Assembly (NCBI GenBank): GCA_965218695.1 | Contig: OZ244651.1 | Location: forward strand, 1,696,001-1,760,000 | Length of the DNA stretch: 64,000 nt | DNA from: Nitrosopumilus sp. | GTDB taxonomy: Archaea > Thermoproteota > Nitrososphaeria > Nitrososphaerales > Nitrosopumilaceae | Reading direction: 5' to 3' | Part shown: positions 1-64,000 of the stretch, piece after piece | How positions within the stretch are numbered: position 1 is the first letter of the stretch | How the letters are laid out: the number at the start of each line of letters is the position of its first letter | The notes under the pieces: generated by a model | Told to the model about the DNA's origin: nothing | The model's input: only the letters and a program-made list of their open reading frames with translations | Database searches by the model: none | Program-made: the position numbers and the translations under genes

Positions 1-528
1 TGCGACGCGGTAGTCTGCAGTGGCACTCATGGCCACCAGCTGGTAGTTGTCGACTATCATCCTCTCGCCGGGAGCCAGTTCCGTCTTGAAGATGCCGCCC
101 CACGCGTTTACAAACATGTCCCCCCGTCCGAGAGTCTTCAGCATGAACAGGTTGCTTCCAAAGACGCCCTTGGTAAATCCCTGCCACTGCGTATCCAGCG
201 TCAGATCCCCGACGGAGCACACGAATGCACCCGACTGGACGATAAACTCCGAATCAACGGTAATAACCTCAATGTCTCCAAGCATGTTTCCGGTGAGGCC
301 AAGCCTGCACCCGTCCTCCCGCGCAGTAAACTCGTTGACAAAGAACGACTGACCTCCAAATGCAGCCACCTTCAGCGACTGAAAGAGGCCGCTCTTTCTT
401 TTCCGGGTTTCTGTCTCTATGTTGCCCCGCATGAAGACCATTGCCGCAGCCTCTGCAGTTACCTTCTCCCCCCTGTCCATGGAGAACTGTATCATTCCGG
501 TGGGGTTTTTTATGATGTCATGCTTCAA
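1..528 (-). CDS. AIM24/TIGR00266 family protein (3' end outside window)
   Basis: Manual translation from TTG at 528: (M)KHDIIKNPTGMIQFSMDRGEKVTAEAAAMVFMRGNIETETRKRKSGLFQSLKVAAFGGQSFFVNEF..., a typical AIM24 pattern; absent from ORF track. Confidence 0.8.
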   Translation of the reverse strand, partial: MKHDIIKNPTGMIQFSMDRGEKVTAEAAAMVFMRGNIETETRKRKSGLFQSLKVAAFGGQSFFVNEFTAREDGCRLGLTGNMLGDIEVITVDSEFIVQSGAFVCSVGDLTLDTQWQGFTKGVFGSNLFMLKTLGRGDMFVNAWGGIFKTELAPGERMIVDNYQLVAMSATADYRVA

Positions 529-638
529 TGATGCCGAATAAGATATGGGAAATTTAGATGTTGTTGTTTGAATCTATCATGACAGCACCATCTGAGATGC
601 ATCTCAGGTTTATAGATGACATGGCACCCCGCACAGGC

Positions 639-1310
639 ATGGCATCCAGGCTCAGGGAGATCAGATCCTTGAACGGCAAGATTTTAGAGTGCAAAAGATG
701 TCCCCGGCTTGCATCATACATCAGGGACGTTGCACGCAACAAGGTAAGGCGGTTCAGGGACGAGGAGTACCACGGAAGACCGCTGCCGGGATTCGGCGAC
801 GTCAATGCAAGACTGATGATAGTCGGGCTTGCGCCTGCAGCCCACGGGGGAAACAGGACGGGAAGAATGTTTACCGGAGACTCGTCTGGCGACTGGCTTG
901 CAAAGGCAATGCACATGCATGGGTTTGCGTCAATCCCGACCAGCCAGTCGCGCGATGACGGACTGGTCCTCAAAAACGCATACGTCACTGCGGCAGTAAG
1001 ATGCGCGCCTCCCCAGAACAAGCCCACGAGAGAGGAGACAGACGCCTGCATTTCGTACCTGGAGCAGGAGAGAAAGATCCTGGACAGGGTTACCACCATC
1101 CTGTGCCTTGGAAGAATCGCCTACGAGGCAGTATGCAGGATGTACGGGGTGAGGCCTGCAGGGTTTGGCCACAACAGACTCTTCAAGCACGAATCAATTC
1201 AAATTCTGACCTCGTATCACCCGTCAAGGCAGAACACGCAGACGGGACGGCTGAGCTGGGAGGAGTGGTCGGCAGTCTTTGCAAGGGCAAAGGCACTGAC
1301 AGAGCCGTAA
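639..1310 (+). CDS. udgB: Uracil-DNA glycosylase family 5 (UdgB-like, 4Fe-4S)
   Basis: CKRCPRL, GLAPAAHGGNRTGRMFTGD, RCAPPQNKP, YHPSRQN motifs; ATG 639 lies ~25 nt after TTTATA (609-614). Confidence 0.9.
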   Translation: MASRLREIRSLNGKILECKRCPRLASYIRDVARNKVRRFRDEEYHGRPLPGFGDVNARLMIVGLAPAAHGGNRTGRMFTGDSSGDWLAKAMHMHGFASIPTSQSRDDGLVLKNAYVTAAVRCAPPQNKPTREETDACISYLEQERKILDRVTTILCLGRIAYEAVCRMYGVRPAGFGHNRLFKHESIQILTSYHPSRQNTQTGRLSWEEWSAVFARAKALTEP

Positions 1311-1323
1311 CTTTTATGACAAG

Positions 1324-2910
1324 ATGGCATCATTCTCAGACATGAGAATTCTGATAGTCTTGCTGGCACTGTTGTTGATTCCTGCAGCAGCAACAGCATC
1401 TGCACAGGAGTATCCGGAGCTTGGGGTAAGGGTGGATGTGGTGGCCGAGAACCTGGCGGTTCCGTGGAGCATGGACTGGATGCCGGACGGTGCGATTCTG
1501 TTTACAGAAAGGGAGGGAAACCTCAGGGTGATCCAGGACGGAATGCTTGTGCCAGAACCGCTGGTGTCGGTGGGGGACAGCAACGCAGAGGGCGGGCTGC
1601 TTGGAGTCGCAGTCGATCCGGACTTTGAGGAGAACGGCTATGTCTATCTGTATTATACCTACAGCGATCTTCTCTCTACGGCAAACAAGGTGGTCCGCTA
1701 CCAGTTTGTCAATGGTGTACTCGCCGAGGACAAGGTGCTGGTTGAGGGAATTCCAGGCGGATGGTTCCACAACGGCGGAAGGATCCAGTTCGGACCGGAC
1801 CAAAGACTCTACATCGCCACGGGGGATGCGGGGGATGCGGGCACGGCGCAGAATCCGGACTCTCTGGCAGGAAAGATTCTCAGAATCAACCCTGACGGGA
1901 CGATACCAGAGGACAACCCGTACGGCGGCTCCCCGGTATGGTCCATCGGACACAGGAACCCCCAGGGGATGGACTGGGACGAGTCCGGCAACATGGTCGC
2001 AACAGAGCACGGACCGTCAGGGTGGAGGGGCGTTGCCCATGACGAGGTCAACGTCATAACTCCGGGGACAAACTACGGCTGGCCTGACATAGTGGGGGAC
2101 GAATCAGCAGACGGCCTGCAGGAGCCCATACTGCATACGGGGAACGACACATGGGCACCGTCAGGTGCTGAATTTTATGACGGGGATCAAATCCCGGAAT
2201 GGACAGGCAGGTACTTTGTCGCAGCCCTCCGCGGAAGTCATCTGCACATGATCGACTTTGACCTGCAAAACAACAGGGTGATCTCCCACGAGAAACTCTT
2301 TCAGGGAGAGTTTGGAAGGATTCGGGACGTGCAGACCGGGCCTGACGGATTTCTATACCTTCTGACAAGCAACCGCGACGGCAGGGGAGCCCCCGAACCC
2401 AACGACGACCGCATCCTTCGCATCACCCCGATACCCGGAGACATGCCATCATTCCCTGCAGAGGCCAGGCACCTAGAGTACGGGTATGACGGGGAACAGC
2501 TGAGCGCAATGATGTCGTACGCCGGATACGAGGTATCGCCGATCAGGTTTGACCTGGATTCAAAGAGTATCAGTTTTGATTTTGTAAGGATTGACGGGGC
2601 AATCCATGACCGTATCGAACTGCTGATTGAAAGGCCCCTGATCTCACCGCCATACACCATACAGATAGAGTCAGAAGACGGAACCGTGTGGAATCAGGAT
2701 GATCCTGACATAACGATTACGGAGGATAATTTTTACAGATACGAACCGGTGCCGGACCAGACTGTAAAGGCAGGAACCGTTACGGTAACCGGAACGTACG
2801 TGATTCCGGAGTTTGGAACCGTCATGCTGTTGCTGGTGGCCCTGACAGCGGGCTTGATTCCGGCGGTACTCTGGTCAAGATTCCGGCCTGGACTGTGGAT
2901 CCGGGGATAG
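1324..2910 (+). CDS. PQQ-dependent sugar dehydrogenase (GSDH family) with PEFG-CTERM sorting signal
   Basis: Signal peptide; HNGGRIQFGPD, GHRNPQG, GRIRDV motifs; C-terminal VIPEFG plus TM helix. Confidence 0.9.
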   Translation: MASFSDMRILIVLLALLLIPAAATASAQEYPELGVRVDVVAENLAVPWSMDWMPDGAILFTEREGNLRVIQDGMLVPEPLVSVGDSNAEGGLLGVAVDPDFEENGYVYLYYTYSDLLSTANKVVRYQFVNGVLAEDKVLVEGIPGGWFHNGGRIQFGPDQRLYIATGDAGDAGTAQNPDSLAGKILRINPDGTIPEDNPYGGSPVWSIGHRNPQGMDWDESGNMVATEHGPSGWRGVAHDEVNVITPGTNYGWPDIVGDESADGLQEPILHTGNDTWAPSGAEFYDGDQIPEWTGRYFVAALRGSHLHMIDFDLQNNRVISHEKLFQGEFGRIRDVQTGPDGFLYLLTSNRDGRGAPEPNDDRILRITPIPGDMPSFPAEARHLEYGYDGEQLSAMMSYAGYEVSPIRFDLDSKSISFDFVRIDGAIHDRIELLIERPLISPPYTIQIESEDGTVWNQDDPDITITEDNFYRYEPVPDQTVKAGTVTVTGTYVIPEFGTVMLLLVALTAGLIPAVLWSRFRPGLWIRG

Positions 2911-2955
2911 GCACCTCCGGGAACAGCAGCAGGCAAATGTGTGACGACATGACAT

Positions 2956-3504
2956 TCAGGGCGGCAACAAAGTCTCAGCAGAGCCAAGACCGATCGCCTC
3001 GCCAAAGTAGTATCCGGCCAGGATGGTTCCGGCGGCCCAGACACACGATCCTGAAAATGTGTAGAGTACAAACTTTGGCATCCTCATCCTGAGCAGTCCT
3101 GCAGGAATGGAGATCATCTCCCTCATTACAGGAACCATCCTTCCCAGAAAGACGGCCTTGTCACCATGCCTTTCAAACCATGCCTCCACACGCTGCAACT
3201 TTGCATCAGACACCCTGAAACGACCCAGATATCTAAGCATGACTACCCGTCCGAGCTTCAGGGACACAAGATAGATGATAAAGCTGCCAAGGGTGGAGCC
3301 CATTGCACCAAGAAGAATCATCAGGGCTACCCCGGCAAGCGGAACCCCGCTCTGCGATGCCAGAAATCCTGCAGTTGGAAAGACTGCAAGTGTTGGTATT
3401 GGCGGAACCACCGTCTCAAGAAGGGCCGCCAGAAAGGTTCCCTCGTAGATATGCTCTCCGAGAAATGTTGAGATCCATACCAGAAACGAGTCAATTGCCT
3501 CCAT
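2956..3504 (-). CDS. dedA: DedA family membrane protein
   Basis: FERHGDKAVFLGRMVPVMREMISIPAG motif; start MEAIDS at 3504. Confidence 0.9.
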   Translation of the reverse strand: MEAIDSFLVWISTFLGEHIYEGTFLAALLETVVPPIPTLAVFPTAGFLASQSGVPLAGVALMILLGAMGSTLGSFIIYLVSLKLGRVVMLRYLGRFRVSDAKLQRVEAWFERHGDKAVFLGRMVPVMREMISIPAGLLRMRMPKFVLYTFSGSCVWAAGTILAGYYFGEAIGLGSAETLLPP

Positions 3505-3704
3505 GGGGTTCTGGCAACGGAATCGTCCTAAATTTCTTGCCGGCATGCACCGGACGATCCGCATCAGGGTACATGGGAATCGGAGGCAACAGGGAGTCCC
3601 GAATCTGCCGGTACTGACGCAACCGCAGGACGGCCGCATCTTGAATTTTCAGGGAGTCACGGATTGGGTAAAATATACTAATAGAGCCAAGGGTAAAAAT
3701 CCGT

Positions 3705-4424
3705 ATGAACAAATCATGGGCAATTATCGCAGTAGCAGTGATAGTTGGGGCAATTGCAACATATGCAGTGGCACCCTACTTTACCGAATCAACTGTGGAT
3801 GAGGCACTGCCTGAAGGGGCCATCATTCCAGAGCCAACCGAGGCTGAAATGATGGAAAAAGACGAGATAATGATAGATGACTCAAGGACGATGTATGAGG
3901 TAGGCAGGGCAGAGACGATAGACCTAAGCGAGATGAGCATGGAGGAGCTGGAGGCCATAAGCGAAGAGAAGGGAATAGACATGGAGGAGCTGGAGGCACT
4001 GAGCGTGCCAGACAACACCAAGGACGAGGCCACCATGAGCGACCTAGAAGTGGAAGGCGTGACAGAAACGCAGATGACCGAGATGGAGATGGCAGCTGCC
4101 ACGCACTATGCGGGAATGTTCGTAGGGGTCAACGACGGAATCCACAATGCCAACGGTGACGCATACACAATTCCGCTAGAAGACGGAAGCACCATACTGA
4201 GGCTGGAGAATTTTGCAGCCACCAACGGACCTGACCTGCACGTCTACCTGGCAACGGACAAGAGGGCTACAGACTATATTGATCTTGGAAAGCTCAAGGC
4301 AAACAAGGGAAACCAGAACTACGGCATACCCGAAGGCACCGATCTTGAGGCATACAGCAACGTCCTGATCTGGTGTGAGCCATTCAGGGTTCTGTTTGGA
4401 AGCGCCGAATTGTCACCCCAGTAA
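3705..4424 (+). CDS. DM13 domain-containing membrane-anchored protein
   Basis: N-terminal TM, acidic linker, NGPDLHVYL...LGKLKANKGNQNY...VLIWC..F.VLFG. Confidence 0.9.
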   Translation: MNKSWAIIAVAVIVGAIATYAVAPYFTESTVDEALPEGAIIPEPTEAEMMEKDEIMIDDSRTMYEVGRAETIDLSEMSMEELEAISEEKGIDMEELEALSVPDNTKDEATMSDLEVEGVTETQMTEMEMAAATHYAGMFVGVNDGIHNANGDAYTIPLEDGSTILRLENFAATNGPDLHVYLATDKRATDYIDLGKLKANKGNQNYGIPEGTDLEAYSNVLIWCEPFRVLFGSAELSPQ

Positions 4425-4596
4425 TGGGCACCAAGTGTTTTTTATTATTCAAACAACCATGGGAGACTCCCGGCAGCCTTGTGTGAATCGGTCATGCTAG
4501 AAACCGTGGGTTGCCTGCCGCAAATACAGGCGCTACGTCATGCTCTGTGATTCACATCACAATACTCTTTATGGGCTGGAGGAGGAGGAGGACACC

Positions 4597-4911
4597 ATGT
4601 CCATTCGCCCCAAACTGTGGTTTGCCACCCTTGCTATTACCGGCATCATATCCTCCAACATAGTGGCTGGCATACTCTACAGCCTTCCGTTGATCGGAGC
4701 AGGGTGTATCAATCTGGCGGCAGCCGCTGTTATGGGGGCACCCTTTGTGGCAACTGTGATAATCATGCGCAGGAAGGGCATGCTGAGGTGGTGGCATGTC
4801 GCGCTGGTGGTGGCAGTCGGAGCGGCACTGTTTCCTAGCCAAACCCCGACCATCGGGCATCTGTGCATCTCGGGGCCTTACGCCCCGCCGCCAGGGTTCC
4901 TGCTCGATTGA
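4597..4911 (+). CDS. Small hypothetical 3-TM membrane protein
   Basis: Hydrophobic ORF preceded by GGAGGAGGAGGAGG SD-like run. Confidence 0.55.
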   Translation: MSIRPKLWFATLAITGIISSNIVAGILYSLPLIGAGCINLAAAAVMGAPFVATVIIMRRKGMLRWWHVALVVAVGAALFPSQTPTIGHLCISGPYAPPPGFLLD

Positions 4912-6105
4912 TATACCTTTCCTACCGTCACGGGCATAACCCGCACTGGTGCCAAATAGAGTCAAAAGTTTGCACCAAACAGTGCGTGCCATGACGTGCC
5001 CACACCAAGGCAAGCTGACACACGCCATTAGGCCTGTTTTTTTTATTTTGATTTCCCATGGGATCCCTGGGCACTCAGGTTGTCTCATGCGGTCTTACAA
5101 AGACCTTCATGACGTCAGGCCGCCTTGCGTGTTCTACTGCCTCGGAGAATCTTTCCAGCGGAAAGGTGGAATCAATCACGGATTCGACGGATATAATTCC
5201 GGATGCAAGCGCCTTGATTGCAGGCTTGAACAGGCCGCATCTGGAGCCCACAATGGTCACCTCGTTTATCACTGCAGGGGTAAGATTCGGATTCCCCCTT
5301 GATGCGACAGTGGACTTTAGTATTATGGTGCCCCTTGGCCGTACGAGCCTCATGGTGTCGGCAAACCCGGAGTTGCTCCCGGAGGACTCCACCACCAGAT
5401 CATATTGCTGTTCATCAGGGGAGCCTATCCCGATCTTGGTCGTTATTCCGAATTTTGCCAGCCGGGCAAGCTTGCTTTTGTGCCTTCCAAAGCACGAGAC
5501 GTGCGGGCAGGCAATCCTGAGTACCTGGGAGATCAGATGCGCCAGCCTGCCATCGCCCACTACTGCAACATTCCATTCGGGTTTCAGGCGGATCTGCTCT
5601 GCAATCTCAAATGCTGCAGCCAACGGTTCCACAAATACTGCCTGCTCGTCACTCATCGAGTCGGGGATGGGGTGCAGGTTCCTTTCAGGGAGCGAGAGGA
5701 GTTCTGCAAAGGCGCCGTCCCGCCCCAGTATTCCAAGGACTGTCCTGTCAGGACAGTGCCTTGCCATTCCCCGGGCACAGTACCCACATGTATCGCATCC
5801 GGCATTGATCTCGCCTACGACCCTCCGTCCGATCATCCCAGGATTCTCAGATTTCAGGACTGTTCCGACAAACTCGTGGCCCATGATGCCCCTGTATCCC
5901 ATGTAACCGTCAAGAATCTCCAGGTCGGTTCCGCAGATTCCCGCCAGGTCGACCCTGACAAGCGACTCTCCGGGTTTTGGAACCGGATGGTTCTCATCCA
6001 TGACTGCATGTGGGAATTACATACAAAAGTTACATTCTTACCGCATTTTTTGGCGTTTTCTCGGCAAATGGCGCTTTTAAATAATAACGCGCCATATGTG
6101 CAATA

Positions 6106-7461
6106 TTGATCCTCACCAAAACGCTCCGCGTCAAGCAATCCAAAGAAAATTCGTCAAAGATATGGGATCTGCACCACGCCGCAAGGTGGTGTTTCAACGA
6201 GGGAGTAAAAACTATGTTCACGCGCGACATTTCTTCAAGAAAGGCAGAAGGCTTGCTGACAAAACTCCGGAAGGAGCAAAAATGGCAGCTGAAATATCCA
6301 AGAAACATGCTGCGCGCAAATTTCAACAACGGCTGCAAGGCTGTCAATTTGGCAAGAGCTGTCCGGAGGAAAAACAAGACGCCGCCTCCGTTAACGCCTG
6401 ATCCGTATTTCAGGAGGAAGCAAGGCGGCAGGCAGCCCGCGATCAGCTCGTTTCAAAAATTAAAGATCATCAAAAACACGCTGAACATGGGGCCGTGCAA
6501 GATTGGGTTGGCCGACGCGTGCGACGAGGAAATAAAATCGTTCCAGATAGTCGAGACCACGCGCAAGATAACCAGACATACAAGGCCCGAAGACCGCACG
6601 TACGAACTGCACGTCCAGTACGAGCACGTCCCAATTGCCAAAAAGGACGGCGACGCCAAGGCAATAGATCTCGGAGCCGACAACATGATCGGCATGTCGG
6701 TGCTGGACAACGGCTCACACGAACTGATAAAGCTGCCAAAAGGCGCAAAGAGGCACAAGCATGACGCCCTGGCAAAAAGGCAGTCAAGACAGTCCAAGAG
6801 GCACAAGAACGGCAGGAATTACAGGCAGGAACAGAGGCGGATCAACAAGAAGAACCTGAAGATAGTACGCAAAAAGGCTGATTTCGTGCGCAAGTCATTG
6901 TGCAGGATTTTCAAGGACGCGGCCGTCGTGGTGTTGGAAGACTTGAAGACGGCCCAACTCATAGGCAAGGGTTATGGAAAACGTGGGCTTAACAGGACGC
7001 TGTCTTATGCCTCGCTCGGCTACGTCAAGGATGAAATAATCCAGCATTGTGCCAAGAACGGCATCCACGTAGTTTTGGTAGATCCGGCATATACAAGCCA
7101 GACGTGCTCGGTTTGCGGGCACGTGGACAAAAAATCGAGGGACGGAGAAAAGTTCCAATGCACGAAGTGCACGCTGGCAAATCACGCTGACATCAATGCC
7201 TCGGAGAACATGGTTTACAGGGCGGTATCAGGGGCGGCAGGGAATGTCGTCTGCAAGCAGAAGGACGGCATGGGACGGATCGCCCTCAAGGTGAAAAAGT
7301 TCCAGAAGGAGAGAACCAATCCGGACCGTTTCCAGTTTGGCTCCAGGAGCCATGCGGGGCATTATTGCGGGAGGGCTGATGCCCATCTGCCCGCAATGGT
7401 GCCATTGCTGCTAGAAAAACACGAAAGTTGCACCAAGAAACGGTGTAACTTTTGTATGTAA
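6106..7461 (+). CDS. tnpB: RNA-guided endonuclease TnpB (RuvC plus Zn ribbon)
   Basis: RuvC-I AIDLG, RuvC-II VVLEDL, YTSQTCSVCG...FQCTKC Zn finger, RuvC-III HADINA; stop codon lies inside the right TIR. Confidence 0.93.
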   Translation: MILTKTLRVKQSKENSSKIWDLHHAARWCFNEGVKTMFTRDISSRKAEGLLTKLRKEQKWQLKYPRNMLRANFNNGCKAVNLARAVRRKNKTPPPLTPDPYFRRKQGGRQPAISSFQKLKIIKNTLNMGPCKIGLADACDEEIKSFQIVETTRKITRHTRPEDRTYELHVQYEHVPIAKKDGDAKAIDLGADNMIGMSVLDNGSHELIKLPKGAKRHKHDALAKRQSRQSKRHKNGRNYRQEQRRINKKNLKIVRKKADFVRKSLCRIFKDAAVVVLEDLKTAQLIGKGYGKRGLNRTLSYASLGYVKDEIIQHCAKNGIHVVLVDPAYTSQTCSVCGHVDKKSRDGEKFQCTKCTLANHADINASENMVYRAVSGAAGNVVCKQKDGMGRIALKVKKFQKERTNPDRFQFGSRSHAGHYCGRADAHLPAMVPLLLEKHESCTKKRCNFCM

Positions 7462-7466
7462 TTCCC
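7330..7466 (+). ncRNA. Candidate omega-RNA scaffold (3' part) overlapping the tnpB 3' end
   Basis: Hairpins 7338-7352 (6-bp stem), 7358-7403 (14-bp stem, 2 G-U, nested GGGC/GCCC) and 7421-7455 (14-bp stem, 2 G-U); position typical of TnpB omega-RNAs; 5' boundary unknown. Confidence 0.55.
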
Positions 7467-7605
7467 CTGCATGCCTTCCATCAAAGCAGATGGCTCTCAT
7501 GGTACGGCTGTATTCGTGCCGGGTTTTAAAATAACTGATTTGTATCGGAACCGGCATGCCACACACGGGATGCCAATTAATAATCGGAGGTATTTCAGAC
7601 TGCAA

Positions 7606-8031
7606 ATGAGTTATCGGTTTTTGGATCATGCAACGGATGCAATCGTTGAGGTGGACGCAAAGGATCTCAAGGAAGCCTTTGCGGTGGCTGCCCGTGCAGT
7701 CATAGACCTGACCATCGACCAGGGTACGGTGGCAGAGAAGGGCCAAAGGCAGTTTTCGGCAGGCGGCAAGGATCTGCACTATCTTCTGTTCAGCTGGCTT
7801 GAGGAGGTCGTGTTTGTGCTCATTACGGAGGGGTTTGCAATAGCCAGGCTGGAACTTGACCTAGAGGAGGAGACGACTGGCGGCACCCACAGGATACACG
7901 CAAGGGCGTACGGCGAACCGCTTGACCTCCGCAGGCACAACTTCAAGGTGGAGGTAAAGGCACCCACGTTTTACGACATGCAGATCAGCGAGAAGGACAG
8001 GGTCCGCATGAGGTTCCTGCTTGACTTGTGA
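7606..8031 (+). CDS. Archease
   Basis: MSYRFLDHATDA...EVKAPTFY...FLLDL. Confidence 0.92.
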   Translation: MSYRFLDHATDAIVEVDAKDLKEAFAVAARAVIDLTIDQGTVAEKGQRQFSAGGKDLHYLLFSWLEEVVFVLITEGFAIARLELDLEEETTGGTHRIHARAYGEPLDLRRHNFKVEVKAPTFYDMQISEKDRVRMRFLLDL

Positions 8032-8099
8032 ATAATTATTCGCAAGATCATATAACAAAATACACATCTTTTTTAAAAGTCAGATAATACAGAACTAGC

Positions 8100-10211
8100 A
8101 TGATGCAGACGGTGGCAATATTTGCGGTTCTTTCGCTGGCCATCGTTGCGATCATCCCCGCATATGCAGAGGTTACCTCTATGTCACTGACAGAGGATTC
8201 ATTCTCTGTAGATCAGTCCTTTACCATCAGCGGCATCAATGATGAGGGGGGAATAGTCAATGTAATCATTAGAAATTCCAACGGAGATTATAAGGGATTA
8301 GTATCCGGCAGAGCTGTAGGAACTGGTGATGGCTTTGAGACAATTGCCAAGCCGGTATCGGATTTTTTCACTTCATCTGGGGTTTACACTGCCACTGGAT
8401 TTGTGGGGAAACAGAAAGAGGCTGACGGTGTAATCATCCAGATACAGTTTGACGGAGGTAAAATCTTTGAGGCTCCAGACTTTGAGCTAAAACTCAGCGC
8501 CGTCCGGGACAAGAGAGTAGAGACAGGGGAGAGACTGACGTTTACTGCAACCACCACGGATCGCAGCCTGACGGGTGTGGAATATAGCCTAAGGAGGGAC
8601 GCGCCTGTAGGTGCCACGATAGATGCAGAGACGGGCAAGTTTGAATGGACGCCTGCTGCATCGCAAGGGTCAGAGCGTGGAACCGAGTATAATTTTGATA
8701 TTGTGGTAGAAAAATCATCCCAGGAGGACAGGCAGTCAGTCAGGATTACCGTGACGGTGGCTCCCCCACCGGAGCCCGTACTGCAGATACCTGCCCCGTT
8801 TGTTGAGGCCTCAAATGGCCCCCAGTACTACGTGGACAGGTACAACAACGAGCCAAGCTACAGGGATTGGTTTGATTCCACATACCCAGGGTACGCCTCA
8901 ATATACCAGGCAGTTGGACTAGATGAGCCTCGAGCAGAACCAGTAGCAAGCGATACGCTTGTGATTCCTGCCCCGTTTGTTGAGGCCTCAAATGGCCCCC
9001 AGTACTACGTGGACAGGTACAACAACGAGCCAAGCTACAGGGATTGGTTTGATTCCACATACCCAGGGTACGCCTCAATATACCAGGCAGTTGGACTAGA
9101 TGAGCCAGGGGCAGGCCCTGATACACCAGACGGTTCCCAAGGAACCTCAAATGAGACCCCTGTGATTCCTGCCCCGTTTGTTGACAAAACAAGGGATCCC
9201 CAGAGCTACGTGAACAGGTACAACAACGAGCCAAGCTACAGGGAGTGGTTTGACAAGACACATTCAGAGTACGCCTCAATATACCAAGCAGTGGGACTAG
9301 ACGAGCCCAAGGAGCTGGCACCGTTTGTAGACCCCGCACAGGATCCCCAGTACTACATAGACAGGTACAACAACGAGCCGGACTACATGGAGTGGTTTGA
9401 CAGGACGTACCCCGACATTACAATCTATGACGCAGTGGGCGTTGATCCGCCCAAGGAGCTGGCACCGTTTGTAGACCCCGCACAGGATCCCCAGTACTAC
9501 ATAGACAGGTACAACAACGAGCCGGACTACATGGAGTGGTTTGACAGGACGTACCCCGACATTACAATCTATGACGCAGTGGGCGTTGATCCGCCCAAGG
9601 AGCTGGCACCGTTTGTAGACCCCGCACAGGATCCCCAGTACTACATAGACAGGTACAACAACGAGCCGGACTACATGGAGTGGTTTGACAGGACGTACCC
9701 CGACATTACAATCTATGACGCAGTGGGCGTTGATGAGTCAGGAACGGAGGCGCCGGAGGAGGAATGCGGCAAGGGAACTGAACTTGTAGACGGCCAATGT
9801 GTGGCCACATCTGACAACGGCGGCGGATGCCTTATTGCGACAGCAGCATACGGATCCGAGATGGCACCACAGATCCAGATTCTCAGGGAGATTCGTGACG
9901 ACCAGCTGATGAACACCGCATCGGGCGAATCATTCATGACAGGGTTCAACCAGGTATACTACTCGTTCTCGCCATCCGTTGCAGACTACCAGAGGGAGAA
10001 TCCGGCATTCAGGGAGATGGTCAGAGTCGGAATAACCCCGCTGCTATCGACGCTGTCAATCATGGAACACGCAGATACCGAGACGGAGGTCTTGGGGTAT
10101 GGAATCGGTGTGATTCTGCTTAACCTTGGAATGTACGTCGCAGCACCGACGATGCTGCTGTTCTTCGGGATAAGAAGGGCCAGACGAGTCCTTGTCAAGA
10201 CTGCAAGATAG
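8100..10211 (+). CDS. Repeat-rich cell-surface protein with Ig-like domain and CFI-box-CTERM
   Basis: Signal peptide; GATIDAETGKFEWTP Ig-like domain; six APFV..PQYY.DRYNNEP.Y..WFD repeats; GGGCLIATAAYGSE plus C-terminal TM. Confidence 0.85.
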   Translation: MMQTVAIFAVLSLAIVAIIPAYAEVTSMSLTEDSFSVDQSFTISGINDEGGIVNVIIRNSNGDYKGLVSGRAVGTGDGFETIAKPVSDFFTSSGVYTATGFVGKQKEADGVIIQIQFDGGKIFEAPDFELKLSAVRDKRVETGERLTFTATTTDRSLTGVEYSLRRDAPVGATIDAETGKFEWTPAASQGSERGTEYNFDIVVEKSSQEDRQSVRITVTVAPPPEPVLQIPAPFVEASNGPQYYVDRYNNEPSYRDWFDSTYPGYASIYQAVGLDEPRAEPVASDTLVIPAPFVEASNGPQYYVDRYNNEPSYRDWFDSTYPGYASIYQAVGLDEPGAGPDTPDGSQGTSNETPVIPAPFVDKTRDPQSYVNRYNNEPSYREWFDKTHSEYASIYQAVGLDEPKELAPFVDPAQDPQYYIDRYNNEPDYMEWFDRTYPDITIYDAVGVDPPKELAPFVDPAQDPQYYIDRYNNEPDYMEWFDRTYPDITIYDAVGVDPPKELAPFVDPAQDPQYYIDRYNNEPDYMEWFDRTYPDITIYDAVGVDESGTEAPEEECGKGTELVDGQCVATSDNGGGCLIATAAYGSEMAPQIQILREIRDDQLMNTASGESFMTGFNQVYYSFSPSVADYQRENPAFREMVRVGITPLLSTLSIMEHADTETEVLGYGIGVILLNLGMYVAAPTMLLFFGIRRARRVLVKTAR
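8790..9734 (+). repeat. Intragenic tandem repeats (6 units)
   Basis: Near-identical copies at ~8790 and ~8967 (177-nt period), one divergent copy at ~9167, and three identical 144-nt-period copies at 9306, 9450, 9594. Confidence 0.9.
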
Positions 10212-10256
10212 CGCGCCTTCCATCCTGTCTTCAAATATAGATTTTTAGTAGAGCCG

Positions 10257-10682
10257 ATGCCAGTACGCCTGTTGTCCGAAGATCCAGAAATAGAGAGGAT
10301 AAAGCAGAGAAAACTCGAAGAGATGCTGAGGCAACAGCAGCAGAACAGGCCATCGCCAAGGGAATCTGGAATCGTGGACCTGAACGACTCCAACTTTGAC
10401 CAAATAATATCAGCAGAGAGCCCCACGCTGGTGGACTTTTGGGCCGAGTGGTGCGGACCGTGCAAGATGATGCACCCGGTCTTTGAGAGCCTGGACAGAA
10501 AGTATCCGAGGGTGAGGTTTGCAAGGGTGAACGTTGATGCCAGCCAGGGAATCGCCATGAGGTTTGGCGTCCAGTCCATTCCGACATTCATCATGTTCAG
10601 GTCGGGGCGCATGGTGGACAAGATGATGGGCGCAGTGGGCGCCCCTGGGATTCACATGATCTGCAAAAAGCACTCCGGCTGA
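10257..10682 (+). CDS. trxA: Thioredoxin
   Basis: WAEWCGPC motif. Confidence 0.93.
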   Translation: MPVRLLSEDPEIERIKQRKLEEMLRQQQQNRPSPRESGIVDLNDSNFDQIISAESPTLVDFWAEWCGPCKMMHPVFESLDRKYPRVRFARVNVDASQGIAMRFGVQSIPTFIMFRSGRMVDKMMGAVGAPGIHMICKKHSG

Positions 10683-10712
10683 CCCGCCGGGCCCTGCCGC
10701 AGAATGCCGCAT

Positions 10713-12494
10713 TCAGTATGCGTATGCAGCGTCCCGTGACCGCTGAATCTCTACAATCGCGTTTAGCGTCTTTTGCTCCTCGGGGTTCAGCCTGTGCATG
10801 TATCTGGCAAGGAGCATCTTGGCCTCGCGTGAGTGCGGCAGGGTATAGTACGTGTCATCCTCGAAGAGATGCTTGCCGATCACGGCATTCTGGACAGAGC
10901 ATGCAACCTCGTCGCCCTTTCTTGCCGAGTCCACAGTCTTGCCGTCCAGCTGAAGCTGGTGGATGGTCCCTACCCTTCTGCCGTGCTTGTCCATGAACGA
11001 GACCTTCTGCCGCAGCACCCCGGTGTCTATGGTTATCCCAAAGACTGCGGGGCTGCTGTTTCTAAAGACGAACCCCTTCATGAACGTAAACCGGGAGATC
11101 GGCGTGAGTTCTGCAAATATGGCGTCGTCCTCGTGCGCAGTGTCCTCCTCTACCCACGCGTTGTAGCCGTCAACCAGGCTGTAGATTATCCTGTCCTCAA
11201 ATATCCTGACGTGGGACTCTTCTGATGCCTCCCTTGCGTCAGGCAGGACGCGCACGTTGAATGCCAGGACCACCCCCAGATGCCGGTCCTTCTCCTTGAC
11301 GGTTCCTGCGTCCACGACGTCCCGTCGGTTCACGGAACCGATGTCGGCCTTTGCTATGGGCACCTGTAAGCGCCTGAGCATCTCGGCTACGGCCTCAAGG
11401 GAGCCGATCGTGTCGCACTTGACCACCACTCCGTTGCTCATGGTGTCGACAAATACGGTGCTCATCTCAGACTCTATCAGGCCGGTAAACCTTTTGATGT
11501 CGTCCTGGTCTGATGCGACATAGAGCGTGCTGCCCGGGAGGACCCCCTCCAGGTCCGGCGATGCTATCTTGAGGCCGGCGGCGGCCTCCACCTCGGACAC
11601 CGACATGAACTTGTCTCTCGGATCCCGCATCTCGTCAAGCGGCTTTGGCAGGAGCAGCGCCTTTGGCTTTGTCACCACCACCGAATCCCTCCTTGCCACC
11701 ACGATCCTGTCCTCCTTTCGCATGGTTCCGTCAATCAGGATTATGTTGGCAGTCTGTCCGAGTCCCGTCTCGTCATTCACCTCAAGGACGATCCCGCGCG
11801 GGTCCTTCTCTTCCTGATCCAGCCGCTTCTGCAGGTACTGCTGGGTCAGCCCCACAAGCACGCTGAGAAGTTCCGGGATGCCGACATCAGAGCGAGCCGA
11901 GATCGGCACGATTGCTACTTCTGACTTGAAGTCCTTGACCCGGTAGAACGCCTCGGACTTGTAGCCCAGTATGGACAGGGTCCCCACAACATCATAGAGT
12001 TTTTGTTCAAGATCCGCCTGGACAGACGCGTCCTGCTCCTTTATCACCTGTGAGATGAACCGGGACTCTGACTTTCTCCACCCGGAGATCTGATCGCACT
12101 TGTTCAGAGCCACCACAAACGGAACCTTCCTGCTCTGGAGTATCCTCAGGCTCTCGTTTGTCTGGGGCTGGAACCCGCGGTTGACATCGACTACCAGTAC
12201 TGCAATGTCGGCAGCCGAGCCGCCCCGTGACCGGAGGTTTGTAAAGACCTCGTGGCCGGGAGTGTCAATTACCAGTATTCCGGGAATCTTGCTGCCTGCG
12301 TGCTCCAGCCTTTCGTACAGGCGGCCGCACGTATCCCGGATGGTATCAACGGGAAGAAAGCTTGCGCCTATGTGCTGTGTGATGCCGCCTGCCTCTCGTC
12401 CCTGTACGCCTGTTCCGCGAATCCGGTCCAGAAGGGATGTCTTGCCAGAGTCTACATGACCGAGAACTGCCACTATTGGCTGTCTGATGTGCAA
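10713..12494 (-). CDS. infB: Translation initiation factor aIF5B (IF-2)
   Basis: GHVDSGKT, EAGGITQHIGA, DTPGHE, NKCD. Confidence 0.97.
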   Translation of the reverse strand: MHIRQPIVAVLGHVDSGKTSLLDRIRGTGVQGREAGGITQHIGASFLPVDTIRDTCGRLYERLEHAGSKIPGILVIDTPGHEVFTNLRSRGGSAADIAVLVVDVNRGFQPQTNESLRILQSRKVPFVVALNKCDQISGWRKSESRFISQVIKEQDASVQADLEQKLYDVVGTLSILGYKSEAFYRVKDFKSEVAIVPISARSDVGIPELLSVLVGLTQQYLQKRLDQEEKDPRGIVLEVNDETGLGQTANIILIDGTMRKEDRIVVARRDSVVVTKPKALLLPKPLDEMRDPRDKFMSVSEVEAAAGLKIASPDLEGVLPGSTLYVASDQDDIKRFTGLIESEMSTVFVDTMSNGVVVKCDTIGSLEAVAEMLRRLQVPIAKADIGSVNRRDVVDAGTVKEKDRHLGVVLAFNVRVLPDAREASEESHVRIFEDRIIYSLVDGYNAWVEEDTAHEDDAIFAELTPISRFTFMKGFVFRNSSPAVFGITIDTGVLRQKVSFMDKHGRRVGTIHQLQLDGKTVDSARKGDEVACSVQNAVIGKHLFEDDTYYTLPHSREAKMLLARYMHRLNPEEQKTLNAIVEIQRSRDAAYAY

Positions 12495-12500
12495 GATGGA

Positions 12501-12926
12501 TCACTCAAACGCTACCCTCGATTCGTGATCAAAACTTGCCTGTGAATCTGATGCGTGGATTATGTTTTCGCTGAATCCCAGTCCAAAGTCGCCCCTGACG
12601 GAGCCTGGTGCAGCCTCTGCAGAATTTGTAGCGCCGATGATCGTCCGGGTCGCTGCAACTGCGCAGTTGCCCTTGATGACTGCTGCCACCACCGGCCCTG
12701 ACGTGATGAATGATGTAAGCTCTCCAAAGAAGGGCTTGTCCTTGTGGACATCGTAGAATCTTTCTGCCTGCTCCATGCTAAAGGTAAACATCCTTAGTTT
12801 TAGAATGCGGAATCCCTTCTCCTCAAACCGGGATATGATGCGACCCACCAGGTTTCGTGCCACGGCATCAGGCTTTACGATGAACAGCGTCTGTTCGGTC
12901 AAGGCTCTACTTTCTCCTGATTCCAC
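12501..12926 (-). CDS. ndk: Nucleoside diphosphate kinase
   Basis: IVKPDAV, PGSVRGDF, NIIHASDS; true start may be slightly downstream. Confidence 0.95.
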   Translation of the reverse strand: MESGESRALTEQTLFIVKPDAVARNLVGRIISRFEEKGFRILKLRMFTFSMEQAERFYDVHKDKPFFGELTSFITSGPVVAAVIKGNCAVAATRTIIGATNSAEAAPGSVRGDFGLGFSENIIHASDSQASFDHESRVAFE

Positions 12927-13107
12927 CCTTGACGTACTTGTTGGTCCACTTTAGCTTTCTTGGATCGCGCTTGAGTTCAAGTGCGTTCTTTTTGCATTTG
13001 GCAGAGCAGTACCACAGGACAGTGCCGTCGTTTTTGGCAAACATGGTGCCTGAACCCTTGGCGACTGGCCTATTGCAGAAATTACACGGTTTGACTAAGA
13101 GGCTCAT
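12907..13107 (-). CDS. rpl24e: 50S ribosomal protein L24e
   Basis: CNFC...GSGTMFAKNDG...CSAKC...RDPRKLKWT. Confidence 0.96.
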   Translation of the reverse strand: MSLLVKPCNFCNRPVAKGSGTMFAKNDGTVLWYCSAKCKKNALELKRDPRKLKWTNKYVKGGIRRK

Positions 13108-13117
13108 GCATGCTCAC

Positions 13118-13330
13118 CTACTTTATCTTCTTGGCTTCCCTCTCAGTCTCCCTGAGCATCAGGATCTCCCCTATCCTGACGGAGCCCTTTACGTTCCTAG
13201 TGAGAATCCGTCCCCGGTCCTTGCCGGTAAGAATCTTGACGCGGACCTGGATCACCTCGCCTGCAATGCCGGTACGCCCGACGATCTGAATTATCTCGGA
13301 TTGGACCACCTCGTCAGTCGTGGCGCTCAT
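13118..13330 (-). CDS. rps28e: 30S ribosomal protein S28e
   Basis: [14 protein letters not shown]...RNVKG...LRETEREA. Confidence 0.96.
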
Positions 13331-13713
13331 CAGTCAGTCTTGCCGCCCTTAATCTTAGAAATTGATGAGACAACCTGGTCTACAATGTGTTGTGCATCAC
13401 CGGCATCCAAAATTGCAGCCGCAGCAGAAGTAATGTCAATGCCCAGCGATTTGCCGAGTTCCTGTTTGCTTGGGACGAATGCAAATGCCGCGCCCTGCTC
13501 CTCGCACAGAATTGGAAGATGTGCTACAATTTCAGGGGGCTCCACGTCCTCTGCGATGATAATCAGCTTGCTTATGCCGCGCTCTATTGCCTTTGTTGCC
13601 TCGTTTGTGCCCTTTTTGACCTTGCCGCTGGTGGATGCAACCCTGACTGCCTCCAGAATCGGATTTACCAGATCCTGTGGCGTCTCAAATTTAACATAAT
13701 ACGCTTTTGCCAT
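13330..13713 (-). CDS. rpl7ae: 50S ribosomal protein L7Ae
   Basis: [29 protein letters not shown]. Confidence 0.97.
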
Positions 13714-13758
13714 CTTTTTGATCCTTGTGCATGGTTTTAAAAGTGTTAGCCGGTAGGC

Positions 13759-15520
13759 CAGCTAACCCAAATCTAATTCACTACACGCAAGTCCAACACG
13801 TGATGCCATGCATTCTGATGTAAAACTGCCCGCAGGTTCCATGAAAACGGAATTAGTCGACCGACACGCGCATCCCAAACCCGGAGTGCTGGCATCCTGT
13901 CCATGTGATGTGCAGATATCGACGCGGCGTGAAAAAATGTGCGCAATATGCCCTGTCATGCGGCATGCAGGCAGGCAGGCAACAGATGAGATCAGGCGGG
14001 CACTGGCCGGACGCCGGGCAAGTCAGGCAAGCCCGGCGGGGGTTCGGGACCGGGCCGCTGCCCAAGGATCCACAACAGCAGCACGAACTTTAGCGCAGTC
14101 TGCGTGGTCTTGGGGCCGGCATGGTCTCCTGACCGGAACGCCAAAAGCGCGTTGGCTGCAACCCACAGGTTGAATAACAGCAGGGAGTACAGGAAGCAGA
14201 AGAGGCGCGCGACGCGGTTGCGGCTGCGCGTCTTGGCCCTCATGCTCTCTATCTTGGCGTATCCGGTCTCTATCCCCCATCGGGCGGCATACGCGTCGGG
14301 GTTTATGCCCGGCACGCTGGTGGCAAACCCGATGTACTTCTCTTCTGGTTTGGCGTTGGGATCTTGGCAGCCCTTTCGCCTCACTATGGACAGAAAGCAC
14401 GATGCCGACTTGCCCCGGCCGTGCATGACGTACTCTGAGACTGCGTTTCTGGTGCCTTCTGCAAACTCCCGCAGCGCCTCTGCCACCCCGGGGGTGTTCC
14501 TGGCAGGCATGAGGTAGTCGATTCCCCTGCTGTTTAGCGCGTCGATCGTCTGCATTGCAAAAAATTCCCTGTCCATCAGGACAAGGCCGATCTTGGCTCC
14601 TGCGGCAAGGCAGCCGTCAAGCACGGCTCCTGCCATGTCCGGGCCTGACGTGAGCGCCGGCACGCCCAGCGCGGCAAGGTTCAGGCGCGCGCCGGGGTTG
14701 ACTGCTTGGGCGGTGATGTATCTTTCAAAATATTTTGTCCCGTTTTTGTACCTAGAGCGCGCAAGCTCGGGACCGCGCGTTCGGTCATACCGGGATATCA
14801 GGTGCATGTCTATGGCGACTGTGAGCCCCTCGACAGGCAGCATGCCTGCCTGTCCCAGCCGGTCCAGCTGCCCAGAGACTGCCTGCCTGAACCGGCACGC
14901 CATGTTGTCCTCGTCGATGCCAAGCAGCCTCAGCCGGAACCACTCGTCACTTGGAACCGCATGGCCTGCCCTTGCGTCTCCGGCCTCCGATGCCGACCGC
15001 ATGCCGTTGGCCGCGCCGCCGACTGACGTGTCAAGGATGGCTCCCCTCACCATGCCGTCGCTCAGGTCCGATACGCCGTATTTCCTGTTGCGTCCGGCCG
15101 GAAGAGGGACGATCGACCCGACGACGTCGCAGAGTCCCGGCATCATTTGGCAGCGGATCCGGGAGTTGTTTCGGAAGTCGCGCATGATCTTGTTTGCCCC
15201 CTGATTGGAGGGCACGCCGTGTCTGCTCATCCCGGCTGCCTCCCCGGGGCGTGCTGCGTTTGTGCCTGCACGGCACGCCTTGCCGCCGCACGGGTGCGCT
15301 TAAATAAAAACCCGGCAAGGATATTATGGATTCTGGGTTGTCCTGTGTGGTGGTGCATGCCGTGCATCCCCGAATCCACTTATCTGCACAACAACCATCC
15401 CGAGCCCGGAATGCGGTCCGATGTGACGTGCGTTGACACTGATCATCTAGGTCGAATGCTTCTGCAGCCATGTTTTGGCGCATGTGCGTTACGTGGACAA
15501 AATTACTTTTGGGTTAGCTG
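13759..15520 (-). mobile_element. ISH3-family (IS4-like) insertion sequence
   Basis: TIRs CAGCTAACCCAAAtcTAATT / CAGCTAACCCAAAagTAATT (18/20); direct repeat GTAGGC at 13753-13758 and 15521-15526. Confidence 0.88.
13992..15230 (-). CDS. ISH3/IS4-type DDE transposase
   Basis: VAIDMH, LMDREFF, YAARWGIETGY (YREK-type) motifs. Confidence 0.88.
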   Translation of the reverse strand: MSRHGVPSNQGANKIMRDFRNNSRIRCQMMPGLCDVVGSIVPLPAGRNRKYGVSDLSDGMVRGAILDTSVGGAANGMRSASEAGDARAGHAVPSDEWFRLRLLGIDEDNMACRFRQAVSGQLDRLGQAGMLPVEGLTVAIDMHLISRYDRTRGPELARSRYKNGTKYFERYITAQAVNPGARLNLAALGVPALTSGPDMAGAVLDGCLAAGAKIGLVLMDREFFAMQTIDALNSRGIDYLMPARNTPGVAEALREFAEGTRNAVSEYVMHGRGKSASCFLSIVRRKGCQDPNAKPEEKYIGFATSVPGINPDAYAARWGIETGYAKIESMRAKTRSRNRVARLFCFLYSLLLFNLWVAANALLAFRSGDHAGPKTTQTALKFVLLLWILGQRPGPEPPPGLPDLPGVRPVPA

Positions 15521-15732
15521 GTAGGCCAGAGGGACTGTGGGGGTCTTCATAATATGCCAAGCGCCTCCTGAGATCGGTGATCATCACCTCGCGCTCCGCA
15601 TCCTTTAGTGAGTTCCGCATTCTCTGCTTGCATTGCCTTTATGATCTCGACCATCCCTCCAGTTGTTTTTCATATTTCCCGATGACCCTTGCCAGTTCGT
15701 CGCGCAGTATCTTGATTTCCGGGTTTGACAAT
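15521..15732 (-). pseudogene. Frameshifted N-terminal remnant, probably of an IS66-type transposase
   Basis: Coiled-coil fragments LSNPEIKILRDELARVIGKYEKQLE... and DAEREVMITDLRRRLAYYEDPHSPS, resembling IS66 TnpC N-termini; cut by the ISH3 insertion. Confidence 0.45.
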
Positions 15733-15818
15733 GGGTGCTGTTGGGCAGCTTGTGATTTAGATCATGATGGTTGCAGAAAAATGGCTTAGGCGTAAACCTA
15801 AACTGTTACTAGGCCAGA

Positions 15819-17180
15819 CTATCCACTGAGAATCGAGTTTATTTTTCCGGTGTACTCTGACATTATTTCATCCAACCTGTCCTGGCTTTTGGCCTCGGCA
15901 TATATCCGGACTATGGGTTCTGTGCCGCTGGGTCGAATCATCACCCACTCCCCGGAGTCCAGCAGTATCCTAACGCCGTCAGTCGTATCAGATTCTGGAA
16001 ACTCCTCGTTCAGTGCAGAGATGAGTCCCGGGACGTCCCGTGCAGGACACGGAACCCTGTCCTTGGTGGTAAAGGATGGGGGCAGTTCCAGTACCTCGTC
16101 AGACAGGCCCTTCCTCCCCCCGGACGACGCTGCAAGGACGTCAAGCATCAGTGCCAGTGTCATGCAGCCGTCCCGAACCTGGTTGTGCGGTCCGTACATG
16201 AATCCGCCGTTCTCCTCAAAGCCGATAAGCGCACCTGTCTGGACCATCATCCTGGACACCTCCACGCTTCCGACCTTGGTGCGGATTACCTTGGAGCCGG
16301 ACTGCGCAGCCAGCGACTCTATACCGGAGCCCGAGTTCAGGCAGGTAATGGCAAGGGATTCCGGGGAGTTCCCAAGGATGTGCCTTGCAAGGACGAGTGC
16401 GGAGCTGTCGCCGGTCAACACCTTTCCATGCTCGTCACAGAATATGCTTCGATCCCCGTCGCCGTCAAAGGCGATTCCCAGATCCGCGTGATTTTCCACG
16501 ACTGCCTCGGAGAGATCCGAGAGGTTCTGCGGCGTCGGCTCCGAGCCCCGTCCTGGAAAGTTTCCGTCAATGTCTTCATTTACAAGGTACACCCTGCACC
16601 CCAGCATCCTGCACAGGTCCGGTGCAGACACTGCCTGTGCGCCGTTTCCAAGATCCAGCACCACGCCAAACCCCCTTGACCTGACCCTGTCAGAGTCTAT
16701 CCTGGATGCAACCCCGTCAAGGTACGCCCTTGTTGCGCGCTCTTCCGTACCAGTCTCCCCCCACGAGGCAGCAGCAGGCTTGCCCCATCCCTTCTGCAGG
16801 TATATCTCCTCCACTGCAAGCTCGTCACTCCTAGATATCTCCACCCCGTCAGGCGCGACAGGCTTGATGCCGTTGTACTCTGGCGGGTTGTGCGAGGCTG
16901 TAATCATTATTCCCCCAGAGTATCCCAGGGATCTCACCGCGTACTCTAGGCACGGGGTCGGGACTATTCCTGCCACGCTACAGTCGACTCCTATGGAGTT
17001 TAGCGCAGAGCAGACCACTTTGCACAGTACGGGCCCGGACTCCCTTCCGTCATACCCGACCAGCACGGGGGGCCCTCCAAAGAACGTCCCTAACGCAAGT
17101 GTCATGTCATGGACAAATTCCAGTGTGAGGTCCTGTCCGAACACCCCCCGAATGCCGTTTGTCCCAAAGAATCTTGCCAC
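15819..17180 (-). CDS. glmM: Phosphoglucosamine mutase / phosphohexomutase
   Basis: FGTNGIRG, TASHNP, FDGDGDR, RPSGTEP. Confidence 0.9.
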   Translation of the reverse strand: MARFFGTNGIRGVFGQDLTLEFVHDMTLALGTFFGGPPVLVGYDGRESGPVLCKVVCSALNSIGVDCSVAGIVPTPCLEYAVRSLGYSGGIMITASHNPPEYNGIKPVAPDGVEISRSDELAVEEIYLQKGWGKPAAASWGETGTEERATRAYLDGVASRIDSDRVRSRGFGVVLDLGNGAQAVSAPDLCRMLGCRVYLVNEDIDGNFPGRGSEPTPQNLSDLSEAVVENHADLGIAFDGDGDRSIFCDEHGKVLTGDSSALVLARHILGNSPESLAITCLNSGSGIESLAAQSGSKVIRTKVGSVEVSRMMVQTGALIGFEENGGFMYGPHNQVRDGCMTLALMLDVLAASSGGRKGLSDEVLELPPSFTTKDRVPCPARDVPGLISALNEEFPESDTTDGVRILLDSGEWVMIRPSGTEPIVRIYAEAKSQDRLDEIMSEYTGKINSILSG

Positions 17181-17334
17181 AATACCACCAGCGTACTTGA
17201 TGAATTTGTGGGTATCTGTCAGCGTACCGCATGGCATCGTCCGGACGGCAGACGCCCATACCATTCTGGCAGGGCATCCCGCCGGACCACGCCGGCCTGG
17301 ATAAGTTAAATTTATGCCCTGCCGTACACCGTGT

Positions 17335-17419
17335 GCGGGAGTTGCCCAGCCCGGTCAAAGGCGTAGGGTTTAGGTCCCTATCTCTCAGGAGTTCGTGGGT
17401 TCAAATCCCACCTCCCGCA
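17335..17419 (+). tRNA. tRNA-Leu (TAG)
   Basis: GCGGGAG/CTCCCGC acceptor stem, TAGGG-TT TAG GT-CCCTA anticodon arm, long variable arm, GTTCAAATC. Confidence 0.96.
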
Positions 17420-17433
17420 TTACAATCCGTGCG

Positions 17434-18210
17434 TAGTTGCACAACCTTCTGCGGTTCGACCTTCATGATCAAGACAGCATGGCCCAAGACGTATCTTTGT
17501 CTCACGTCCTTGCGATTGCCTCCTGCGATGCGCGCAACATGCGGTTGTACGGCCAAATCTTGATCCGGATTTCCTGTTTTATGTTCTTCCACTTTGCGGC
17601 CCAGACGGCATCACCAAATACCCCCTTGAATGCCGATAATGCAACCTCCACATTCCACCGCTTGCCATGGCCTACGCGAACCTTCCATCGTTCCCTGTTC
17701 TTCTAGCGCTTCTTCGCGTTCAGGGGCCGCGAACTTTTTGGGGTCGGTGACGCCGCCTCCAAGCTGATCCGGCACGGCGCTGGTGCGGAACCTGTCCACG
17801 CAGTTCGAACGCGCGTTGGGGTTCCCGTCGTATTCAAACGGACGACCGTTCTTCTTGCGGTTCATCCCCGCAACCCCGTTGGTCCAGTCCGGATCAACGC
17901 AAGGTGCAGTGCCGTTCCACGGTCCACGTACCTTGCGTCGTTTTGCGCATGCGTGATGCGTAGTAATGATTTCTGTCTGGCAGGTTTTGCAGCATCCGTC
18001 TTGCTCGTTATCACACGCACAGCACGCACTGATCTTTGTGCATATAGAACAAACACGATTGATCTTTTGGCTGATCATGATTGATCCAAGAGATGCCAGA
18101 CAGCACGGGACGCGTAATGGTAATCCTTGGAACAGCTGGCCGACAGTCCAGATGATTACAAACGTAACTGCTGCTGAACTGCTTCGTATCCGGACATAGT
18201 TGTGCAACTA
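17434..18210 (-). mobile_element. Internally deleted IS5-family (IS903-like) derivative
   Basis: Perfect 12-bp IR TAGTTGCACAAC / GTTGTGCAACTA; transposase remnants MNRKKNGRPFEY and KRWNVEVALSAFKGVFGDAVWAAKWKNIKQEIRIK. Confidence 0.75.
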
Positions 18211-18262
18211 ACTGCCACAAGGCAACATGTTTTATTTGACCGTATCTTGACGTGAATCTGTA

Positions 18263-21200
18263 ATGATAATTCTCCACGCCGGCGCCCACGAGAGAAGCAT
18301 AGTTCTCTGGGGGGAGAAGGCGCACAACTACAGTACTGGTGCCGTACCGTGGTGGAAGGGCGTGAGGCTCTCCCGGGCAAGGAAACATCCGCTAGGTGCC
18401 GACTCTGAGGATCTGACCCGAACCTTGGGGGCTGTGTTGCCTTCGGATTCAAAGACGGCCGGGGAGTGCACGGTAGCCGTCTGGCTGCCCACCAAGGGTT
18501 CCTACCCTATCCCGTCAAGTGACATAATCGCAGATCCTCCCCCATCCCAGGCAGGTACAAAGATGGCGGCGTGGAAAGTCGCCGCACGCAGGCTATCTCC
18601 AGTAGAGGCAGTGGGTCTGTTGAGCGCGTCTGCCGGCAGGCGGACTGTCGCTCCCGGCGTGCTAGTCGGTCCCGACATGGCGTACTGGACAGACGCGCTG
18701 CGCTTTGCAGGCTTTTTGGTCGCGCGGCAGCAGTTCCTTCCCGGCCTAGATGGTGACAGACGGCGGTACGTGGCAAAGTGGAATCCGGTCTTTGTGGGCA
18801 GGGATGCCGAGAGGTTTGACGTGTTGGCCCGGCGCATGCCGGCTGCGGCAAGGGCGCTTTCAGAGCCGGGTGCACGAAAGGCCCCCGAGATGCCTGCAGC
18901 CGTGGTGCTCAAAGGGATAGTTGCCTCGCTGACTGATCACATGGTACGCGGGGCCGCCGCACCGTACGTGTCATCCGGGCGACACCGTGCCAAGTTCGAC
19001 AGCATGCACGATTCTTGGCTTTACTCCCTAAAGTCTGAAGACGGGATAACCCACGGAGATTCTTCCGGCTTGGCCGAGCTTGCCGCCCGGATACACGAAT
19101 GGCAACGATCTATGACAGTCTCAACTGCATCTCCCTTTCGGCTCTGCTTCCGCCTAGAGGAGCCTGCCGGCGGCGCAGATGCCGGCGGCGCATGGTTTGT
19201 CCGCTACCTGCTCCAAGCCAGGAACGATCCCAGCTTGATAGTGTCGGCATCCGAGGTATGGGACGGCAGGGCCGCCGTGCTGGACAGGGGCGGCCACAAC
19301 GCCAAGGAGTTTTTGCTCCTCTCACTCGGACAGGCCTCGGGCATATGCAGGGGCATTGCCGCAGGCCTGAAGGACACCCGACTGGAAGGTCACGCAGTCG
19401 ACACCACAGAAGCATACGAGTTCCTTGCAGCCGAGGCTACAGCACTCGAGCAGGCAGGATATGGGATCATGCTCCCGTCTTGGTGGACTAGCAAGAGCGC
19501 AAGGGCCAAGCTTGCCGCGCGGGTCAGCGTACAGTTACCCAAGATGAAAGGGTACGGGGGACTGTCGCTTGATGCGATAATGAGATTCAAATGGGAGATT
19601 GCGCTGGGCGGACAGAAGATCACGCTTGAAGATCTCGAGGAGATCGCCGAGATGAAGTCGTTGTTGGTCAGGGTTCGCGGACAGTGGATGGAGGTCAGCG
19701 CTTCTGACATCCAGTCTGCCATCAAGTTTCTCAAGAAGGGCAAGGGCAGGGCGCAATTCAAGGACGTGATCCGGATGGCGCTGGGAGCAGAAGAGACGCC
19801 CGGGGGGCTTGAGATCGACGGCGTCAAGTCCACCGGCAGGCTTGCCGAAGTGCTCGGGCAGATTGACGGGACGGTGGGAATACGGGATCTTGACCATCCC
19901 GAAGGGTTCTCAGGCACGCTCCGGCCGTACCAGGTCCGTGGCTACTCTTGGCTTTCGTTTCTCCGCCAGTGGGGTCTTGGAGGATGTCTGGCAGACGACA
20001 TGGGTCTTGGCAAGACCGTCCAGACGCTGGCACTCGTACAACGTGACTGGCAGGCAGGCAACCGGCCCGTCCTGCTGGTCTGCCCCACGTCTGTGGTGGA
20101 CAACTGGTACCGGGAGGCTGCACGATTCACACCCGGACTGCCGGTGATGATCCACCACGGCACGGGCAGGATGCGCGGGGCGGCGTTTAGAAAGGCGGCA
20201 GAAAAGCAGGCCATCGTCATCTCCAGCTACGGGCTGATACAGCGGGATGCTGACATGTTCGGCAAGGTCGGCTGGGACGGGGTGGTGTTGGACGAGGCGC
20301 AGAACATCAAGAACCCGGAGACCAAACAGGCACGGGCCGTCAGGTCGCTGGGGGCCCAATACCGCCTTGCCCTGACAGGAACGCCGGTGGAGAACAACGT
20401 AGGCGACCTGTGGTCGATCATGGAGTTTCTGAATCCTGGGTTTTTGGGTACGCGGGAGGAGTTTCGGCGCAAGTTCTTCGTGCCGATCCAGGCAAAGCAG
20501 GACGCAGAGGCAGCAGAGCATCTCAAGCGTGCCACCGGACCGTTCATACTCCGGAGGCTAAAGACTGACAAGTCCATAATATCCGACCTGCCCGAAAAGA
20601 TGGAGGCAAAAGTGTTCTGCCCGCTGACAGAGGAGCAGGCATCCCTGTACGCCTCCGTTCTGGACGAGTGCATGAGGGATCTGAAGGCGTCTGAGGGCAT
20701 CCAGAGGAAGGGCATAATACTCTCCACCATATCCAAGCTCAAGCAGGTCTGCAACCACCCGGCACAGTTCCTCTCCGACGGCTCCGGCATAGCCGGCCGA
20801 TCCGGCAAGCTAGCCAGGCTGACAGAGATGCTATCGGAGGTGGTGGAATCCGGCGACCGGGCACTGGTATTCAGCCAGTTTGCCGAGATGGGCCACATGC
20901 TCAAACGCCACCTGCAAGAGACGTTCGGACTGGAGGTGCTGTTTATTCACGGCAGTGTCCCCCGGGGACAGCGCACCCGGATGGTCGAGCGTTTCCAGAA
21001 CGACCCGGACGGACCGCAGATATTCATCCTCTCATTAAAGGCAGGCGGCACCGGGCTGAACCTCACGGCTGCAAACCACGTCTTCCACTTTGACCGCTGG
21101 TGGAACCCGGCCGTGGAGGACCAGGCCACAGACAGGATCTTCCGCATCGGACAGAAGCGCAACGTCCAAGTCCACAAGTTTATCTGTGCGGGAACACTCG

Positions 21201-21337
21201 AGGAGAAGATAGACGGCATGATCGAGCGCAAAGTAAGGGTGGCCCGCATGGTGGTCGGGACAGGCGAGAAGTGGCTGACGGAGCTGTCCGACGACGACTT
21301 GAGGGACATGCTGTCGCTTGGCGGGGAGGGACGGTAG
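18263..21337 (+). CDS. SNF2-family helicase/ATPase (HepA/HelZ/YwqA-like)
   Basis: LADDMGLGKT, LDEAQNIKN, LTGTPVEN, LVFSQF, SLKAGGTGLNL, WWNPAVEDQATDR. Confidence 0.95.
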   Translation: MIILHAGAHERSIVLWGEKAHNYSTGAVPWWKGVRLSRARKHPLGADSEDLTRTLGAVLPSDSKTAGECTVAVWLPTKGSYPIPSSDIIADPPPSQAGTKMAAWKVAARRLSPVEAVGLLSASAGRRTVAPGVLVGPDMAYWTDALRFAGFLVARQQFLPGLDGDRRRYVAKWNPVFVGRDAERFDVLARRMPAAARALSEPGARKAPEMPAAVVLKGIVASLTDHMVRGAAAPYVSSGRHRAKFDSMHDSWLYSLKSEDGITHGDSSGLAELAARIHEWQRSMTVSTASPFRLCFRLEEPAGGADAGGAWFVRYLLQARNDPSLIVSASEVWDGRAAVLDRGGHNAKEFLLLSLGQASGICRGIAAGLKDTRLEGHAVDTTEAYEFLAAEATALEQAGYGIMLPSWWTSKSARAKLAARVSVQLPKMKGYGGLSLDAIMRFKWEIALGGQKITLEDLEEIAEMKSLLVRVRGQWMEVSASDIQSAIKFLKKGKGRAQFKDVIRMALGAEETPGGLEIDGVKSTGRLAEVLGQIDGTVGIRDLDHPEGFSGTLRPYQVRGYSWLSFLRQWGLGGCLADDMGLGKTVQTLALVQRDWQAGNRPVLLVCPTSVVDNWYREAARFTPGLPVMIHHGTGRMRGAAFRKAAEKQAIVISSYGLIQRDADMFGKVGWDGVVLDEAQNIKNPETKQARAVRSLGAQYRLALTGTPVENNVGDLWSIMEFLNPGFLGTREEFRRKFFVPIQAKQDAEAAEHLKRATGPFILRRLKTDKSIISDLPEKMEAKVFCPLTEEQASLYASVLDECMRDLKASEGIQRKGIILSTISKLKQVCNHPAQFLSDGSGIAGRSGKLARLTEMLSEVVESGDRALVFSQFAEMGHMLKRHLQETFGLEVLFIHGSVPRGQRTRMVERFQNDPDGPQIFILSLKAGGTGLNLTAANHVFHFDRWWNPAVEDQATDRIFRIGQKRNVQVHKFICAGTLEEKIDGMIERKVRVARMVVGTGEKWLTELSDDDLRDMLSLGGEGR

Positions 21338-22314
21338 TGTCGTTTTGGTACTACAGATTCACAGGACCCAAGGAGGTCAGGGGCGGCATCAAGGCGCAGA
21401 CCAAGCGCGGCGCGTTTGGCCAGAGCTGGTGGGCCAGGAGGTGGATCAACATACTTGACGACTTTAACATAGATGAGCGGCTTGCGCGCGGCAGGTCATA
21501 TGCCCGCCGGGGTCAGGTGGTGTCTGTAAGTGTGAAAAAGGGCATTGTGACCGGACGCGTGCAGGGCTCTGATCGCACGCCCTACAAGGTGGAAATCAAG
21601 GTCAAGACTCTGCCCAAGCGGGCCTGGAGTATGGCGGTGCCGAAGCTTTTTGCGCGGCCAGACATTGCCGCAAGCCTGCTGGCTGGCCGGATGCCCGATG
21701 ATATAGAGGAGATCTTTGCCAAAATCGGATACTCGCTGTTGCCATCCCGTGGCAAGGAACTCAAGACAGGCTGCGACTGTTTTGACTGGTCAAACCCGTG
21801 CAAGCACGTGGCGGCCGTATACTACATCCTGGCAGAGGAGTTTGACCGTGATCCGTTTCTCATATTCAAGATGCGCGGGGCCGATGTGGAGGATCTTCTC
21901 AAGGCCGCCAATCTCAGGCCAGTGGAAGTGACTGCCCCTGTCGGTCCGCCGGCAGAACCTCTTTCGACGGATCCGGAAAAATTCTGGGGCCGGGAGGGAG
22001 TGGCAAGCAAACCGGAGATGCATGCACACGTGCCAAAGATGCAGGCAGCCCTGCCCAAGCAGCTGGGCAGCTTTCCGTTTTGGAGGGGAAAAGACGAGTT
22101 CATGCCTGCAATGGAGGAGATATACAAACACGCCTCGTCTGCGGGGATGGATTCATTTCTGGGCGGCGGGCGGCAGGAGTCGTCGGAAGCCTCGCGCGAT
22201 ACAGGCCACGTCCAAAGGCGGCACACGCGGGGCCGTCCTTCCCGCACAACATCGCCTCCATCAGACAAGGCAGGCACCCAAAAGGGGCGCACGCGCAGCA
22301 GGACGCCCATATAG
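21337..22314 (+). CDS. SWIM zinc-finger protein coupled to SNF2
   Basis: RLARGRSYAR.G.V, CDCFDWSNPCKH SWIM motif, EFDRDPF; GTG start overlaps SNF2 TAG by 1 nt. Confidence 0.92.
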   Translation: MSFWYYRFTGPKEVRGGIKAQTKRGAFGQSWWARRWINILDDFNIDERLARGRSYARRGQVVSVSVKKGIVTGRVQGSDRTPYKVEIKVKTLPKRAWSMAVPKLFARPDIAASLLAGRMPDDIEEIFAKIGYSLLPSRGKELKTGCDCFDWSNPCKHVAAVYYILAEEFDRDPFLIFKMRGADVEDLLKAANLRPVEVTAPVGPPAEPLSTDPEKFWGREGVASKPEMHAHVPKMQAALPKQLGSFPFWRGKDEFMPAMEEIYKHASSAGMDSFLGGGRQESSEASRDTGHVQRRHTRGRPSRTTSPPSDKAGTQKGRTRSRTPI

Positions 22315-22418
22315 ACACAGGCTCCTGCAGGCGTACCTTCGGCCCTTCATGCAACCTGTCGGGGTTCATGATCCGGCCTGACTGGAATTCCACCCCGCTC
22401 TAGCGGGTACGGCCAAAC

Positions 22419-22650
22419 CTAAAAACGCCACGCGCCGTTCCAACCATCATCCCTCAGGCGCGCGATCATTCTAACCGTCTCGGCATCTCCTTCCCTGAAA
22501 ACATCCTGCATTCTCTCCTTTGACACCCGGATGCTCATCTTGATCACCGCAGACAACGCGCTATTTCTTACCCACTGGGCGGTGTCAAACAAGTACGCCA
22601 TCCACTTTCTGGTGAACACATCAACCAGACGCGTTAGCCATGTGACTCTG
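22419..22650 (-). pseudogene. rve/IS3-type transposase remnant
   Basis: WLTRLVDVFTRKWMAYLFD resembles the integrase core beta-strands. Confidence 0.45.
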
Positions 22651-22905
22651 TGATCAGCTGGTCTTGCCGCCTCTTCCCGAGTCATTTTCGATGGAATCTG
22701 CCACGGACGGCATCCTGCCGGCACATCAAGGCATACTCTGAGCAACTGCGTCTTGCCCCAAAGACGACAGAATTGGCCCTGAAGTATGTAGACATGATCA
22801 CTGGCAGGGGGTTTGGCGTTGGAAGAAAGCCGAGCGGGTTGGCAGCGACCATACTCTATGCGGCATGCAGAGAATGGGAAAAATACATCACAAAAAACTC
22901 ACTTA

Positions 22906-23997
22906 TAGCAACGCGCAAAAGTCCGTGTGCGAATAATCGAAAAGTTTGTAGATCAGATCTTCTTTCAGCAAGGCATGGACGACACTAAACGGGAAGAGCT
23001 CGAAAAGTCGTGCAAAAAAGAAAAAGACCACAAGGTTCGAACCAGAATGGTCGCGGTACGTATGGTGCGCGTGCGCAACATGCCCGTGGAAGAGGCTGCT
23101 GACATCCTGGTACGGTGCCCCACATGGGTCCGCAAGTGGCTGCGCCGTTACGACGAAGGAGGCCTGCAAGGCCTCCGGGATCTTCCCAGATGCGGACGGC
23201 CCAGAAGGGTCCCGCGAGACGTCATGGACAGAATAATGGCAAGGGTGGCAGGTTCCAGAATCACTCCCGTAGGGATGCAGCAGCACATACGAGATGAAGC
23301 AGGCACAAACCTTCACATCACGTACATTCGCAAGATCATGCATCAGTACAACCTGTCTCCAAAGGTAGCGCAAAAGATCCACATCAATCGGGCAGGCAAG
23401 AAGGCAGTCTGGAACTGGAGATACTACCTCAAACGACGAATTTCGTGCCTAGAAAAGGAGGGATTTGCCGTGATCATGCAGGACGAGGCGTTTTTCATAC
23501 ACGACACCGTGTCTGGCCGAAAGTACTGGTCCCCCAAGGGCGGGCGGATAAACGTGCCATACACCGGAAGCCACAGGAAGGTCACCATATACGGGTCGCT
23601 TGCCCTAGACGGCAGGCAATTCTTTCGGACGTACGACCGGTTCAACGCTTCCACCTTTGTCGCCTACCTCAAGGAGCTGCAGCGGCATTTCGGAAAAGCG
23701 GTGATAATAACTGACCGGGCGCCGCAGCATCGCTCGAAGATGGTGAGGGAATTTCTTCGCACGAACAAAAGCATCAGGATCATGTATTTCCCCAAGGGCT
23801 CGCCGTACCTGAACGCCGTGGAAGAGTGCTGGCGTCAGGGAAAGCGCAAGTTGCTGGTTTCCGAATATTATCGGACATTTTCGGACATGTGCCGGGCCGT
23901 CTTTACCTATTATCGAACGGCACGGTTTCGTCTGGAATTGATCAGCTATATGAACAAAAAAACCGTGTTGCTCCACACGAACTTATGATCTTTGCTA
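22906..23997 (+). mobile_element. IS630-family insertion sequence
   Basis: TA duplication (22904-5 / 23998-9); imperfect TIRs TAGCAAcGcgCAaAAGTcCGTGTG / TAGCAAaGatCAtAAGTtCGTGTG. Confidence 0.92.
22927..23988 (+). CDS. IS630 transposase (single ORF)
   Basis: HTH with GRPR; QDEA, TDRAPQH, SPYLNAVEECW DDE motifs. Confidence 0.93.
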   Translation: MRIIEKFVDQIFFQQGMDDTKREELEKSCKKEKDHKVRTRMVAVRMVRVRNMPVEEAADILVRCPTWVRKWLRRYDEGGLQGLRDLPRCGRPRRVPRDVMDRIMARVAGSRITPVGMQQHIRDEAGTNLHITYIRKIMHQYNLSPKVAQKIHINRAGKKAVWNWRYYLKRRISCLEKEGFAVIMQDEAFFIHDTVSGRKYWSPKGGRINVPYTGSHRKVTIYGSLALDGRQFFRTYDRFNASTFVAYLKELQRHFGKAVIITDRAPQHRSKMVREFLRTNKSIRIMYFPKGSPYLNAVEECWRQGKRKLLVSEYYRTFSDMCRAVFTYYRTARFRLELISYMNKKTVLLHTNL

Positions 23998-24498
23998 TAG
24001 GGCAGTATCCGGACTGAGTCAACCAAGCTTTGACAACCTGTGCAAGAGTGCCACATATTTCATCGAGTGGGCCGGTTCCAGCTAAAACGGGAACGAACAA
24101 GATCCTCCCATGTGTTACGGGTATCCAAACCCGTTGATGTCGTGTGTTGGTAATGCGTCTGGTCCAGTCCGATTTGGGTTGGTTGGGCAATTTTTTAAAG
24201 ATTTGCGGATATGTTCGGTGTACATGGAATTGTCCGTGCCGGATCCGACAGGATCAAACGAGGGTTTTATGGTTCTGGACTGTGCCGGTGCAGAGGCCGA
24301 CAGGCATTTCTGCGGATCCGAAAGAATGGTGTACAGCTACCGCTATGGGTTTTCCCGTGTCCCGAGGCAGATGCGCCAGACGACTGCTGTCAATATTGTT
24401 TTCGGCAAGCCAGGGGGCATGGAGGAGGCGTTGAGCCGCCCCCCGCTGTGCAGGGGCGGCGAAACGCATCCCGGGGCGTCCAATCATCCCCATGATGC

Positions 24499-25570
24499 CT
24501 AGACTCGGGACTCGGCGATCCGCTTTACTCTCTGGAACTTCCGCCTGACAAGATCCTTGTCCTGTGTCCTGTATTCGGTGCTATGCTCAAGCATCTCCCA
24601 GACCCATTCGAGCATCTGCCTGGCTACGGCGACTCTTGCCTTCATGGGCCCTATGCGGGTTGCCAGTTTTTGGTAACGTGCCCCTATCCGGGCATCGTGT
24701 TGGACTGCAACGAACGCGGCCTCGACCATGGCACGGCGCAGCCAGACAGAACCGCGCTTTGTGATGTCGCCGGTCCTGAGTCTCCCCGCTGTTGTGGTGT
24801 TTTGGCACCAGGCCAGCGTACGAGGCCACCTTTTCGGCGTCGGCGAACCTTTTGTGGTCGACTATTTCGGCAAGTATGGTTACTGCCGTGATGTAGCCTA
24901 TTCCGGGTATGGTCATGATCAATTGTGCCCTCCTGTCGCTCATCGCAATCCCGGCTATCTTTTTCTCAAATCTTGCTACCTGCTTTAGTATGGTGTCGAT
25001 GGTGGTCAGGTGCGACTGTACCGCCATGCGGTCGACCTCTCTCAGGGGCACACTCTGCAGCCACTCGAGCCCCGGTCCTGTAAACAGTCCCCCCTTGGGC
25101 TGCTCGTGCGGGTATTTGGCTAGGATCGCGTGGATGCGGTTTTTGGGACTGGTGGCGTGCATCTTCATGCCCAGACGGGTGCGGGTCAGTTCGCGCAGGT
25201 CCCGCGCTGGCTTGTCTGCCACGAACGACTCGGGGATCATGTCCAACCTGCACAGGTCTGCCAGCTTTTCCGAGTCCGCCTTGTCGTTTTTGTACACGGT
25301 TTCGGTTATGATCTTCGTGTTGTGCGGGTGGGCCAACAGGGTGTTGATTCCTGCATCCTCGAGCATGTCGTGCACGACTATCCAGTAGTTGGCAGTGGAT
25401 TCGCAAACGGCCGTCGCCGGCACGTACCCGTCCCGGCGGATCATCTTGACGAATCCGGTTATTCCCCAGACGTTGTTGTCAAATTCGGTCTGCTTTAGTA
25501 TCTTGTTGGTTTTGCCCTTAATGGTTGAAACGCATTTCTTTTTGTGAACGTCTATTCCAATGTAATACGT
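24499..25570 (-). pseudogene. IS110-family recombinase, frameshifted and without ATG start
   Basis: YIGIDVHK, CESTANYW, KNDKADS, IPGIG, YAGLVP...SG; frameshift near 24775; SD GGAGGTGA followed by ACG instead of ATG. Confidence 0.9.
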
Positions 25571-25789
25571 GTTATCACCTCCTTTGCAGCATATCGGACC
25601 CGACCAGCGGAAAACTCCCATTCACCGTCAAAGCGGTATTTGACCATCCGCATACCTTGAGTCAGTCTTATGCACGCCCTCATATGTGGCAAGTTCGTGT
25701 CGACTCTCAGGTCCAACAGGGTAAATGCCACAGTCGCCGCTATAACGGCAACACATGGCGTCTTATGCTTTTAGCTATAGGCAGAGGTG

Positions 25790-26030
25790 TAGATATTGTC
25801 AACTGGATCATGATCCAAGCCGCAAACACCGCCATCAGGTACGATGACAGGATAGCCGGGTTCTGCGAGAGGGTCAAGGCACGGCGCAGGGGACGGCACC
25901 AGATAGCAATAACCCAATCGCAGACAAGATGCTGACGATCATCTAGCATATGCTGAGCACCATGATGCCGTATTCCACCATGAACAGGAGCAGGTACCAA
26001 AGAAAGATTAAAAGAATCGACGAGGCATAA
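25790..26030 (+). pseudogene. Second IS110 transposase C-terminal remnant
   Basis: VNWIMIQAANTAIRYDDRIAGF...HQIAIT / DKMLTII*HML...RYQRKIKRI with frameshift and stop. Confidence 0.7.
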
Positions 26031-26134
26031 AATGTGCAGATCGAGAGTCAGTTGGGATCAACACAATTTAGTGGGAACGGATGTTGACATATGTGGGTTA
26101 TCTGAAGAAGCCAGTTACTTTTTAACCTACAATA

Positions 26135-26323
26135 ATGGAAAAAATAATGAGCATGGTGTGGTACATGATAGCGATTCCGATTGTAGTAGTTGTAATAATA
26201 AAATTGGTCATTCCTTACATAAAAAAAAATCATATCAACGATACCGCAATTTGCGGGATTTGCAGCAGCACATACAACAAAAAATTAAATGGCTGTCCCA
26301 AGTGCGGTGTCGGCCAAAGATGA
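26135..26323 (+). CDS. Small membrane-anchored zinc-ribbon protein
   Basis: TM helix plus CGIC...CPKC; locally AT-rich. Confidence 0.6.
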   Translation: MEKIMSMVWYMIAIPIVVVVIIKLVIPYIKKNHINDTAICGICSSTYNKKLNGCPKCGVGQR

Positions 26324-26683
26324 TTTTCATTAGAACCGTACTTGTTGATCATAGTAATTTACCCGGATAGGCAGAAATTGAAAACCAGATACTTTGCCAT
26401 TGGTGCAGCAATACTGCTTCTTTTGGGCGTTGCCGTAATCATAAAGCATGGAGATGATGCCCTCTGAACCTGCAGAGGATTTGCCAATGGGCATGACTCC
26501 CATCACTCCCGAGGTAGGAAAAACAACAGCAAATCCTGTTGGAATGTATTTGACTGTTGCAGGCATTGTTGCCTTGATTGGAAGTGGGATTTACTCTCCA
26601 ATTGGAGTCCTAAGGAGAAAAATTGGAAGATGGGGTTGTTGCCTTGATGCTCTGTAAAACCATTGAAGAGGTAATTTGGAAAG

Positions 26684-27811
26684 ATGAATACTAGGCTTTT
26701 GGCAACAGTTGCGGCGTTCCTCTTGCTGATCCCCTGGGTCGGCATGCTGGACTTTGGCAGGGTCGGGGCAGACGGAGTCTACACAAGCGAAGTCGTGGCC
26801 ATGACTTTGGCTGTCTTCTTTTCCATGGTGTCGTGGGCGATGCTTTCGTGGGCATCAAAATGCATCAGGCCTGCAGGAGTTTTGCTGAGCATAATTACAG
26901 GTGCATCCTTGGTAATCCCGTTTATTGAAAAACTGGGACCCATGGCAGCAGTAATCGTCGGGATTGTGGCCGGGTTTTCAGCATTCATGCTCCAAAAAAA
27001 GATGATAAACCCGGCAGGGAACCGTCCCGTCGTAATTGCAGTCCTCACCCTTGCGGCAGCATACTTGGCCCTGATCCTCCTGGTCTTGGCAGCTCAGAGC
27101 TCGCACAGCGGCATCGACTCGTGGAGCGGCACCGCAGAAGGCATTGAGGAGTCCGGGTTTGACAACATCTTCAATAACGGTATTGGGTTTGCGTACTTTT
27201 TGGTCATAATTCCATCATTGGCGGCAACCGTGCTGGCGCTTCGAGTGGGGAAAATGAAGACCAGATACAAAATCATAATAATCGCAGTCTTGTCGTTTGC
27301 AGTTCTTGACCTGCCCTTCTTCACGTCCATAACCGTAATCAACGATGCTTTTGAGATCGCCCACCTCTTGCATTTTTGGAGCATACCCATTCACACCGAG
27401 GTCTCCGGGATAAAGCAAGCTTATGAGGCAGGGGAGCCAATTGAATTCAACGTGACCCATTACAACTTTGGATACTATCAAGAACATCCTCAATACGAAA
27501 TAGTTCAAGGAAATGGCAGCATTTCAGTAGTTGGTGGCGGAATGACAAACGGCTCCGTCGGTTACGGGCCATTTACAATCTTGACAATATGGCACGGGGA
27601 CTGGGAGATCAGCGAATACACAGAACACAATCTTGTGGACCGAGACGGGAACAGGATTGACTCCAAACCCCAAGATGACAACTGGCGCGTAATCTCAGAG
27701 GAAAGACCCATTGCGTTGAACGAGCCCGGAAATTACACACTGCGTATTCACACAGAGGCAAGGCACGGGGAGATTTCAGTCCCCTTTGAGGTCGTAGTAA
27801 ATGAAGGCTGA
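26684..27811 (+). CDS. Membrane protein with partial Amt-like TM segment and C-terminal beta-rich domain
   Basis: SWAMLSW...PAGVLLSIITG...GPMAAVIVGIVAG resembles Amt TM7-9; YEAGEPIEFNV...EPGNYTLRI is Ig-like. Confidence 0.6.
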   Translation: MNTRLLATVAAFLLLIPWVGMLDFGRVGADGVYTSEVVAMTLAVFFSMVSWAMLSWASKCIRPAGVLLSIITGASLVIPFIEKLGPMAAVIVGIVAGFSAFMLQKKMINPAGNRPVVIAVLTLAAAYLALILLVLAAQSSHSGIDSWSGTAEGIEESGFDNIFNNGIGFAYFLVIIPSLAATVLALRVGKMKTRYKIIIIAVLSFAVLDLPFFTSITVINDAFEIAHLLHFWSIPIHTEVSGIKQAYEAGEPIEFNVTHYNFGYYQEHPQYEIVQGNGSISVVGGGMTNGSVGYGPFTILTIWHGDWEISEYTEHNLVDRDGNRIDSKPQDDNWRVISEERPIALNEPGNYTLRIHTEARHGEISVPFEVVVNEG

Positions 27812-27889
27812 GCTTTGCATAGTTTTCGTCATGGTGCCGCCCCTCCCGCACTCTAAATGATTAATAAAAGACATATGGAACACAGAGTC

Positions 27890-28726
27890 ATGAAGGATAC
27901 TGTAATCGGCATTACAGTGATAGGCAAGGACAGGGGCGGAATCGTTGCCGCGTTTACAAACTTTGTCTTCTTTAGGGGCGGAAACATCCAGAAGATAAAC
28001 CAGAACGTCTACAACGACCTCTTTGGCATGTACCTGGAGACCTCGTTTGCAAGGCCCATCGACGTCAAAAAGTTTGATGCAGACATCCAGGAGATGGCCA
28101 AACAGGAGAGGATGGAGGTCAGCACCCAGCACGTGACGGACTCGAAGGCAAACATTGCAATATTTGTCACAAGGGAGCCGCACTGCCTGGATGCCATCCT
28201 GAAGAGCTCCGGGTCGCTAAAGGGAGTGATTTCGATAATTATCGGCACAGAGGACACGCTTGCGCCAAAGGCTGCAAAGGCAGGCATTCCGTTTGTGGCG
28301 ATTGGGAACAAGAACCAGCAGGAGGCAGAGGACAGGATCCTCCAGGTGTGCAAAAAGCATGCCATTGATCTGATTGTTCTGGCAAGATACATGAGGATCC
28401 TGACGCCAAGCTTTGTCTGGCGGTATCCCAACAGGATCATCAACATTCATCCGTCGCTGCTGCCTGCGTTTCGCGGCGCATCGGCATACTCGCAGGCCTT
28501 TGAGAGGGGGACAAAGGTTGTGGGCGTGACATGCCACTACGTTACAGAGAGTCTGGATCAGGGACCGATAATACTCCAGGACGTCTTTCAGGTGGAGCCG
28601 GAAGACACCCTGGAGAGGATAAAGTCGAAGGGACAGAGGCTGGAGGCAAGGACTCTTCTCAAGGCCACCAAGATGCACCTTGAGAACAAACTGGATGTAC
28701 GCTGGAGAAAGGTCCACATCAAGTGA
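27890..28726 (+). CDS. purU: Formyltetrahydrofolate deformylase
   Basis: N-terminal ACT domain; VLARYMRIL, INIHPSLLPAF.GA, LDQGPII. Confidence 0.93.
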   Translation: MKDTVIGITVIGKDRGGIVAAFTNFVFFRGGNIQKINQNVYNDLFGMYLETSFARPIDVKKFDADIQEMAKQERMEVSTQHVTDSKANIAIFVTREPHCLDAILKSSGSLKGVISIIIGTEDTLAPKAAKAGIPFVAIGNKNQQEAEDRILQVCKKHAIDLIVLARYMRILTPSFVWRYPNRIINIHPSLLPAFRGASAYSQAFERGTKVVGVTCHYVTESLDQGPIILQDVFQVEPEDTLERIKSKGQRLEARTLLKATKMHLENKLDVRWRKVHIK

Positions 28727-29469
28727 GTCAGATGCAGGAGATTAGAACCAGAACCGATCCCGGCATCAGAAGAACCATCAGTGCCGGGAACCACACTGCA
28801 GTCATTCCGGTGGGCTCCACGGAGCAGCACGGCCCCCACCTGCCTGTATCGACTGACTCGGATATCGCAGGGGAGGTGGCAAGAAGGATCGCAGAGAGGA
28901 ACAGGTACCTCCTGTGCCCGGTTCTGACGTACGGCGTCTCCTTTGAGCACGCGCCGCTGTTTCATCTGAGCGTCAGGAAATCGACGCTGCGCCGCGTCCT
29001 GACTGACCTGTGTTCGTCGCTCCTCTCAAACGGGGTGGAGACAGTCTTTGTGATAAACGGGCATCACGGAAACCAGGACGCCATAAGGGACGTGGGAAGG
29101 CACATGGGTGCAGCCTCAGACGGGAGGCTCAGTGTGCACACATTCTCATACTGGCACTTCATGGAGGGGGATTTTGACCATGCCGGGTTTGTCGAGACCT
29201 CGCTGATGCTGGCAGTGTCAGACAGGGTCAGAATGGGGCTGGCCCGAAAGGGGCTGGTCACAGACGGCATGACAGACAGGGAGATCCAAAGGATCGGACG
29301 GCTGGCCCAAAAGTCTTTCCCGGAGGCCACAGGAAACGGGATCTGGGGCGATCCGACGCGTGCCACAAGGCAGGACGGGCAGAGAATCCTCAGGGAGATA
29401 GTCAGGAACCTTGGCAAAAAGTGCCAAGAATGCCTTGCAGGCCAAAGCCAAAGGTCAAATTTAATATAA
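28723..29469 (+). CDS. Creatininase/ArfB family amidohydrolase
   Basis: PVGSTEQHGPHLP..TD, NGHHGN, HAGFVETS. Confidence 0.9.
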   Translation: MSQMQEIRTRTDPGIRRTISAGNHTAVIPVGSTEQHGPHLPVSTDSDIAGEVARRIAERNRYLLCPVLTYGVSFEHAPLFHLSVRKSTLRRVLTDLCSSLLSNGVETVFVINGHHGNQDAIRDVGRHMGAASDGRLSVHTFSYWHFMEGDFDHAGFVETSLMLAVSDRVRMGLARKGLVTDGMTDREIQRIGRLAQKSFPEATGNGIWGDPTRATRQDGQRILREIVRNLGKKCQECLAGQSQRSNLI

Positions 29470-29500
29470 TGCCTCGACGCCAAGACAGTGAGTGAGATAG

Positions 29501-29737
29501 ATGTCTGTTGATATGGCCGTTAAGGTATTGGATGAGAGCATAAACGAAGTGGTACTCATAAAACTCAAGGGAAACAAGACGATCAGAGGCAATCTTCTTG
29601 GATTTGACCAGCACATGAATCTGCTACTTGACTATTCAGAAGACATTCCTGCCCAAGGCGAGCCAAAGGGCTTGGGGACCATCGTAGTCAGGGGCGACAA
29701 CGTAGTCATGATATCCCCTCCGCCCCCGCAGAGATAG
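29501..29737 (+). CDS. Sm-like (Lsm) RNA-binding protein
   Basis: [16 protein letters not shown]; next to rpl37e as is usual in archaea. Confidence 0.95.
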
Positions 29738-29746
29738 GTGGTCTGG

Positions 29747-29914
29747 ATGGTCAAAGGCACAACTTCCATGGGGGGTTTTACAAAAAAGAAGGTTCACATC
29801 AGATGCAGGAGATGCGGCAAGAATTCACTCCACAAACGCCACCACAAATGCGCAAGCTGTGGGTTCCCCGATGCCAAACGCAGAAAATATTCCTGGATTA
29901 AATGGTACACATAG
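29747..29914 (+). CDS. rpl37e: 50S ribosomal protein L37e
   Basis: Manual translation [55 protein letters not shown] (below ORF-track cutoff). Confidence 0.96.
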
Positions 29915-30895
29915 ATGCAGGAGATTGCGATTATTCTCGGTTCGCTAGCTGGAGTGGCCACAGCAGCGGCTGCCATACGAATCGCCCCCAAGGGTAACGG
30001 CGTGCCTGACGGCCCGCAGAACACAGGCGAGTCAAGATATCTGGAGATCGAAAGGGACATTCTTACCAAGACGATTGCGAGGCTGTACGAGGCAGACGCC
30101 GGGCTTACCAAGGGCCAGAGGAACAGTCTCCTGATCAAGTACCAGCACCGGTTGGAGACCATACAGCTCAAGATACAGAGGCTAAAGCATACAGGCAGCA
30201 GCAAGGAGACAGACGAAGGCGTAAGCAACCTGATGATCAGGATGGATGAAAAGCTCTCCAGACTGGATGAAAGGATCCACGAGCTGTCATCAAGCATGGC
30301 AGAGACCAGGGAGAGGCTGCTCCAGGAGACACGGGCCAGAAGGCAGATACAGGAGCCTCTTCCCCCAGGCGTGCCTGCCAGAACAATACCTGTTGAGGCA
30401 CCGGCAGGCATTCCAGTAACATCGTTGCCCGAGGCGCCAGTCGGCATACCCGAAGACATTCCAGCAACGCCATTGCCCGAGGCGCCGGTTGTAATGCCTG
30501 CAGGCACAGATGATGGTGGTGGTGGTGATGGTGATGTCAAGACAAACGACCCGGCCAGAGCAGGCAGCATCTCAAAGGAGGTGCCGCCGCATCCAAGGGG
30601 TCAGGAGATAAGACCCCTGCCAAAGCCGAAGAAGATCGATGCCGAGGTGGAACCAAAAAAGGAACAGACCGCCCAGACTGTAGCAAGCCGCAAAAGCAAG
30701 ACTGATGCCAAGACGGCAACCCCCGAAGAAGGCGCCGTGGACAAGGCAACCCCCGATACGCCGCTGGCATCCCAGACAAGCATACCGGAGCTGGAGGAAC
30801 CAAGCGATGATATTGACGATGCAGAGGAGCTCAAAAAGATCAAGGACGACATCAACAAGGCCCTGACAAAGCTTGCCCAGACAGAGGTGGAATAG
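29915..30895 (+). CDS. Membrane-anchored coiled-coil protein with Pro-rich linker
   Basis: N-terminal TM, coiled coil, IP..LPEAPV repeats, C-terminal KALTKLAQTEVE. Confidence 0.75.
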   Translation: MQEIAIILGSLAGVATAAAAIRIAPKGNGVPDGPQNTGESRYLEIERDILTKTIARLYEADAGLTKGQRNSLLIKYQHRLETIQLKIQRLKHTGSSKETDEGVSNLMIRMDEKLSRLDERIHELSSSMAETRERLLQETRARRQIQEPLPPGVPARTIPVEAPAGIPVTSLPEAPVGIPEDIPATPLPEAPVVMPAGTDDGGGGDGDVKTNDPARAGSISKEVPPHPRGQEIRPLPKPKKIDAEVEPKKEQTAQTVASRKSKTDAKTATPEEGAVDKATPDTPLASQTSIPELEEPSDDIDDAEELKKIKDDINKALTKLAQTEVE

Positions 30896-31573
30896 ATGTC
30901 GTCCTATGATGAGGCCATAAGGGCGGTGGCAGACGATGCGCTAAAACACGTCAGGGAGAGATTCGTCGTGGGACTGGGAAGCGGAAGGGCCGCAGCCGCG
31001 CTGGTAAGGTCGCTTGCAGAACGGAACAAAAAGGAGGATCTGCATGTCGTGGGGGTTCCAACCTCGCTTCAAATCAAGATGGTTGCAAGGGACTGCGGCA
31101 TGCCACTAACCGAGGCAGACCAGGTGGACGACATCGACGTGGTGTTTGACGGCGCAGACCAGATTGATTCTGAAGGGTTTGTAATCAAGGGCGGAGGGGG
31201 CGCCCTGCTGCGCGAGAACATCCTGTTCAGCCTTGCAAAAAAGGTCGTGGTAATGGCAGACGAGACAAAGTTTGTAGAGGATCTCTGCAGGGAGGTCCCA
31301 GTGGAGGTTCACCCGCTTGCAAGGACGACGGTAGAAAACTCCATTGCCGAGCTTGACGGAAGCGCGGCCCTCCGTACGCTTGAGAGGGGGTATCCGTTCT
31401 TTACAGAGAACGGCAACATAATTCTGGACTGCGATTTTGGCACCATAGTGGATCCGGCAGTCCTGACCCAGAGGATCAAAAGCATACCGGGGGTCATGGA
31501 GTCAGGCATATTCCTGAGGAGGCCGGATGTAATCTACAGGGCCGGAACAGACGGCAAGTTTGACGTGCTCTAG
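30896..31573 (+). CDS. rpiA: Ribose-5-phosphate isomerase A
   Basis: GLGSG, DGADQ, IKGGGGALLRE. Confidence 0.95.
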   Translation: MSSYDEAIRAVADDALKHVRERFVVGLGSGRAAAALVRSLAERNKKEDLHVVGVPTSLQIKMVARDCGMPLTEADQVDDIDVVFDGADQIDSEGFVIKGGGGALLRENILFSLAKKVVVMADETKFVEDLCREVPVEVHPLARTTVENSIAELDGSAALRTLERGYPFFTENGNIILDCDFGTIVDPAVLTQRIKSIPGVMESGIFLRRPDVIYRAGTDGKFDVL

Positions 31574-31633
31574 GTTCAGGCAGTCGGCGTAGCGCCCAGA
31601 CATAGCGACGACCTTGAATCCCCTGCAACCCAC

Positions 31634-32701
31634 TCAGGTCACAAACAAGAACCTGTCCTCCTGCCATCCCTCCTGCAGCCTGCCCTCTATCGGGATTCGG
31701 TTCCCGCAGAACGCGCAGCAGTTGTTCTGATCAAGGTTCCACTGCCTTATCCTGAACCCGTACCTGTTGACTACCACGTTCTGGCATTCGGCGCAGTAGG
31801 TATGCTCAAGTTTGTGGCCCGGGGTGTTTCCCAGGTAGACGTACCGGAGACCCTCCTCTTTTGCAACATCATAGTGCCTCTCAAGGGTCTCAACGGGAGT
31901 GCTCGGATACTCCATCATCTTGTAGTCCGGGTGAAACCTCAGGAAATGAATGGGCATCTCTGGCCCGAATTCGTCATAGATGAATTTTGAGAGTTTCCTT
32001 GCATGCTCCAGGTCATCGCCTGCACCAGGCACGATAAGATCGGTGATCTCCACGTGAATGCTCGTCTTGTCGCGTATCTCCAGCAGGGTGTCAAAGATTG
32101 GCTGCGGGTCAGGCACCCCGATGAATCTTCGCGTAAACTCCTTTTCTGCGCTGCCCTTAAAGTCAACGGTGATGCCGTCAAGGAACTGGTCCATCATGGA
32201 CACGGATTCCGGGGTGTCGTACCCGTTTGAGACGAATACGTTGAAGAGTCCCCTCTTTCTTGCCTCGATCCCGCAGTCGCGCGCAAACTCGATGAATATG
32301 GAGGGCTCGTTGTACGTGTACGCTATGCCGTGGGCGCCGTGTTTTGCGGCAGTCTCTGCCACCTGGACAGGGGTCATGTCGTTGCCCTCGACCTTTCTTC
32401 GCTGGCTGATGTCAGAGTTCTGGCAGTACCGGCAGAGCCAGTTGCATCCGGTGGTTGCAATGGAGTAGATCCGGCTTCCCGGATAGTAGTGTGTAAGGGG
32501 CTTCTTCTCGATGGGATCAATGTGGCCCGAGATCACCTTGCCGTACGCATAAAGCTGTAGCCTGCCGTCCTCGTTCCCCCTTATCCCGCAGAGGCCGATC
32601 TGCCCCTTGCCTATATCGCACAGCCTTGCACACGCCGTGCACTGCACCCTATCGTTTGGGAGCTTACGGTACAGTTCGGCCTCCTTTCCAGGTATACTCA
32701 A
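31634..32701 (-). CDS. amrS: AmmeMemoRadiSam system radical SAM enzyme
   Basis: DPIEKKPL.H, CNWLCRYC, YTYNEP. Confidence 0.93.
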   Translation of the reverse strand: MSIPGKEAELYRKLPNDRVQCTACARLCDIGKGQIGLCGIRGNEDGRLQLYAYGKVISGHIDPIEKKPLTHYYPGSRIYSIATTGCNWLCRYCQNSDISQRRKVEGNDMTPVQVAETAAKHGAHGIAYTYNEPSIFIEFARDCGIEARKRGLFNVFVSNGYDTPESVSMMDQFLDGITVDFKGSAEKEFTRRFIGVPDPQPIFDTLLEIRDKTSIHVEITDLIVPGAGDDLEHARKLSKFIYDEFGPEMPIHFLRFHPDYKMMEYPSTPVETLERHYDVAKEEGLRYVYLGNTPGHKLEHTYCAECQNVVVNRYGFRIRQWNLDQNNCCAFCGNRIPIEGRLQEGWQEDRFLFVT

Positions 32702-32734
32702 TGTTTTTTATGGCTACTGTGCATATTTAACAGT

Positions 32735-33376
32735 GTGACAGAACCTGCAGACCTCTCAGACGAACAAGGGGCGGAGCTGGTAATTGCCGCACGGAGGATC
32801 GTTGCGGAGTTTCTGGGGGGGAACCAGAAAAGAAGAGGAGATGATGATGATGATGGCAAGTTTGACTCCAGGTTTGGCTTTCACGCCGGAGTCTTTGTGA
32901 CGCTGAACAGGAACGGCTCCTTGAGGGGGTGCATCGGGTACCCTCTCCCGTCAATGAGGCTGTGTGACGGACTCGCAGAGGCTGCAGTCTCGGCTGCAAC
33001 CAAAGACCCCAGGTTCAGCCCGGTGACACCAGGCGAGTTGGACACGATCACATTTGAGGTGACCGTTCTCACCGCACCGGTCCGGATCGTTGCAGGGGAT
33101 CCCGAAGGGTACGTCCGGGAAGTCACGGTGGGAAGGCACGGGCTGATGGTGGAAGATGCGTTCTCGTCTGGGCTGCTGCTCCCGCAGGTTCCTGCAGAGT
33201 ACGGATGGGATGCAGAAGAGTTTCTGGCCCACACCTGCATCAAGGCAGGACTTGACAGGGACGCATGGAAGGACCGCTCCACCAGGGTCTCAAGGTTTGA
33301 GGGGGTGATATTCAAAGAAGAGTCCCCCGGAGGCAGAATAACCAGGGAGCCGCCCGGCTGGGGGACATCAGAGTGA
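32735..33376 (+). CDS. amrA: AmmeMemoRadiSam protein A (AMMECR1 domain)
   Basis: GVFVTL...LRGCIG, DPRF, GLLLPQV. Confidence 0.93.
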   Translation: MTEPADLSDEQGAELVIAARRIVAEFLGGNQKRRGDDDDDGKFDSRFGFHAGVFVTLNRNGSLRGCIGYPLPSMRLCDGLAEAAVSAATKDPRFSPVTPGELDTITFEVTVLTAPVRIVAGDPEGYVREVTVGRHGLMVEDAFSSGLLLPQVPAEYGWDAEEFLAHTCIKAGLDRDAWKDRSTRVSRFEGVIFKEESPGGRITREPPGWGTSE

Positions 33377-34218
33377 CTGCACTCAAAAGACCGGCAGTCG
33401 TCGCAGGACAGTTCTATCCGGAAAAGGCAGAGGACCTGGAGGCCATGATAGCATCGTGCAGTATGCACAGGTGCGGCCCCGGCAGGCAGCAGGCAGACGA
33501 CGGCAGGAGGGTGTACGGGGTGGTAAGCCCCCATGCAGGCTACATGTACTCCGGACCCACCGCATGCCACGCTTACAGGGCCATATCGCTGCAGGAGCCG
33601 GAGCTTGTAGTCATTGTGGGGCCGAACCACTACGGCATAGGAAGGGATGCGGCGACCATGACAGATGCAGAATGGGAGACGCCGCTGGGGATGGTCAGGG
33701 TGGACTCGGATTCTGCAAGGAGCCTGTCAGGCATATCAGGTACCGTCGAGATCGACTACCACTCCCATTCCAGGGATCACAGCCTTGAGGTCCAGATACC
33801 CATGTTGCAGTCCACGTTCCCAGGGGGGTTTGAGATTCTTCCGATAATCCTGAAATCGCAGGACCGCGACACGGCAGAGGATGTCGGGGTGGCCATATCA
33901 GAGGTTGTAGCAAAGAGGAAGAAGAATACAGTCATCGTCGCCTCGTCTGATTTTACCCACTACGAGGAGCAGTCCTTTGCCCGCATGCAGGACATGGCCC
34001 TGATCAAGCCCATACTGGACATGGACGTGGAGGCATTCTATGACGTGCTGGAAAGAAAGAGGGTGTCTGCATGCGGGTACGGGGCCATCGCATCGGCCAT
34101 GACTGCATGCAGGAGGCTTGGCGCAACAAGGGGCGTTCTGTTGGGGTATGCCACAAGCGGGGACGTGTCGGGGGATACCGAATCCGTGGTGGGGTACGGC
34201 GCGATAAAGTTTGTCTGA
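33373..34218 (+). CDS. amrB: AmmeMemoRadiSam protein B (MEMO1 family)
   Basis: AGQFYP, PHAGYMYSG, DHSLEVQ, ASSDFTHY, CGYG. Confidence 0.93.
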   Translation: MTALKRPAVVAGQFYPEKAEDLEAMIASCSMHRCGPGRQQADDGRRVYGVVSPHAGYMYSGPTACHAYRAISLQEPELVVIVGPNHYGIGRDAATMTDAEWETPLGMVRVDSDSARSLSGISGTVEIDYHSHSRDHSLEVQIPMLQSTFPGGFEILPIILKSQDRDTAEDVGVAISEVVAKRKKNTVIVASSDFTHYEEQSFARMQDMALIKPILDMDVEAFYDVLERKRVSACGYGAIASAMTACRRLGATRGVLLGYATSGDVSGDTESVVGYGAIKFV

Positions 34219-34261
34219 GGCGTCTGCTGCCGTCGTGCCGGAGAATCAGGCAGGAGGAGGG

Positions 34262-35665
34262 CTATCCTGAAGGCGTTTCTGCCTGACGCGTTATCAGGCT
34301 GCCGTATCCTGGACGCCCGATCACCTCAAAGTCTTCGGCGACTGTCTCCCCGCGCACGATCGTCTTAACGGGCCATCCCCTGAGGACCATTCCCTCGTAC
34401 ACAGCATAGTCTGAGAACCCCCCGAACAGATCAGAGGTTACCTTCTTTTCCATCCTCAAGTCGATCATGGCAATGTCTGCATCCGATCCCTTCCGGATTG
34501 CCCCCTTGCGCGGATACATGTTGAATATACGGGATGCATTGTAGCTTGTAACCCTTACAAACTGCTCCAAGGTGATCCTGTTCCGGTTGACGCCGTCGTT
34601 GAGCAGTATGGGAATGATCGTTCCGATGCCGGGGAATCCTGCCAGGGCCCCCCACACGTCATCGCCTCCCAGCTTGAGCCTGAGTCTGTTGGCGACATGG
34701 TCAGTACCCACGGTGTCAACGAGATTCCCGGACAGCGCGCCCCAGACTGCCCTCTGGTCCTCCAGCGTCCTGATCGGCGGCATGACCTTGGCAAGGTATC
34801 CATTCTGAGTCTCGTGTGAGAGGGTCAGGTAGTGCGGGCATGTCTCCACAAATATCTTGGTGCCAAGCCGCCGCTCCTCCTGAATCTGTGCAAGCGCCCT
34901 TGCCGATCCCACATGGACAAAGTAGATGACGCATCCGTGCCTCCGCCCAAACTCTGAGACTGTCCGTATCGCCTTTGCCTCAGACTCTGGAGATCTGCTG
35001 TGCGACCATGCCGACAGCCCGTCCTGCTTCTTCTCCTGCGCGATCCTGATTCCGCACCCGCACGACTCGTAGTCCTCGGCATGAACCAACACCGGACAGC
35101 CAAGGGATGCGGCAGCCATCACGGTCTTTTCCACTATCGCATCGGTAACCTCCACCTGTGCTGCCACGAGCCCGGAGGATCCAGGCGGCATGTCCATGTA
35201 GACATGGCCCACCTCGCCGCCCAGGTTCATGTAAATTTTAAACGACGTGATTCCCCTCTCAACGCAGAATCCCATCTGGCTGATCTGCGCGTCGTTGAAG
35301 ACAGACGCGTGGAGGGCATAATCGATGTGGTGGTTTCTGGAGGAGGCATCAAGCTGGGCAGGAAGGGCATCGCGGAACGGGCCGCCCAGCCTCAGCATTC
35401 TCATCATGGTGGTTATGCCCCCGATTGCCGCAGCGTGCGACTCGGTCTGGGCAGCCTGGTCAATCGGGGAGTAGACGCCGTAGTGTACGTGCGTGTCTAT
35501 CGGGCCGGGAACAGAGACCAGTCCGCGGCCGTTGATCTTGCGATCGCATGGGGGCACGTCGCTTGAGATGCCGACTATCCTCCCCCCGTCAATTATGATG
35601 TTCTTGTCGACCATGCCGTCTGGCAGCATGACATGCGAGTCGACGATCACAGCATCATGGGTCAT
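34262..35665 (-). CDS. Dihydroorotase/hydantoinase-family cyclic amidohydrolase
   Basis: PGPIDTHVH, GGITT, FKIYM, ETCPHYL, GTDH; start MTHDAV. Confidence 0.88.
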   Translation of the reverse strand: MTHDAVIVDSHVMLPDGMVDKNIIIDGGRIVGISSDVPPCDRKINGRGLVSVPGPIDTHVHYGVYSPIDQAAQTESHAAAIGGITTMMRMLRLGGPFRDALPAQLDASSRNHHIDYALHASVFNDAQISQMGFCVERGITSFKIYMNLGGEVGHVYMDMPPGSSGLVAAQVEVTDAIVEKTVMAAASLGCPVLVHAEDYESCGCGIRIAQEKKQDGLSAWSHSRSPESEAKAIRTVSEFGRRHGCVIYFVHVGSARALAQIQEERRLGTKIFVETCPHYLTLSHETQNGYLAKVMPPIRTLEDQRAVWGALSGNLVDTVGTDHVANRLRLKLGGDDVWGALAGFPGIGTIIPILLNDGVNRNRITLEQFVRVTSYNASRIFNMYPRKGAIRKGSDADIAMIDLRMEKKVTSDLFGGFSDYAVYEGMVLRGWPVKTIVRGETVAEDFEVIGRPGYGSLITRQAETPSG

Positions 35666-35907
35666 TGGAGATTCATGCTGACTGCATGCTATTATGCGTT
35701 GAGAGGAGGGGCGGCGCATGTGGGATCCCGAAAGTAGTTCGCCCCCCTCCAAGACTTGGAGGTACTTCCATGTTTGATGTTGCCGGCTGTTGCATAATTG
35801 TCTTGTGTTGGATCCTGCGTCCGGAATCATGAATTTTTGTCATTTCCACTCCACGCATGACGACTTTCAAAAAATTGTGCGCAACATCCCCCAGGATGGG
35901 GCGCGGT

Positions 35908-36970
35908 TGTGACGTCGTGCCGGACAGCTATTCTGCGCGGTATTCCTCACCGGTCTGGCCGTCCACTACCATCTCTCCTGCAGGGGGCATCTTTCTTTCG
36001 AATGCCTGCGCCGGGGTCTCGAGGTTGTCCCAGTCAAGGGACATGTGCGGCCGGTCGTGGTTGTACCACTCCATGAACCGCTCCACGGGATCCTTTGCTG
36101 GCGCGGTGCAAAACGGCCCTCCAACGTGGGAATCCCCTGAGGCGCCGCGCCTGGTCTTGGCAGAAGATGCCGCCTCGAACCGGCGCAGCTTGCGCTGCAT
36201 CTCCCCGTGCAGGCGCTCCAGCTTGCCGTTGGTTTGGGGGTGCCGCACGCGCGCCAGTATGTGCCTGATTCCAAGCTCGACTAGCCTCTGCTCGAACCTG
36301 GAGGCTCCCTTCTTCTTGACCTCGGATTCCGTGGCATAGAACTGGGCGCCGCGGTCAGTCAGGATCGATGCGGGCTTGCCGTAATTTTTTATGGCCTCGT
36401 CGAGCACCTTCAGGGCGTTTTCGGTTGTCGCCTCCTCAAATACCCCAAATCCGGTCACGAAGCGCGAGGCGTCGTCTTCATAGCACAGGAACCACCTGCC
36501 GTCGTCAAGCTGTTTGTAGTCTGTGTGCCACATCGAGTTGGAGTGCTCGCGCTCGTAGCGGATCCACTTGCGGCGCTGGCTCTTCCTTGGCTGGGTGTCT
36601 GCAAAATCGGCATCCTTCAATATCCTGTGCAGGACGTTGTGTGGGATATGTATTCCTGTAAGCGACTTTATGATGCGCTCCAGGGACGCTGCCCCGTGGA
36701 CTGCAGTGGACGCAGCCGATAAAACCGCCGAATGATCCCGCCTCCCGGGCGCGCACTTTTTGGGCCTGCCCATGGGAGCAGGATACGCGATCCGATCCTT
36801 GTCCCTGTACCTCTTCCACAGCTTTTGGACCCAGCGGACCGACACTCCCATGCTTGCTGCAATCTCTTTGTTGCGGGAATTCTTGCGCTTTTCTTGTATG
36901 ATCCATTCGACTTTGGACTGGTCAAGCTTTTTCATCACTCGCACTCTCCGTCTTCCTATATGACGCCACA
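35908..36970 (-). mobile_element. IS481-family insertion sequence
   Basis: TGT...ACA ends, imperfect IR TGTGACGTCGT / TGTGGCGTCAT; no TSD seen. Confidence 0.7.
35928..36935 (-). CDS. IS481 transposase
   Basis: HTH; WHTDYK, LTDRGAQF, HPQTNGKLER. Confidence 0.9.
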   Translation of the reverse strand: MKKLDQSKVEWIIQEKRKNSRNKEIAASMGVSVRWVQKLWKRYRDKDRIAYPAPMGRPKKCAPGRRDHSAVLSAASTAVHGAASLERIIKSLTGIHIPHNVLHRILKDADFADTQPRKSQRRKWIRYEREHSNSMWHTDYKQLDDGRWFLCYEDDASRFVTGFGVFEEATTENALKVLDEAIKNYGKPASILTDRGAQFYATESEVKKKGASRFEQRLVELGIRHILARVRHPQTNGKLERLHGEMQRKLRRFEAASSAKTRRGASGDSHVGGPFCTAPAKDPVERFMEWYNHDRPHMSLDWDNLETPAQAFERKMPPAGEMVVDGQTGEEYRAE

Positions 36971-37243
36971 CGGCCGAGCGTCTCCACCGACGGGAAACCC
37001 ACACACCGTCGTTTCTGGTAAGGGACAGGCTGACTGCATTTCCCAGTAATCTTGCACGCGATGCCATGCCGCGGATAATGTCCTTCATTGGGCATGTCCA
37101 CCCCGGGCCGGAGCCTCATGTGGGGGGTGAACAACTTTCGGGACTATACAAGGAGGGGCGGCGCACGCCATGCATGTCCTCCATCCGGAACGGCCCTGCC
37201 TGCCAAGAAAATGATTAAAAACGCGATCCTGTGAGACTAACGG

Positions 37244-37315
37244 GGGCCGGTGGTTTAGGGGCATAATGCCTCGTTCGCAACGAGGATGTCGGGGGTTCGA
37301 TTCCCCCCCGGTCCA
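37244..37315 (+). tRNA. tRNA-Ala (CGC)
   Basis: G3-U70 pair, CCTCG-TT CGC AA-CGAGG anticodon arm, GTTCGATTC. Confidence 0.96.
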
Positions 37316-37462
37316 CCTTGGTCCCATACAGGGTTTGTGGACGCACAGGACCGGACGGGGTGTGCGCGTGGTGACCGAAGAGTGGTCTTGGTCTCAAGTT
37401 CCCCAGCCTGTGTTTCCCGGTGCCTAGAAACTATTATACGTAAACAGGAAACACCAAACTAC

Positions 37463-37819
37463 ATGGAGACGTTTGACGGCAAAAAGGCCGCACAGGAATA
37501 CATGTCAAAGCACACCTTGGCGTTTTCGACCCCGGAGCTGACGCTGATGAGGTTTGCGTTCTGGTTGGGGGACTCCGTTCCGGATCCTGACAACGCCGGA
37601 AAGGGAAGACCAAGGATGATGACATTCATGACAGAGCAGGACTTTGAGCCTGTGCTTATTGACGATGACAAGTACGAGCCCACGGGAGCCGTCCGAAGCG
37701 CGGCCGTTTACGGCAATGCCTACAAGGAGGAGAAGAGCGACGGAAGGTTCTGTTCAGAGTGCGGCGCAGGCATCTCTGCTACGGCAAAGTTCTGTCCCGA
37801 GTGCGGGACAACACAGTAA
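37463..37819 (+). CDS. Double zinc-ribbon protein
   Basis: FCSECG...KFCPECG. Confidence 0.8.
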   Translation: METFDGKKAAQEYMSKHTLAFSTPELTLMRFAFWLGDSVPDPDNAGKGRPRMMTFMTEQDFEPVLIDDDKYEPTGAVRSAAVYGNAYKEEKSDGRFCSECGAGISATAKFCPECGTTQ

Positions 37820-37897
37820 CGGATTCACGCCAAGCCTGCCGCAGATATAACAACAGAGATTATCTTCCATCCGTGCCCACGGCAACGGATCCGGTCG

Positions 37898-38440
37898 CTA
37901 AACCTTGGTGCCACACTTTGTACAGAACTTTGCCCCTGCTCTAAGATCCGCACCGCATGAGGCGCAGTTGTTGGATCCAATACTTGCAGGCTGCTGCTGT
38001 CTTGGCAACAGTGCCGGATCCGGCGAAGGCAGGGTCCCGACATCGCCAAACGACTCGGCTGCAGAGACTATTCCTGGCGGACCCCCTACAGGATTCTGTG
38101 CCGTGCCTGCCCTTGGAGGCACCCCCATTCCTCCTCCTGCCATCATTCCCGGATTGCCCATTCCGGGCATAAGGCCTGGGGATTGCGTGGTGCCGGCCTT
38201 GGATCCCATGGACTTTTTCATCTCAAACATCACCTTGATTGCCAAAAATTCCAGTGCAGAATACGCAACTACGTAATCGCCGAGTTTTTGGAAGAACTCC
38301 TTGTCAGACAGATGGCCCTTCTTGTACATGTTGTTGGTGTCCAGAAAGGATTCATAGTACCCCTGTGACTCGCTAAACAGACTGTCCAGCTTGTCAAAGA
38401 GCATGTTCAGGGTGTCTACTTCTCCAAATGACATGAACAT
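37898..38440 (-). CDS. Zinc-ribbon protein with Gly/Pro/Met-rich linker
   Basis: CASCG...KFCTKCG. Confidence 0.8.
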   Translation of the reverse strand: MFMSFGEVDTLNMLFDKLDSLFSESQGYYESFLDTNNMYKKGHLSDKEFFQKLGDYVVAYSALEFLAIKVMFEMKKSMGSKAGTTQSPGLMPGMGNPGMMAGGGMGVPPRAGTAQNPVGGPPGIVSAAESFGDVGTLPSPDPALLPRQQQPASIGSNNCASCGADLRAGAKFCTKCGTKV

Positions 38441-38838
38441 GGACAGTATTCGTGTTATTAATTACTTATGGATGGTTTTAGGTAACTGGTTAGGTTCACG
38501 ACTTGATTTTGAGGTCAACAGACAGCGAACCTAACCGTTTACGGTTTTAGTGTTGTTGCAAGTTGTAGATTCTCGCATATTCGTGCCTGCGCAAAGGCCT
38601 CGGCCGGATATGAAGGGTGTCAGCCAGTCCAAGGTGTCCCCGTTCCGGAAATCGGTGGCAAGTCCGGCGGCGACGGCCAGCACGGATGCGACGGCGACGG
38701 TGGCCGCCAGCCTAGCGACTCTCCCCTTCCCCCAAATTGGCCGGACGGCCTTACGCGGGTCATGCGTTACATGGTCTGGGTAGCAAAGTGCTACACTGCG
38801 CGATACCCGCAATATGTGACATCATATAACGGTAAATG

Positions 38839-38926
38839 AGACATAATCCGTAATTAGCAGTTAGGCAAAGTGGACGTGGGTGCTAGGCACAGATTCACAA
38901 CAAATCGTTCATTACGGATTATGTCT
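38839..38926. mobile_element. 88-bp MITE-like pair of IS5 (ISL2-group) ends
   Basis: AGACATAATCCGTAAT ... ATTACGGATTATGTCT, same sequence as the IS end at 41127. Confidence 0.75.
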
Positions 38927-39757
38927 CATGGATAGACAGCATTTTTTGTATTTTTTCCCCGAACCACAGGGGCAGCGTTCGTTTCTGCCTACCTTCGGGA
39001 TTGTGTGTGGCCCGGCACTGCCTCTGTCGCCGTCCGCATATTTGTATGGGTTCTCATCGTGATACGAGAAAATGTACAGGGGATCCATTGGAACCCCGCG
39101 TGATGGATTGAACGTGCCAGCATATACGCCGTCAAGATAATCCAGATCGAAATAATCATCTAGGATAAAGCCTGTCTCCAACGAGTCCTTTAGGTATCCG
39201 TACAGGTCGGGATCTTTCAGGTCCAGCAGGACATTGACAAGTACGGTCCTTGTTACAATGTCAGTCTCGTTTTGTGCGGCATCCTTTATCGATGCAACTA
39301 TGCCCGATTTTACCTCCGGATTGTCCATGGCGATCATAATCAACGCGTCTGCCGTGCCGCCTCGCACGAACGTGTCGGCACCATCGTACCGCATGAGGGC
39401 AGTCAACGTCGGTATGGCACCGACCCCCATGTGTGCCAGCACGTACGGCATGTCCTCAGTCAGCCAGTCACCGGTTTCTTCATAATGCCTTATGATGGCT
39501 GTGTTTATGACCAGCTGCGCCCTGTAATGTTTCATCTTGGCCAGAATATGTATTGCACATATTGGAACCAAGCTGTCATCATCCAGATCGTTCCAGTACT
39601 CGTCATCTGTCGCAAGTTGTGCCAAACGATGGAACGACTCTTCCCCCATTTCCAATATGCCGCGTACGGTCTTCTCATCAGTGTAGATTCCATCCGATTC
39701 CAGTATGGAGATCATGCTTGCCATAACCAACAAGCCATGTGAAACGCCGCGATTCAT
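38912..39757 (-). CDS. DUF1186-like HEAT protein with SEC-C motif
   Basis: [13 protein letters not shown]; C-terminal [20 protein letters not shown]; last codons and stop supplied by an IS end. Confidence 0.85.
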
Positions 39758-39774
39758 TAATGTTGTTCAGTGGC

Positions 39775-39952
39775 GGCTCTGTAAGGTTACGGTGACCCGC
39801 GACTTGACTGATCCGCATCGACTGAAGTATTCGAATCCGGCATCCCGGATCTAGCCCTCACCACCGTCGCTTCACTTGCGGATCCGACTGGGCCAAACCA
39901 CCACAGCCCACGCGCCAGGATGTTGCGCCCGGCATTCTTGTCACGATCCATG
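39775..39952 (-). pseudogene. tnpB: tnpB 3' remnant (RuvC-III plus putative omega-RNA/right end)
   Basis: Manual translation MDRDKNAGRNILARGLWWFGPVGSASEAT...VDADQS; truncated exactly at the IS end at 39953. Confidence 0.75.
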
Positions 39953-41127
39953 AGACATTATCATCCGTAATTGGGCATAACCACGCGATTGGGCACATTG
40001 TCGAACCAAATCCGGTCGGTTGCAGGGATTACAGGTCAATTCGGGCTCACCCGATGATCAAAACTATACGTCAGCCGTGTTTTATTCTGATTGCCAATGT
40101 CAAAGCATGTCATTATACGACAGATTGGCAAAAAAGCCCAAACTGTTCACCCGGTGCACTGGACTGACAGTCTCCGAATTTAATTTGGTGGCAGGGCGGC
40201 TGGCAAAAAAATACCCCAAGGCAGAGCAAAAGCGACTCTCCAAAAGAAGCAGGGTGCGCGGCATCGGTGCCGGACGCAGGTGGAAACTGGATCTGAAAGA
40301 CAGGTTCCTTCTGGTCCTGTTTTATTACAGGACATACGCCACGCAGGATCTTCTTGCCATGGTGTTTCAGGTGGGCCAGGCTAGCGTGTCCCGCAGCATG
40401 GGGGCACTAGAGCCGTCGATCCGGCAGTGCGTTCCGCTTCCGTCAAAGATCTACGCCAGCATCAAGGCCACCAGAACGCTTGACGATCTTGAGGAGATCA
40501 TTCCGGGCATGACTGCCCTGATTGATGCATCCGAGCAGCAGATACAGCGGCCCGGGCGCAAGGACATGGAACGGTCCCACTACTCGGGCAAGGCACACAG
40601 GCACACATCCAAGGTCCAGTACACATCGGCCACGGACGGCCTCATCCTTCACAAGACCAGGCATTCTCCAGGCAGAATCCACGACTTTACAGTATTCAAA
40701 AAGAAACACCCGACGTTCCCTGAGAATCTTCCATGCAAGGACGGGAGCAAGGACAAGGAAAGGATCAAGGTCAGAGAGATCCTGGATGGCGGATACCAGG
40801 GGATCAACAAAGAATTTCCTGACCGGGATGCCGTAGTGCCGTACAAGAAGCAAAAAGGCGCAGAATTGTCCCCCGAGCAGAAGGAATTCAACAAAAAACA
40901 CTCAAAGATGCGGGTGTATGTAGAGCATGCAATCCGCAGGGTCAAGCGGTTTCGCATCATGAGCGACGTCTACCGGAATCGCCTGAAAAAGTACGACACC
41001 GTCAATGACATCGTCTGCGGATTTGCCAACCTCAGGGTTCTCCTAGTCCGGGAAGCAACCGGATAGGAGTCAAAAAACCTACACAGTATGGGAAAATATG
41101 TACAATTGCTAATTACGGATTATGTCT
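39953..41127 (+). mobile_element. IS5-family (ISL2/IS702-like) insertion sequence
   Basis: Left end AGACAT(tatc)ATCCGTAATT (degenerate), right end AATTACGGATTATGTCT; ATG flanks both sides. Confidence 0.85.
40107..41066 (+). CDS. IS5/ISL2-group transposase (DDE_Tnp_4 type)
   Basis: TGLTVSEF, IDASEQ.I.RP, YSGK, LDGGYQG, RVYVEHAIRRVK. Confidence 0.92.
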   Translation: MSLYDRLAKKPKLFTRCTGLTVSEFNLVAGRLAKKYPKAEQKRLSKRSRVRGIGAGRRWKLDLKDRFLLVLFYYRTYATQDLLAMVFQVGQASVSRSMGALEPSIRQCVPLPSKIYASIKATRTLDDLEEIIPGMTALIDASEQQIQRPGRKDMERSHYSGKAHRHTSKVQYTSATDGLILHKTRHSPGRIHDFTVFKKKHPTFPENLPCKDGSKDKERIKVREILDGGYQGINKEFPDRDAVVPYKKQKGAELSPEQKEFNKKHSKMRVYVEHAIRRVKRFRIMSDVYRNRLKKYDTVNDIVCGFANLRVLLVREATG

Positions 41128-41416
41128 ATGGTAGTCGGCCTAATCCGCCGGACAAGGGTTCTCGCAATGGGCGTGACCGGAGGCGCGTTTTGGGTTGGCG
41201 TGGCAACACCAGATCCGCTCCCGGCTGGCCGTCCCGGGCTTTGCCGCCTCCCTTAATCCATGCGGCTTGTGGCAACCTAGCAGCGTGCGCCTATGAAGTA
41301 TTGTCCATGAACTATATAATTAATATGTATATATTCACATGTATATATATTGATACCCATATATAGACATATATCGATATAACTAGCTTTATCAAAGGTA
41401 AACGTGTATATCCAGC

Positions 41417-41566
41417 GTGAATAAAGTGTTGGATTTTGTATCCGTAGTATCCCACCAAGGAAAAATGAGGGTGATCGTCATCCCAAAACGATTCCACAAG
41501 AACGTAGATGACCTTGATGGAAAGCAGATCCGAATTATCGTGGAAGATATTTTGGCAGATCTATAG
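41417..41566 (+). CDS. 49-aa AbrB-like (swapped-hairpin) DNA-binding protein
   Basis: Manual translation MNKVLDFVSVVSHQGKMRVIVIPKRFHKNVDDLDGKQIRIIVEDILADL; AT-rich promoter region upstream. Confidence 0.6.
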   Translation: MNKVLDFVSVVSHQGKMRVIVIPKRFHKNVDDLDGKQIRIIVEDILADL

Positions 41567-41827
41567 GAAGAAGTCTAGAATTTTTGTGTCTGATAGCCCA
41601 TGGTTGCTGCATGCCTGATGCTCGAGCCCTTTTTTTGGGCGCCTGAACTGCAATTCAAAGGCTTCCTTTTGACAGCTTGGTCGGCGGTGCCGTGCCACTA
41701 TCGCGGCGTCGCATCGTATCTCCCGGCAAGCCAGCAGTGCCCGGGTATCTGCGGATCTACCCCAAGGATAGAGCCAGGTGTGGCATGAATGTCACTAATC
41801 AAAAAATAGAAAAGATGTGCGTGTAGA

Positions 41828-42154
41828 TTATGCAAGCGCACGGTTGATCATGTTCTGGTATGATTCCTTGGAGGCTGCGCCGACCTGCTGGCTGACTACC
41901 TCTCCCTTGTTGAAGAGTATCAGTGTCGGAATGCTAAAGACGTTGTATTTTGAAGCCAGTTCTCCGGCCTCGTCGACGTTAACCTTGACAAACTTTACTT
42001 TGCCTTCATACTCGCCTGCGAGATCTTCGACTACGGGACTGACCATTCTGCATGGACCACACCACTCAGCCCAAAAGTCTACAAATACAGGTACGGAGGA
42101 GTTCATCACGTCAACCTCCCAGGATCGTGCATCTGAAACTTGAGTAACACCCAT
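41828..42154 (-). CDS. trxA: Thioredoxin
   Basis: WAEWCGPC; start MGVTQV. Confidence 0.94.
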   Translation of the reverse strand: MGVTQVSDARSWEVDVMNSSVPVFVDFWAEWCGPCRMVSPVVEDLAGEYEGKVKFVKVNVDEAGELASKYNVFSIPTLILFNKGEVVSQQVGAASKESYQNMINRALA

Positions 42155-42372
42155 GTAGGGTAACATAAACTGCATACCTAAAAACGTTAACCAGAATTCA
42201 ACATCTGATAGTGTCGATAAAACGGTAGAAAAAGTTACCATCATACCGCCATCCAACCGCGTTCTGCCGGCAGACCAAATGCTGCGGTTGCCCAATATGC
42301 AGCCGGTATCGGCTCATATGACCAAACCGCCATTTCCATATACTTAAATGATGTATTGTGAAATGTTCAGGC

Positions 42373-43107
42373 ATGAGTTCGGAATTGAGATCGAAGAAGC
42401 TTCGAGGTTCTGGAGGATATGTGATGGCAAGTGTCACAGACGAGCAACAGGTAAAGGGAAACCTAGGCGGACCTGACCTGTTTCTGGCTCCAATTGGCAG
42501 GTTGGATGATGAAAAAATTTCCAAGTATTTCTGCAACACGTGCGACAAGGATTTTGAGGGCCCCCCAAAAATTGAGTTTGAAAATCCCAACGAGGAAGTT
42601 GCAGAGAATTTGATTCTTGTAGAAAAGGGACAGTACATCTGCAGTGCATGCAATATGACGATTGCAGAGTACAGGGACTTTAGAAAACCTGACGAGGCCC
42701 AAGACGTAGGAAGTGCAAAGCCAATAGAACCCCAGGCGGCTCAACCGGAACCTGTGGCAGAGGCTCAACCGGAACCTGTGGCAGAGGCTCAACCGGAACC
42801 GGCAGCAACTCAGTCCAGTTCATCGTCAATTGAAACCATCGAAGGAAGATCAGTATACGATGAGAATGCAAACAGGATAGGCGTGGTAAGACGTATTGGT
42901 ATTGATTCGACGCAGTCAATGATTCTGGTTATTACAAAAAACGACGGCACAGACATACATGTTTCATGGAATAGTGTCAAAAAGATTGGCGAGATAATTC
43001 TTCTAGGAAAGTCGCAGCCTGATGCGCAATCTGGAAAATGCGCAGGTTGCGGATTTGCAAACAAGGACGGGGCCAAGTTCTGCGAAGAGTGCGGTGCCAA
43101 GATCTAA
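42373..43107 (+). CDS. Zn-finger / PRC-barrel / zinc-ribbon protein
   Basis: CNTC...CSAC, PRC-like GRSVYDENANRIG...IGEIILL, CAGC...FCEECG; 24-nt tandem repeat (AQPEPVAE). Confidence 0.8.
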   Translation: MSSELRSKKLRGSGGYVMASVTDEQQVKGNLGGPDLFLAPIGRLDDEKISKYFCNTCDKDFEGPPKIEFENPNEEVAENLILVEKGQYICSACNMTIAEYRDFRKPDEAQDVGSAKPIEPQAAQPEPVAEAQPEPVAEAQPEPAATQSSSSSIETIEGRSVYDENANRIGVVRRIGIDSTQSMILVITKNDGTDIHVSWNSVKKIGEIILLGKSQPDAQSGKCAGCGFANKDGAKFCEECGAKI

Positions 43108-43193
43108 GAAAAATACAGTCAAATTAACGCGCCCGTATTTGGAGAGGTATTAGTTCCCTAACAAATTTAATCAGTAACATCAACAAGCAGGCA

Positions 43194-43931
43194 ATGAGAT
43201 TTTTCTCAAGGTCTGTTAAAAGAGAGATAGGCAAGAGTGTAGCTATCGTAGTGGTCGGAATTGTAATCATCTGGATCGTGCTCCTGATAGGCTTTGGAAC
43301 GATGAATCCATTCTATGTTGTCGCAAGCGGGAGCATGAGGCCGGCCCTGGAGGTATACGACGTGCTGGTGGTGCAGGGGAACATACCGTTTGAGGATGTG
43401 CGGCTGGGCGACATCATTGTGTTTGACCGGCCCTCGGATCACAACAGGGTAATAGTCCACAGGGTGGTTTCCATCATGGATGACGATCCCAAGACCATCA
43501 TGACCAAGGGCGATGCAAACAGGGCATCGATTCCCGGAACCGACTTCCCCATCACAGAGGACGAATACCTTGGAAAGGTCATATACACGGTTCCGGGTGT
43601 GGGATACGCCACGCAGGTACTCAAGCCGCCGGTCAACTACATCATAATTGCAATTGTCATAGGAGTCGTGGTGATGAGGCAGATTAGAAAGGGCAAAAAA
43701 GAAGAGAGTTCTGAAGAGTCAGAGCCGTCATATGACATATCGGACATGACTGACCTGAAGAGGGATCCAGAGTACGAGGATGCGGGGGTTCAGGATGGCA
43801 AACCGGAGAATCACCCGGATGATGCAGACAAGGGTGATGGTGATGGTGATGGTGATGGTGATGGTGATGGCAAACCGGAGAATCATCCGGATGATGTAGA
43901 CAAGGGTGATGGTGATGATGGCAAAAAATAA
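43194..43931 (+). CDS. Signal peptidase I (Sec11/SipW type) with acidic repeat tail
   Basis: VASGSMRP, GDIIVF, IVHRV, TKGDAN. Confidence 0.92.
   Translation: MRFFSRSVKREIGKSVAIVVVGIVIIWIVLLIGFGTMNPFYVVASGSMRPALEVYDVLVVQGNIPFEDVRLGDIIVFDRPSDHNRVIVHRVVSIMDDDPKTIMTKGDANRASIPGTDFPITEDEYLGKVIYTVPGVGYATQVLKPPVNYIIIAIVIGVVVMRQIRKGKKEESSEESEPSYDISDMTDLKRDPEYEDAGVQDGKPENHPDDADKGDGDGDGDGDGDGKPENHPDDVDKGDGDDGKK
43796..43925 (+). repeat. Duplicated GKPENHPDDxDK unit with (GGTGAT)n microsatellite
   Basis: Two copies of GGCAAACCGGAGAATCAyCCGGATGATG..GACAAG each followed by GGTGAT runs. Confidence 0.85.
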
Positions 43932-44077
43932 CACATTCCATTAACCGGTTTCGTGCCAAGGAATTCGTCTGTCTTGTACCGTCGGATTGTTAATCCTCAC
44001 ACATGAGCAACCAAAAAGGAATGGCCAGGGGCATGACGGGTGTTGGAACGCAGGCGTCACTCAAGTGCCACATGTAC

Positions 44078-45604
44078 CTACAGGACCGAGTCCTTTGTCT
44101 TAAAGACCCTCTTAAAGTACTCGGAAGGCTCTGCAGGCTCCTGGATGTCATTTGTGATGCCTGCCAGATTCTTGGCAAGGTTCTTCTTGTAGCCTATCTG
44201 CATCTGCCGCTGGATCTGAATTCTCTGGGCCTGCGGCGAGCCGGCGCCATGCATTGACTCGGTAAGATAGCCTACTGCGTTTCTGCCAAGCGTCATGTTC
44301 TCAATCAGTCTCAGAATCCTCATCCTGTTCTCAACGTCGGTGCCCTTTCTTCCTGCCAGGTACTTTTTGAGCAGCGGGCCGGCCTCGGGATGCCTAAAGT
44401 CCTTCTCGGATGGAAGCGTCACCACCAGTCCTCCTGCAATGTCCTGTGCAAGCCTGCTTATCTCATATGGGAACCGGGTCACGTTGTGCTTGCAGACCTG
44501 GGCGAGCATGTCATCGTTTAGATAGACGCCGGACTTCATCTTGTGTCCCTGGTATGATGATGCAATTCCTGCGGCAAATATGGTCTCGTTGAGGTGTGTC
44601 ATCTCGGTGATCTTGTCCTTTATGTGGGATACATTGGGGATTCCGTTGTAGTCGGCAATGGTGGCAGCCGCGCCTATCAGGACGTCTCCAAGTCCGGTCT
44701 TGCAGACGTAGCTCCTTCTGTGGTAGCAGGTAAAGCGCTCAATGAGCATCGATGCAAACTCGTACTCCCCGTCCATGAATATGTGCTCCCATGGAATAAA
44801 CACCCGATCGAGTACTATCAGTGCCTCCTGTCCGCCAAACTTTGCGTTGCCGTCATCAATGTCGCCCTCCTCCATGCTTCTCGTATCGCAGGACTGCCTG
44901 CCATAGATGTAGGTGATTCCCTCTGCGTCCGGCGGAATAGCCCCGACAACGCACCATTCCCTGTCGTTTTCAGTAAGTCTGACAGTAGGCATCAGTATTA
45001 TCCAGTGAGAGTTGATGCATCCGGTCTGGTGCGCCTTTGCGCCTGAGACATAGACGCCGTTCTCGTCCCTGTCCACCACTCGCGTGAACAGATCCGGATC
45101 CTCCTGTTCTGACGGACCCTTGCTTCGATCCCCCTTTGGATCCGTCATGGCGCCGCCGATCACAAGGTTCTCCCTCTGAACCATCTTTACAAACTCTAGA
45201 AACCGCGTATGGTAGTTGGTGCCGTGCTTTTGGTCGATCTCAAATGTAGTGGAATGCAGCGAGTTGAGTGCGTCCATCCCCACGCATCTCTGAAAGCATG
45301 TGCCCGTATTCTGGCCCAGTCTCCTCTGCATCTTGTTTTGCATGACCAGATCCTCTGCACTCTCTGCAATGTGCAGGAAACGGTTGATTCTGAGTCCGGT
45401 AAGTGAGGAGTCAGCAGATGCAAGGCCCTCTTCGCGTATTGCAAGGTCGTACGTCTCTGCCACTGCGTTGATTGACGGCCTTATCATGGGGTGATCCACG
45501 GGCTCCTTGACTAGTTCCCCAAACAGGTAGATCTTGAGATTGCGATTTCTAAGGCTCTGAATGTAATCTTCTCCGGTTCTGATGGTTTTCAATATGTTAG
45601 CCAT
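44078..45604 (-). CDS. abfD: 4-hydroxybutyryl-CoA dehydratase (3HP/4HB carbon fixation)
   Basis: CFQRCVG, MTDPKGDRS, YH...YVCK, ESMHGAGSPQAQ. Confidence 0.95.
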   Translation of the reverse strand: MANILKTIRTGEDYIQSLRNRNLKIYLFGELVKEPVDHPMIRPSINAVAETYDLAIREEGLASADSSLTGLRINRFLHIAESAEDLVMQNKMQRRLGQNTGTCFQRCVGMDALNSLHSTTFEIDQKHGTNYHTRFLEFVKMVQRENLVIGGAMTDPKGDRSKGPSEQEDPDLFTRVVDRDENGVYVSGAKAHQTGCINSHWIILMPTVRLTENDREWCVVGAIPPDAEGITYIYGRQSCDTRSMEEGDIDDGNAKFGGQEALIVLDRVFIPWEHIFMDGEYEFASMLIERFTCYHRRSYVCKTGLGDVLIGAAATIADYNGIPNVSHIKDKITEMTHLNETIFAAGIASSYQGHKMKSGVYLNDDMLAQVCKHNVTRFPYEISRLAQDIAGGLVVTLPSEKDFRHPEAGPLLKKYLAGRKGTDVENRMRILRLIENMTLGRNAVGYLTESMHGAGSPQAQRIQIQRQMQIGYKKNLAKNLAGITNDIQEPAEPSEYFKRVFKTKDSVL

Positions 45605-45743
45605 CCCATTCTATTCGTCTTTATGCTGTATAAATATTAGAGGTTATACGGGGATACGCGCATTCGTGCCATGGGTACGGGTAATATTGTATCATACGGC
45701 AGTCATGCACCTGCAGGCTTTATGCCCGGGAATGGGTTCTGGA

Positions 45744-47840
45744 TCAGAGGCCTATCCGGACATCCAGGATGCGGCACCCGCTGCCCTTCTCCATGACAAG
45801 GACCGGATTCATGTCAAGCTCCCTTATCTCCTCAAAGTCCGAGACCAGCTGGGAGAGTCTCTGGATGCACTCTGAGAGCTTGGCAGTGTCGGAGGGCTTC
45901 TCGCCACGGACCCCCTGAAGGAGCTTCTGGGTCTTGATCGAGGCAATCATGTCGTCTGCCTCCCTGTCGGTGACGGGGGCAAGTCTGAACGTGACATCCT
46001 TTAGTATCTCCACGTATATCCCTCCCATGCCAAGCATGATTACAGGACCGAATCCTAGCTCCTGCTTGGAGCCGATGATCATCTCCTTTCCTCCCTTGAC
46101 CATCTCCACAATCAGGACCCCCTTGATCTCGGCCTTGGGATCATACTTTATGGCGTTTGCAGTGACTGTCTCAAAGGCATCCCTCACCTGGTCATCGTCT
46201 GTAAGATTCACCATGACGCCGCCGGCATCTGACTTGTGGATGATCTGGGGGGATGCAATCTTCATCACCACGGGGTATCCTATCTTTCCTGCAACCTCTA
46301 CTGCCTCCTCTGGGTTCCGGGCAAGCGCGCTCTCTGGCAGCGGCAGGCCGTATGCCTTGAGCACCTCCTGTCCCTCTTCCTCGAGCAGGCTGATCCTGCC
46401 GTCCCTCTTGACTGCCGCAAAGACCTTTCTTGCCCTTGTGCGGTTTACCCTGAATCTGCGAATCGTCCCGTCCGCAGAGTCGACCCATTCTGAGAACCTG
46501 ATCATTGCTGCAAGCGTACGGATCGCCCCCTCTGCATAGGTGTAGTACGGGACGTTGCCGGCAGCCAGGATCTCCCTGTTGGTGATTCCCTCGTCAAGTC
46601 CCATCAGGCTTGCAAGCATCGTCTTTTTGTGCTTGCCGGACATCTTGACGATCACCCTTGCAAGCCCATCGTAGTCGAGCGTTCCGGAGGGGGTGCACAT
46701 TGAGATTACCGAGCCCACGTTTGGGTGCCTCAGGACATGGTCCAGCACGCCTGCAAACCGCTCAAAGTTGGCATCACCTACAATGTCGACCGGATTCCTG
46801 GAGCTTCCCCAGGGCGGAATGACAGCATCAATCTTCTCTCGGATGCTTGTAATGTCTGCCATCTTGATCTTCATCTTGGAGCATGCATCAGTCGAGATGA
46901 TTGCAGGCCCGCCTGCGTTGGATACTATAGCAAGGCCGCCCTTTGACGGAAGCGGCTGCTTGGAGAAGGCAGTGGCATAGTCAAACAGTTCCTCCATGGT
47001 GTCGACCCTGATCGCGCCGGACTGCTTGAGCAGGGCATCATAAATCTCATCAGAGCCCATAAGGGCCCCGGTGTGGGACATTGCAGCCTTGGCGCCCTCG
47101 GGGCTGCGTCCTGACTTGAGAACGAGGACGGGCTTTTTGAGATTCTTGGTAATGTTCCTGCAGACCTTGAGGAACTCCTGGCCGTCGCCCATGTCCTCAA
47201 GATACATCACTATGACCTCAGTCTGCTTGTGCTCTGCCAGAATCTTCATGACGTCGACTTCGCTCATTGCAGCCTTGTTTCCAAGGCTGACCACAGCAGA
47301 GAACCCTATGCCCTGTGCGCTTGCATCCTCCACTAGCGCCGCACAGATCGCGCCGCTCTGGGACACCAGGGCTATCTTTCCTGACTTGGGGGTGATCTTT
47401 AGGAACGTGGAGTTCATCATGGTTTTTGGATCAAGGTTCATCACCCCAAGGCAGTTTGGTCCGATAATCTGGATTCCGTATCTGCCGGCAATCTCCTTGA
47501 TCTGCTGCTCGCGTTTTGCGCCCTCCTCGTCGACCTCCTTGAAGCCGGCCGTGATAATTATGACTCCCCTAATCTTCTTCTTGCCGCACTCTTCTAGCAC
47601 GGATGCGACCAGGGTATTTTTAATGACGATTACTGCAAGATCCACCTGTTTGGGAACATCCAGGACGCTCTTGTAGGCCTTTCTGCCAAAGACCGTATCC
47701 CTTGATGGGCTGATGGGGTAGATGACTCCCTTGAATCCGTTCATTATGTTTGATGATATGGTGGCCCCCACGCTTCCCTTCTTGTCGGACGCACCGATTA
47801 TTGCAATCGACTTGGGGGAGAGGAACACGGATTTGGCCAT
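45744..47840 (-). CDS. ADP-forming acyl-CoA synthetase, most likely 4-hydroxybutyrate-CoA ligase
   Basis: GPNCLG, SQSGA, SHTGAL, HKSDAGGV; adjacency to the dehydratase as in Nitrosopumilus maritimus. Confidence 0.88.
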   Translation of the reverse strand: MAKSVFLSPKSIAIIGASDKKGSVGATISSNIMNGFKGVIYPISPSRDTVFGRKAYKSVLDVPKQVDLAVIVIKNTLVASVLEECGKKKIRGVIIITAGFKEVDEEGAKREQQIKEIAGRYGIQIIGPNCLGVMNLDPKTMMNSTFLKITPKSGKIALVSQSGAICAALVEDASAQGIGFSAVVSLGNKAAMSEVDVMKILAEHKQTEVIVMYLEDMGDGQEFLKVCRNITKNLKKPVLVLKSGRSPEGAKAAMSHTGALMGSDEIYDALLKQSGAIRVDTMEELFDYATAFSKQPLPSKGGLAIVSNAGGPAIISTDACSKMKIKMADITSIREKIDAVIPPWGSSRNPVDIVGDANFERFAGVLDHVLRHPNVGSVISMCTPSGTLDYDGLARVIVKMSGKHKKTMLASLMGLDEGITNREILAAGNVPYYTYAEGAIRTLAAMIRFSEWVDSADGTIRRFRVNRTRARKVFAAVKRDGRISLLEEEGQEVLKAYGLPLPESALARNPEEAVEVAGKIGYPVVMKIASPQIIHKSDAGGVMVNLTDDDQVRDAFETVTANAIKYDPKAEIKGVLIVEMVKGGKEMIIGSKQELGFGPVIMLGMGGIYVEILKDVTFRLAPVTDREADDMIASIKTQKLLQGVRGEKPSDTAKLSECIQRLSQLVSDFEEIRELDMNPVLVMEKGSGCRILDVRIGL

Positions 47841-48112
47841 GGGATATGATGGATCAGGAGATTCGCACAATAATAAAGCTACTCAGGAGAAAGGCAGCAT
47901 CCGGCCACGCAGGTTCGTGCCATTCTGCACCATGGCACACCTGAAGATCCTCCAGTCCGGATTCATGAGGCGGGTTTTTGCCTGGTGTCGGATGGGAGAT
48001 GATGCCAGAATGCAGACGATGCATTCGGCAATCGAGGCGAGATCGGGATGGTTTGGGGATGCGTCGTAGGCGGTCCTGCAGAGACTTGCAGGGTGCCGAT
48101 GCAGAACATGGC

Positions 48113-48397
48113 TCAGTCCACTGTAATCTTCAAAAATGCCAGCAGCCCTGCCATCTCTGCAATGCCGACACCCAGCATGTACGGGAATATTTCGTGGGAG
48201 AATATCTCGTCCATGGAAAAGTATGCAAGGGAGCCTATGGCGTTATGCAGAAACAGCATGACGCCGACTACGATCAGGCCCAGCGGGAGCTGCGCGCGCG
48301 TCTTGGCATACATGTTGCCAAATATAGCGATCAGGATGCCCAGAATCCCCATGTTGACTATCGAGATTATCGACAGTACGAGGGTTATGGGTTCCAT
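48113..48397 (-). CDS. Small 3-TM membrane protein
   Basis: Hydrophobic ORF directly downstream of the ArsR gene. Confidence 0.75.
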   Translation of the reverse strand: MEPITLVLSIISIVNMGILGILIAIFGNMYAKTRAQLPLGLIVVGVMLFLHNAIGSLAYFSMDEIFSHEIFPYMLGVGIAEMAGLLAFLKITVD

Positions 48398-48431
48398 GGA
48401 GTGAAAAACGCTCTCATTCTCTTATGTACTT

Positions 48432-48725
48432 TTATCCAATTTTTTTTTCAATGTCTTCTAAAAGTTCGATGTTTACCTCCAGGTATGTAGAGAGAAAATA
48501 CGCCACGCCGTACTTTTCGCCGACGCTGGCAACAAGGTTGTTCTTTTCAAGCACCTGGATGTGGTGCTGGATTGCCTTGTAGTCAAGGTCCAGCTCGTTT
48601 GCAAGCTGGTTTATGTTGAGCGGATTCTGCTTTATCCTTGAGATGATTCTTAGGCGGTTCAGGCCCCCGCGCGTGCCGGCAAATACAAACCAGAGCAGCC
48701 TTCTGGCGTTGGGATCGTTTTTCAC
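48432..48725 (-). CDS. ArsR-family winged-helix regulator
   Basis: AGTRGG.NRLRI, NINQLANELDLDYKAIQHHI.VL. Confidence 0.9.
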   Translation of the reverse strand: MKNDPNARRLLWFVFAGTRGGLNRLRIISRIKQNPLNINQLANELDLDYKAIQHHIQVLEKNNLVASVGEKYGVAYFLSTYLEVNIELLEDIEKKIG

Positions 48726-49467
48726 AGTCTGAAAGGACTGTCAACCTGTAACTAAAGTGTTGGGACGGCATGGGGGGAGGTGTTTCGTTGCAGGATGCAG
48801 TGTGACAGATACTCCCGGAATCATCTGCAGTCTGCCAACCGGTTGCCGGCTCAAGATATCCAAGATGATTGCATGCAAATCCAGCAGATGTCCCATATCC
48901 GTACAGCGTGTAGAGGTGCCCAGTATACAAAATACGTTATACCACCAAGATCTCCATGCGACAGTGTGGATGGACATGGGTTACCTGCGACCACAATAGC
49001 AGACATGCCAAGAAATGGGCATGTTGCAGTATTGGCACCTGATAGCTTCAATATATGACGACAGAAATTCCGAGGTTTTTGGAGATGCTATAATAAGATA
49101 ACAAAAAAGAATTTTTAATCAGAACCAGAAGAACAGTCATGGAGTAATTATCCGTTTACATGGATTCTTGCAGACAACGAAATGATGATTGTGTCGTTTT
49201 TGACAGTGCCAGAGGGCATCGAGGTTAAAGCTTTGTTGACAATTATTATTATTGCCCGGTATTGGCAAAATGGACCGCACGCAGCCAAAAAAAAGCAATC
49301 TTGTTTTGCCGGCATCCCACAAAAATCACGCAGACAGGCATCATGCCAAAGTTTTGGGTTGTCTGGCCCTTGGGAATCCATGGACACACAAAAACCCGGA
49401 TGCCCCCAGAGCGCAGGGAGGGTTTAAAACTATAAAAAACACGCCAAGAAAATCCCCTTGAAGAGAG

Positions 49468-50346
49468 TTGCTCAACTACGATGCCCCCCTGTACAGGCCG
49501 CCTTCTGAGGCAAGATCCCTGATATTTCAGGTGACGCTCGGGTGCTCGTTTAACGAGTGCTCCTTTTGCGACATGTACAGGTCAAAAGAGTACTCGGAAA
49601 GATCGTGGGACGAGGTGAAGGCAGAGATTGACATGATGGCCAGATACATGCCGGAGACCAGAAGGGTGTTTCTTGCAGACGGGGACGCGCTGAACCTTGA
49701 CACAGAATACATGATAAAGATTGTAAGGTACATCAAGGAAAAGTTCCAACATATTGAGAGGATATCCTGCTATGCAATGCCGATGAACATTCTCAAAAAG
49801 ACTCCCGACGAGCTGAGAAGGATGAATGAGGCCGGCCTTGACATGTTCTATCTTGGAATCGAGAGCGGATCAGACGTGGTACTCAAAAAGGTGACAAAGG
49901 GCGCCATTGCAAAGACCATCATCAAGTCAGTCAACAAGGCAAAGGACGCAGGGTACGTCATGTCGTGCATGATAATTCTCGGACTAGGCGGCAGGACGCA
50001 CTCCAAGGAGCACATCAGGGGCACTGCAGAAGTGATCAACGCATGTTCGCCGCACTACGTGGGTGCCTTGACCCTGTATCTTGAGAATGGGATAAAGCAG
50101 GAGTTTCTTGAAAAGTTCAAGGAGCCGTTTGTCAGGATTAATGATGACGAGTCGCTTGAGGAGCTCCACGACCTGATCAGCCGGATCAAGACACAAGAGA
50201 AGATCATATTCAGGGCAAACCACGGCTCCAATGCGTATACAATCAAGGGCACCTTCCCGCAGGACAGGCAGGCAATGCTGGACAGGGTCGGGTGGATGAT
50301 GCAGCATCCCGAGATTGTGCGCCCCCAGGGACTGCGCGGTTTCTAG
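49468..50346 (+). CDS. Radical SAM protein
   Basis: YRPPSEA, CSFNECSFC, FLADGDAL, FRANHGSN. Confidence 0.9.
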   Translation: MLNYDAPLYRPPSEARSLIFQVTLGCSFNECSFCDMYRSKEYSERSWDEVKAEIDMMARYMPETRRVFLADGDALNLDTEYMIKIVRYIKEKFQHIERISCYAMPMNILKKTPDELRRMNEAGLDMFYLGIESGSDVVLKKVTKGAIAKTIIKSVNKAKDAGYVMSCMIILGLGGRTHSKEHIRGTAEVINACSPHYVGALTLYLENGIKQEFLEKFKEPFVRINDDESLEELHDLISRIKTQEKIIFRANHGSNAYTIKGTFPQDRQAMLDRVGWMMQHPEIVRPQGLRGF

Positions 50347-50347
50347 C

Positions 50348-50599
50348 CTAGAGGCTGTCTATGACCGGTGCCAGACTCTCAGGCAGATCCGGCAGCTCCG
50401 TATGGCTTTCATTGTTTTGAAGAATCTCAGGACCAATGCGCCTTACCCGCTGCGTGCCAAGAAGGGTGTCGATGCTCCTCTGAATGTCCTTCTCTGAGAG
50501 TACGGCCCTGAGCCTTTCAGTGACAGTCTCCTCGTCCTCATACTTTTTAATCGCATGCTGGACAAGGATTATCTTCTCCTCGGATGAGAGATCTGCCAT
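50348..50599 (-). CDS. Hypothetical protein
   Basis: MADLSSEEKIILVQHAIKK...; protein-like composition. Confidence 0.7.
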   Translation of the reverse strand: MADLSSEEKIILVQHAIKKYEDEETVTERLRAVLSEKDIQRSIDTLLGTQRVRRIGPEILQNNESHTELPDLPESLAPVIDSL

Positions 50600-50710
50600 A
50601 CCACCGGCAGGCGTCGCAGGACTAATAACCGTTGTCAGAACAATCGTCCCGAATGGCCTCCGGACCATTCCAGTAATGGTTAAAATACGAAGAAGACGTA
50701 ACCGTTCCAG

Positions 50711-51202
50711 ATGGAAGGCAAACTAGAGGTTGTTTCAAACGTACTGAGGATCAGGCGATACGCCACAATAGCAGTGATCAGCGGACTGGGGATGGGCGTG
50801 ATATACTATCTTCTGACCATGTCCATGCTGCCTGAGCATATCGACATAGTATCCGAATCCATGCCGTTCTACATTGCCACATCCCTCACGCTCACGGCCG
50901 TGGTGTCCGGTCTTGCGGGGGTCAATTTTGCCATGGTGGCATTCAAGATCAGCAGGATGAGAATGATGAGGTCGGTAAAGTCAGACTCGTCTGCCGTGCT
51001 CGGAGGCGCGTTTGCAGCATTCACCCCCGGGTGTCCTGCGTGTACTGCGCCCCTGGCAGTGATCCTGGGCGCAGTCGGAGGGCTGTCGCTGTTTCCCATG
51101 CAGGGCCTGGAACTAAAGTTCGTCTCAGTCGGGGTGCTGTGCTTTTCCATATGGTGGGTTGCAAGGGGGCTTCAGGCCCGCAGCTGCTGCAAGATTGGAT
51201 AA
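50711..51202 (+). CDS. Membrane protein with CPAC motif (possible metal binding)
   Basis: 4 TM segments, GCPAC, C-terminal CC. Confidence 0.75.
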   Translation: MEGKLEVVSNVLRIRRYATIAVISGLGMGVIYYLLTMSMLPEHIDIVSESMPFYIATSLTLTAVVSGLAGVNFAMVAFKISRMRMMRSVKSDSSAVLGGAFAAFTPGCPACTAPLAVILGAVGGLSLFPMQGLELKFVSVGVLCFSIWWVARGLQARSCCKIG

Positions 51203-51243
51203 CATTCCGCCGGAGTTCCCGCGGGTATGGCACACGGCATCTC

Positions 51244-51693
51244 TCACTCGGGATTCCTCTCAAAGAAGAGTGCTGACTGCCTGAATCCCAGATTCCCGTA
51301 GAATTCGTGGGCATCTGCCCTCTGGTTTCCGGATTCCAGTCTCATCCTGTGGCATTCCTTCTTCCCTGCAATATGCGCACACCTGTCGACAAGCTTCTCC
51401 CCTATTCCCATTCCCCTGTACTCCGGGAGGACTACCAGTTCCGGGATGTACATCTCGGGGGTCTTTTGGTTGAGCCGTGGCAGCAGAATCATGCTCATCA
51501 TGCCCACGATCTTTACATCGTCGATCTCTGCCACAAGCACGTACTTGTCCTGGTCCCTGATGTATTCCCCGAGGCGCCTTCGAAACAGATCGACGTCGTC
51601 ATCCTCCTGCGGTTTTGGGCGTCCAAGCTCGTAGAGCAGTCCGAGTATGACAGGAACATCGGCATCGGTGCCATCCCTGATGAGGCAATTCAT
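51244..51693 (-). CDS. GNAT N-acetyltransferase
   Basis: LVVLPEYRGMGIG, AHEFYGNLGF. Confidence 0.9.
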   Translation of the reverse strand: MNCLIRDGTDADVPVILGLLYELGRPKPQEDDDVDLFRRRLGEYIRDQDKYVLVAEIDDVKIVGMMSMILLPRLNQKTPEMYIPELVVLPEYRGMGIGEKLVDRCAHIAGKKECHRMRLESGNQRADAHEFYGNLGFRQSALFFERNPE

Positions 51694-51752
51694 AGGGTAG
51701 ACAAGTCGTCTCAGGTATAAAGCCCATCCCCTCGGGCAAGGCCGCCGCCGCA

Positions 51753-52523
51753 CTAGACCCTTGAAAAGAAGATCTCAAGGCATTCTGCGAACCGCCCGTT
51801 CAGTTTCTGAAGGCGGGTCTGGTCCATCTCGAGGGAATCCCCATCAAACCAGGACGGTGCCAGATACATGCTCCGGTTCATCTCAATCTGAATCCATGGT
51901 ATCGGGTTGTTGCCGTATGTCCTGGTTATGTAGCCCCCGTGGAACGGATCGTTAATGGAGACGTCCTTCCTGTCCACCTGGAACGACTCGGATATGCAGT
52001 CGGCCAGAAGATGCATCATCTCCTCAGACGAGGTCCTGCCGTCCCAGTTTGACATGCAGAATGCCGGCCTGCCGCTCTTGTTCCCGTCCGGGGAGACATC
52101 AGGCGCATGCGAGGCCATGGAGTGGCAGTCAAGGCACACCTGCACGTCCAGCTCCCGGACGCTCCTTTGGATCTCCCTATGGTACGGCATGTAGTACCTT
52201 CGAACCAGAAGGGACCTGAGGGACTCGTCAGGCTCGGCGCCGGCGCGGTATATGGGCCTCTGATGGCACGTGGCGCTCTTTATCAGGCCGTCAGGATTCT
52301 GCGGGGGCATGTCCTGAAGGGAGCGGTTCATGTCAACAAACGCCCGCGCAATGTCAGTCTTTACCACGTGCTGCACCATCCCCCCCAGGTCGTAAATCTC
52401 AGCCACAAACGGGTCAGAGTCATCAAAGAGATCCTTCTCAGTTATGCGCAGGCGGCCCCGCAGCTCCTGCGGTGCCGCGGTTCCCCCGTGGGGTATCGAC
52501 AGGAGCGCCGGCAGCGCCGTCAT
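51753..52523 (-). CDS. N-formylglutamate amidohydrolase family protein
   Basis: SIPHGG, ARAFVDMNR, YYMPYH, DCHSM, NDPFHGGYIT, IQIEMNRSMYL. Confidence 0.9.
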   Translation of the reverse strand: MTALPALLSIPHGGTAAPQELRGRLRITEKDLFDDSDPFVAEIYDLGGMVQHVVKTDIARAFVDMNRSLQDMPPQNPDGLIKSATCHQRPIYRAGAEPDESLRSLLVRRYYMPYHREIQRSVRELDVQVCLDCHSMASHAPDVSPDGNKSGRPAFCMSNWDGRTSSEEMMHLLADCISESFQVDRKDVSINDPFHGGYITRTYGNNPIPWIQIEMNRSMYLAPSWFDGDSLEMDQTRLQKLNGRFAECLEIFFSRV

Positions 52524-54148
52524 TCCGGCCCCTCTGCTGTTCCGTCGCGCCTGACCTCGGCGACCCCCTGGAACCCCTCCCCGCTGTTCCTCTTCAGGAC
52601 TGCGTGTATTGCGCCCATAAAGAACGAGTACCTGTCCCGTACGTCTATCTTGTAGCCGGTCTTCTTCAGCTGTCTTATGATGTCAGAGGCATGCTCGTCT
52701 TTCTCTATGCTTACCTTTCCGTCAAGGGAGCAGTGGATTCTGGGCTTTGACATTGCCACATTGATCGGGTCGCTACCGTCAATCACGCGCGATATGAAAT
52801 GGCTCACGACTGAAAAGATTCTCGAGGAACCCGGGCTTCCCAGGACCATCCACGGCTCGTGGTTGTAAAAGATGATTGCAGGGGATACGGACGTCCAGGG
52901 GATCGAGTTCGGCCTGAGATAGAACGGGTGGTTCGGGTTCTCAAACTCAAAGGCGGACATGTAGTTGTTGTACAGAAATCCGAGGCCGTCGGCTGCGGCC
53001 TTTGAGCCGTACACCAGCTCGATGGACTGGGTGATGCCCACGGCGTTTCCCTCCCCGTCCATCACCGAAAGGTGCGTCGTATCCTCTATGTCCGGCGACT
53101 CCCTCAGCGGCAGGTCGGGATCGATAGAGTCCCGGATTGATTTGGAGAGGGATCTTGCAAACTTTCTGCTCAGGTGGGTCCTCTGGTCTATCTGGTGGTA
53201 TGTCACGGGGTTGAACTTTCTCTGCGTCCTGTACAGCAGCGCCTTCCGGAACGTCTCGGCTACAAAGTGGTACGACTGCGGATCCTTGCCTCTGAGAAAC
53301 GGCCTCTTCAGGTTTTCAAGCATCATCAGCACCAGCAGCATCGTATCGCCTGCGGAGGGGGGCGGCATGGTCGAGACCCTGATTCCGCGGTATCTTCTGC
53401 TGAGCGGCTTGCGTTCGACGGGTTCGGGTATCAGCGCAAGGTCCTCCAGGTGCAGAAACCCGCGGTTGATCCTCATGTCCTTGTCAATCAGCCTGGCGAT
53501 CATTCCGTGGTAGAATGAGCGGTAGCCGTTCTGTGATATGTACTTGAGGGTCTCTGCAAGATCCTCCTGGACAAACAGATCCCCGACGCCGTATGGCTCC
53601 ATGCCGTCCTTGAGAAAGTACCTTGCACCGGACTGGGATCCCACCCTGAAGAACTTTGCAAGGTTATCCACCTGCAGATCGTGCTGGAGTTGGGTTATCC
53701 TGTATCCGTTCCTTGCAATGCGGATTGCCGGCTCTGCCACGTCTGCCCAGCCCAGCCGCCCGTACGTCTCGCTGAGGTATCCCAGTGTCGCAACCGTGCT
53801 GGGAACAGTCGTTGCCTTGTATCCTATGAACCTGCGGGAGTGCTTCTCATAGAATGCTCTGTGCGCAAGGGACGGGGCCCTGCTTGAGCCGTCGACTGCT
53901 ATGGTCTTGCCGTCAATGCTCATGATGGCAAGGGACTGGCCGCCTATGCCGGATGACTGGGGCTCGCAGACTCCCAGCGCAAGGGCCGTGGCACATGCAG
54001 CATCGACTGCGTTTCCGCCCTTTTCAAGCATGCTCACCCCCGCCCTGGTGGCCTCGGGAAATGCAGAGGAGACCATTCCGCCCCGGGCAGCAGAGCACTT
54101 CTTGTCAGGCGACGGCCGGAACGAGTCCTCTATCTTTTCAATGTCCAT
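52520..54148 (-). CDS. ggt: Gamma-glutamyltransferase (no signal peptide)
   Basis: GGNAVDAA, SGIGG, catalytic DTTHLSVMD, GSPGSSRI. Confidence 0.92.
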   Translation of the reverse strand: MDIEKIEDSFRPSPDKKCSAARGGMVSSAFPEATRAGVSMLEKGGNAVDAACATALALGVCEPQSSGIGGQSLAIMSIDGKTIAVDGSSRAPSLAHRAFYEKHSRRFIGYKATTVPSTVATLGYLSETYGRLGWADVAEPAIRIARNGYRITQLQHDLQVDNLAKFFRVGSQSGARYFLKDGMEPYGVGDLFVQEDLAETLKYISQNGYRSFYHGMIARLIDKDMRINRGFLHLEDLALIPEPVERKPLSRRYRGIRVSTMPPPSAGDTMLLVLMMLENLKRPFLRGKDPQSYHFVAETFRKALLYRTQRKFNPVTYHQIDQRTHLSRKFARSLSKSIRDSIDPDLPLRESPDIEDTTHLSVMDGEGNAVGITQSIELVYGSKAAADGLGFLYNNYMSAFEFENPNHPFYLRPNSIPWTSVSPAIIFYNHEPWMVLGSPGSSRIFSVVSHFISRVIDGSDPINVAMSKPRIHCSLDGKVSIEKDEHASDIIRQLKKTGYKIDVRDRYSFFMGAIHAVLKRNSGEGFQGVAEVRRDGTAEGPE

Positions 54149-54959
54149 ATAGATCCTTCCCGCAGTGGGGGCATTTGTTCCCGCCCTGCCCCCTCTTCCT
54201 TCTCAGCTCCTCGGTAAACGCAGATGCCATTATTCCCGCCGGAATGGCATACACTGCGATCCCAAGTATGGCAACCCCGCTGGCAATTACCTTGCCTAGG
54301 ACAGTGACAGGGTATGTGTCGCCGTACCCTATGGTAGTCAGCGTGACTATCCCCCACCACATCGATGCCGGAATGCTGGAGAAGACATCCGGCTGCGCTG
54401 CGTTCTCTGCATAGTACATCAGGCTGGAGGCAAAGATCACCATTATAAACAGGATAAAGAACGCAACAGACAGGTCGCCGGCCTTGGCACGCAGCACTGC
54501 GCCAAACGTATGCATGGAGTCCGAGTATCGGGCAAGTTTGAGGAGCCGGAAGAGCCGGAGCAGCCGGATTATTCTGATGAATCGAAGATCGACCACGACA
54601 AACGGCAGGAAGAACGGCAGTATGGCGGCCAAGTCGACGAGCATCATAGGGCTGAATACCAGCCGGAGCAGGGAGTACCTGGTGGTGCGGTGCTTTGGGT
54701 TCATCCGGTACACGACTATCCTCCCTGCGTACTCTGCAGTGAACACTATCACCGAGAATACCTCAAACGGGGTGAAAAAATAGCCGTACTCGTCCAGCAC
54801 CGACTCCTCAGTCTCAAGCATTACAAACAGGACGTTGACTACTATCATGGAGACGATAAATATATGAAACCCCCAGGTCGCCTTGTCCTTGGCGGTTCCC
54901 TCGAGTATCTCGTATGTGCGCAGGGTTGCCCTGTTAGCCAGGGTGCCAGACGCCGCCAC
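54138..54959 (-). CDS. Voltage-gated potassium channel
   Basis: S4 RFIRIIRLLRLFRLLKLARY; TTIGYGD filter; C-terminal CPHCG. Confidence 0.93.
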   Translation of the reverse strand: MAASGTLANRATLRTYEILEGTAKDKATWGFHIFIVSMIVVNVLFVMLETEESVLDEYGYFFTPFEVFSVIVFTAEYAGRIVVYRMNPKHRTTRYSLLRLVFSPMMLVDLAAILPFFLPFVVVDLRFIRIIRLLRLFRLLKLARYSDSMHTFGAVLRAKAGDLSVAFFILFIMVIFASSLMYYAENAAQPDVFSSIPASMWWGIVTLTTIGYGDTYPVTVLGKVIASGVAILGIAVYAIPAGIMASAFTEELRRKRGQGGNKCPHCGKDLYGH

Positions 54960-56602
54960 TATACCCAGCTCCTCTTCTTGAACCACACCATCATCACGAC
55001 CACTATAACCAGCATGCCTGAAAGCATGACAAAGTAGCTTCCATCCCATGCCAGCTCCGGGATGTGCTGAAAGTTTGTCCCGTATATGCCGGCGATGAAC
55101 GTGATCGGGATGAATATGCTTGCAATTATCGTCAGGGTCTTCATGACCTCGTTCATCTTGTTGCTCACGCTGGAGAGGTAGGTGTCAAGCATCCCCCCTA
55201 CCATGTCCCGGAGCCCCTCGATGTTGTCCATCACCTGGACTGTGTGGTTGTAGACGTCGCGGAGGTATCTTCTTGTGGATTCGCGGACGATCTCAGACTC
55301 CATCCTGCCGAACCCGTCTATGACCTCCCTGAGCGGCCAGATGGACTTTCTCAGGGTCACCATCTCCCTCTTCAAGCTGTGGATGGTCTGCAGCGTCTGC
55401 GGGTTGGGATTTGTCATCAGCTCCTCTTCAAGCTGCTCGGACTGGATGCCTATCTTTTCCAGTATCACGTAATAGTAGTCGATTATGGCATCGGCCAGCG
55501 CATATGCAAGGTAGTCGCTTGTGCTCTCCCGTATACGTCCAAGGTTCTTTTCCAGCCTCTCCCGGATGTTGTCAAAGACGTCATCGTTGGTCTCCTGGAA
55601 CGACACCACGTAATCCTTCCCCACAACCAGGCTGACCTGCTCCATGAACAGGCGGTTGTTGGACAGGATGTGCGGCAGCTTGAGGATCATGTACAGGCAG
55701 TTGCCGTGATCGTCTATCCTTGGCCGCAGCTCGGTATTCATTATATCTGACTGCACGAGGCTGTGCAGCGCGTAGTGATCCCCGACCTTCTTGATGACAT
55801 CAGCATCATGCAGTCCGACTATGTTGGTCCATGTCACCCCGGACCGACCATCATCGGCAAAGCATTCCTCGACGGATTCTATCGTATTCCTGGAAAAGTT
55901 GTCCTTGTCAAACTTTATCTGGACTATGTCGACTTTGTCTACCAGCTTTGCCCCCACGTGCACCAGCTCGCCTGGCTGCAGCCCTATGGTCTCAGAGGAC
56001 GTCATGACATCGGCATGCCCCTTTCGGAGAATCTTCGAGAGATCCATCATGTTGATAAAGCCTGTATTCTGGGCAATCTGGGCAACCCCGGAGGTCCTGC
56101 TGACGATGCCCACTATTGCAAACCCGGCGATCATGGAGAACAGCAGGCTTATTCCAAGCGGCCCAAGGTCCCCGGCCACGGCCGACTGGTAGATTGCATG
56201 GACGTCGGTGGCATCACCGGCAGTCACCACGGAGCCTATCAGCAGGTCGATCAGGAAGAAGACGAACGATATCATCGCGCCCACGATTATGACGGTAAGC
56301 GGGGTGATCCTTGCCGGGATGTTGATGTTCTTTTCCTGCTTGTACGGCGAGAGGTATCTCTTGTTCTTTACGATGAGTATGGCAATCATGGTGATGATCA
56401 CCGTGGAGAGTATCCACCAGGCTATCACCCACAGTCCCTGGCCCGAGTCGGCCTGCTGTATCCCCCAGATCAGATCCTGGATGTTTCCGGTGAGGGGCAG
56501 CGACAGAAGGGAGGTTGCAGCGCCGACAAACATCTGGTAGACAAACGCAAACACAAATCCCAGAACCAGCCTGTTTACGACTATTCCTATTTGTGCCCTC
56601 AA
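54959..56602 (-). CDS. corA: CorA-family transporter with extra N-terminal 4-TM domain
   Basis: LRDVYNH, MNEVMKTLT, PITFIAGIYGTNF..PEL. Confidence 0.9.
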   Translation of the reverse strand: MRAQIGIVVNRLVLGFVFAFVYQMFVGAATSLLSLPLTGNIQDLIWGIQQADSGQGLWVIAWWILSTVIITMIAILIVKNKRYLSPYKQEKNINIPARITPLTVIIVGAMISFVFFLIDLLIGSVVTAGDATDVHAIYQSAVAGDLGPLGISLLFSMIAGFAIVGIVSRTSGVAQIAQNTGFINMMDLSKILRKGHADVMTSSETIGLQPGELVHVGAKLVDKVDIVQIKFDKDNFSRNTIESVEECFADDGRSGVTWTNIVGLHDADVIKKVGDHYALHSLVQSDIMNTELRPRIDDHGNCLYMILKLPHILSNNRLFMEQVSLVVGKDYVVSFQETNDDVFDNIRERLEKNLGRIRESTSDYLAYALADAIIDYYYVILEKIGIQSEQLEEELMTNPNPQTLQTIHSLKREMVTLRKSIWPLREVIDGFGRMESEIVRESTRRYLRDVYNHTVQVMDNIEGLRDMVGGMLDTYLSSVSNKMNEVMKTLTIIASIFIPITFIAGIYGTNFQHIPELAWDGSYFVMLSGMLVIVVVMMVWFKKRSWV

Positions 56603-57853
56603 TCAGTCTTTCCTCCGGCGTATGCGTATCCTGGTGGGCCTGTTCTTCTCCACCTGCTCTACGGTAAACTCTAGGGAATCTACAGATACAGAGTCGTCCG
56701 GTTTTGGTATGTCGCGGAGCCTTTCATGCAAAAGGCCGCTGAGTGTGGAATAGTCGTCGCCTGGGGGGATCTCTGTCTTGAAGTATCTGTTGATGGCATC
56801 GATCTCGATGTCGCCGTCGGCAAGTATCGTTGAAGAGTCCACCACGGCATACGGAAGACGCCGCAGATCAGTCTCGTCATAAATCTCGCCCACTATCTCC
56901 TCGATCACGTCCTCAAGGGTTACCAGCCCCTCGACTCCGCCAAACTCGTCAACTACTATTGCCATGTGGTTCTTTTCTGACTGCATCTGCCTGAGCAGGT
57001 CGCTTGTCCTCTTCTCCTGGGAGACGTAGATGGGTCTTCTGACCAGATCCTCAAGCGGGGTCGCATGAAGACTCGGATCCCTGAGATGCTGCAGCATGTC
57101 CCGTACGTGCAGGATCCCCATTATGTCGTCTGTGTCCCTGCCGTATATTGGAATCCTGGAGTGCCCCGTCTGGTGTATCAGGTCGGCTGCATCTGCAAGC
57201 AGGGTGTCCTTTTGCAGGCAGAACATCCTTGTACGCGGAACCATGACTGAGCGGATGACGTTGTGGTTGAATTCAAGCGCGCTCTGCAGCAGGTTCCTCT
57301 GGTCCAGTCCCAGTGCCTTGTCCCGGTGCCCCTGGTCTATTATCCCCCGAATCTCATCGCCGGTCAGTGCAGGCGGAAGATAGTCGCTTCCGGTGATTCG
57401 TATTATTCCCCGCGAGATCTTCTCCAGGATCCACACTGCAGGATAAAAGGCGTAGCTGAATGCCAGCAGTACCCGGGCAAACCTCAGGGAGACCTTTGTG
57501 GCGTTTGCGTTGCAGTATGTCTTGGGGGTGACCTCGCCAAATATGATTACAAGAAAGGTCATGATTCCCACGGCAATTCCCAGCCCGTTCTCCCCGAAGA
57601 TCTCGATGGACACGACAGTCGCAAGCGAGGCGGATCCTATGTTTACAAGGTTGTTTCCAAGGTTGACACTTGACATCATCCATCCGGGATTTGACTTTAG
57701 CTTTTGTAGGGAGCGGGCCCCCTTTGCGTTCTCCTTTACCAGGCGCCCGATCGTGGCCTGTGATGTGCCGACCAGTGCCACCTCGAGCCCGCTGAAGAAC
57801 CCTGAAAGGCCGATAAGGGCTGCAAGGGATGCCAGTGCAAGTTCAAGGGCCAT
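56603..57853 (-). CDS. CNNM/CorB (hemolysin-like DUF21-CBS-CorC) protein
   Basis: FFSGLE, FGEVTPK, HSRIPIY, VVDEFGG..G.VTLEDVIEEIVGEI.DE. Confidence 0.93.
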   Translation of the reverse strand: MALELALASLAALIGLSGFFSGLEVALVGTSQATIGRLVKENAKGARSLQKLKSNPGWMMSSVNLGNNLVNIGSASLATVVSIEIFGENGLGIAVGIMTFLVIIFGEVTPKTYCNANATKVSLRFARVLLAFSYAFYPAVWILEKISRGIIRITGSDYLPPALTGDEIRGIIDQGHRDKALGLDQRNLLQSALEFNHNVIRSVMVPRTRMFCLQKDTLLADAADLIHQTGHSRIPIYGRDTDDIMGILHVRDMLQHLRDPSLHATPLEDLVRRPIYVSQEKRTSDLLRQMQSEKNHMAIVVDEFGGVEGLVTLEDVIEEIVGEIYDETDLRRLPYAVVDSSTILADGDIEIDAINRYFKTEIPPGDDYSTLSGLLHERLRDIPKPDDSVSVDSLEFTVEQVEKNRPTRIRIRRRKD

Positions 57854-60009
57854 TACGCAGAACACCTGTAGATTACCGAGGTGAGCAGCGAGGCCCTCTC
57901 GACGATGCTGTCATGGACTATGTATTCCTGGGGGGTGCGGTACATGTGGCCTATCGGGCCAAAGCCGTCAAGGGACGGAAGCTCGGTGGGAACGTTGCAG
58001 ATGTCCGATGACATTATCTGCTCGTGCCGCTTGATCTTGATCTCGTGCTTGCGGGCAAGGTCCTCGACCATCCCATAGAATGCCGTATCCGATTCCACCT
58101 CGATTACCGGCGGCCTGCTCTGGATCTTCTGGATGGTAACGTCGAGTTTTTGTGCGCCGGCCTCGTGCTTCTTCATGATGTCCCGTATCCTGGCATCAAG
58201 GAGCGTTCCCAGCTGGGACGTCTTGTAGCTGCATATGAGTGAGAGGGTGGCATAGTTTGGGGTGTGGCCGTGCGTTCCCTTGGCCACAACAGAGGTGGTC
58301 TTTACCCTGTAGTCCCTTTCGTCCCTTGATATCTTTTCTATTGCAGATATCTTCTTTGCCAGTGAAGGAATTATTCCATGTATGTCCGATGAGGTGTTGG
58401 GTGCCGTGAAACGGATCTGGTAGTCGTCCCTCCCGTAGCATGTTGTGATTATTCCCCCGTCCTTGCTGGCAGACTTGAGGCCTACGATATACTTTGATGT
58501 CTTGGAGTAGTGTTTTACCAGGTTCTTGCTGAACTTTCCTCCCAGGCTGTCGTCGGTGGTGAGAAGTATGGCGCACCTTACCTTGCGCAGTCTTTTTGCA
58601 AAGCGGAGCGCATGCAGGGCGCTCAGCATCACTGCCAGCCCGCCCTTGCTCTCGGCTATTCCGGAGCCAAACACCTTGTAGTCGTCCTCGTGGTAGTTTA
58701 CCAGCTCGCTTGGACCGTAGTGGGTGTCGGTATGGGAGACTATCAGGATGTCGTTTTTGAGTTCGTTGTGGTTTTTGAAATAGCGAAAGTCCCCCACGTC
58801 AAACTGCCTGTGGACGTACTCCCTGAATCCCAGGTGCCTTAGCCTGCGGGACATGATCTCCCCGAGCTTGTTTACGTTGTCTATGTTGTATACGTGGGTG
58901 TTGAGGTTTACAAGATCCTTCAGCGTCTCCTTTATGCTGTGCAGGTGCCCCCTCAGGTACGTCCTTGCAACCACGCGCAGGGGCTGGGTCATGTCCGGCT
59001 CGTCTTCCAGGTGGTGGGAGGCACCAAAGTAGCGCATCACGGCAACGTCAAGAATCTTGTTGATTAGCGAATCATACGTGTATCCGGTTGTCTTTGCAGC
59101 ATGGTACAGCGAGCCACCCATCCCCAGGCTGGCCATCGAGTTTAGCTCAAGGATGTAGAGGTTCTCGTCCGGGTCCATCCGAAGATCCACCCTGCTGTAG
59201 TCGTTGAGCCCCAGGCACCGAAATGCCTGCATGCACAGCCGCTTCATCTCCCAGGTCTTCTCGTCTGAGAGTTGCGCCGGACACGTCTTGTCTGTCCCGC
59301 CCTTCTTCATCTTGTCAGATATTGTCTGTATCTGGTTTGGATTATCCAGGTTTATCTCTACTATCGGAAGGACGTCTATGTTGGGATTGTTCCCTATCAC
59401 CCCCACTGCAAACTCCCGGCCCGGGATGAACTGCTCCACCAGGATCTCCTGCTGGAACTTTTCAATCTGTTTCTGCACCGCCCTTCTGAGGGAGTCCCAG
59501 TCGTCCACCACCTCCATCCCCATGGAGGTGGATTCCAGCTTTGGCTTTACAATTACGGGAAATGCCAGATCATCAAAGTCATCCTCAGGGGTCTTGAATT
59601 CCCAGAATCCCGGAGTGGGGATGTCATTCCTTTGCAGGATTATCTTGGTCATGACCTTGTCCTGTACGATTGCATGCCCCGCAGGCCCCGAGCCTATGTA
59701 TGGAATGCCAAGCATCTCCATCATTGCCGGGACGTGGGTGTACCTGTTCTGTCCCTGAATTCCATATGCCATGTTAAAGACCATCCCCGGGGAGTCCCCG
59801 GCAACCACCTTTGGCATGAACTCGCGCAGCTCGTCTGCCATGTGGATGTCCCCCTCGATCACCTTGACTGTGTGTCCGCCCTTTTCCAGTGCCCGTGCGA
59901 CGCGCTCGACTGCCTTGGTGCTGTAGTGCTCCTTGGTGACTGTGCCAAAGACGTTGATTACATCATTTGGGTTTATCTCTTTTTCATTATAGATTAGCGC
60001 GACCTTCAA
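57853..60009 (-). CDS. D-Ala-D-Ala-ligase-like ATP-grasp fused to an M20-peptidase-like domain
   Basis: GIPYIGS, DKVMTK, VIVKP, VEQFIPGREF.VGV, RVDLR, ELNSMASL; C-terminal SHTDT, GSGIAESKGG, LDGFGP. Confidence 0.85.
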   Translation of the reverse strand: MKVALIYNEKEINPNDVINVFGTVTKEHYSTKAVERVARALEKGGHTVKVIEGDIHMADELREFMPKVVAGDSPGMVFNMAYGIQGQNRYTHVPAMMEMLGIPYIGSGPAGHAIVQDKVMTKIILQRNDIPTPGFWEFKTPEDDFDDLAFPVIVKPKLESTSMGMEVVDDWDSLRRAVQKQIEKFQQEILVEQFIPGREFAVGVIGNNPNIDVLPIVEINLDNPNQIQTISDKMKKGGTDKTCPAQLSDEKTWEMKRLCMQAFRCLGLNDYSRVDLRMDPDENLYILELNSMASLGMGGSLYHAAKTTGYTYDSLINKILDVAVMRYFGASHHLEDEPDMTQPLRVVARTYLRGHLHSIKETLKDLVNLNTHVYNIDNVNKLGEIMSRRLRHLGFREYVHRQFDVGDFRYFKNHNELKNDILIVSHTDTHYGPSELVNYHEDDYKVFGSGIAESKGGLAVMLSALHALRFAKRLRKVRCAILLTTDDSLGGKFSKNLVKHYSKTSKYIVGLKSASKDGGIITTCYGRDDYQIRFTAPNTSSDIHGIIPSLAKKISAIEKISRDERDYRVKTTSVVAKGTHGHTPNYATLSLICSYKTSQLGTLLDARIRDIMKKHEAGAQKLDVTIQKIQSRPPVIEVESDTAFYGMVEDLARKHEIKIKRHEQIMSSDICNVPTELPSLDGFGPIGHMYRTPQEYIVHDSIVERASLLTSVIYRCSA

Positions 60010-60407
60010 TTGAGCTCTCTTCTCAGGTATTCTTTGGATAATCTAGTTTAAAAGACATTGTTAAGGGTGGTTGGTCTTATGGCCCGCGCATCCAGACTCT
60101 CTTCATGTCGGGGGTTGACAGTCTTTTGGACCATACGGGAATTTCAACGCAAACAAGACAAGGGAGTCTCTTGCCAGGCATCACATCGCCTGAACCGCCG
60201 CCCGATCCTGTCTCGCCGTGATCACATCCGGATTATCTGTCCTCCCGGTATGAACTCACCTGTTCCTTATATCAGTCGGCCAACCTCTTCGACCACGCTC
60301 TTTCCATGAGCCCTCCACGTGAGGACGCATGTGACAAAATCTGAAAGGCACTTCATGGCCCCCCCTGCGTCTCAAAGTTTAAATGGTTTTCAACAGCGCT
60401 GGTCTCT

Positions 60408-60482
60408 GGGCTCATAGTCCAGGTCGGTTATGACGTCGCCCTTACACGGCGAAGATCCGGGGTTCAAATCCCCGTGGGCCCA
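60408..60482 (+). tRNA. tRNA-Val (TAC)
   Basis: GGGCTCA/TGGGCCC acceptor stem, TCGCC-CT TAC AC-GGCGA anticodon arm; TTTAAA box at ~60378. Confidence 0.96.
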
Positions 60483-60539
60483 CATATACCTTCATTGAGT
60501 CCGAACACGCAAGAGAATCTACAAATTTGATGACATCCC

Positions 60540-61574
60540 ATGGAATTCGTGAGAGCCACCATCGACTTTTTTTCAAGCCCCATCGGACTGGGCCACATAA
60601 CTAGGGATATTGCAATTGCGGCAAACCTCGGGGACGTCTCTACAAACTTTGTCTCAGGGGGCGGCGCAATCAAGATCCTGGACAGCCTGGGCATCGAGTC
60701 CACAGACGCATACGTTCCACCTCCGTTCGTGGTGGAAAACGGCACCCTCAGAAACCCGGCAAGATGGCTGTGGAACTACTACAGGTACTACAAGAGATGC
60801 AAGGATATCTCACGCGGCATACTGCTAAGGGACAAACCCGACATGGTCGTCAGCGACGAGGACTTTGCCTCGCTTGCAAACGCCCAGGACATGGGTATTC
60901 GGACCATACTTGTCACAGACATCCTTGAGACCCGCTTTACAGGCGGCCTGGCCTCAATAGTAGAAAAAAGGATGAACAAGTCGATGCACAGCATCATGAA
61001 AAAAGCAGAGGCAGTCATCGTTCCCGAACACGGGGACGACAGGGACAACATCAGGATGGTCGGCCCGATCGTAAGGCGCATAGACACCCCAAGGGACAAG
61101 CTGCGGGAAAGGTTCGGGTTTGAAAGAGAGACCATACTGGTATCAATAGGCGGAACCGATGCAGGAATATTTCTGATTGAAAAGGTACTGGAGGTGATTC
61201 CAAAAATTGATCCCGAACTGGATGTCGTCCTGGTGTCCGGTCCCGCAGTAAGCAGAAGATTCAGGGGGGTCAGGGATCTTGGATGGGTGGACAACCTGCA
61301 CGAACTGATCCTTGCCTCAGACGTCCTGATATCACTTGCAGGAAGGTCCACCATGGACGAGGCCCAATCCTACGGCACTCCTGCCATATTCATTCCCATA
61401 AAGGGGCACTTTGAGCAGGAGGACAATGCAAGAAGGCATGGGTTCTCCTTTGGGGATCTCAAAAGACTGGATGTGTTGGTTGCAGAAAAGTTCCAAGAAC
61501 GCAGGAACCCGGTTCAGGCCAGCGGCGGTGCAGAGAATGCAGCCAGGATAATACTGCAGGCATTCAAAGATTAA
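60540..61574 (+). CDS. GT28/MurG-like glycosyltransferase
   Basis: GLGHITR, SIGG, LAGRSTMDEA...P.IFIP..HFEQEDNA. Confidence 0.88.
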   Translation: MEFVRATIDFFSSPIGLGHITRDIAIAANLGDVSTNFVSGGGAIKILDSLGIESTDAYVPPPFVVENGTLRNPARWLWNYYRYYKRCKDISRGILLRDKPDMVVSDEDFASLANAQDMGIRTILVTDILETRFTGGLASIVEKRMNKSMHSIMKKAEAVIVPEHGDDRDNIRMVGPIVRRIDTPRDKLRERFGFERETILVSIGGTDAGIFLIEKVLEVIPKIDPELDVVLVSGPAVSRRFRGVRDLGWVDNLHELILASDVLISLAGRSTMDEAQSYGTPAIFIPIKGHFEQEDNARRHGFSFGDLKRLDVLVAEKFQERRNPVQASGGAENAARIILQAFKD

Positions 61575-61603
61575 TAGAAGGTACCAAAAGTGCAGATATT
61601 ACC

Positions 61604-63019
61604 ATGACAAGACTGGTCGTAGCCAAGTTCGGCGGCAGTGCCATTGGCCAGGACGGCGCATCCATACCCCAGATTGTAAGGCGAATCGGTCAGATGGCAA
61701 GGGACGCCAAGGTGATTGCGGTGTTTTCAGCACCACTAACCATCCACAACGAAAAGAGACGCTCCCTTACAGACGTGGTACTGGAGCAGGGCAGAAACGC
61801 CGAGACAGGAACCGTCCCGTCCCTGAACATGGCAGAATCGGCCTACCAGAAGATCCTGGACATGGTCAGCACAACACACAGGGACGAGTGCAGGGAGATG
61901 ATCGCCTCACACCTGGCAAAGGCGCAAGAGGCGCTGGATGAGGCCTATAAGAATAAAAGGTTTGCAGACGAGACACGCGCAAGGGCGCTGGCATTCTCAG
62001 GAGAGATCCTGATGTCCCACGTAATGAGATATATCCTGAACAGTAACAACATGCAGACGGATTCGGTGGGGTTTGACGACTGGCCGATAATCACCGATGA
62101 CAACGTAGAGTCGGCCAACTTTGTGGCCTCAGAATCCAGAAAGAGGATGGGCAGGATAACAGAGATGGTAAGGGACAATGCGATAGTTGCCATCGGCGGA
62201 TTCATCGGAAAGACGGCAGGCGGAACCGTCACCACGTACGAGCGGGGGGGCACCGACAGGACGGCAGTGGACCTTGGAATACTCTTCCACTGCATGTATG
62301 ATACCAGCGTGGACTTTGAAAAGGACAGCGCCGTGGTATCGGCTGATCCGAAGGTGGTACGGGAACATCTAAGGGACGTCCCACACATGTCATACAATGA
62401 GGCGCGGCTTGCAGGAATGTTTGGAATGAAGATTCTGGACCCAATCGCGATAAAGGAGATTGTGGAGAACGGCGTGGACATGCCAATGACCATAACGGAC
62501 ATGAACCGTCCTGAGAGGATCACCACCATCCAGAGGATGCCTGACGTGCAGGGGACGGATCCCATCAAGATAGTGGCCGGAAAGGGAAACTGTGCAATAT
62601 TTAGGATCGAGGCCCGCCTCGTTCAAAGGCTGCTTGCATCCCTGGGAAACGACAAACGCTACAGCGAGTTTGTGATACTCTCGCCGTTCATCAAGGACGA
62701 CATAGAGTTCTCCAGGATACTGTTCCTTGACGGGGACTATGTCAGGAGGAATGAAAAGTATCTGCTCAGCTTTGATCCGCTTGCGACCATAAGGTATGAC
62801 AGGGGCGTGATCACCCTGATCGGCGATGACATGTGGAAGGTGCAGAAGGTTGCCTCAAGGACCAGTTCAAGGGTAGGCCAGGAGGGGCTCAACATACTGA
62901 ACATGGACGCCCAAGAGGAGACCTCCCGGATAATCATAGTGATCGAGGATGCGGGGGACAGCATCAAAAGGGCAATCATCGGGATCCACCAAGAGATTAC
63001 TGAGATTAATTCGAGTTAA
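61604..63019 (+). CDS. lysC: Aspartate kinase
   Basis: VAKFGGS, GGFIG, RGGTD, SADPKVV, C-terminal ACT domain. Confidence 0.9.
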   Translation: MTRLVVAKFGGSAIGQDGASIPQIVRRIGQMARDAKVIAVFSAPLTIHNEKRRSLTDVVLEQGRNAETGTVPSLNMAESAYQKILDMVSTTHRDECREMIASHLAKAQEALDEAYKNKRFADETRARALAFSGEILMSHVMRYILNSNNMQTDSVGFDDWPIITDDNVESANFVASESRKRMGRITEMVRDNAIVAIGGFIGKTAGGTVTTYERGGTDRTAVDLGILFHCMYDTSVDFEKDSAVVSADPKVVREHLRDVPHMSYNEARLAGMFGMKILDPIAIKEIVENGVDMPMTITDMNRPERITTIQRMPDVQGTDPIKIVAGKGNCAIFRIEARLVQRLLASLGNDKRYSEFVILSPFIKDDIEFSRILFLDGDYVRRNEKYLLSFDPLATIRYDRGVITLIGDDMWKVQKVASRTSSRVGQEGLNILNMDAQEETSRIIIVIEDAGDSIKRAIIGIHQEITEINSS

Positions 63020-63165
63020 GGATAAAGGCGGCACGGGTTTTCACCGCGTACGCCAACAAGGGTTTATTCTTGGACCAGTATCATGATTTAGTCCGGCGTT
63101 ACCCTGAACACGCGTTATCATATGTACACGGAATGAGTATTTAGAGTTGATCTATATAGAATGCG

Positions 63166-63369
63166 TCAGAGGTGCTCAGCCGTATACCACAGGACGATTC
63201 CCGTGCCTATAACCGCATACCACTTGAAGTTTCTCCGGTCTGTGAAGATGTTGGGGGAGCCCAGATCGTCTCCCGAAGACGAGATGCGTATCCTTCGCAT
63301 CTCGAATGCCTGACCTACCAGCCCCACCACGAGAAGGGCGATCGCTGCAAGCCCAAGCGTCCACTCCAT
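63166..63369 (-). CDS. Small 2-TM hypothetical protein
   Basis: Two hydrophobic segments. Confidence 0.7.
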   Translation of the reverse strand: MEWTLGLAAIALLVVGLVGQAFEMRRIRISSSGDDLGSPNIFTDRRNFKWYAVIGTGIVLWYTAEHL

Positions 63370-63496
63370 GGGGCAGCTTGCAACGCGTCTGATTTGTACC
63401 TTTCAGGGAACGATTCTGCCAGACCGCCGTCAGGCACGCACAAAATGCCAATCTGATGACAATTCTTTAAATTGATCATTAGCCATCCAGTTTTTC

Positions 63497-64000
63497 ATGG
63501 AAGAAGTTGGAACGATATGGATGAACGGCAGCATGGTGCCCTTTAGGGACGCAAAGGTCCACGTCCTGACGCACGCACTGCACTACTCCACATCGGTGTT
63601 TGAGGGAATCCGGTGCTATGACACGCCTGACGGCTCTGCCATATTCAGGCTGCCTGAACACGTTGACAGGTTCTTCAGGTCTGCCAAGATGTACTCTATG
63701 AAGATGGAGTTTTCCAAGGAGGAGATTACCGATGCCATCATCGACACTGTCAGGGCCAGCGGACTCAGGGAGGCATACATCAGGCCCCTGGCATACTACG
63801 GGTACGGGCATATGGGGCTGACCCCCACGCAGAACAAGGTGGACGTGGCAGTTGCATGCTGGGAGTGGAAGATGGGCGAGACTGATGCAGGCAAGTTCTC
63901 CGGGGCAAGATGCAAGGTCTCCAGCTGGGCAAAGATCGATTCCAGATGCCAGCCCATGCAGGCAAAGGCCGCCTCAAACTATGCAAATGCCGTACTTGCA
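63497..64000 (+). CDS. ilvE: Branched-chain amino acid aminotransferase (runs out of window)
   Basis: Manual translation MEEVGTIWMNGSMVPFRDAKVHVLTHALHYSTSVFEGIRCY...AKAASNYAN. Confidence 0.93.
   Translation, partial: MEEVGTIWMNGSMVPFRDAKVHVLTHALHYSTSVFEGIRCYDTPDGSAIFRLPEHVDRFFRSAKMYSMKMEFSKEEITDAIIDTVRASGLREAYIRPLAYYGYGHMGLTPTQNKVDVAVACWEWKMGETDAGKFSGARCKVSSWAKIDSRCQPMQAKAASNYANAVLA

Follow-up and report, generated by a model that had tools for sequence, protein, structure and literature searches.

The window, a 64,000-nucleotide stretch of Nitrosopumilus sp. DNA, contains a zinc-type alcohol dehydrogenase (ADH) gene split by an inserted element of 1455 bp (6012-7466), the only gene of which is tnpB. 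The element is bounded by terminal inverted repeats (TIRs) and a target site duplication (TSD). The features of the locus are as follows:

5075-6001, minus strand: zinc-type alcohol dehydrogenase, 3' portion of the split gene, 308 aa when read from an internal ATG (ADH_N 1.2e-20)
6004-6011, no strand: left TSD copy, CTGCATGT, final base changed from C to T (single CTGCATGC in the empty sites of G202, X5, X6, and X8)
6012-6034, plus strand: left TIR, GGGAATTACATACAAAAGTTACA, the outer 13 nt of which are the conserved terminus of the family
6076-6083, plus strand: TATA-box-like motif TTTAAATA, 23 nt upstream of the tnpB TTG start, as read from the sequence
6106-7461, plus strand: tnpB, 451 aa, with RuvC residues D188/E278/D362 and a CxxC...CxxC zinc finger
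7421-7455, plus strand: right-end hairpin, which may form the 3' stem of an omega-RNA scaffold
7444-7466, minus strand: right TIR, perfect complement of the left arm
7467-7474, no strand: right TSD copy, CTGCATGC, possibly the first guide bases
7467-7500, minus strand: first 11 codons of ADH (MRAICFDGRHA), severed by the insertion

The two TIR arms were each 23 nt long and 100% complementary. When up to three mismatches were allowed, the 23-mer was found at just two sites in the window (0.00 expected from 100 shuffles) and the whole 2.63-Mb genome contained no third one, so that the perfect 23-bp TIRs reported in the initial annotation for the 1455-bp unit were recovered as unique in this genome. 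The sequences flanking the element, CTGCATGT (6004-6011) and CTGCATGC (7467-7474), matched at 7 of 8 positions. ADH orthologues were present in 15 of 20 genomes of the same genus, and that of G202 (locus L096, 94% identical) was uninterrupted and contained one copy of CTGCATGC, reading MRAICFDGRHAVMDEN. One contig from each of the sequencing runs X5, X6, and X8, which come from three public studies, joined 6003 to 7467, skipping 1463 bases, i.e., 1455 plus 8. Because these empty sites carry a single CTGCATGC and skip 1463 bases, the true TSD is 8 bp long and its left copy has mutated from C to T. The 8-bp TSD, the exact boundaries, and the continuity of ADH without the element were thus corroborated, and the empty allele that the initial annotation had suggested looking for was found both in G202 and in the public contigs.

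Short contigs from run X5, 99-100% identical to the window, spanned both junctions, which excludes a misassembly. The entire stretch was also recovered in one contig of run X1 with zero differences (X1 may be the source of the assembly), and run X8 contained an independent copy of the element (~95%) whose similarity ends at 7467. The element inserted as one piece in the 5' end of ADH, with duplication of 8 bp, and close relatives exist without the insertion.

The 451-aa ORF matched the Pfam families Cas12f1-like_TNB (1.5e-17) and OrfB_IS605 (1.5e-8), scored above the cut-offs of PF07282 (63.9, cut-off 26.3) and PF01385 (35.3, cut-off 30.5), and reached 139.6 bits against the NCBIfam guided_TnpB profile NF040570 (cut-off 100). 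In an alignment of 12 TnpBs of the element family, D188, E278, and D362 as well as C334, C337, C352, and C355 were invariant, and these catalytic and cysteine residues aligned with the RuvC and zinc-finger motifs of a solved TnpB-like nuclease. Profiles and alignment agree with the first reading of this single ORF as a TnpB endowed with the RuvC triad and the zinc finger; judging by its residues, the TnpB of the window is catalytically intact. Upstream of the gene, a short palindrome (6065-6098) encloses the TATA-box-like motif, which we regard as a putative tnpB promoter. At the other extremity, the TAA stop codon (7459-7461) falls within the right TIR.

The element belongs to a family. Allowing up to three mismatches, the 23-mer was found in 9 of 201 genomes of the host's taxonomic family, including the source genome, and in none with the backwards-read control. 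The 13-nt terminus (up to one mismatch) gave 5 + 3 matches in the source genome (G000), 11 + 14 in G110, 23 + 20 in G006, 33 + 29 in G083, and 50 + 50 in G100, against 0-4 in the controls. The first 11 pairs exhibited TSDs of 8/8 (seven pairs), 7/8 (three), or 6/8 (one). The catalogue finally comprised 91 unique TnpB-containing pairs with GGGAATTAYATAC termini, distributed in Nitrosopumilaceae and several bacterial phyla, of which 59 had a TSD of at least 7/8 (47 perfect and 12 at 7/8). Further copies possessing their own TSD, for which the initial annotation had proposed a search, were found in other genomes. Pfam searches on 29 ORFs from such elements identified 18 TnpB and 2 IS1595 transposases, the remainder being nested IS or host genes, and every opened full-size element with these ends encoded TnpB. 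Two MITEs of 115 and 372 bp had the ends of the family and perfect TSDs without any gene. Around the other TnpB paralogues of the source genome, nothing clear in the way of inverted repeats was detected at first; L004 turned out subsequently, via the 13-nt terminus, to be part of a 5872-bp element.

The TnpB elements formed subfamilies with 42-67% DNA identity and 20-58% protein identity, across which the outer 13 nt of the repeat and the catalytic residues were preserved. The retention of both by such diverged subfamilies suggests that the association between TIRs and TnpB is old and under selection. In G110, G100, G135, and G065, copies that were 99.5-99.9% identical occupied different sites with perfect TSDs, which points to recent movement. 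In a quick tree bearing on whether TnpB was captured once or twice, the TIR-linked TnpBs were split into an archaeal clade and a bacterial clade; a single TIR-linked clade was not rejected by the AU test (p = 0.08), the group having been defined after viewing the tree.

Six elements encoding an IS1595 transposase (L186, L190, L192, L204, L079, and L060) exhibited GGGAATTATATAC termini and perfect 8-bp TSDs, in agreement with the initial annotation, which had attributed the ends to a DDE family and suggested IS1595 or IS1. The IS1595 transposases matched PF12762 with E-values down to 2.9e-40, and those of L060, L079, and L201, i.e., two of the six GGGAATTATATAC elements and a related IS1595, obtained 156-177 bits with NCBIfam NF033547 (cut-off 75). 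The ISNwi1-group end consensus presumably resembles the termini of the element as well. Relatives bearing a transposase carried cargo, namely an N6/N4 DNA methylase with HNH. At two loci (L195 and L201), TnpB was immediately preceded by a 1184-bp IS1595 in the same orientation. In genus g18, an IS1595 transposase was present in 10/10 genomes, and this genus had the largest TnpB expansions (53 profile matches in G100, for instance). As previously noted, none of the other transposases in the window had the ends of the element. The autonomous partner with the same TIR that had been predicted was recovered in part: the six IS1595 elements share the outer terminus, but the source genome, although 99.99% complete, contained no IS1595 transposase (PF12762, 0 of 3 candidates passed), and the inner halves of the TIRs differ between transposase-encoding and TnpB-only elements, with just the outer ~13 nt in common (best match 22/23, in G083).

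The same termini and TSD length were thus shown, across the sequences compared, to surround many diverged TnpB genes and IS1595 transposase genes. We conclude that the element is probably a transposase-less, non-autonomous IS1595-type (DDE, cut-and-paste) unit carrying an intact TnpB. It is classed as a non-autonomous IS1595 derivative rather than as an IS, since it encodes no DDE transposase. From the shared ends and the co-occurrence in genus g18, we infer movement in trans: an IS1595 transposase made elsewhere would bind the shared termini and move the TnpB elements. The copy in the window would now be stranded, since its genome has no IS1595 transposase.

The sites of insertion carried an oriented signal. 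Among the 59 sites with a TSD of at least 7/8, a G was present directly 5' of the TSD on the TnpB-upstream side in 44, and a C at the mirror position in 17 (Fisher 1e-6). The flank G was found in 29/30 sites of TnpB clusters 2-4 and in 8/19 of cluster 1, a contrast chosen after seeing the data; within G100 alone, it was found in 0/2 sites of cluster 1 and 13/13 of cluster 2. The second copy of the source genome had the G, and the copy in the window had an A at this TAM-like position. The frequency of the flank G thus appears to vary with the TnpB subfamily, as a TAM would.

At the right end, nucleotides 7421-7434 pair with 7442-7455 to form a hairpin of 14 bp, including 2 G-U, with a loop at 7435-7441; the inner portion of the right TIR supplies its 3' arm. 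On 27 non-redundant right ends, the mean folding energy was -17.4 kcal/mol for the sense strand versus -13.6 for the antisense strand (p = 2e-4), and the left ends folded at -10.8 and -9.0 kcal/mol (p = 4e-5). Within one subfamily, both partners had changed in 6 of the 18 pairs of the hairpin, a figure equalled by 1 of 500 shuffles, and 81.6% of the cells were paired versus 21-51% when the partner was slid. Read on the sense strand of TnpB, most mismatches between the arms were G-U. The 3'-terminal nucleotide motif was kept across subfamilies despite different reading frames. No RNA family was matched in Rfam over 5500-8100 with E-values up to 1.

The hairpin and the oriented flank G are compatible with a working guide RNA, and we consider the guide-RNA and TAM part of the model plausible with something short of an even chance. 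The omega-RNA scaffold would be encoded by the terminal ~50-120 nt, a segment shared in part with the 3' end of tnpB, and would finish with the hairpin stem formed from the right TIR's inner half. The transcript would exit the element, such that the guide would start in the right TSD copy, and the G 5' of the TSD would be the final base of the TAM. The TnpB-RNA complex could then recognise the empty site (left flank, single 8 bp, right flank) and cut it, whereupon repair would copy the element back in, a mechanism already suggested for IS605 and Fanzor elements. The TIR itself was rejected as a guide for a TnpB cutting both ends: the bases inside the repeats, where the TAM would be located, are not the same at the two ends of an element, and L038 and L039 have asymmetric inner halves.

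The G|T flank bias and the right-end hairpin might instead serve the transposase and not TnpB, the two ends being functionally different, with a second binding site and an asymmetric choice of targets; we regard this alternative as possible but doubtful. Since the hairpin covaries with the repeat, it could be a second protein-binding site, and its 5' arm duplicates the inner repeat in inverse orientation, as expected of a repeated binding site. Against this stands the surplus of G-U pairs on the sense strand, as neither these mismatches nor the better folding of the sense strand would be expected for a double-stranded protein site. Both gene-less MITEs had a G on exactly one side, in line with a role for the transposase (n = 2, too few to decide), whereas the transposase-encoding elements, which have the same terminus, had it on 2 of 12 flank sides. 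The difference between TnpB subfamilies within G100 also speaks for TnpB rather than for the transposase.

Alternatively, the elements could be autonomous, with TnpB or an unrecognised host enzyme cutting and joining the ends, and with IS1595-like ends due to shared ancestry or convergence. The RuvC domain of TnpB adopts the same RNase H fold as DDE enzymes. TnpB-only copies are far more numerous than transposase copies, and the source genome is devoid of IS1595 transposase. In G110, pairs of 99.6%-identical TnpB copies occur at different sites, all 25 traced terminus matches lie in TnpB elements, and the IS1595 gene is merely a truncated, chimeric one. G006, a single-contig genome at 99% completeness, has nine catalogued copies with TSDs of 7/8 or 8/8 and a single IS1595 transposase gene, around which no flanking repeats were found. 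The G006 copies are 74-82% alike, yet 8/9 of their TSDs are perfect, hence these insertions are younger than the divergence between the copies. Since such copies occur in G110 and G006 without an evident partner, movement has been recent in genomes where no partner is visible. However, the six IS1595-transposase elements possess the same 13-nt terminus and 8-bp TSD, and partners are commonly outlived by non-autonomous elements. Moreover, the gene-less MITEs have these ends and perfect TSDs, so that movement in trans does occur. We therefore consider autonomous elements improbable.

The last scenario, that of a tnpB bounded by IS605/IS607 ends of its own and inserted a single time in an unrelated MITE, or of a misassembly, is very unlikely: we found nothing in its favor, apart from the existence in bacteria of IS605-type relatives with a Y1 TnpA (12 loci); TSDs of at least 7/8 were observed at 59 independent sites, where TnpB fills the element and its frame ends in the right TIR; no Y1 TnpA was seen within opened TIR elements; and the contigs of four runs matched either the assembly or the exact empty site. 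When TnpB neighbors were scored for TIRs versus tnpA, as the initial annotation had suggested, Y1 TnpA was adjacent to non-TIR relatives only, and at the loci scanned the TIR-flanked bacterial copies had no adjoining Y1 gene, their upstream ORFs being host genes.

The reading as a non-autonomous IS1595 derivative can be compared with known systems. IS1595 passenger-gene elements (transporter IS), with ISNwi1-type ends and an 8-bp TSD, are reportedly recorded in ISfinder. The elements studied here resemble them by the 8-bp TSD, the GG-initiated inverted ends, the transposase-bearing relatives with cargo, and the existence of transposase-less derivatives and MITEs, but their cargo is an RNA-guided nuclease that has long co-diversified with the ends, and the transposase is absent. 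With the IS1341 group of IS200/IS605, they share a single tnpB, a size of ~1.4 kb, a TAM-like upstream base, and a downstream RNA hairpin (predicted here). In contrast to IS200/IS605 elements, which are described in the relevant passages of two sources as devoid of TIRs and TSD (PMC4810608; PMC13565253), they have perfect 23-nt TIRs and an 8-bp TSD; a Y1 (HUH) TnpA was upstream of 12 non-TIR relatives and of none of the scanned TIR-flanked bacterial copies. As for Fanzor1 in eukaryotic DDE transposons, a TnpB-type nuclease is associated with cut-and-paste elements having TIRs and TSDs. In Fanzor1, recognition of the TAM and of the scaffold involves the duplicated target, according to the 2026 review (PMC13565253). 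Unlike Fanzor1, the present system is prokaryotic and compact (451 aa), its TSD is not sequence-specific, and the conserved base immediately flanks the TSD instead of belonging to it.

The initial annotation went too far in calling the system possibly undescribed, as the main text of Altae-Tran et al. (2023, PNAS; PMC10691335) already described TnpBs inside inverted-repeat DDE transposons, as well as solo TnpBs sharing those ends. The DDE-TnpBs of that text are similar to ours in that TnpB lies within DDE TIRs with its 3' end near the transposon end, and its solo TnpBs in that they have the ends of transposase-bearing elements and were proposed to move in trans. The design in the window is thus a less-described variant of the kind reported in 2023; compared with the main text of that study, it differs by the TnpB-only form being the rule, by an 8-bp TSD of variable sequence, and by the oriented flank G. 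The DDE families named are IS630 in the main text of PMC10691335 and ISL2, IS630, and IS1031 in the corresponding passage of the 2026 review (PMC13565253). The term "IS1595" does not occur in the main text of PMC10691335, whose supplementary lists for the TnpB tree branches DDE-1 to DDE-6 may contain it, and our literature search found no paper linking IS1595 with TnpB mechanistically. That review, where it deals with prokaryotic TnpBs on DDE transposons, considers them rare and puzzling, since cut-and-paste excision already leaves a break (PMC13565253).

Taken further, the system might be an OMEGA nuclease fitted to a TSD-making DDE transposon, a proposal that we put forward as speculative. 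The guide RNA would end with the terminus and the guide would begin in the 8-bp TSD, and a near-minimal TAM (G, usually then T) would straddle the edge of the TSD. The nuclease would either cut the unoccupied allele, leading to re-copying, or direct the DDE transposase, in a single orientation, to sites next to a TAM, and in both cases this would make it a prokaryotic counterpart of Fanzor1. Dozens of naturally occurring copies with recent activity are available for study in Nitrosopumilaceae and bacteria, with defined ends, exact sites, and a candidate partner transposase. The family thereby makes testable the benefit of an OMEGA nuclease to a TSD-making transposon, the start of the guide, and the identity of the TAM. 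Should the flank G prove to be the TAM, targeting by these small enzymes (~450 aa) would be unusually permissive, a property of interest for genome editing. The family also explains much of the TnpB load in some of these archaeal genomes.

The element spans 1455 bp (6012-7466) and its 23-nt ends are 100% complementary. We found no further match to the 23-mer in the window with up to 3 mismatches (0 in shuffles) and no further copy in the whole 2.63-Mb genome. The flanking 8-mers are CTGCATGT on the left and CTGCATGC on the right. The element and the genes discussed with it are as follows.

Genes of the element, of its insertion site and of the rest of the window (window coordinates, strand, description)
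6106-7461 (+): tnpB, the sole long frame of the element
7500-7467 and 6001-5075 (-): interrupted zinc-type alcohol dehydrogenase (ADH) gene, split by the element into 11 codons and the remainder
8100-10211 (+): 703-aa protein with an N-terminal signal-like segment, an He_PIG Ig-like domain, about seven tandem repeats of about 59 aa each (PAPFV...YYVDRYNNEPSYRDWFD...IYQAVGLDEP) and a hydrophobic C-terminal stretch
13995-15299 (-): transposase, DDE_Tnp_1
22909-23985 (+): transposase, DDE_3 (IS630-like)
24590-25621 (-): transposase, IS110
35931-37115 (-): transposase, rve, with Pfam scores equal to those of the rve copy nested in L074, another locus of the same genome
39981-41063 (+): transposase, DDE_Tnp_4

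The product of tnpB matched Cas12f1-like_TNB (1.5e-17) and OrfB_IS605 (1.5e-8) in Pfam and guided_TnpB in NCBIfam (139.6 bits, cut-off 100), and it retains the RuvC residues D188, E278 and D362 as well as four zinc-finger cysteines. The repeat, Pfam, NCBIfam and residue checks thus confirmed the initial annotation of a 1455-bp element with perfect 23-bp ends encoding a TnpB with RuvC residues and zinc finger. None of the five other transposase genes of the window carries its terminal inverted repeat (TIR), as had also been stated.

The empty site was recovered from a related genome and from public contigs. The ADH orthologue of G202, a genome of the same genus, is 94% identical and reads through an unbroken MRAICFDGRHAVMDEN with one copy of CTGCATGC. 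In three public runs from three studies, contigs (one per run, depths 24.5-29.8, flanks about 94% identical to the window) join 6003 to 7467, skipping 1463 bases, that is, the element plus one 8-bp copy. Both junctions were bridged by short window-identical contigs (99-100%) in one of these runs, and a fourth run, which may itself be the source of the assembly, contained the entire stretch unchanged. These empty alleles show a genuine, strain-specific insertion and bear out the exact boundaries and single-piece insertion into ADH proposed initially. The insertion duplicated 8 bp, and the left copy later changed at one base. The G202 orthologue (locus L096) gave two overlapping matches, covering residues 1-46 and 45-307, and may carry its own frameshift.

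The search for further copies extended the element to a large family. The 23-mer (up to 3 mismatches) was present in 9 of the 201 Nitrosopumilaceae genomes, including that of the window (backwards control 0). A search allowing up to 1 mismatch found its outermost 13 nt, GGGAATTAYATAC, far more often, with 25, 43, 62 and 100 occurrences in genomes G110, G006, G083 and G100, respectively (control 0-5). Every full-size pair that we opened was filled by a TnpB gene, whose frame almost always ends at a TAA within the right repeat. The catalogue comprises 91 unique TnpB-containing pairs, 59 of them with a 7/8 or 8/8 duplication (47 perfect). Subfamilies share only 42-67% identity in DNA and 20-58% in protein and retain the catalytic residues together with the outer repeat; the association between TnpB and these termini is old and under selection. 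The family has also been active recently, with copies 99.5-99.9% identical occupying separate sites in four genomes. Carriers, by record title, were archaeal (Nitrosopumilus sp., Cenarchaeum sp., Nitrosopumilaceae archaeon) and bacterial (Thermodesulfobacteriota, Candidatus Dadabacteria, Gammaproteobacteria, Spirochaetia); the bacterial loci, 11 among the 80 matches listed, have the same terminus and 8-bp duplications.

The window's own genome harbors a second family element outside the window (L074:1663-7534, 5872 bp). Its duplication, AGATTATA, is perfect, and it encodes a 465-aa TnpB 39% identical to that of the window. It adjoins another ADH gene, and three other transposase genes (DDE_Tnp_1, IS110, rve) are nested in it. 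Run X8 contained an element copy about 95% identical (window 6058-7467) in a different context. In run X6, the last ~65 nt (window 7399-7462) were fused at high depth to the 3' region of another subfamily; this 3' module is therefore common to otherwise different elements.

The ends of the element belong, on sequence grounds, to IS1595, which the initial annotation had suggested alongside IS1: six elements encoding IS1595-family transposases have GGGAATTATATAC at both termini and perfect 8-bp duplications. These transposases matched Pfam PF12762 with E-values down to 2.9e-40, and the three IS1595 transposases submitted to NCBIfam NF033547, two from these elements and one from a related one, scored 156-177 bits (cut-off 75). 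A DNA methylase, in some cases with an HNH domain, is the cargo of several IS1595 elements that have these termini; five of them (L079, L186, L190, L192 and L204; 2.7-3.9 kb) encode an N6/N4 DNA methylase, fused to HNH in L079. IS1595 transposases were present in 24 of the 201 genomes, counting the unpublished G092, and in all 10 genomes of genus g18. TnpB is most expanded in this genus, the numbers of profile matches being 53 (G100), 28 (G065), 21 (G155) and 18 each (G135 and G083). Two g18 genomes have an 1184-bp IS1595 element, with repeat GGGAATTATCGCGAT, immediately upstream of a TnpB gene of the same orientation (L201:1606-4167, L195:1722-4300). Outer repeats of lower similarity (77%) at L201 would enclose transposase and TnpB as a 2562-bp unit, a possible autonomous form.

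Among TnpB loci without these TIRs, 12 have a Y1 TnpA gene close by on the upstream side. A quick maximum-likelihood tree calculated for 62 TnpBs placed the TIR-linked sequences in two clades, one archaeal (16 TIR-linked rows and two paralogues of the window's genome) and one bacterial (11 TIR-linked rows and two rows with no detected repeat), the latter nested among Y1-linked lineages. A single TIR-linked clade was not rejected by the AU test (p 0.08); TnpB may have been captured once or twice.

According to the accessible text of PMC4810608 and PMC13565253, elements of the IS200/IS605 and IS607 families lack both inverted ends and duplications, so that the element is not a member of either. 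The accessible part of Altae-Tran et al. (2023; PMC10691335) describes six branches of TnpB that are linked to DDE transposases and carry inverted terminal repeats, as well as solo TnpBs with the same ends, for which movement in trans was proposed. The DDE families named with TnpB in the accessible text are IS630, ISL2 and IS1031 (PMC10691335, PMC13565253), and IS1595 is absent from the main text of PMC10691335. A 2026 review, in its accessible part, considers the combination of TnpB and DDE rare in prokaryotes (PMC13565253). Our literature search for papers on both IS1595 and TnpB turned up no mechanistic link.

Movement in trans does occur with these ends, since gene-less MITEs with the family termini have perfect 8-bp duplications (115 bp, L015:1409-1523, the same as L046:1058-1172; 372 bp, L124:3895-4266). 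Other findings argue against a simple case of mobilization in trans. Candidates for the anticipated partner are the IS1595 elements of other genomes that share the outer terminus, but no IS1595 transposase was found in the window's own genome. In G110, near-identical TnpB copies coexist with a truncated, chimeric IS1595 gene only. This gene (L057:937-1941, minus strand, 334 aa), the sole IS1595-like one in the genome, resembles IS1595 in its N-terminal part through the first catalytic region and continues as an unrelated zinc-finger/HTH-like part. In G006, a single IS1595 gene, around which no repeats are visible, accompanies nine catalogued TnpB copies, 74-82% alike, with 8 of 9 duplications perfect; insertion was thus younger than the divergence between copies. 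Because of these three gaps, we still consider it possible, though unlikely, that the TnpB elements move autonomously. The partner transposase may otherwise have been lost, be supplied from outside, or correspond to the repeat-less gene. A TnpB captured by a DDE transposon family and mobilized in trans, the interpretation first put forward, is the best-supported one. What is new here is the association of TnpB with another DDE family, in which elements carrying TnpB alone predominate, and two additional features, a right-end hairpin and an oriented, subfamily-specific flank G, neither of which we found described in the accessible literature.

Every subfamily has the hairpin at the right end and none at the left; the right repeat supplies the 3' arm with its inner half, and in the window the stem consists of 7421-7434 and 7442-7455. 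For 27 non-redundant right ends, the mean folding energy of the TnpB-sense strand was -17.4 kcal/mol versus -13.6 for the antisense (p 2e-4), left ends folding to -10.8 and -9.0 kcal/mol (p 4e-5). G-U pairs occur often in the sense-strand fold. Within the best-sampled subfamily, both partners have changed in 6 of 18 pairs (matched by 1 of 500 shuffles) and 81.6% of cells are paired versus 21-51% in slid controls. A nucleotide motif just upstream is conserved between subfamilies whose reading frames through it differ (PLLLEK versus STAFRKK), which suggests a function at the nucleic-acid level in the region that overlaps the end of tnpB, as in known TnpB elements. These right-end features are signs that TnpB may work with a guide RNA.

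For the flanks, we oriented all elements with TnpB reading rightward and recorded the base that adjoins the left duplication copy on its 5' side. It was G at 44 of 59 sites (p 4e-14 against a background of ~0.27), the duplication began with T at 32, and the right-hand mirror position was C at 17 (Fisher 1e-6). The G depended on the TnpB subfamily, with 29/30 in clusters 2-4 versus 8/19 in cluster 1 (p 3e-5, for a contrast picked after the data were seen), and the difference recurred within single genomes (G100, 13/13 versus 0/2). The second copy of the window's genome obeys the rule (G|T); the window's copy does not (A). Transposase-encoding elements had G on 2 of 12 flank sides, and each of the two MITEs on exactly one. 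A DDE transposase is expected to have a symmetric target preference, and an arrangement with the oriented base on the flank upstream of TnpB and an RNA module at the opposite end is that of IS605. The transposase itself may nevertheless pick targets asymmetrically and so produce the flank G. Our tentative reading is that the flank G and the putative right-end RNA module reflect the guide system of TnpB: the unoccupied site, consisting of G, a single 8-bp copy and the right flank, would match a guide beginning in the right duplication copy. Should the flank G prove to be a TAM, the interest of this family would be high.

Follow-up and report, generated by a model that had tools for sequence, protein, structure and literature searches.

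We consider it probable, if by no means certain, that positions 7233–7466 of the analysed DNA (a stretch of 64,000 nucleotides from Nitrosopumilus sp., hereafter the window) form the omega-RNA scaffold of a TnpB protein, that the right TIR of the surrounding transposon doubles as a part of this RNA, that the guide is taken from the right flank and that TnpB recognises the empty site. The proposed order of events is as follows. TnpB is carried alone in a 1455-bp non-autonomous transposon whose TIR tips and 8-bp TSD are of the IS1595-family DDE type known from related archaeal genomes. The right TIR would be read twice: as DNA it would be the end used by the transposase, and as RNA its inner half would be the 3' arm of the last stem of the scaffold. 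The tip, AUUCCC, may serve as the guide-adjacent strand and would probably pair with the conserved GGGAAU loop of a hairpin ~220 nt upstream, which would give a pseudoknot resembling that of ISDra2. Transcription would run on into the flank, so that the guide would open with the right copy of the TSD. TnpB could then recognise the element-free site (a short TAM ending in G, the TSD and the right flank) and cut there, with the result that the element would be retained or re-copied.

A further reading is put forward tentatively, as a possibility that we do not think likely to hold in full. An IS1595-type, TSD-making lineage may have fused its end repeat with the scaffold of the TnpB guide RNA, and a guide that starts with the TSD, together with a minimal TAM outside the left TSD (G, or ATNG in one subfamily), would direct the cutting of the element-free allele. 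If this reading is true, the one-sided G described below would be seen because copies at TAM-bearing sites survive. The benefit of cutting the empty site is less obvious here than for IS200/IS605 elements because, as argued in a 2026 review, cut-and-paste DDE excision leaves a double-strand break, so that there would be little gain from TnpB (PMC13565253, section 6.2).

A TnpB-only element with IS1595-type ends

The element occupies positions 6012–7466 of the window and is present as one copy in its genome. Its one intact TnpB gene is its only long ORF (Table 1). The protein showed Pfam matches to OrfB_IS605 and Cas12f1-like TNB (PF07282, 1.5e-17; PF01385, 1.5e-8), and both its RuvC-like triad (D188/E278/D362) and its C4 zinc finger (CxxC...CxxC; C334, C337, C352 and C355) are invariant in nine relatives. 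A profile of the TnpB family (alignment A1) matched ISDra2 TnpB (8h1j, 8bf8/8exa) with E ~2e-19 at profile positions 46–381, that is, over nearly the full length. As had been noticed in a previous reading of the sequence alone (the sequence-only reading), the tail of the ORF past RuvC-III enters the right TIR, inside which the stop codon is located.

Table 1. Features of the TnpB element, with coordinates in the window
Feature	Position	Strand	Remarks
Left TSD copy, 8 bp, CTGCATGT	6004..6011	+	last base unlike right copy
Left TIR	6012..6034	+	23 bp, 100% complementary to 7444-7466
TnpB gene, 451 aa	6106..7461	+	TTG start (ATG in relatives); TAA stop at 7459-7461, inside right TIR
Conserved hairpin GGCGGC / loop AGGGAAT / GTCGTC	7233..7251	+	helix 1: 8 pairs, all cells paired (100%); compensatory change in 3
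5' strands of two long-range helices	7256..7266	+	7256-7260 with 7408-7412; 7263-7266 with 7399-7403
Internal stem-loop, subfamily-specific	7358..7403	+	7358-7371/7390-7403, 14 nt, 86%; in MFE fold
Terminal stem-loop of scaffold	7421..7455	+	5' arm 7421-7434, loop 7435-7441, 3' arm 7442-7455 (inner half of right TIR)
Right TIR	7444..7466	+	23 bp; outer 11 nt (7456-7466) single-stranded in model, ending AUUCCC
Right TSD copy, 8 bp, CTGCATGC	7467..7474	+	would be first 8 nt of putative guide, by analogy with ISDra2 (available part of PMC10097598)
Putative guide, ~16-20 nt of right flank	7467..7486	+	predicted, by analogy with ISDra2

The element is flanked by an 8-bp TSD with one mismatch (CTGCATGT versus CTGCATGC). 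Among 33 related elements, an 8-bp TSD matched at at least seven of the eight positions in 27, and 21 of these were perfect. A natural empty site was present in a sister genome of the same genus (G002, flank 91% identical), where it reads ...CCATGA CTGCATGC CTCCCATCAAAG and has the 8-mer once. The sequence-only reading had given the TSD as 7 bp. This length was dropped, as was a 6-bp TSD with a 24-bp TIR, because relatives show 8 bp and the empty site in the sister genome holds a single CTGCATGC. The same reading had also proposed an empty allele preceded by ...CCATGA, and this allele is real: it was read in the sister genome and in contigs from three public runs, in which position 6003 is joined to 7467 and 1463 nt are skipped. 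In contigs of related copies at other loci, the match to the window breaks off exactly at 7467.

We detected ~60 related TnpB-only elements in 11 Nitrosopumilaceae genomes. They have the TIR tip GGGAATTA in common, and copies within families are 79–97% identical. DDE_Tnp_IS1595 transposases (Pfam E = 1e-40) are encoded by elements that have this tip and 8-bp TSDs; the tip GGGAATTATA occurs unchanged in L099, L100, L126, L128, L162, L168 and L180, and the ends have only the first 10–12 bp in common. One TSD-flanked unit contains both TnpB and a (broken) transposase. An IS1595-type transposase, or at least a fragment of one, was found in 9 of the 11 genomes with the window's TnpB family and, overall, in 19 of the 401 family genomes searched. 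A search of the window's own genome for DDE_Tnp_IS1595 (PF12762) gave no match. Since the TIR tip and the 8-bp TSD are common with IS1595-family DDE transposons, the TnpB-only elements are, judged by their sequences, non-autonomous elements of the IS1595 type. The IS1595 family itself is reportedly described by Siguier and colleagues in 2009.

Elements of the IS200/IS605 family (IS1341 group) have no TIRs and no TSD, carry subterminal hairpins at asymmetric ends and are mobilised by a Y1 TnpA in cis or in trans. An assignment to this group was ruled out by the perfect 23-bp TIR, the 8-bp TSD and a search for Y1 TnpA (PF01797), which gave no match in the window's 99.99%-complete genome; with none in that genome, a Y1 TnpA was also ruled out as the mobilising enzyme. 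As side observations, L099 and L100 carry methyltransferase-HNH genes as passengers, and ORFs nested in L038, a paralogous element, and in L051 resemble, on visual inspection, transposases from other families of IS.

Insertion sites and a candidate TAM

By analogy with ISDra2, we infer that the guide would start at the TSD and that TnpB would cut the empty site; the putative guide matches the empty site of the sister genome at 19 of 20 positions. The self/non-self geometry that the sequence-only reading had proposed is present as described: the left junction of the filled allele matches the putative guide over ~7–8 nt, and the TIR tip stands before the right junction. ISDra2 TnpB requires ~12 TAM-proximal matches (available part of PMC10097598). 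The left filled junction would not be a target because only ~7–8 nt match, and the right one would not be because the TIR tip occupies the position of the TAM.

The base 5' of the left TSD (position -1) is G in 39 of 49 copies (background 0.22, p ~2e-17; 1.1 bits), and in the largest subfamily the left TSD is preceded by A-T-N-G. At the mirror position on the right (+1), C occurs in only 12 of the 49, which is the background level. Within the TSD, position 1 is T in 29 copies and positions 2–8 hold 0.00–0.17 bits. The one-sided G is what a short TAM would give, with the reservation that the information of such a candidate TAM (1.1 bits at -1) is low in comparison with the 4–5-nt TAMs of studied TnpBs. 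CCATGA, the TAM suggested previously, did not hold, as the hexamer is not conserved across copies. The check proposed in the sequence-only reading, for a motif conserved 5' of the left TSD, did reveal one, but it is much shorter, it is not CCATGA and it is absent from the window's own copy, which has A at -1. This copy is probably stranded because its genome has no cognate transposase, it has A at -1 and its TnpB gene has a TTG start.

It may be, and we regard this as a serious possibility although less than an even one, that the RNA is real and that G at -1 and T at TSD position 1 reflect the target preference of an IS1595-type transposase and not a TAM, in which case TnpB would be cargo and any benefit from it would be independent of the insertion site. 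It has been argued that DDE elements do not depend on homing for repair of the donor site (PMC13565253, section 6.2). The G would lie at the exact phosphodiester bond attacked by the 3'-OH of the right end, as deduced from the 8-bp staggered geometry; moreover, the signal is one base wide and the families are old, as indicated by the divergence of their copies. However, the preferences of DDE transposases for their targets are normally two-fold symmetric, unlike this one-sided G, and C at +1 remains at background though both TIR tips are identical. The longer one-sided motif A-T-N-G in one subfamily also argues against a target preference. In a TnpB-less control set of seven transposase-bearing elements with the same tip, three have G at -1 and one has C at +1, a set too small to decide, and a general TIR/TSD finder gave only 2 when used for more controls of this kind.

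A different end of the omega-RNA was also considered, with the TSD copy in the scaffold or skipped, the TAM inside the left TSD or at its edge, and the guide starting beyond 7474. Such an arrangement is reported for Fanzor structures, in which the 5' TSD is in the TAM and the 3' TSD in the scaffold (PMC13565253, section 6.2), and the T preferred at TSD position 1 (29/49) would fit it. On the other hand, Fanzor TSDs are short and sequence-specific (PMC13565253). In the window's family, the 8-bp TSD is neither a fixed scaffold piece nor a motif read by the protein because it is otherwise unconstrained, and we therefore consider this arrangement unlikely.

A predicted RNA that passes through the right TIR

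The 14-bp stem with 2 G-U pairs that the sequence-only reading had described, formed by ACGAAAGTTGCACC (7421–7434) and GGTGTAACTTTTGT (7442–7455), was present in the MFE fold, and 12 of the 14 nt of its 3' arm are inside the right TIR. The further stems in that reading were recovered as well, namely 7358–7403 and a small stem near 7338–7352. The fold of 7300–7495 had a free energy of -77.2 kcal/mol (z = -4.69); the 200 shuffles gave -57.7 +/- 4.2, and not one of them was as low. Of 50 elements, 39 had the terminal stem in their MFE fold; this stem corresponds to helices 7 and 8 of the consensus, whereas the stem-loop at 7358–7403 is outside the eight-sequence consensus apart from a short helix. 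In the long-range helices 2 and 3, 100% and 96.9% of cells were paired, with 2 pairs showing compensatory change. Together with four further covarying helices, the terminal stem would make up an omega-RNA-like scaffold of ~235 nt, of which the hairpin at 7233–7251 is the probable 5' region.

In a MAFFT alignment that comprised 50 right ends (A2), the columns were too ragged for pairs to be counted. Counts were instead obtained from an eight-sequence subset (A3) and from a covariance-model alignment (A6), the latter being fitted to the model, so that its pair counts lean towards structure. With this qualification, the outer nine pairs of the terminal stem comprised, over 32 distinct right ends, 204 Watson-Crick, 52 G-U, 4 A-C and 19 other pairs and 9 gaps. 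Mismatches compatible with G-U on the + strand had been reported in the window's copy alone; over the right ends counted, the 52 G-U cases are transitions that preserve pairing on the + strand, and the 4 A-C cases would preserve it on the - strand only. Across 38 predicted pairs in eight diverged relatives, 95.3% of cells were paired versus 34–49% in slid controls, and 18 of the 38 pairs had compensatory changes versus 2–4 in these controls; 0–1 of 500 shuffles reached the observed values. The covariation that was to be looked for in homologous 3' ends was thus found. Because of this covariation, the large excess of G-U over A-C and the homology to ISDra2 TnpB, a structured RNA on the TnpB sense strand, which would overlap the 3' end of the gene and pass through the right TIR, is supported by the sequence data. 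An Rfam scan of 5900–7700 with E up to 10 gave three chance-level matches only and no family, and of the 14 sequencing runs listed for the stretch none was of RNA.

The final 6 nt of the element are complementary to the loop of the hairpin at 7233–7251, which is a candidate pseudoknot partner; the TIR tip is invariant, and hence covariation is uninformative for this pairing. A hairpin with a loop able to pair over at least 5 nt with the tip was found in 40 of 50 non-redundant elements. The sequence-only reading had further suggested co-adaptation of TnpB and transposon instead of passive cargo. The one point in its support is that the 5' arm of the terminal stem tracks the subfamily-specific inner TIR.

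The hairpin might also be a feature of the DNA, such as a subterminal inverted copy of a transposase-binding site or a single-stranded DNA hairpin used in transposition. Its 5' arm is a near-copy of the inner half of the left TIR, and a model of the RNA module, which matches the right ends of TnpB elements, also matched ten left ends in inverted orientation; these are unexplained by a pure right-end RNA role. However, a duplex site for a protein has no strand bias, and on the sense strand of TnpB there were 52 G-U against 4 A-C. In L099, L100, L126 and L128, four elements that bear a transposase and have this TIR tip, the model had no match. In addition, at least five covarying helices extend over ~235 nt, with this stem in last place, and its position agrees with the omega-RNA of homologous TnpBs (available part of PMC10097598). 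A DNA-level role is thus improbable, and an RNA scaffold remains the preferred reading of the module.

Finally, it is very improbable that TnpB and its RNA choose the insertion site, as in RNA-guided transposition of the Cas12k kind: the one-sided target signal alone is in favour of it, whereas the 24-nt right flanks of 49 copies, compared with +/-300 bp around the other copies, matched no better than shuffled flanks (the longest exact match was 12 nt for the real flanks and 11 nt for the shuffled ones, and the distributions were similar) and the catalytic triad is intact, unlike that of Cas12k.

Implications

The family makes the role of TnpB in such transposons directly testable: ~60 natural insertions have clean boundaries, the empty site is authentic, the RNA covaries and is predicted to end in the TIR, and a one-sided base stands at the position expected of a TAM. 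It bears on how TnpB serves transposons outside IS200/IS605 and IS607, and those that duplicate their target site. If the reading with a fused repeat and a minimal TAM is true, archaea would provide the first worked-out case of OMEGA-type retention or homing in a transposon that generates TSDs. Genome-editing work would also have an interest in this compact nuclease (~450 aa), whose TAM may be very relaxed. For annotation, it should be noted that TnpB-only calls of the 'IS1341-type' in Nitrosopumilaceae can be IS1595-type non-autonomous elements.

Comparison with known systems

The family is a variant of the known DDE-associated kind of TnpB. As in the DDE-associated and solo TnpBs of Altae-Tran et al. 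(PMC10691335), TnpB is located inside inverted-repeat ends. As in the DDE-associated ones, its 3' end is <250 bp from the end of the transposon and, as in the solo ones, the ends are common with transposase-bearing elements, by which they are presumably mobilised in trans. The main text of Altae-Tran et al. names IS630 for DDE-6, and a later review lists ISL2, IS630 and IS1031 for DDE-associated TnpB (PMC13565253). IS1595 is named in neither main text, and the supplements of Altae-Tran et al. may list the clade; these main texts also have no description of a TIR as a stem or pseudoknot strand of an omega-RNA, or of a one-sided motif 5' of the TSD.

The ISDra2 TnpB-omega-RNA complex (IS200/IS605; Nakagawa et al. 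2023, available part of PMC10097598) resembles the window's system in its protein, which is homologous over nearly the full length, in a multi-stem RNA (here a predicted transcript) that overlaps the 3' end of the gene and the right end, with a guide expected from the right flank, and in a guide-adjacent strand, which in the window's RNA is a candidate for a pseudoknot; ISDra2 uses nt -5 to -3 for its own. Unlike ISDra2, the window's carrier has TIRs and an 8-bp TSD, with no Y1 TnpA in the genome, and its scaffold is ~235 nt. In contrast to the TAM of ISDra2, TTGAT, the candidate TAM of the window's family is one to three bases (G, or ATNG).

With regard to Fanzor1 in eukaryotic DDE transposons (PMC13565253, section 6.2), a TnpB homologue is likewise found in TIR/TSD transposons, and the same question of TAM, TSD and guide arises. 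However, the TSD of Fanzor elements is short, specific and part of the TAM, whereas the window's family has an almost unconstrained TSD of 8 bp, outside which the conserved base is located.

IS1595-family ISs generate 8-bp repeats and, as in ISApl4, have short TIRs that open with G-runs and direct repeats that are often A/T-rich (available part of PMC12561309). The window's family is alike in these respects, and also in having relatives with passenger genes, here the methyltransferase-HNH genes of L099 and L100. Unlike these ISs, the window's element is without a transposase gene, and its passenger is an RNA-guided nuclease with a predicted RNA that overlaps the TIR.

Boundaries of the element and its empty site

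The element is a TnpB-only transposon closed at both ends by the same terminal inverted repeat (TIR). Its features and those of the adjoining gene are as follows.

Features of the element and its left flank (window positions)
Feature	Position or sequence	Description
TnpB transposon	6012-7466	1455 bp, with a perfect inverted repeat of 23 bp at its ends
Left TIR	6012-6034	23 bp, perfect match to right TIR
Right TIR	7444-7466	23 bp, perfect match to left TIR
Left TSD copy	CTGCATGT	8 bp, one mismatch to right copy
Right TSD copy	CTGCATGC	8 bp, one mismatch to left copy
TnpB ORF	6106-7461	451 aa, TTG start; sole long ORF of the element
TnpB stop codon TAA	7459-7461	Within right TIR
Conserved hairpin	7233-7251	GGCGGC / AGGGAAT / GTCGTC; 5' side of scaffold
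Alcohol-dehydrogenase-like gene	5075-6001	Minus strand; element two bases upstream of its start codon

The sequence-only reading had put the target-site duplication (TSD) at 7 bp. It is in fact 8 bp long with one mismatch, and 8-bp duplications matching at no fewer than seven positions flank 27 of the first 33 TnpB elements (perfectly in 21 of 33). The empty allele posited in that reading occurs in nature. In G002, a genome of the same genus with a 91% identical flank, the element is absent and the site reads CCATGA CTGCATGC CTCCCATC..., with a single copy of the 8-mer; the same site is likewise empty in the more distant G018 (77%). Position 6003 is also joined to 7467, skipping 1463 nt, in contigs of three public runs from three studies. 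Because the flanks of these element-free contigs diverge from the window by 5-9%, they represent a related lineage and give no evidence of excision in the window's strain. In the same runs, matches to element copies of about 96% identity end exactly at 7467 and are followed by other DNA, which confirms the right boundary; the element thus occupies other sites in other populations.

With 2 bp (within window 5999-6034) between the element and the dehydrogenase-like gene's start codon, any promoter of this gene must today be situated inside the element or on its far side. Read outward, the A/T-rich repeat, TTTTGTATGTAATT, might provide a TATA-like box. An archease gene is located about 140 bases past the element.

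The TnpB product has OrfB_IS605 and Cas12f1-like TNB domains. Its RuvC D-E-D triad and C4 zinc finger are kept in an alignment with eight relatives, and a profile search matched the solved ISDra2 TnpB over nearly the full length (E about 2e-19). The ORF is intact, with a TTG start codon where relatives have ATG. Window 6538-6601, which codes for the best-conserved TnpB motif (SFQI.ETT...DRTYE.H), was covered by short contigs of 65-218 nt in 4 of the 4 runs compared, with depths up to about 2100-fold (run X5) and about 730-fold (run X1); this pile-up presumably arises because the samples contain numerous TnpB copies.

Family members and the probable mobilizing transposase

The TnpB clade was found in 11 of 401 Nitrosopumilaceae genomes searched, and these 11 yielded 69 units bounded by the repeat, of which 60 contain TnpB alone, 5 a transposase and 1 both proteins, while 3 are MITEs (115-386 bp). 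The tip GGGAATTA is common to all 69, whereas the inner part of the repeat varies among subfamilies, yet agrees between both ends of each element. Copies in other genomes show pairwise identities of 79-97% (one pair, 99.6%) and mostly intact ORFs, which marks the family as old and under selection. Full-length members of the clade are few in the protein database (about 29 clusters, every one from ENA assemblies), and outside this small set likeness is confined to the C-terminal RuvC half. The MITEs (L112 458-572, 115 bp; L105 2320-2691, 372 bp; L136 559-944, 386 bp) have the same tips and perfect 8-bp TSDs, and the 386-bp one retains the right-end RNA module.

The window's genome (G000) holds a single copy of the element and one 39%-identical paralogue with identical repeat tips. 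This second element (G000:C1:2315662-2321533; L038 1663-7534) is 5.9 kb from tip to tip and contains, between its left end and TnpB, three extra ORFs of 372-395 aa that, judged by eye, resemble transposases of other IS families.

In the genome G160, four elements with the identical tip and 8-bp TSDs code for a protein of 319 aa that contains the DDE_Tnp_IS1595 domain and the IS1595 zinc ribbon (E = 1e-40). PMC12561309 includes a description of 8-bp repeats made by an IS1595-family element. A transposase of this type is present in 19 of the 401 genomes, among them 9 of the 11 with the TnpB clade, although in some as fragments only. In G204, a perfect 8-bp TSD flanks a 2601-bp unit (L076 1382-3982) in which a broken IS1595-type transposase is followed by an internal copy of the repeat and this by TnpB, all three oriented alike; the unit is apparently a composite mobilized via its outer ends. 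In the window's genome we detected neither a Y1 TnpA nor an IS1595-type DDE domain, the latter being represented by remnants of just 43-56 aa. The shared tips, the 8-bp TSDs, the unit joining transposase and TnpB and the lack of a transposase of its own therefore identify the element as a non-autonomous IS1595-type carrier of TnpB, probably immobile in this genome. It does not belong to the IS200/IS605 family.

Two of the four G160 elements (L099 579-3415 and L100 548-3237) have as passenger a DNA methyltransferase-HNH nuclease fusion (Pfam N6_N4_Mtase, 8e-41; HNH, 1e-12), whose gene is split in L100. In G018, which has about 15 TnpB elements, the sole IS1595-type transposase ORF (L146 537-1541) lacks its N-terminus and after about 150 aa gives way to unrelated sequence of zinc-finger/HTH appearance, as though another element had broken into it.

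A probable RNA module fused with the right repeat

The sequence-only reading had proposed that the right TIR is built into a stem of the omega-RNA, the guide RNA of TnpB. The stem is as described (7421-7434 with 7442-7455, 14 bp, two G-U), and the TIR contributes 12 of the 14 nt in the 3' arm. The fold of the 196 nt at 7300-7495 is far more stable than its shuffles (z = -4.69; equaled by 0 of 200). We aligned 15 and later 50 right ends, all non-redundant. Applied to eight diverged relatives from the clade of the window's element, RNAalifold predicted a structure of about 235 nt with 8 helices and 38 pairs. In this structure 95.3% of cells are paired (34-49% when partners were slid by 1-3 columns) and 18 of the 38 pairs have compensatory changes (2-4 in the slid controls); of 500 column shuffles, 0-1 matched these values. 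In 39 of 50 elements the minimum-energy fold includes the terminal stem, despite the subfamily differences in the inner repeat.

The nine outer stem pairs, counted over 32 distinct right ends, comprised 204 Watson-Crick, 52 G-U, 4 A-C, 19 other and 9 gapped cases, in a covariance-model alignment whose fitting to the model favors pairing, though not the bias of G-U over A-C. Transitions that keep a pair on the sense strand are thus common and those that do so on the other strand only are rare, and this bias points to an RNA (or single strand) of TnpB sense rather than to a repeat bound by protein as a duplex. Moreover, the model of the module had no match in the four transposase-bearing elements with the identical tip to which it was applied, and therefore the stem is not required by the transposase. 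Ten left ends, read outward, also match the model (up to 56.5 bits; L012 1178-1251, minus strand, and in L118, L134, L133, L117, L131 and L089); at the left of these elements the final 65-75 nt are repeated in inverted orientation, together with the hairpin and an AGAAAAA motif, and G-U (18) is again far above A-C (2).

The loop of the hairpin at 7233-7251 is complementary to the final six bases of the element, and a comparable hairpin with a tip-complementary loop occurs in 40 of 50 elements. For ISDra2, PMC10097598 describes a pseudoknot, common to all Cas12-type guide RNAs, formed by the nucleotides directly before the guide. By analogy, loop and tip likely form such a pseudoknot, in which the invariant tip leaves no covariation signal. 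The right TIR thus appears to have three roles: it is the site for the transposase, it provides a stem arm and a pseudoknot strand of the RNA, and it contains the stop codon.

By analogy with studied TnpBs, the putative guide would begin at 7467, directly after the right TIR, so that its first eight bases would be the TSD. Among the 14 runs listed, no RNA run contained the stretch. The junction geometry proposed for self/non-self discrimination is sound: the left junction offers a match of just 7-8 nt and the right one has TTCCC in place of the TAM, the short motif 5' of a TnpB target. ISDra2 TnpB requires about 12 matching nt, according to PMC10097598. A guide starting at the TSD, and homing, are plausible predictions.

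A one-sided base 5' of the duplication

CCATGA, earlier named as the candidate TAM, showed no conservation. The expectation of a motif 5' of the left TSD held in another, shorter form, a clear one-sided G. Among 49 TnpB elements with a good TSD, oriented by TnpB, the base 5' of the left TSD (-1) was G in 39 (background 0.22; binomial p about 2e-17) and the first TSD base was T in 29, whereas at the mirror position after the right TSD (+1) C occurred in just 12 of 49, which is background. G at -1 was found in 9/9 copies in G018, 10/10 in G066 and 10/12 in G160, and in 9/10 elements whose TSD no longer matches. The largest subfamily, of 8 copies, has A-T-N-G at positions -4 to -1 (A 7/8, T 7/8, G 8/8) with no mirror image, a motif picked out post hoc, after inspection.

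A two-fold symmetric DDE complex acting on identical tips should yield a symmetric target preference. A one-sided motif exactly at the place of a TAM is the pattern expected if copies at sites with a TAM were the ones retained. Alternatively, the G might come from an intrinsic asymmetry of insertion; seven transposase-bearing relatives, too small a set to distinguish the two, have G at -1 in 3/7 and C at +1 in 1/7. RNA-guided choice of insertion sites is disfavored, because real flanks match the sites of other copies no better than shuffled flanks. The sequence-only reading is confirmed in what it observed, with the TSD corrected to 8 bp, and supported in part in its interpretation: the RNA fused with the repeat is well supported by covariation and the G-U bias, and the TAM it named was wrong. 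In the window's copy itself, the base at -1 is A; with its TTG start, absent cognate transposase and missing candidate TAM base, it may be a stranded survivor.

Relation to known systems

Through this family, the part that TnpB plays in transposons that duplicate their target sites becomes open to testing. Altae-Tran et al. 2023 (PMC10691335) report TnpBs within inverted-repeat DDE transposons and solo TnpBs sharing their ends; IS1595 is named neither in its main text nor in a 2026 review (PMC13565253). DDE-associated TnpBs are therefore a kind already known, and the window's element is a variant within that kind.
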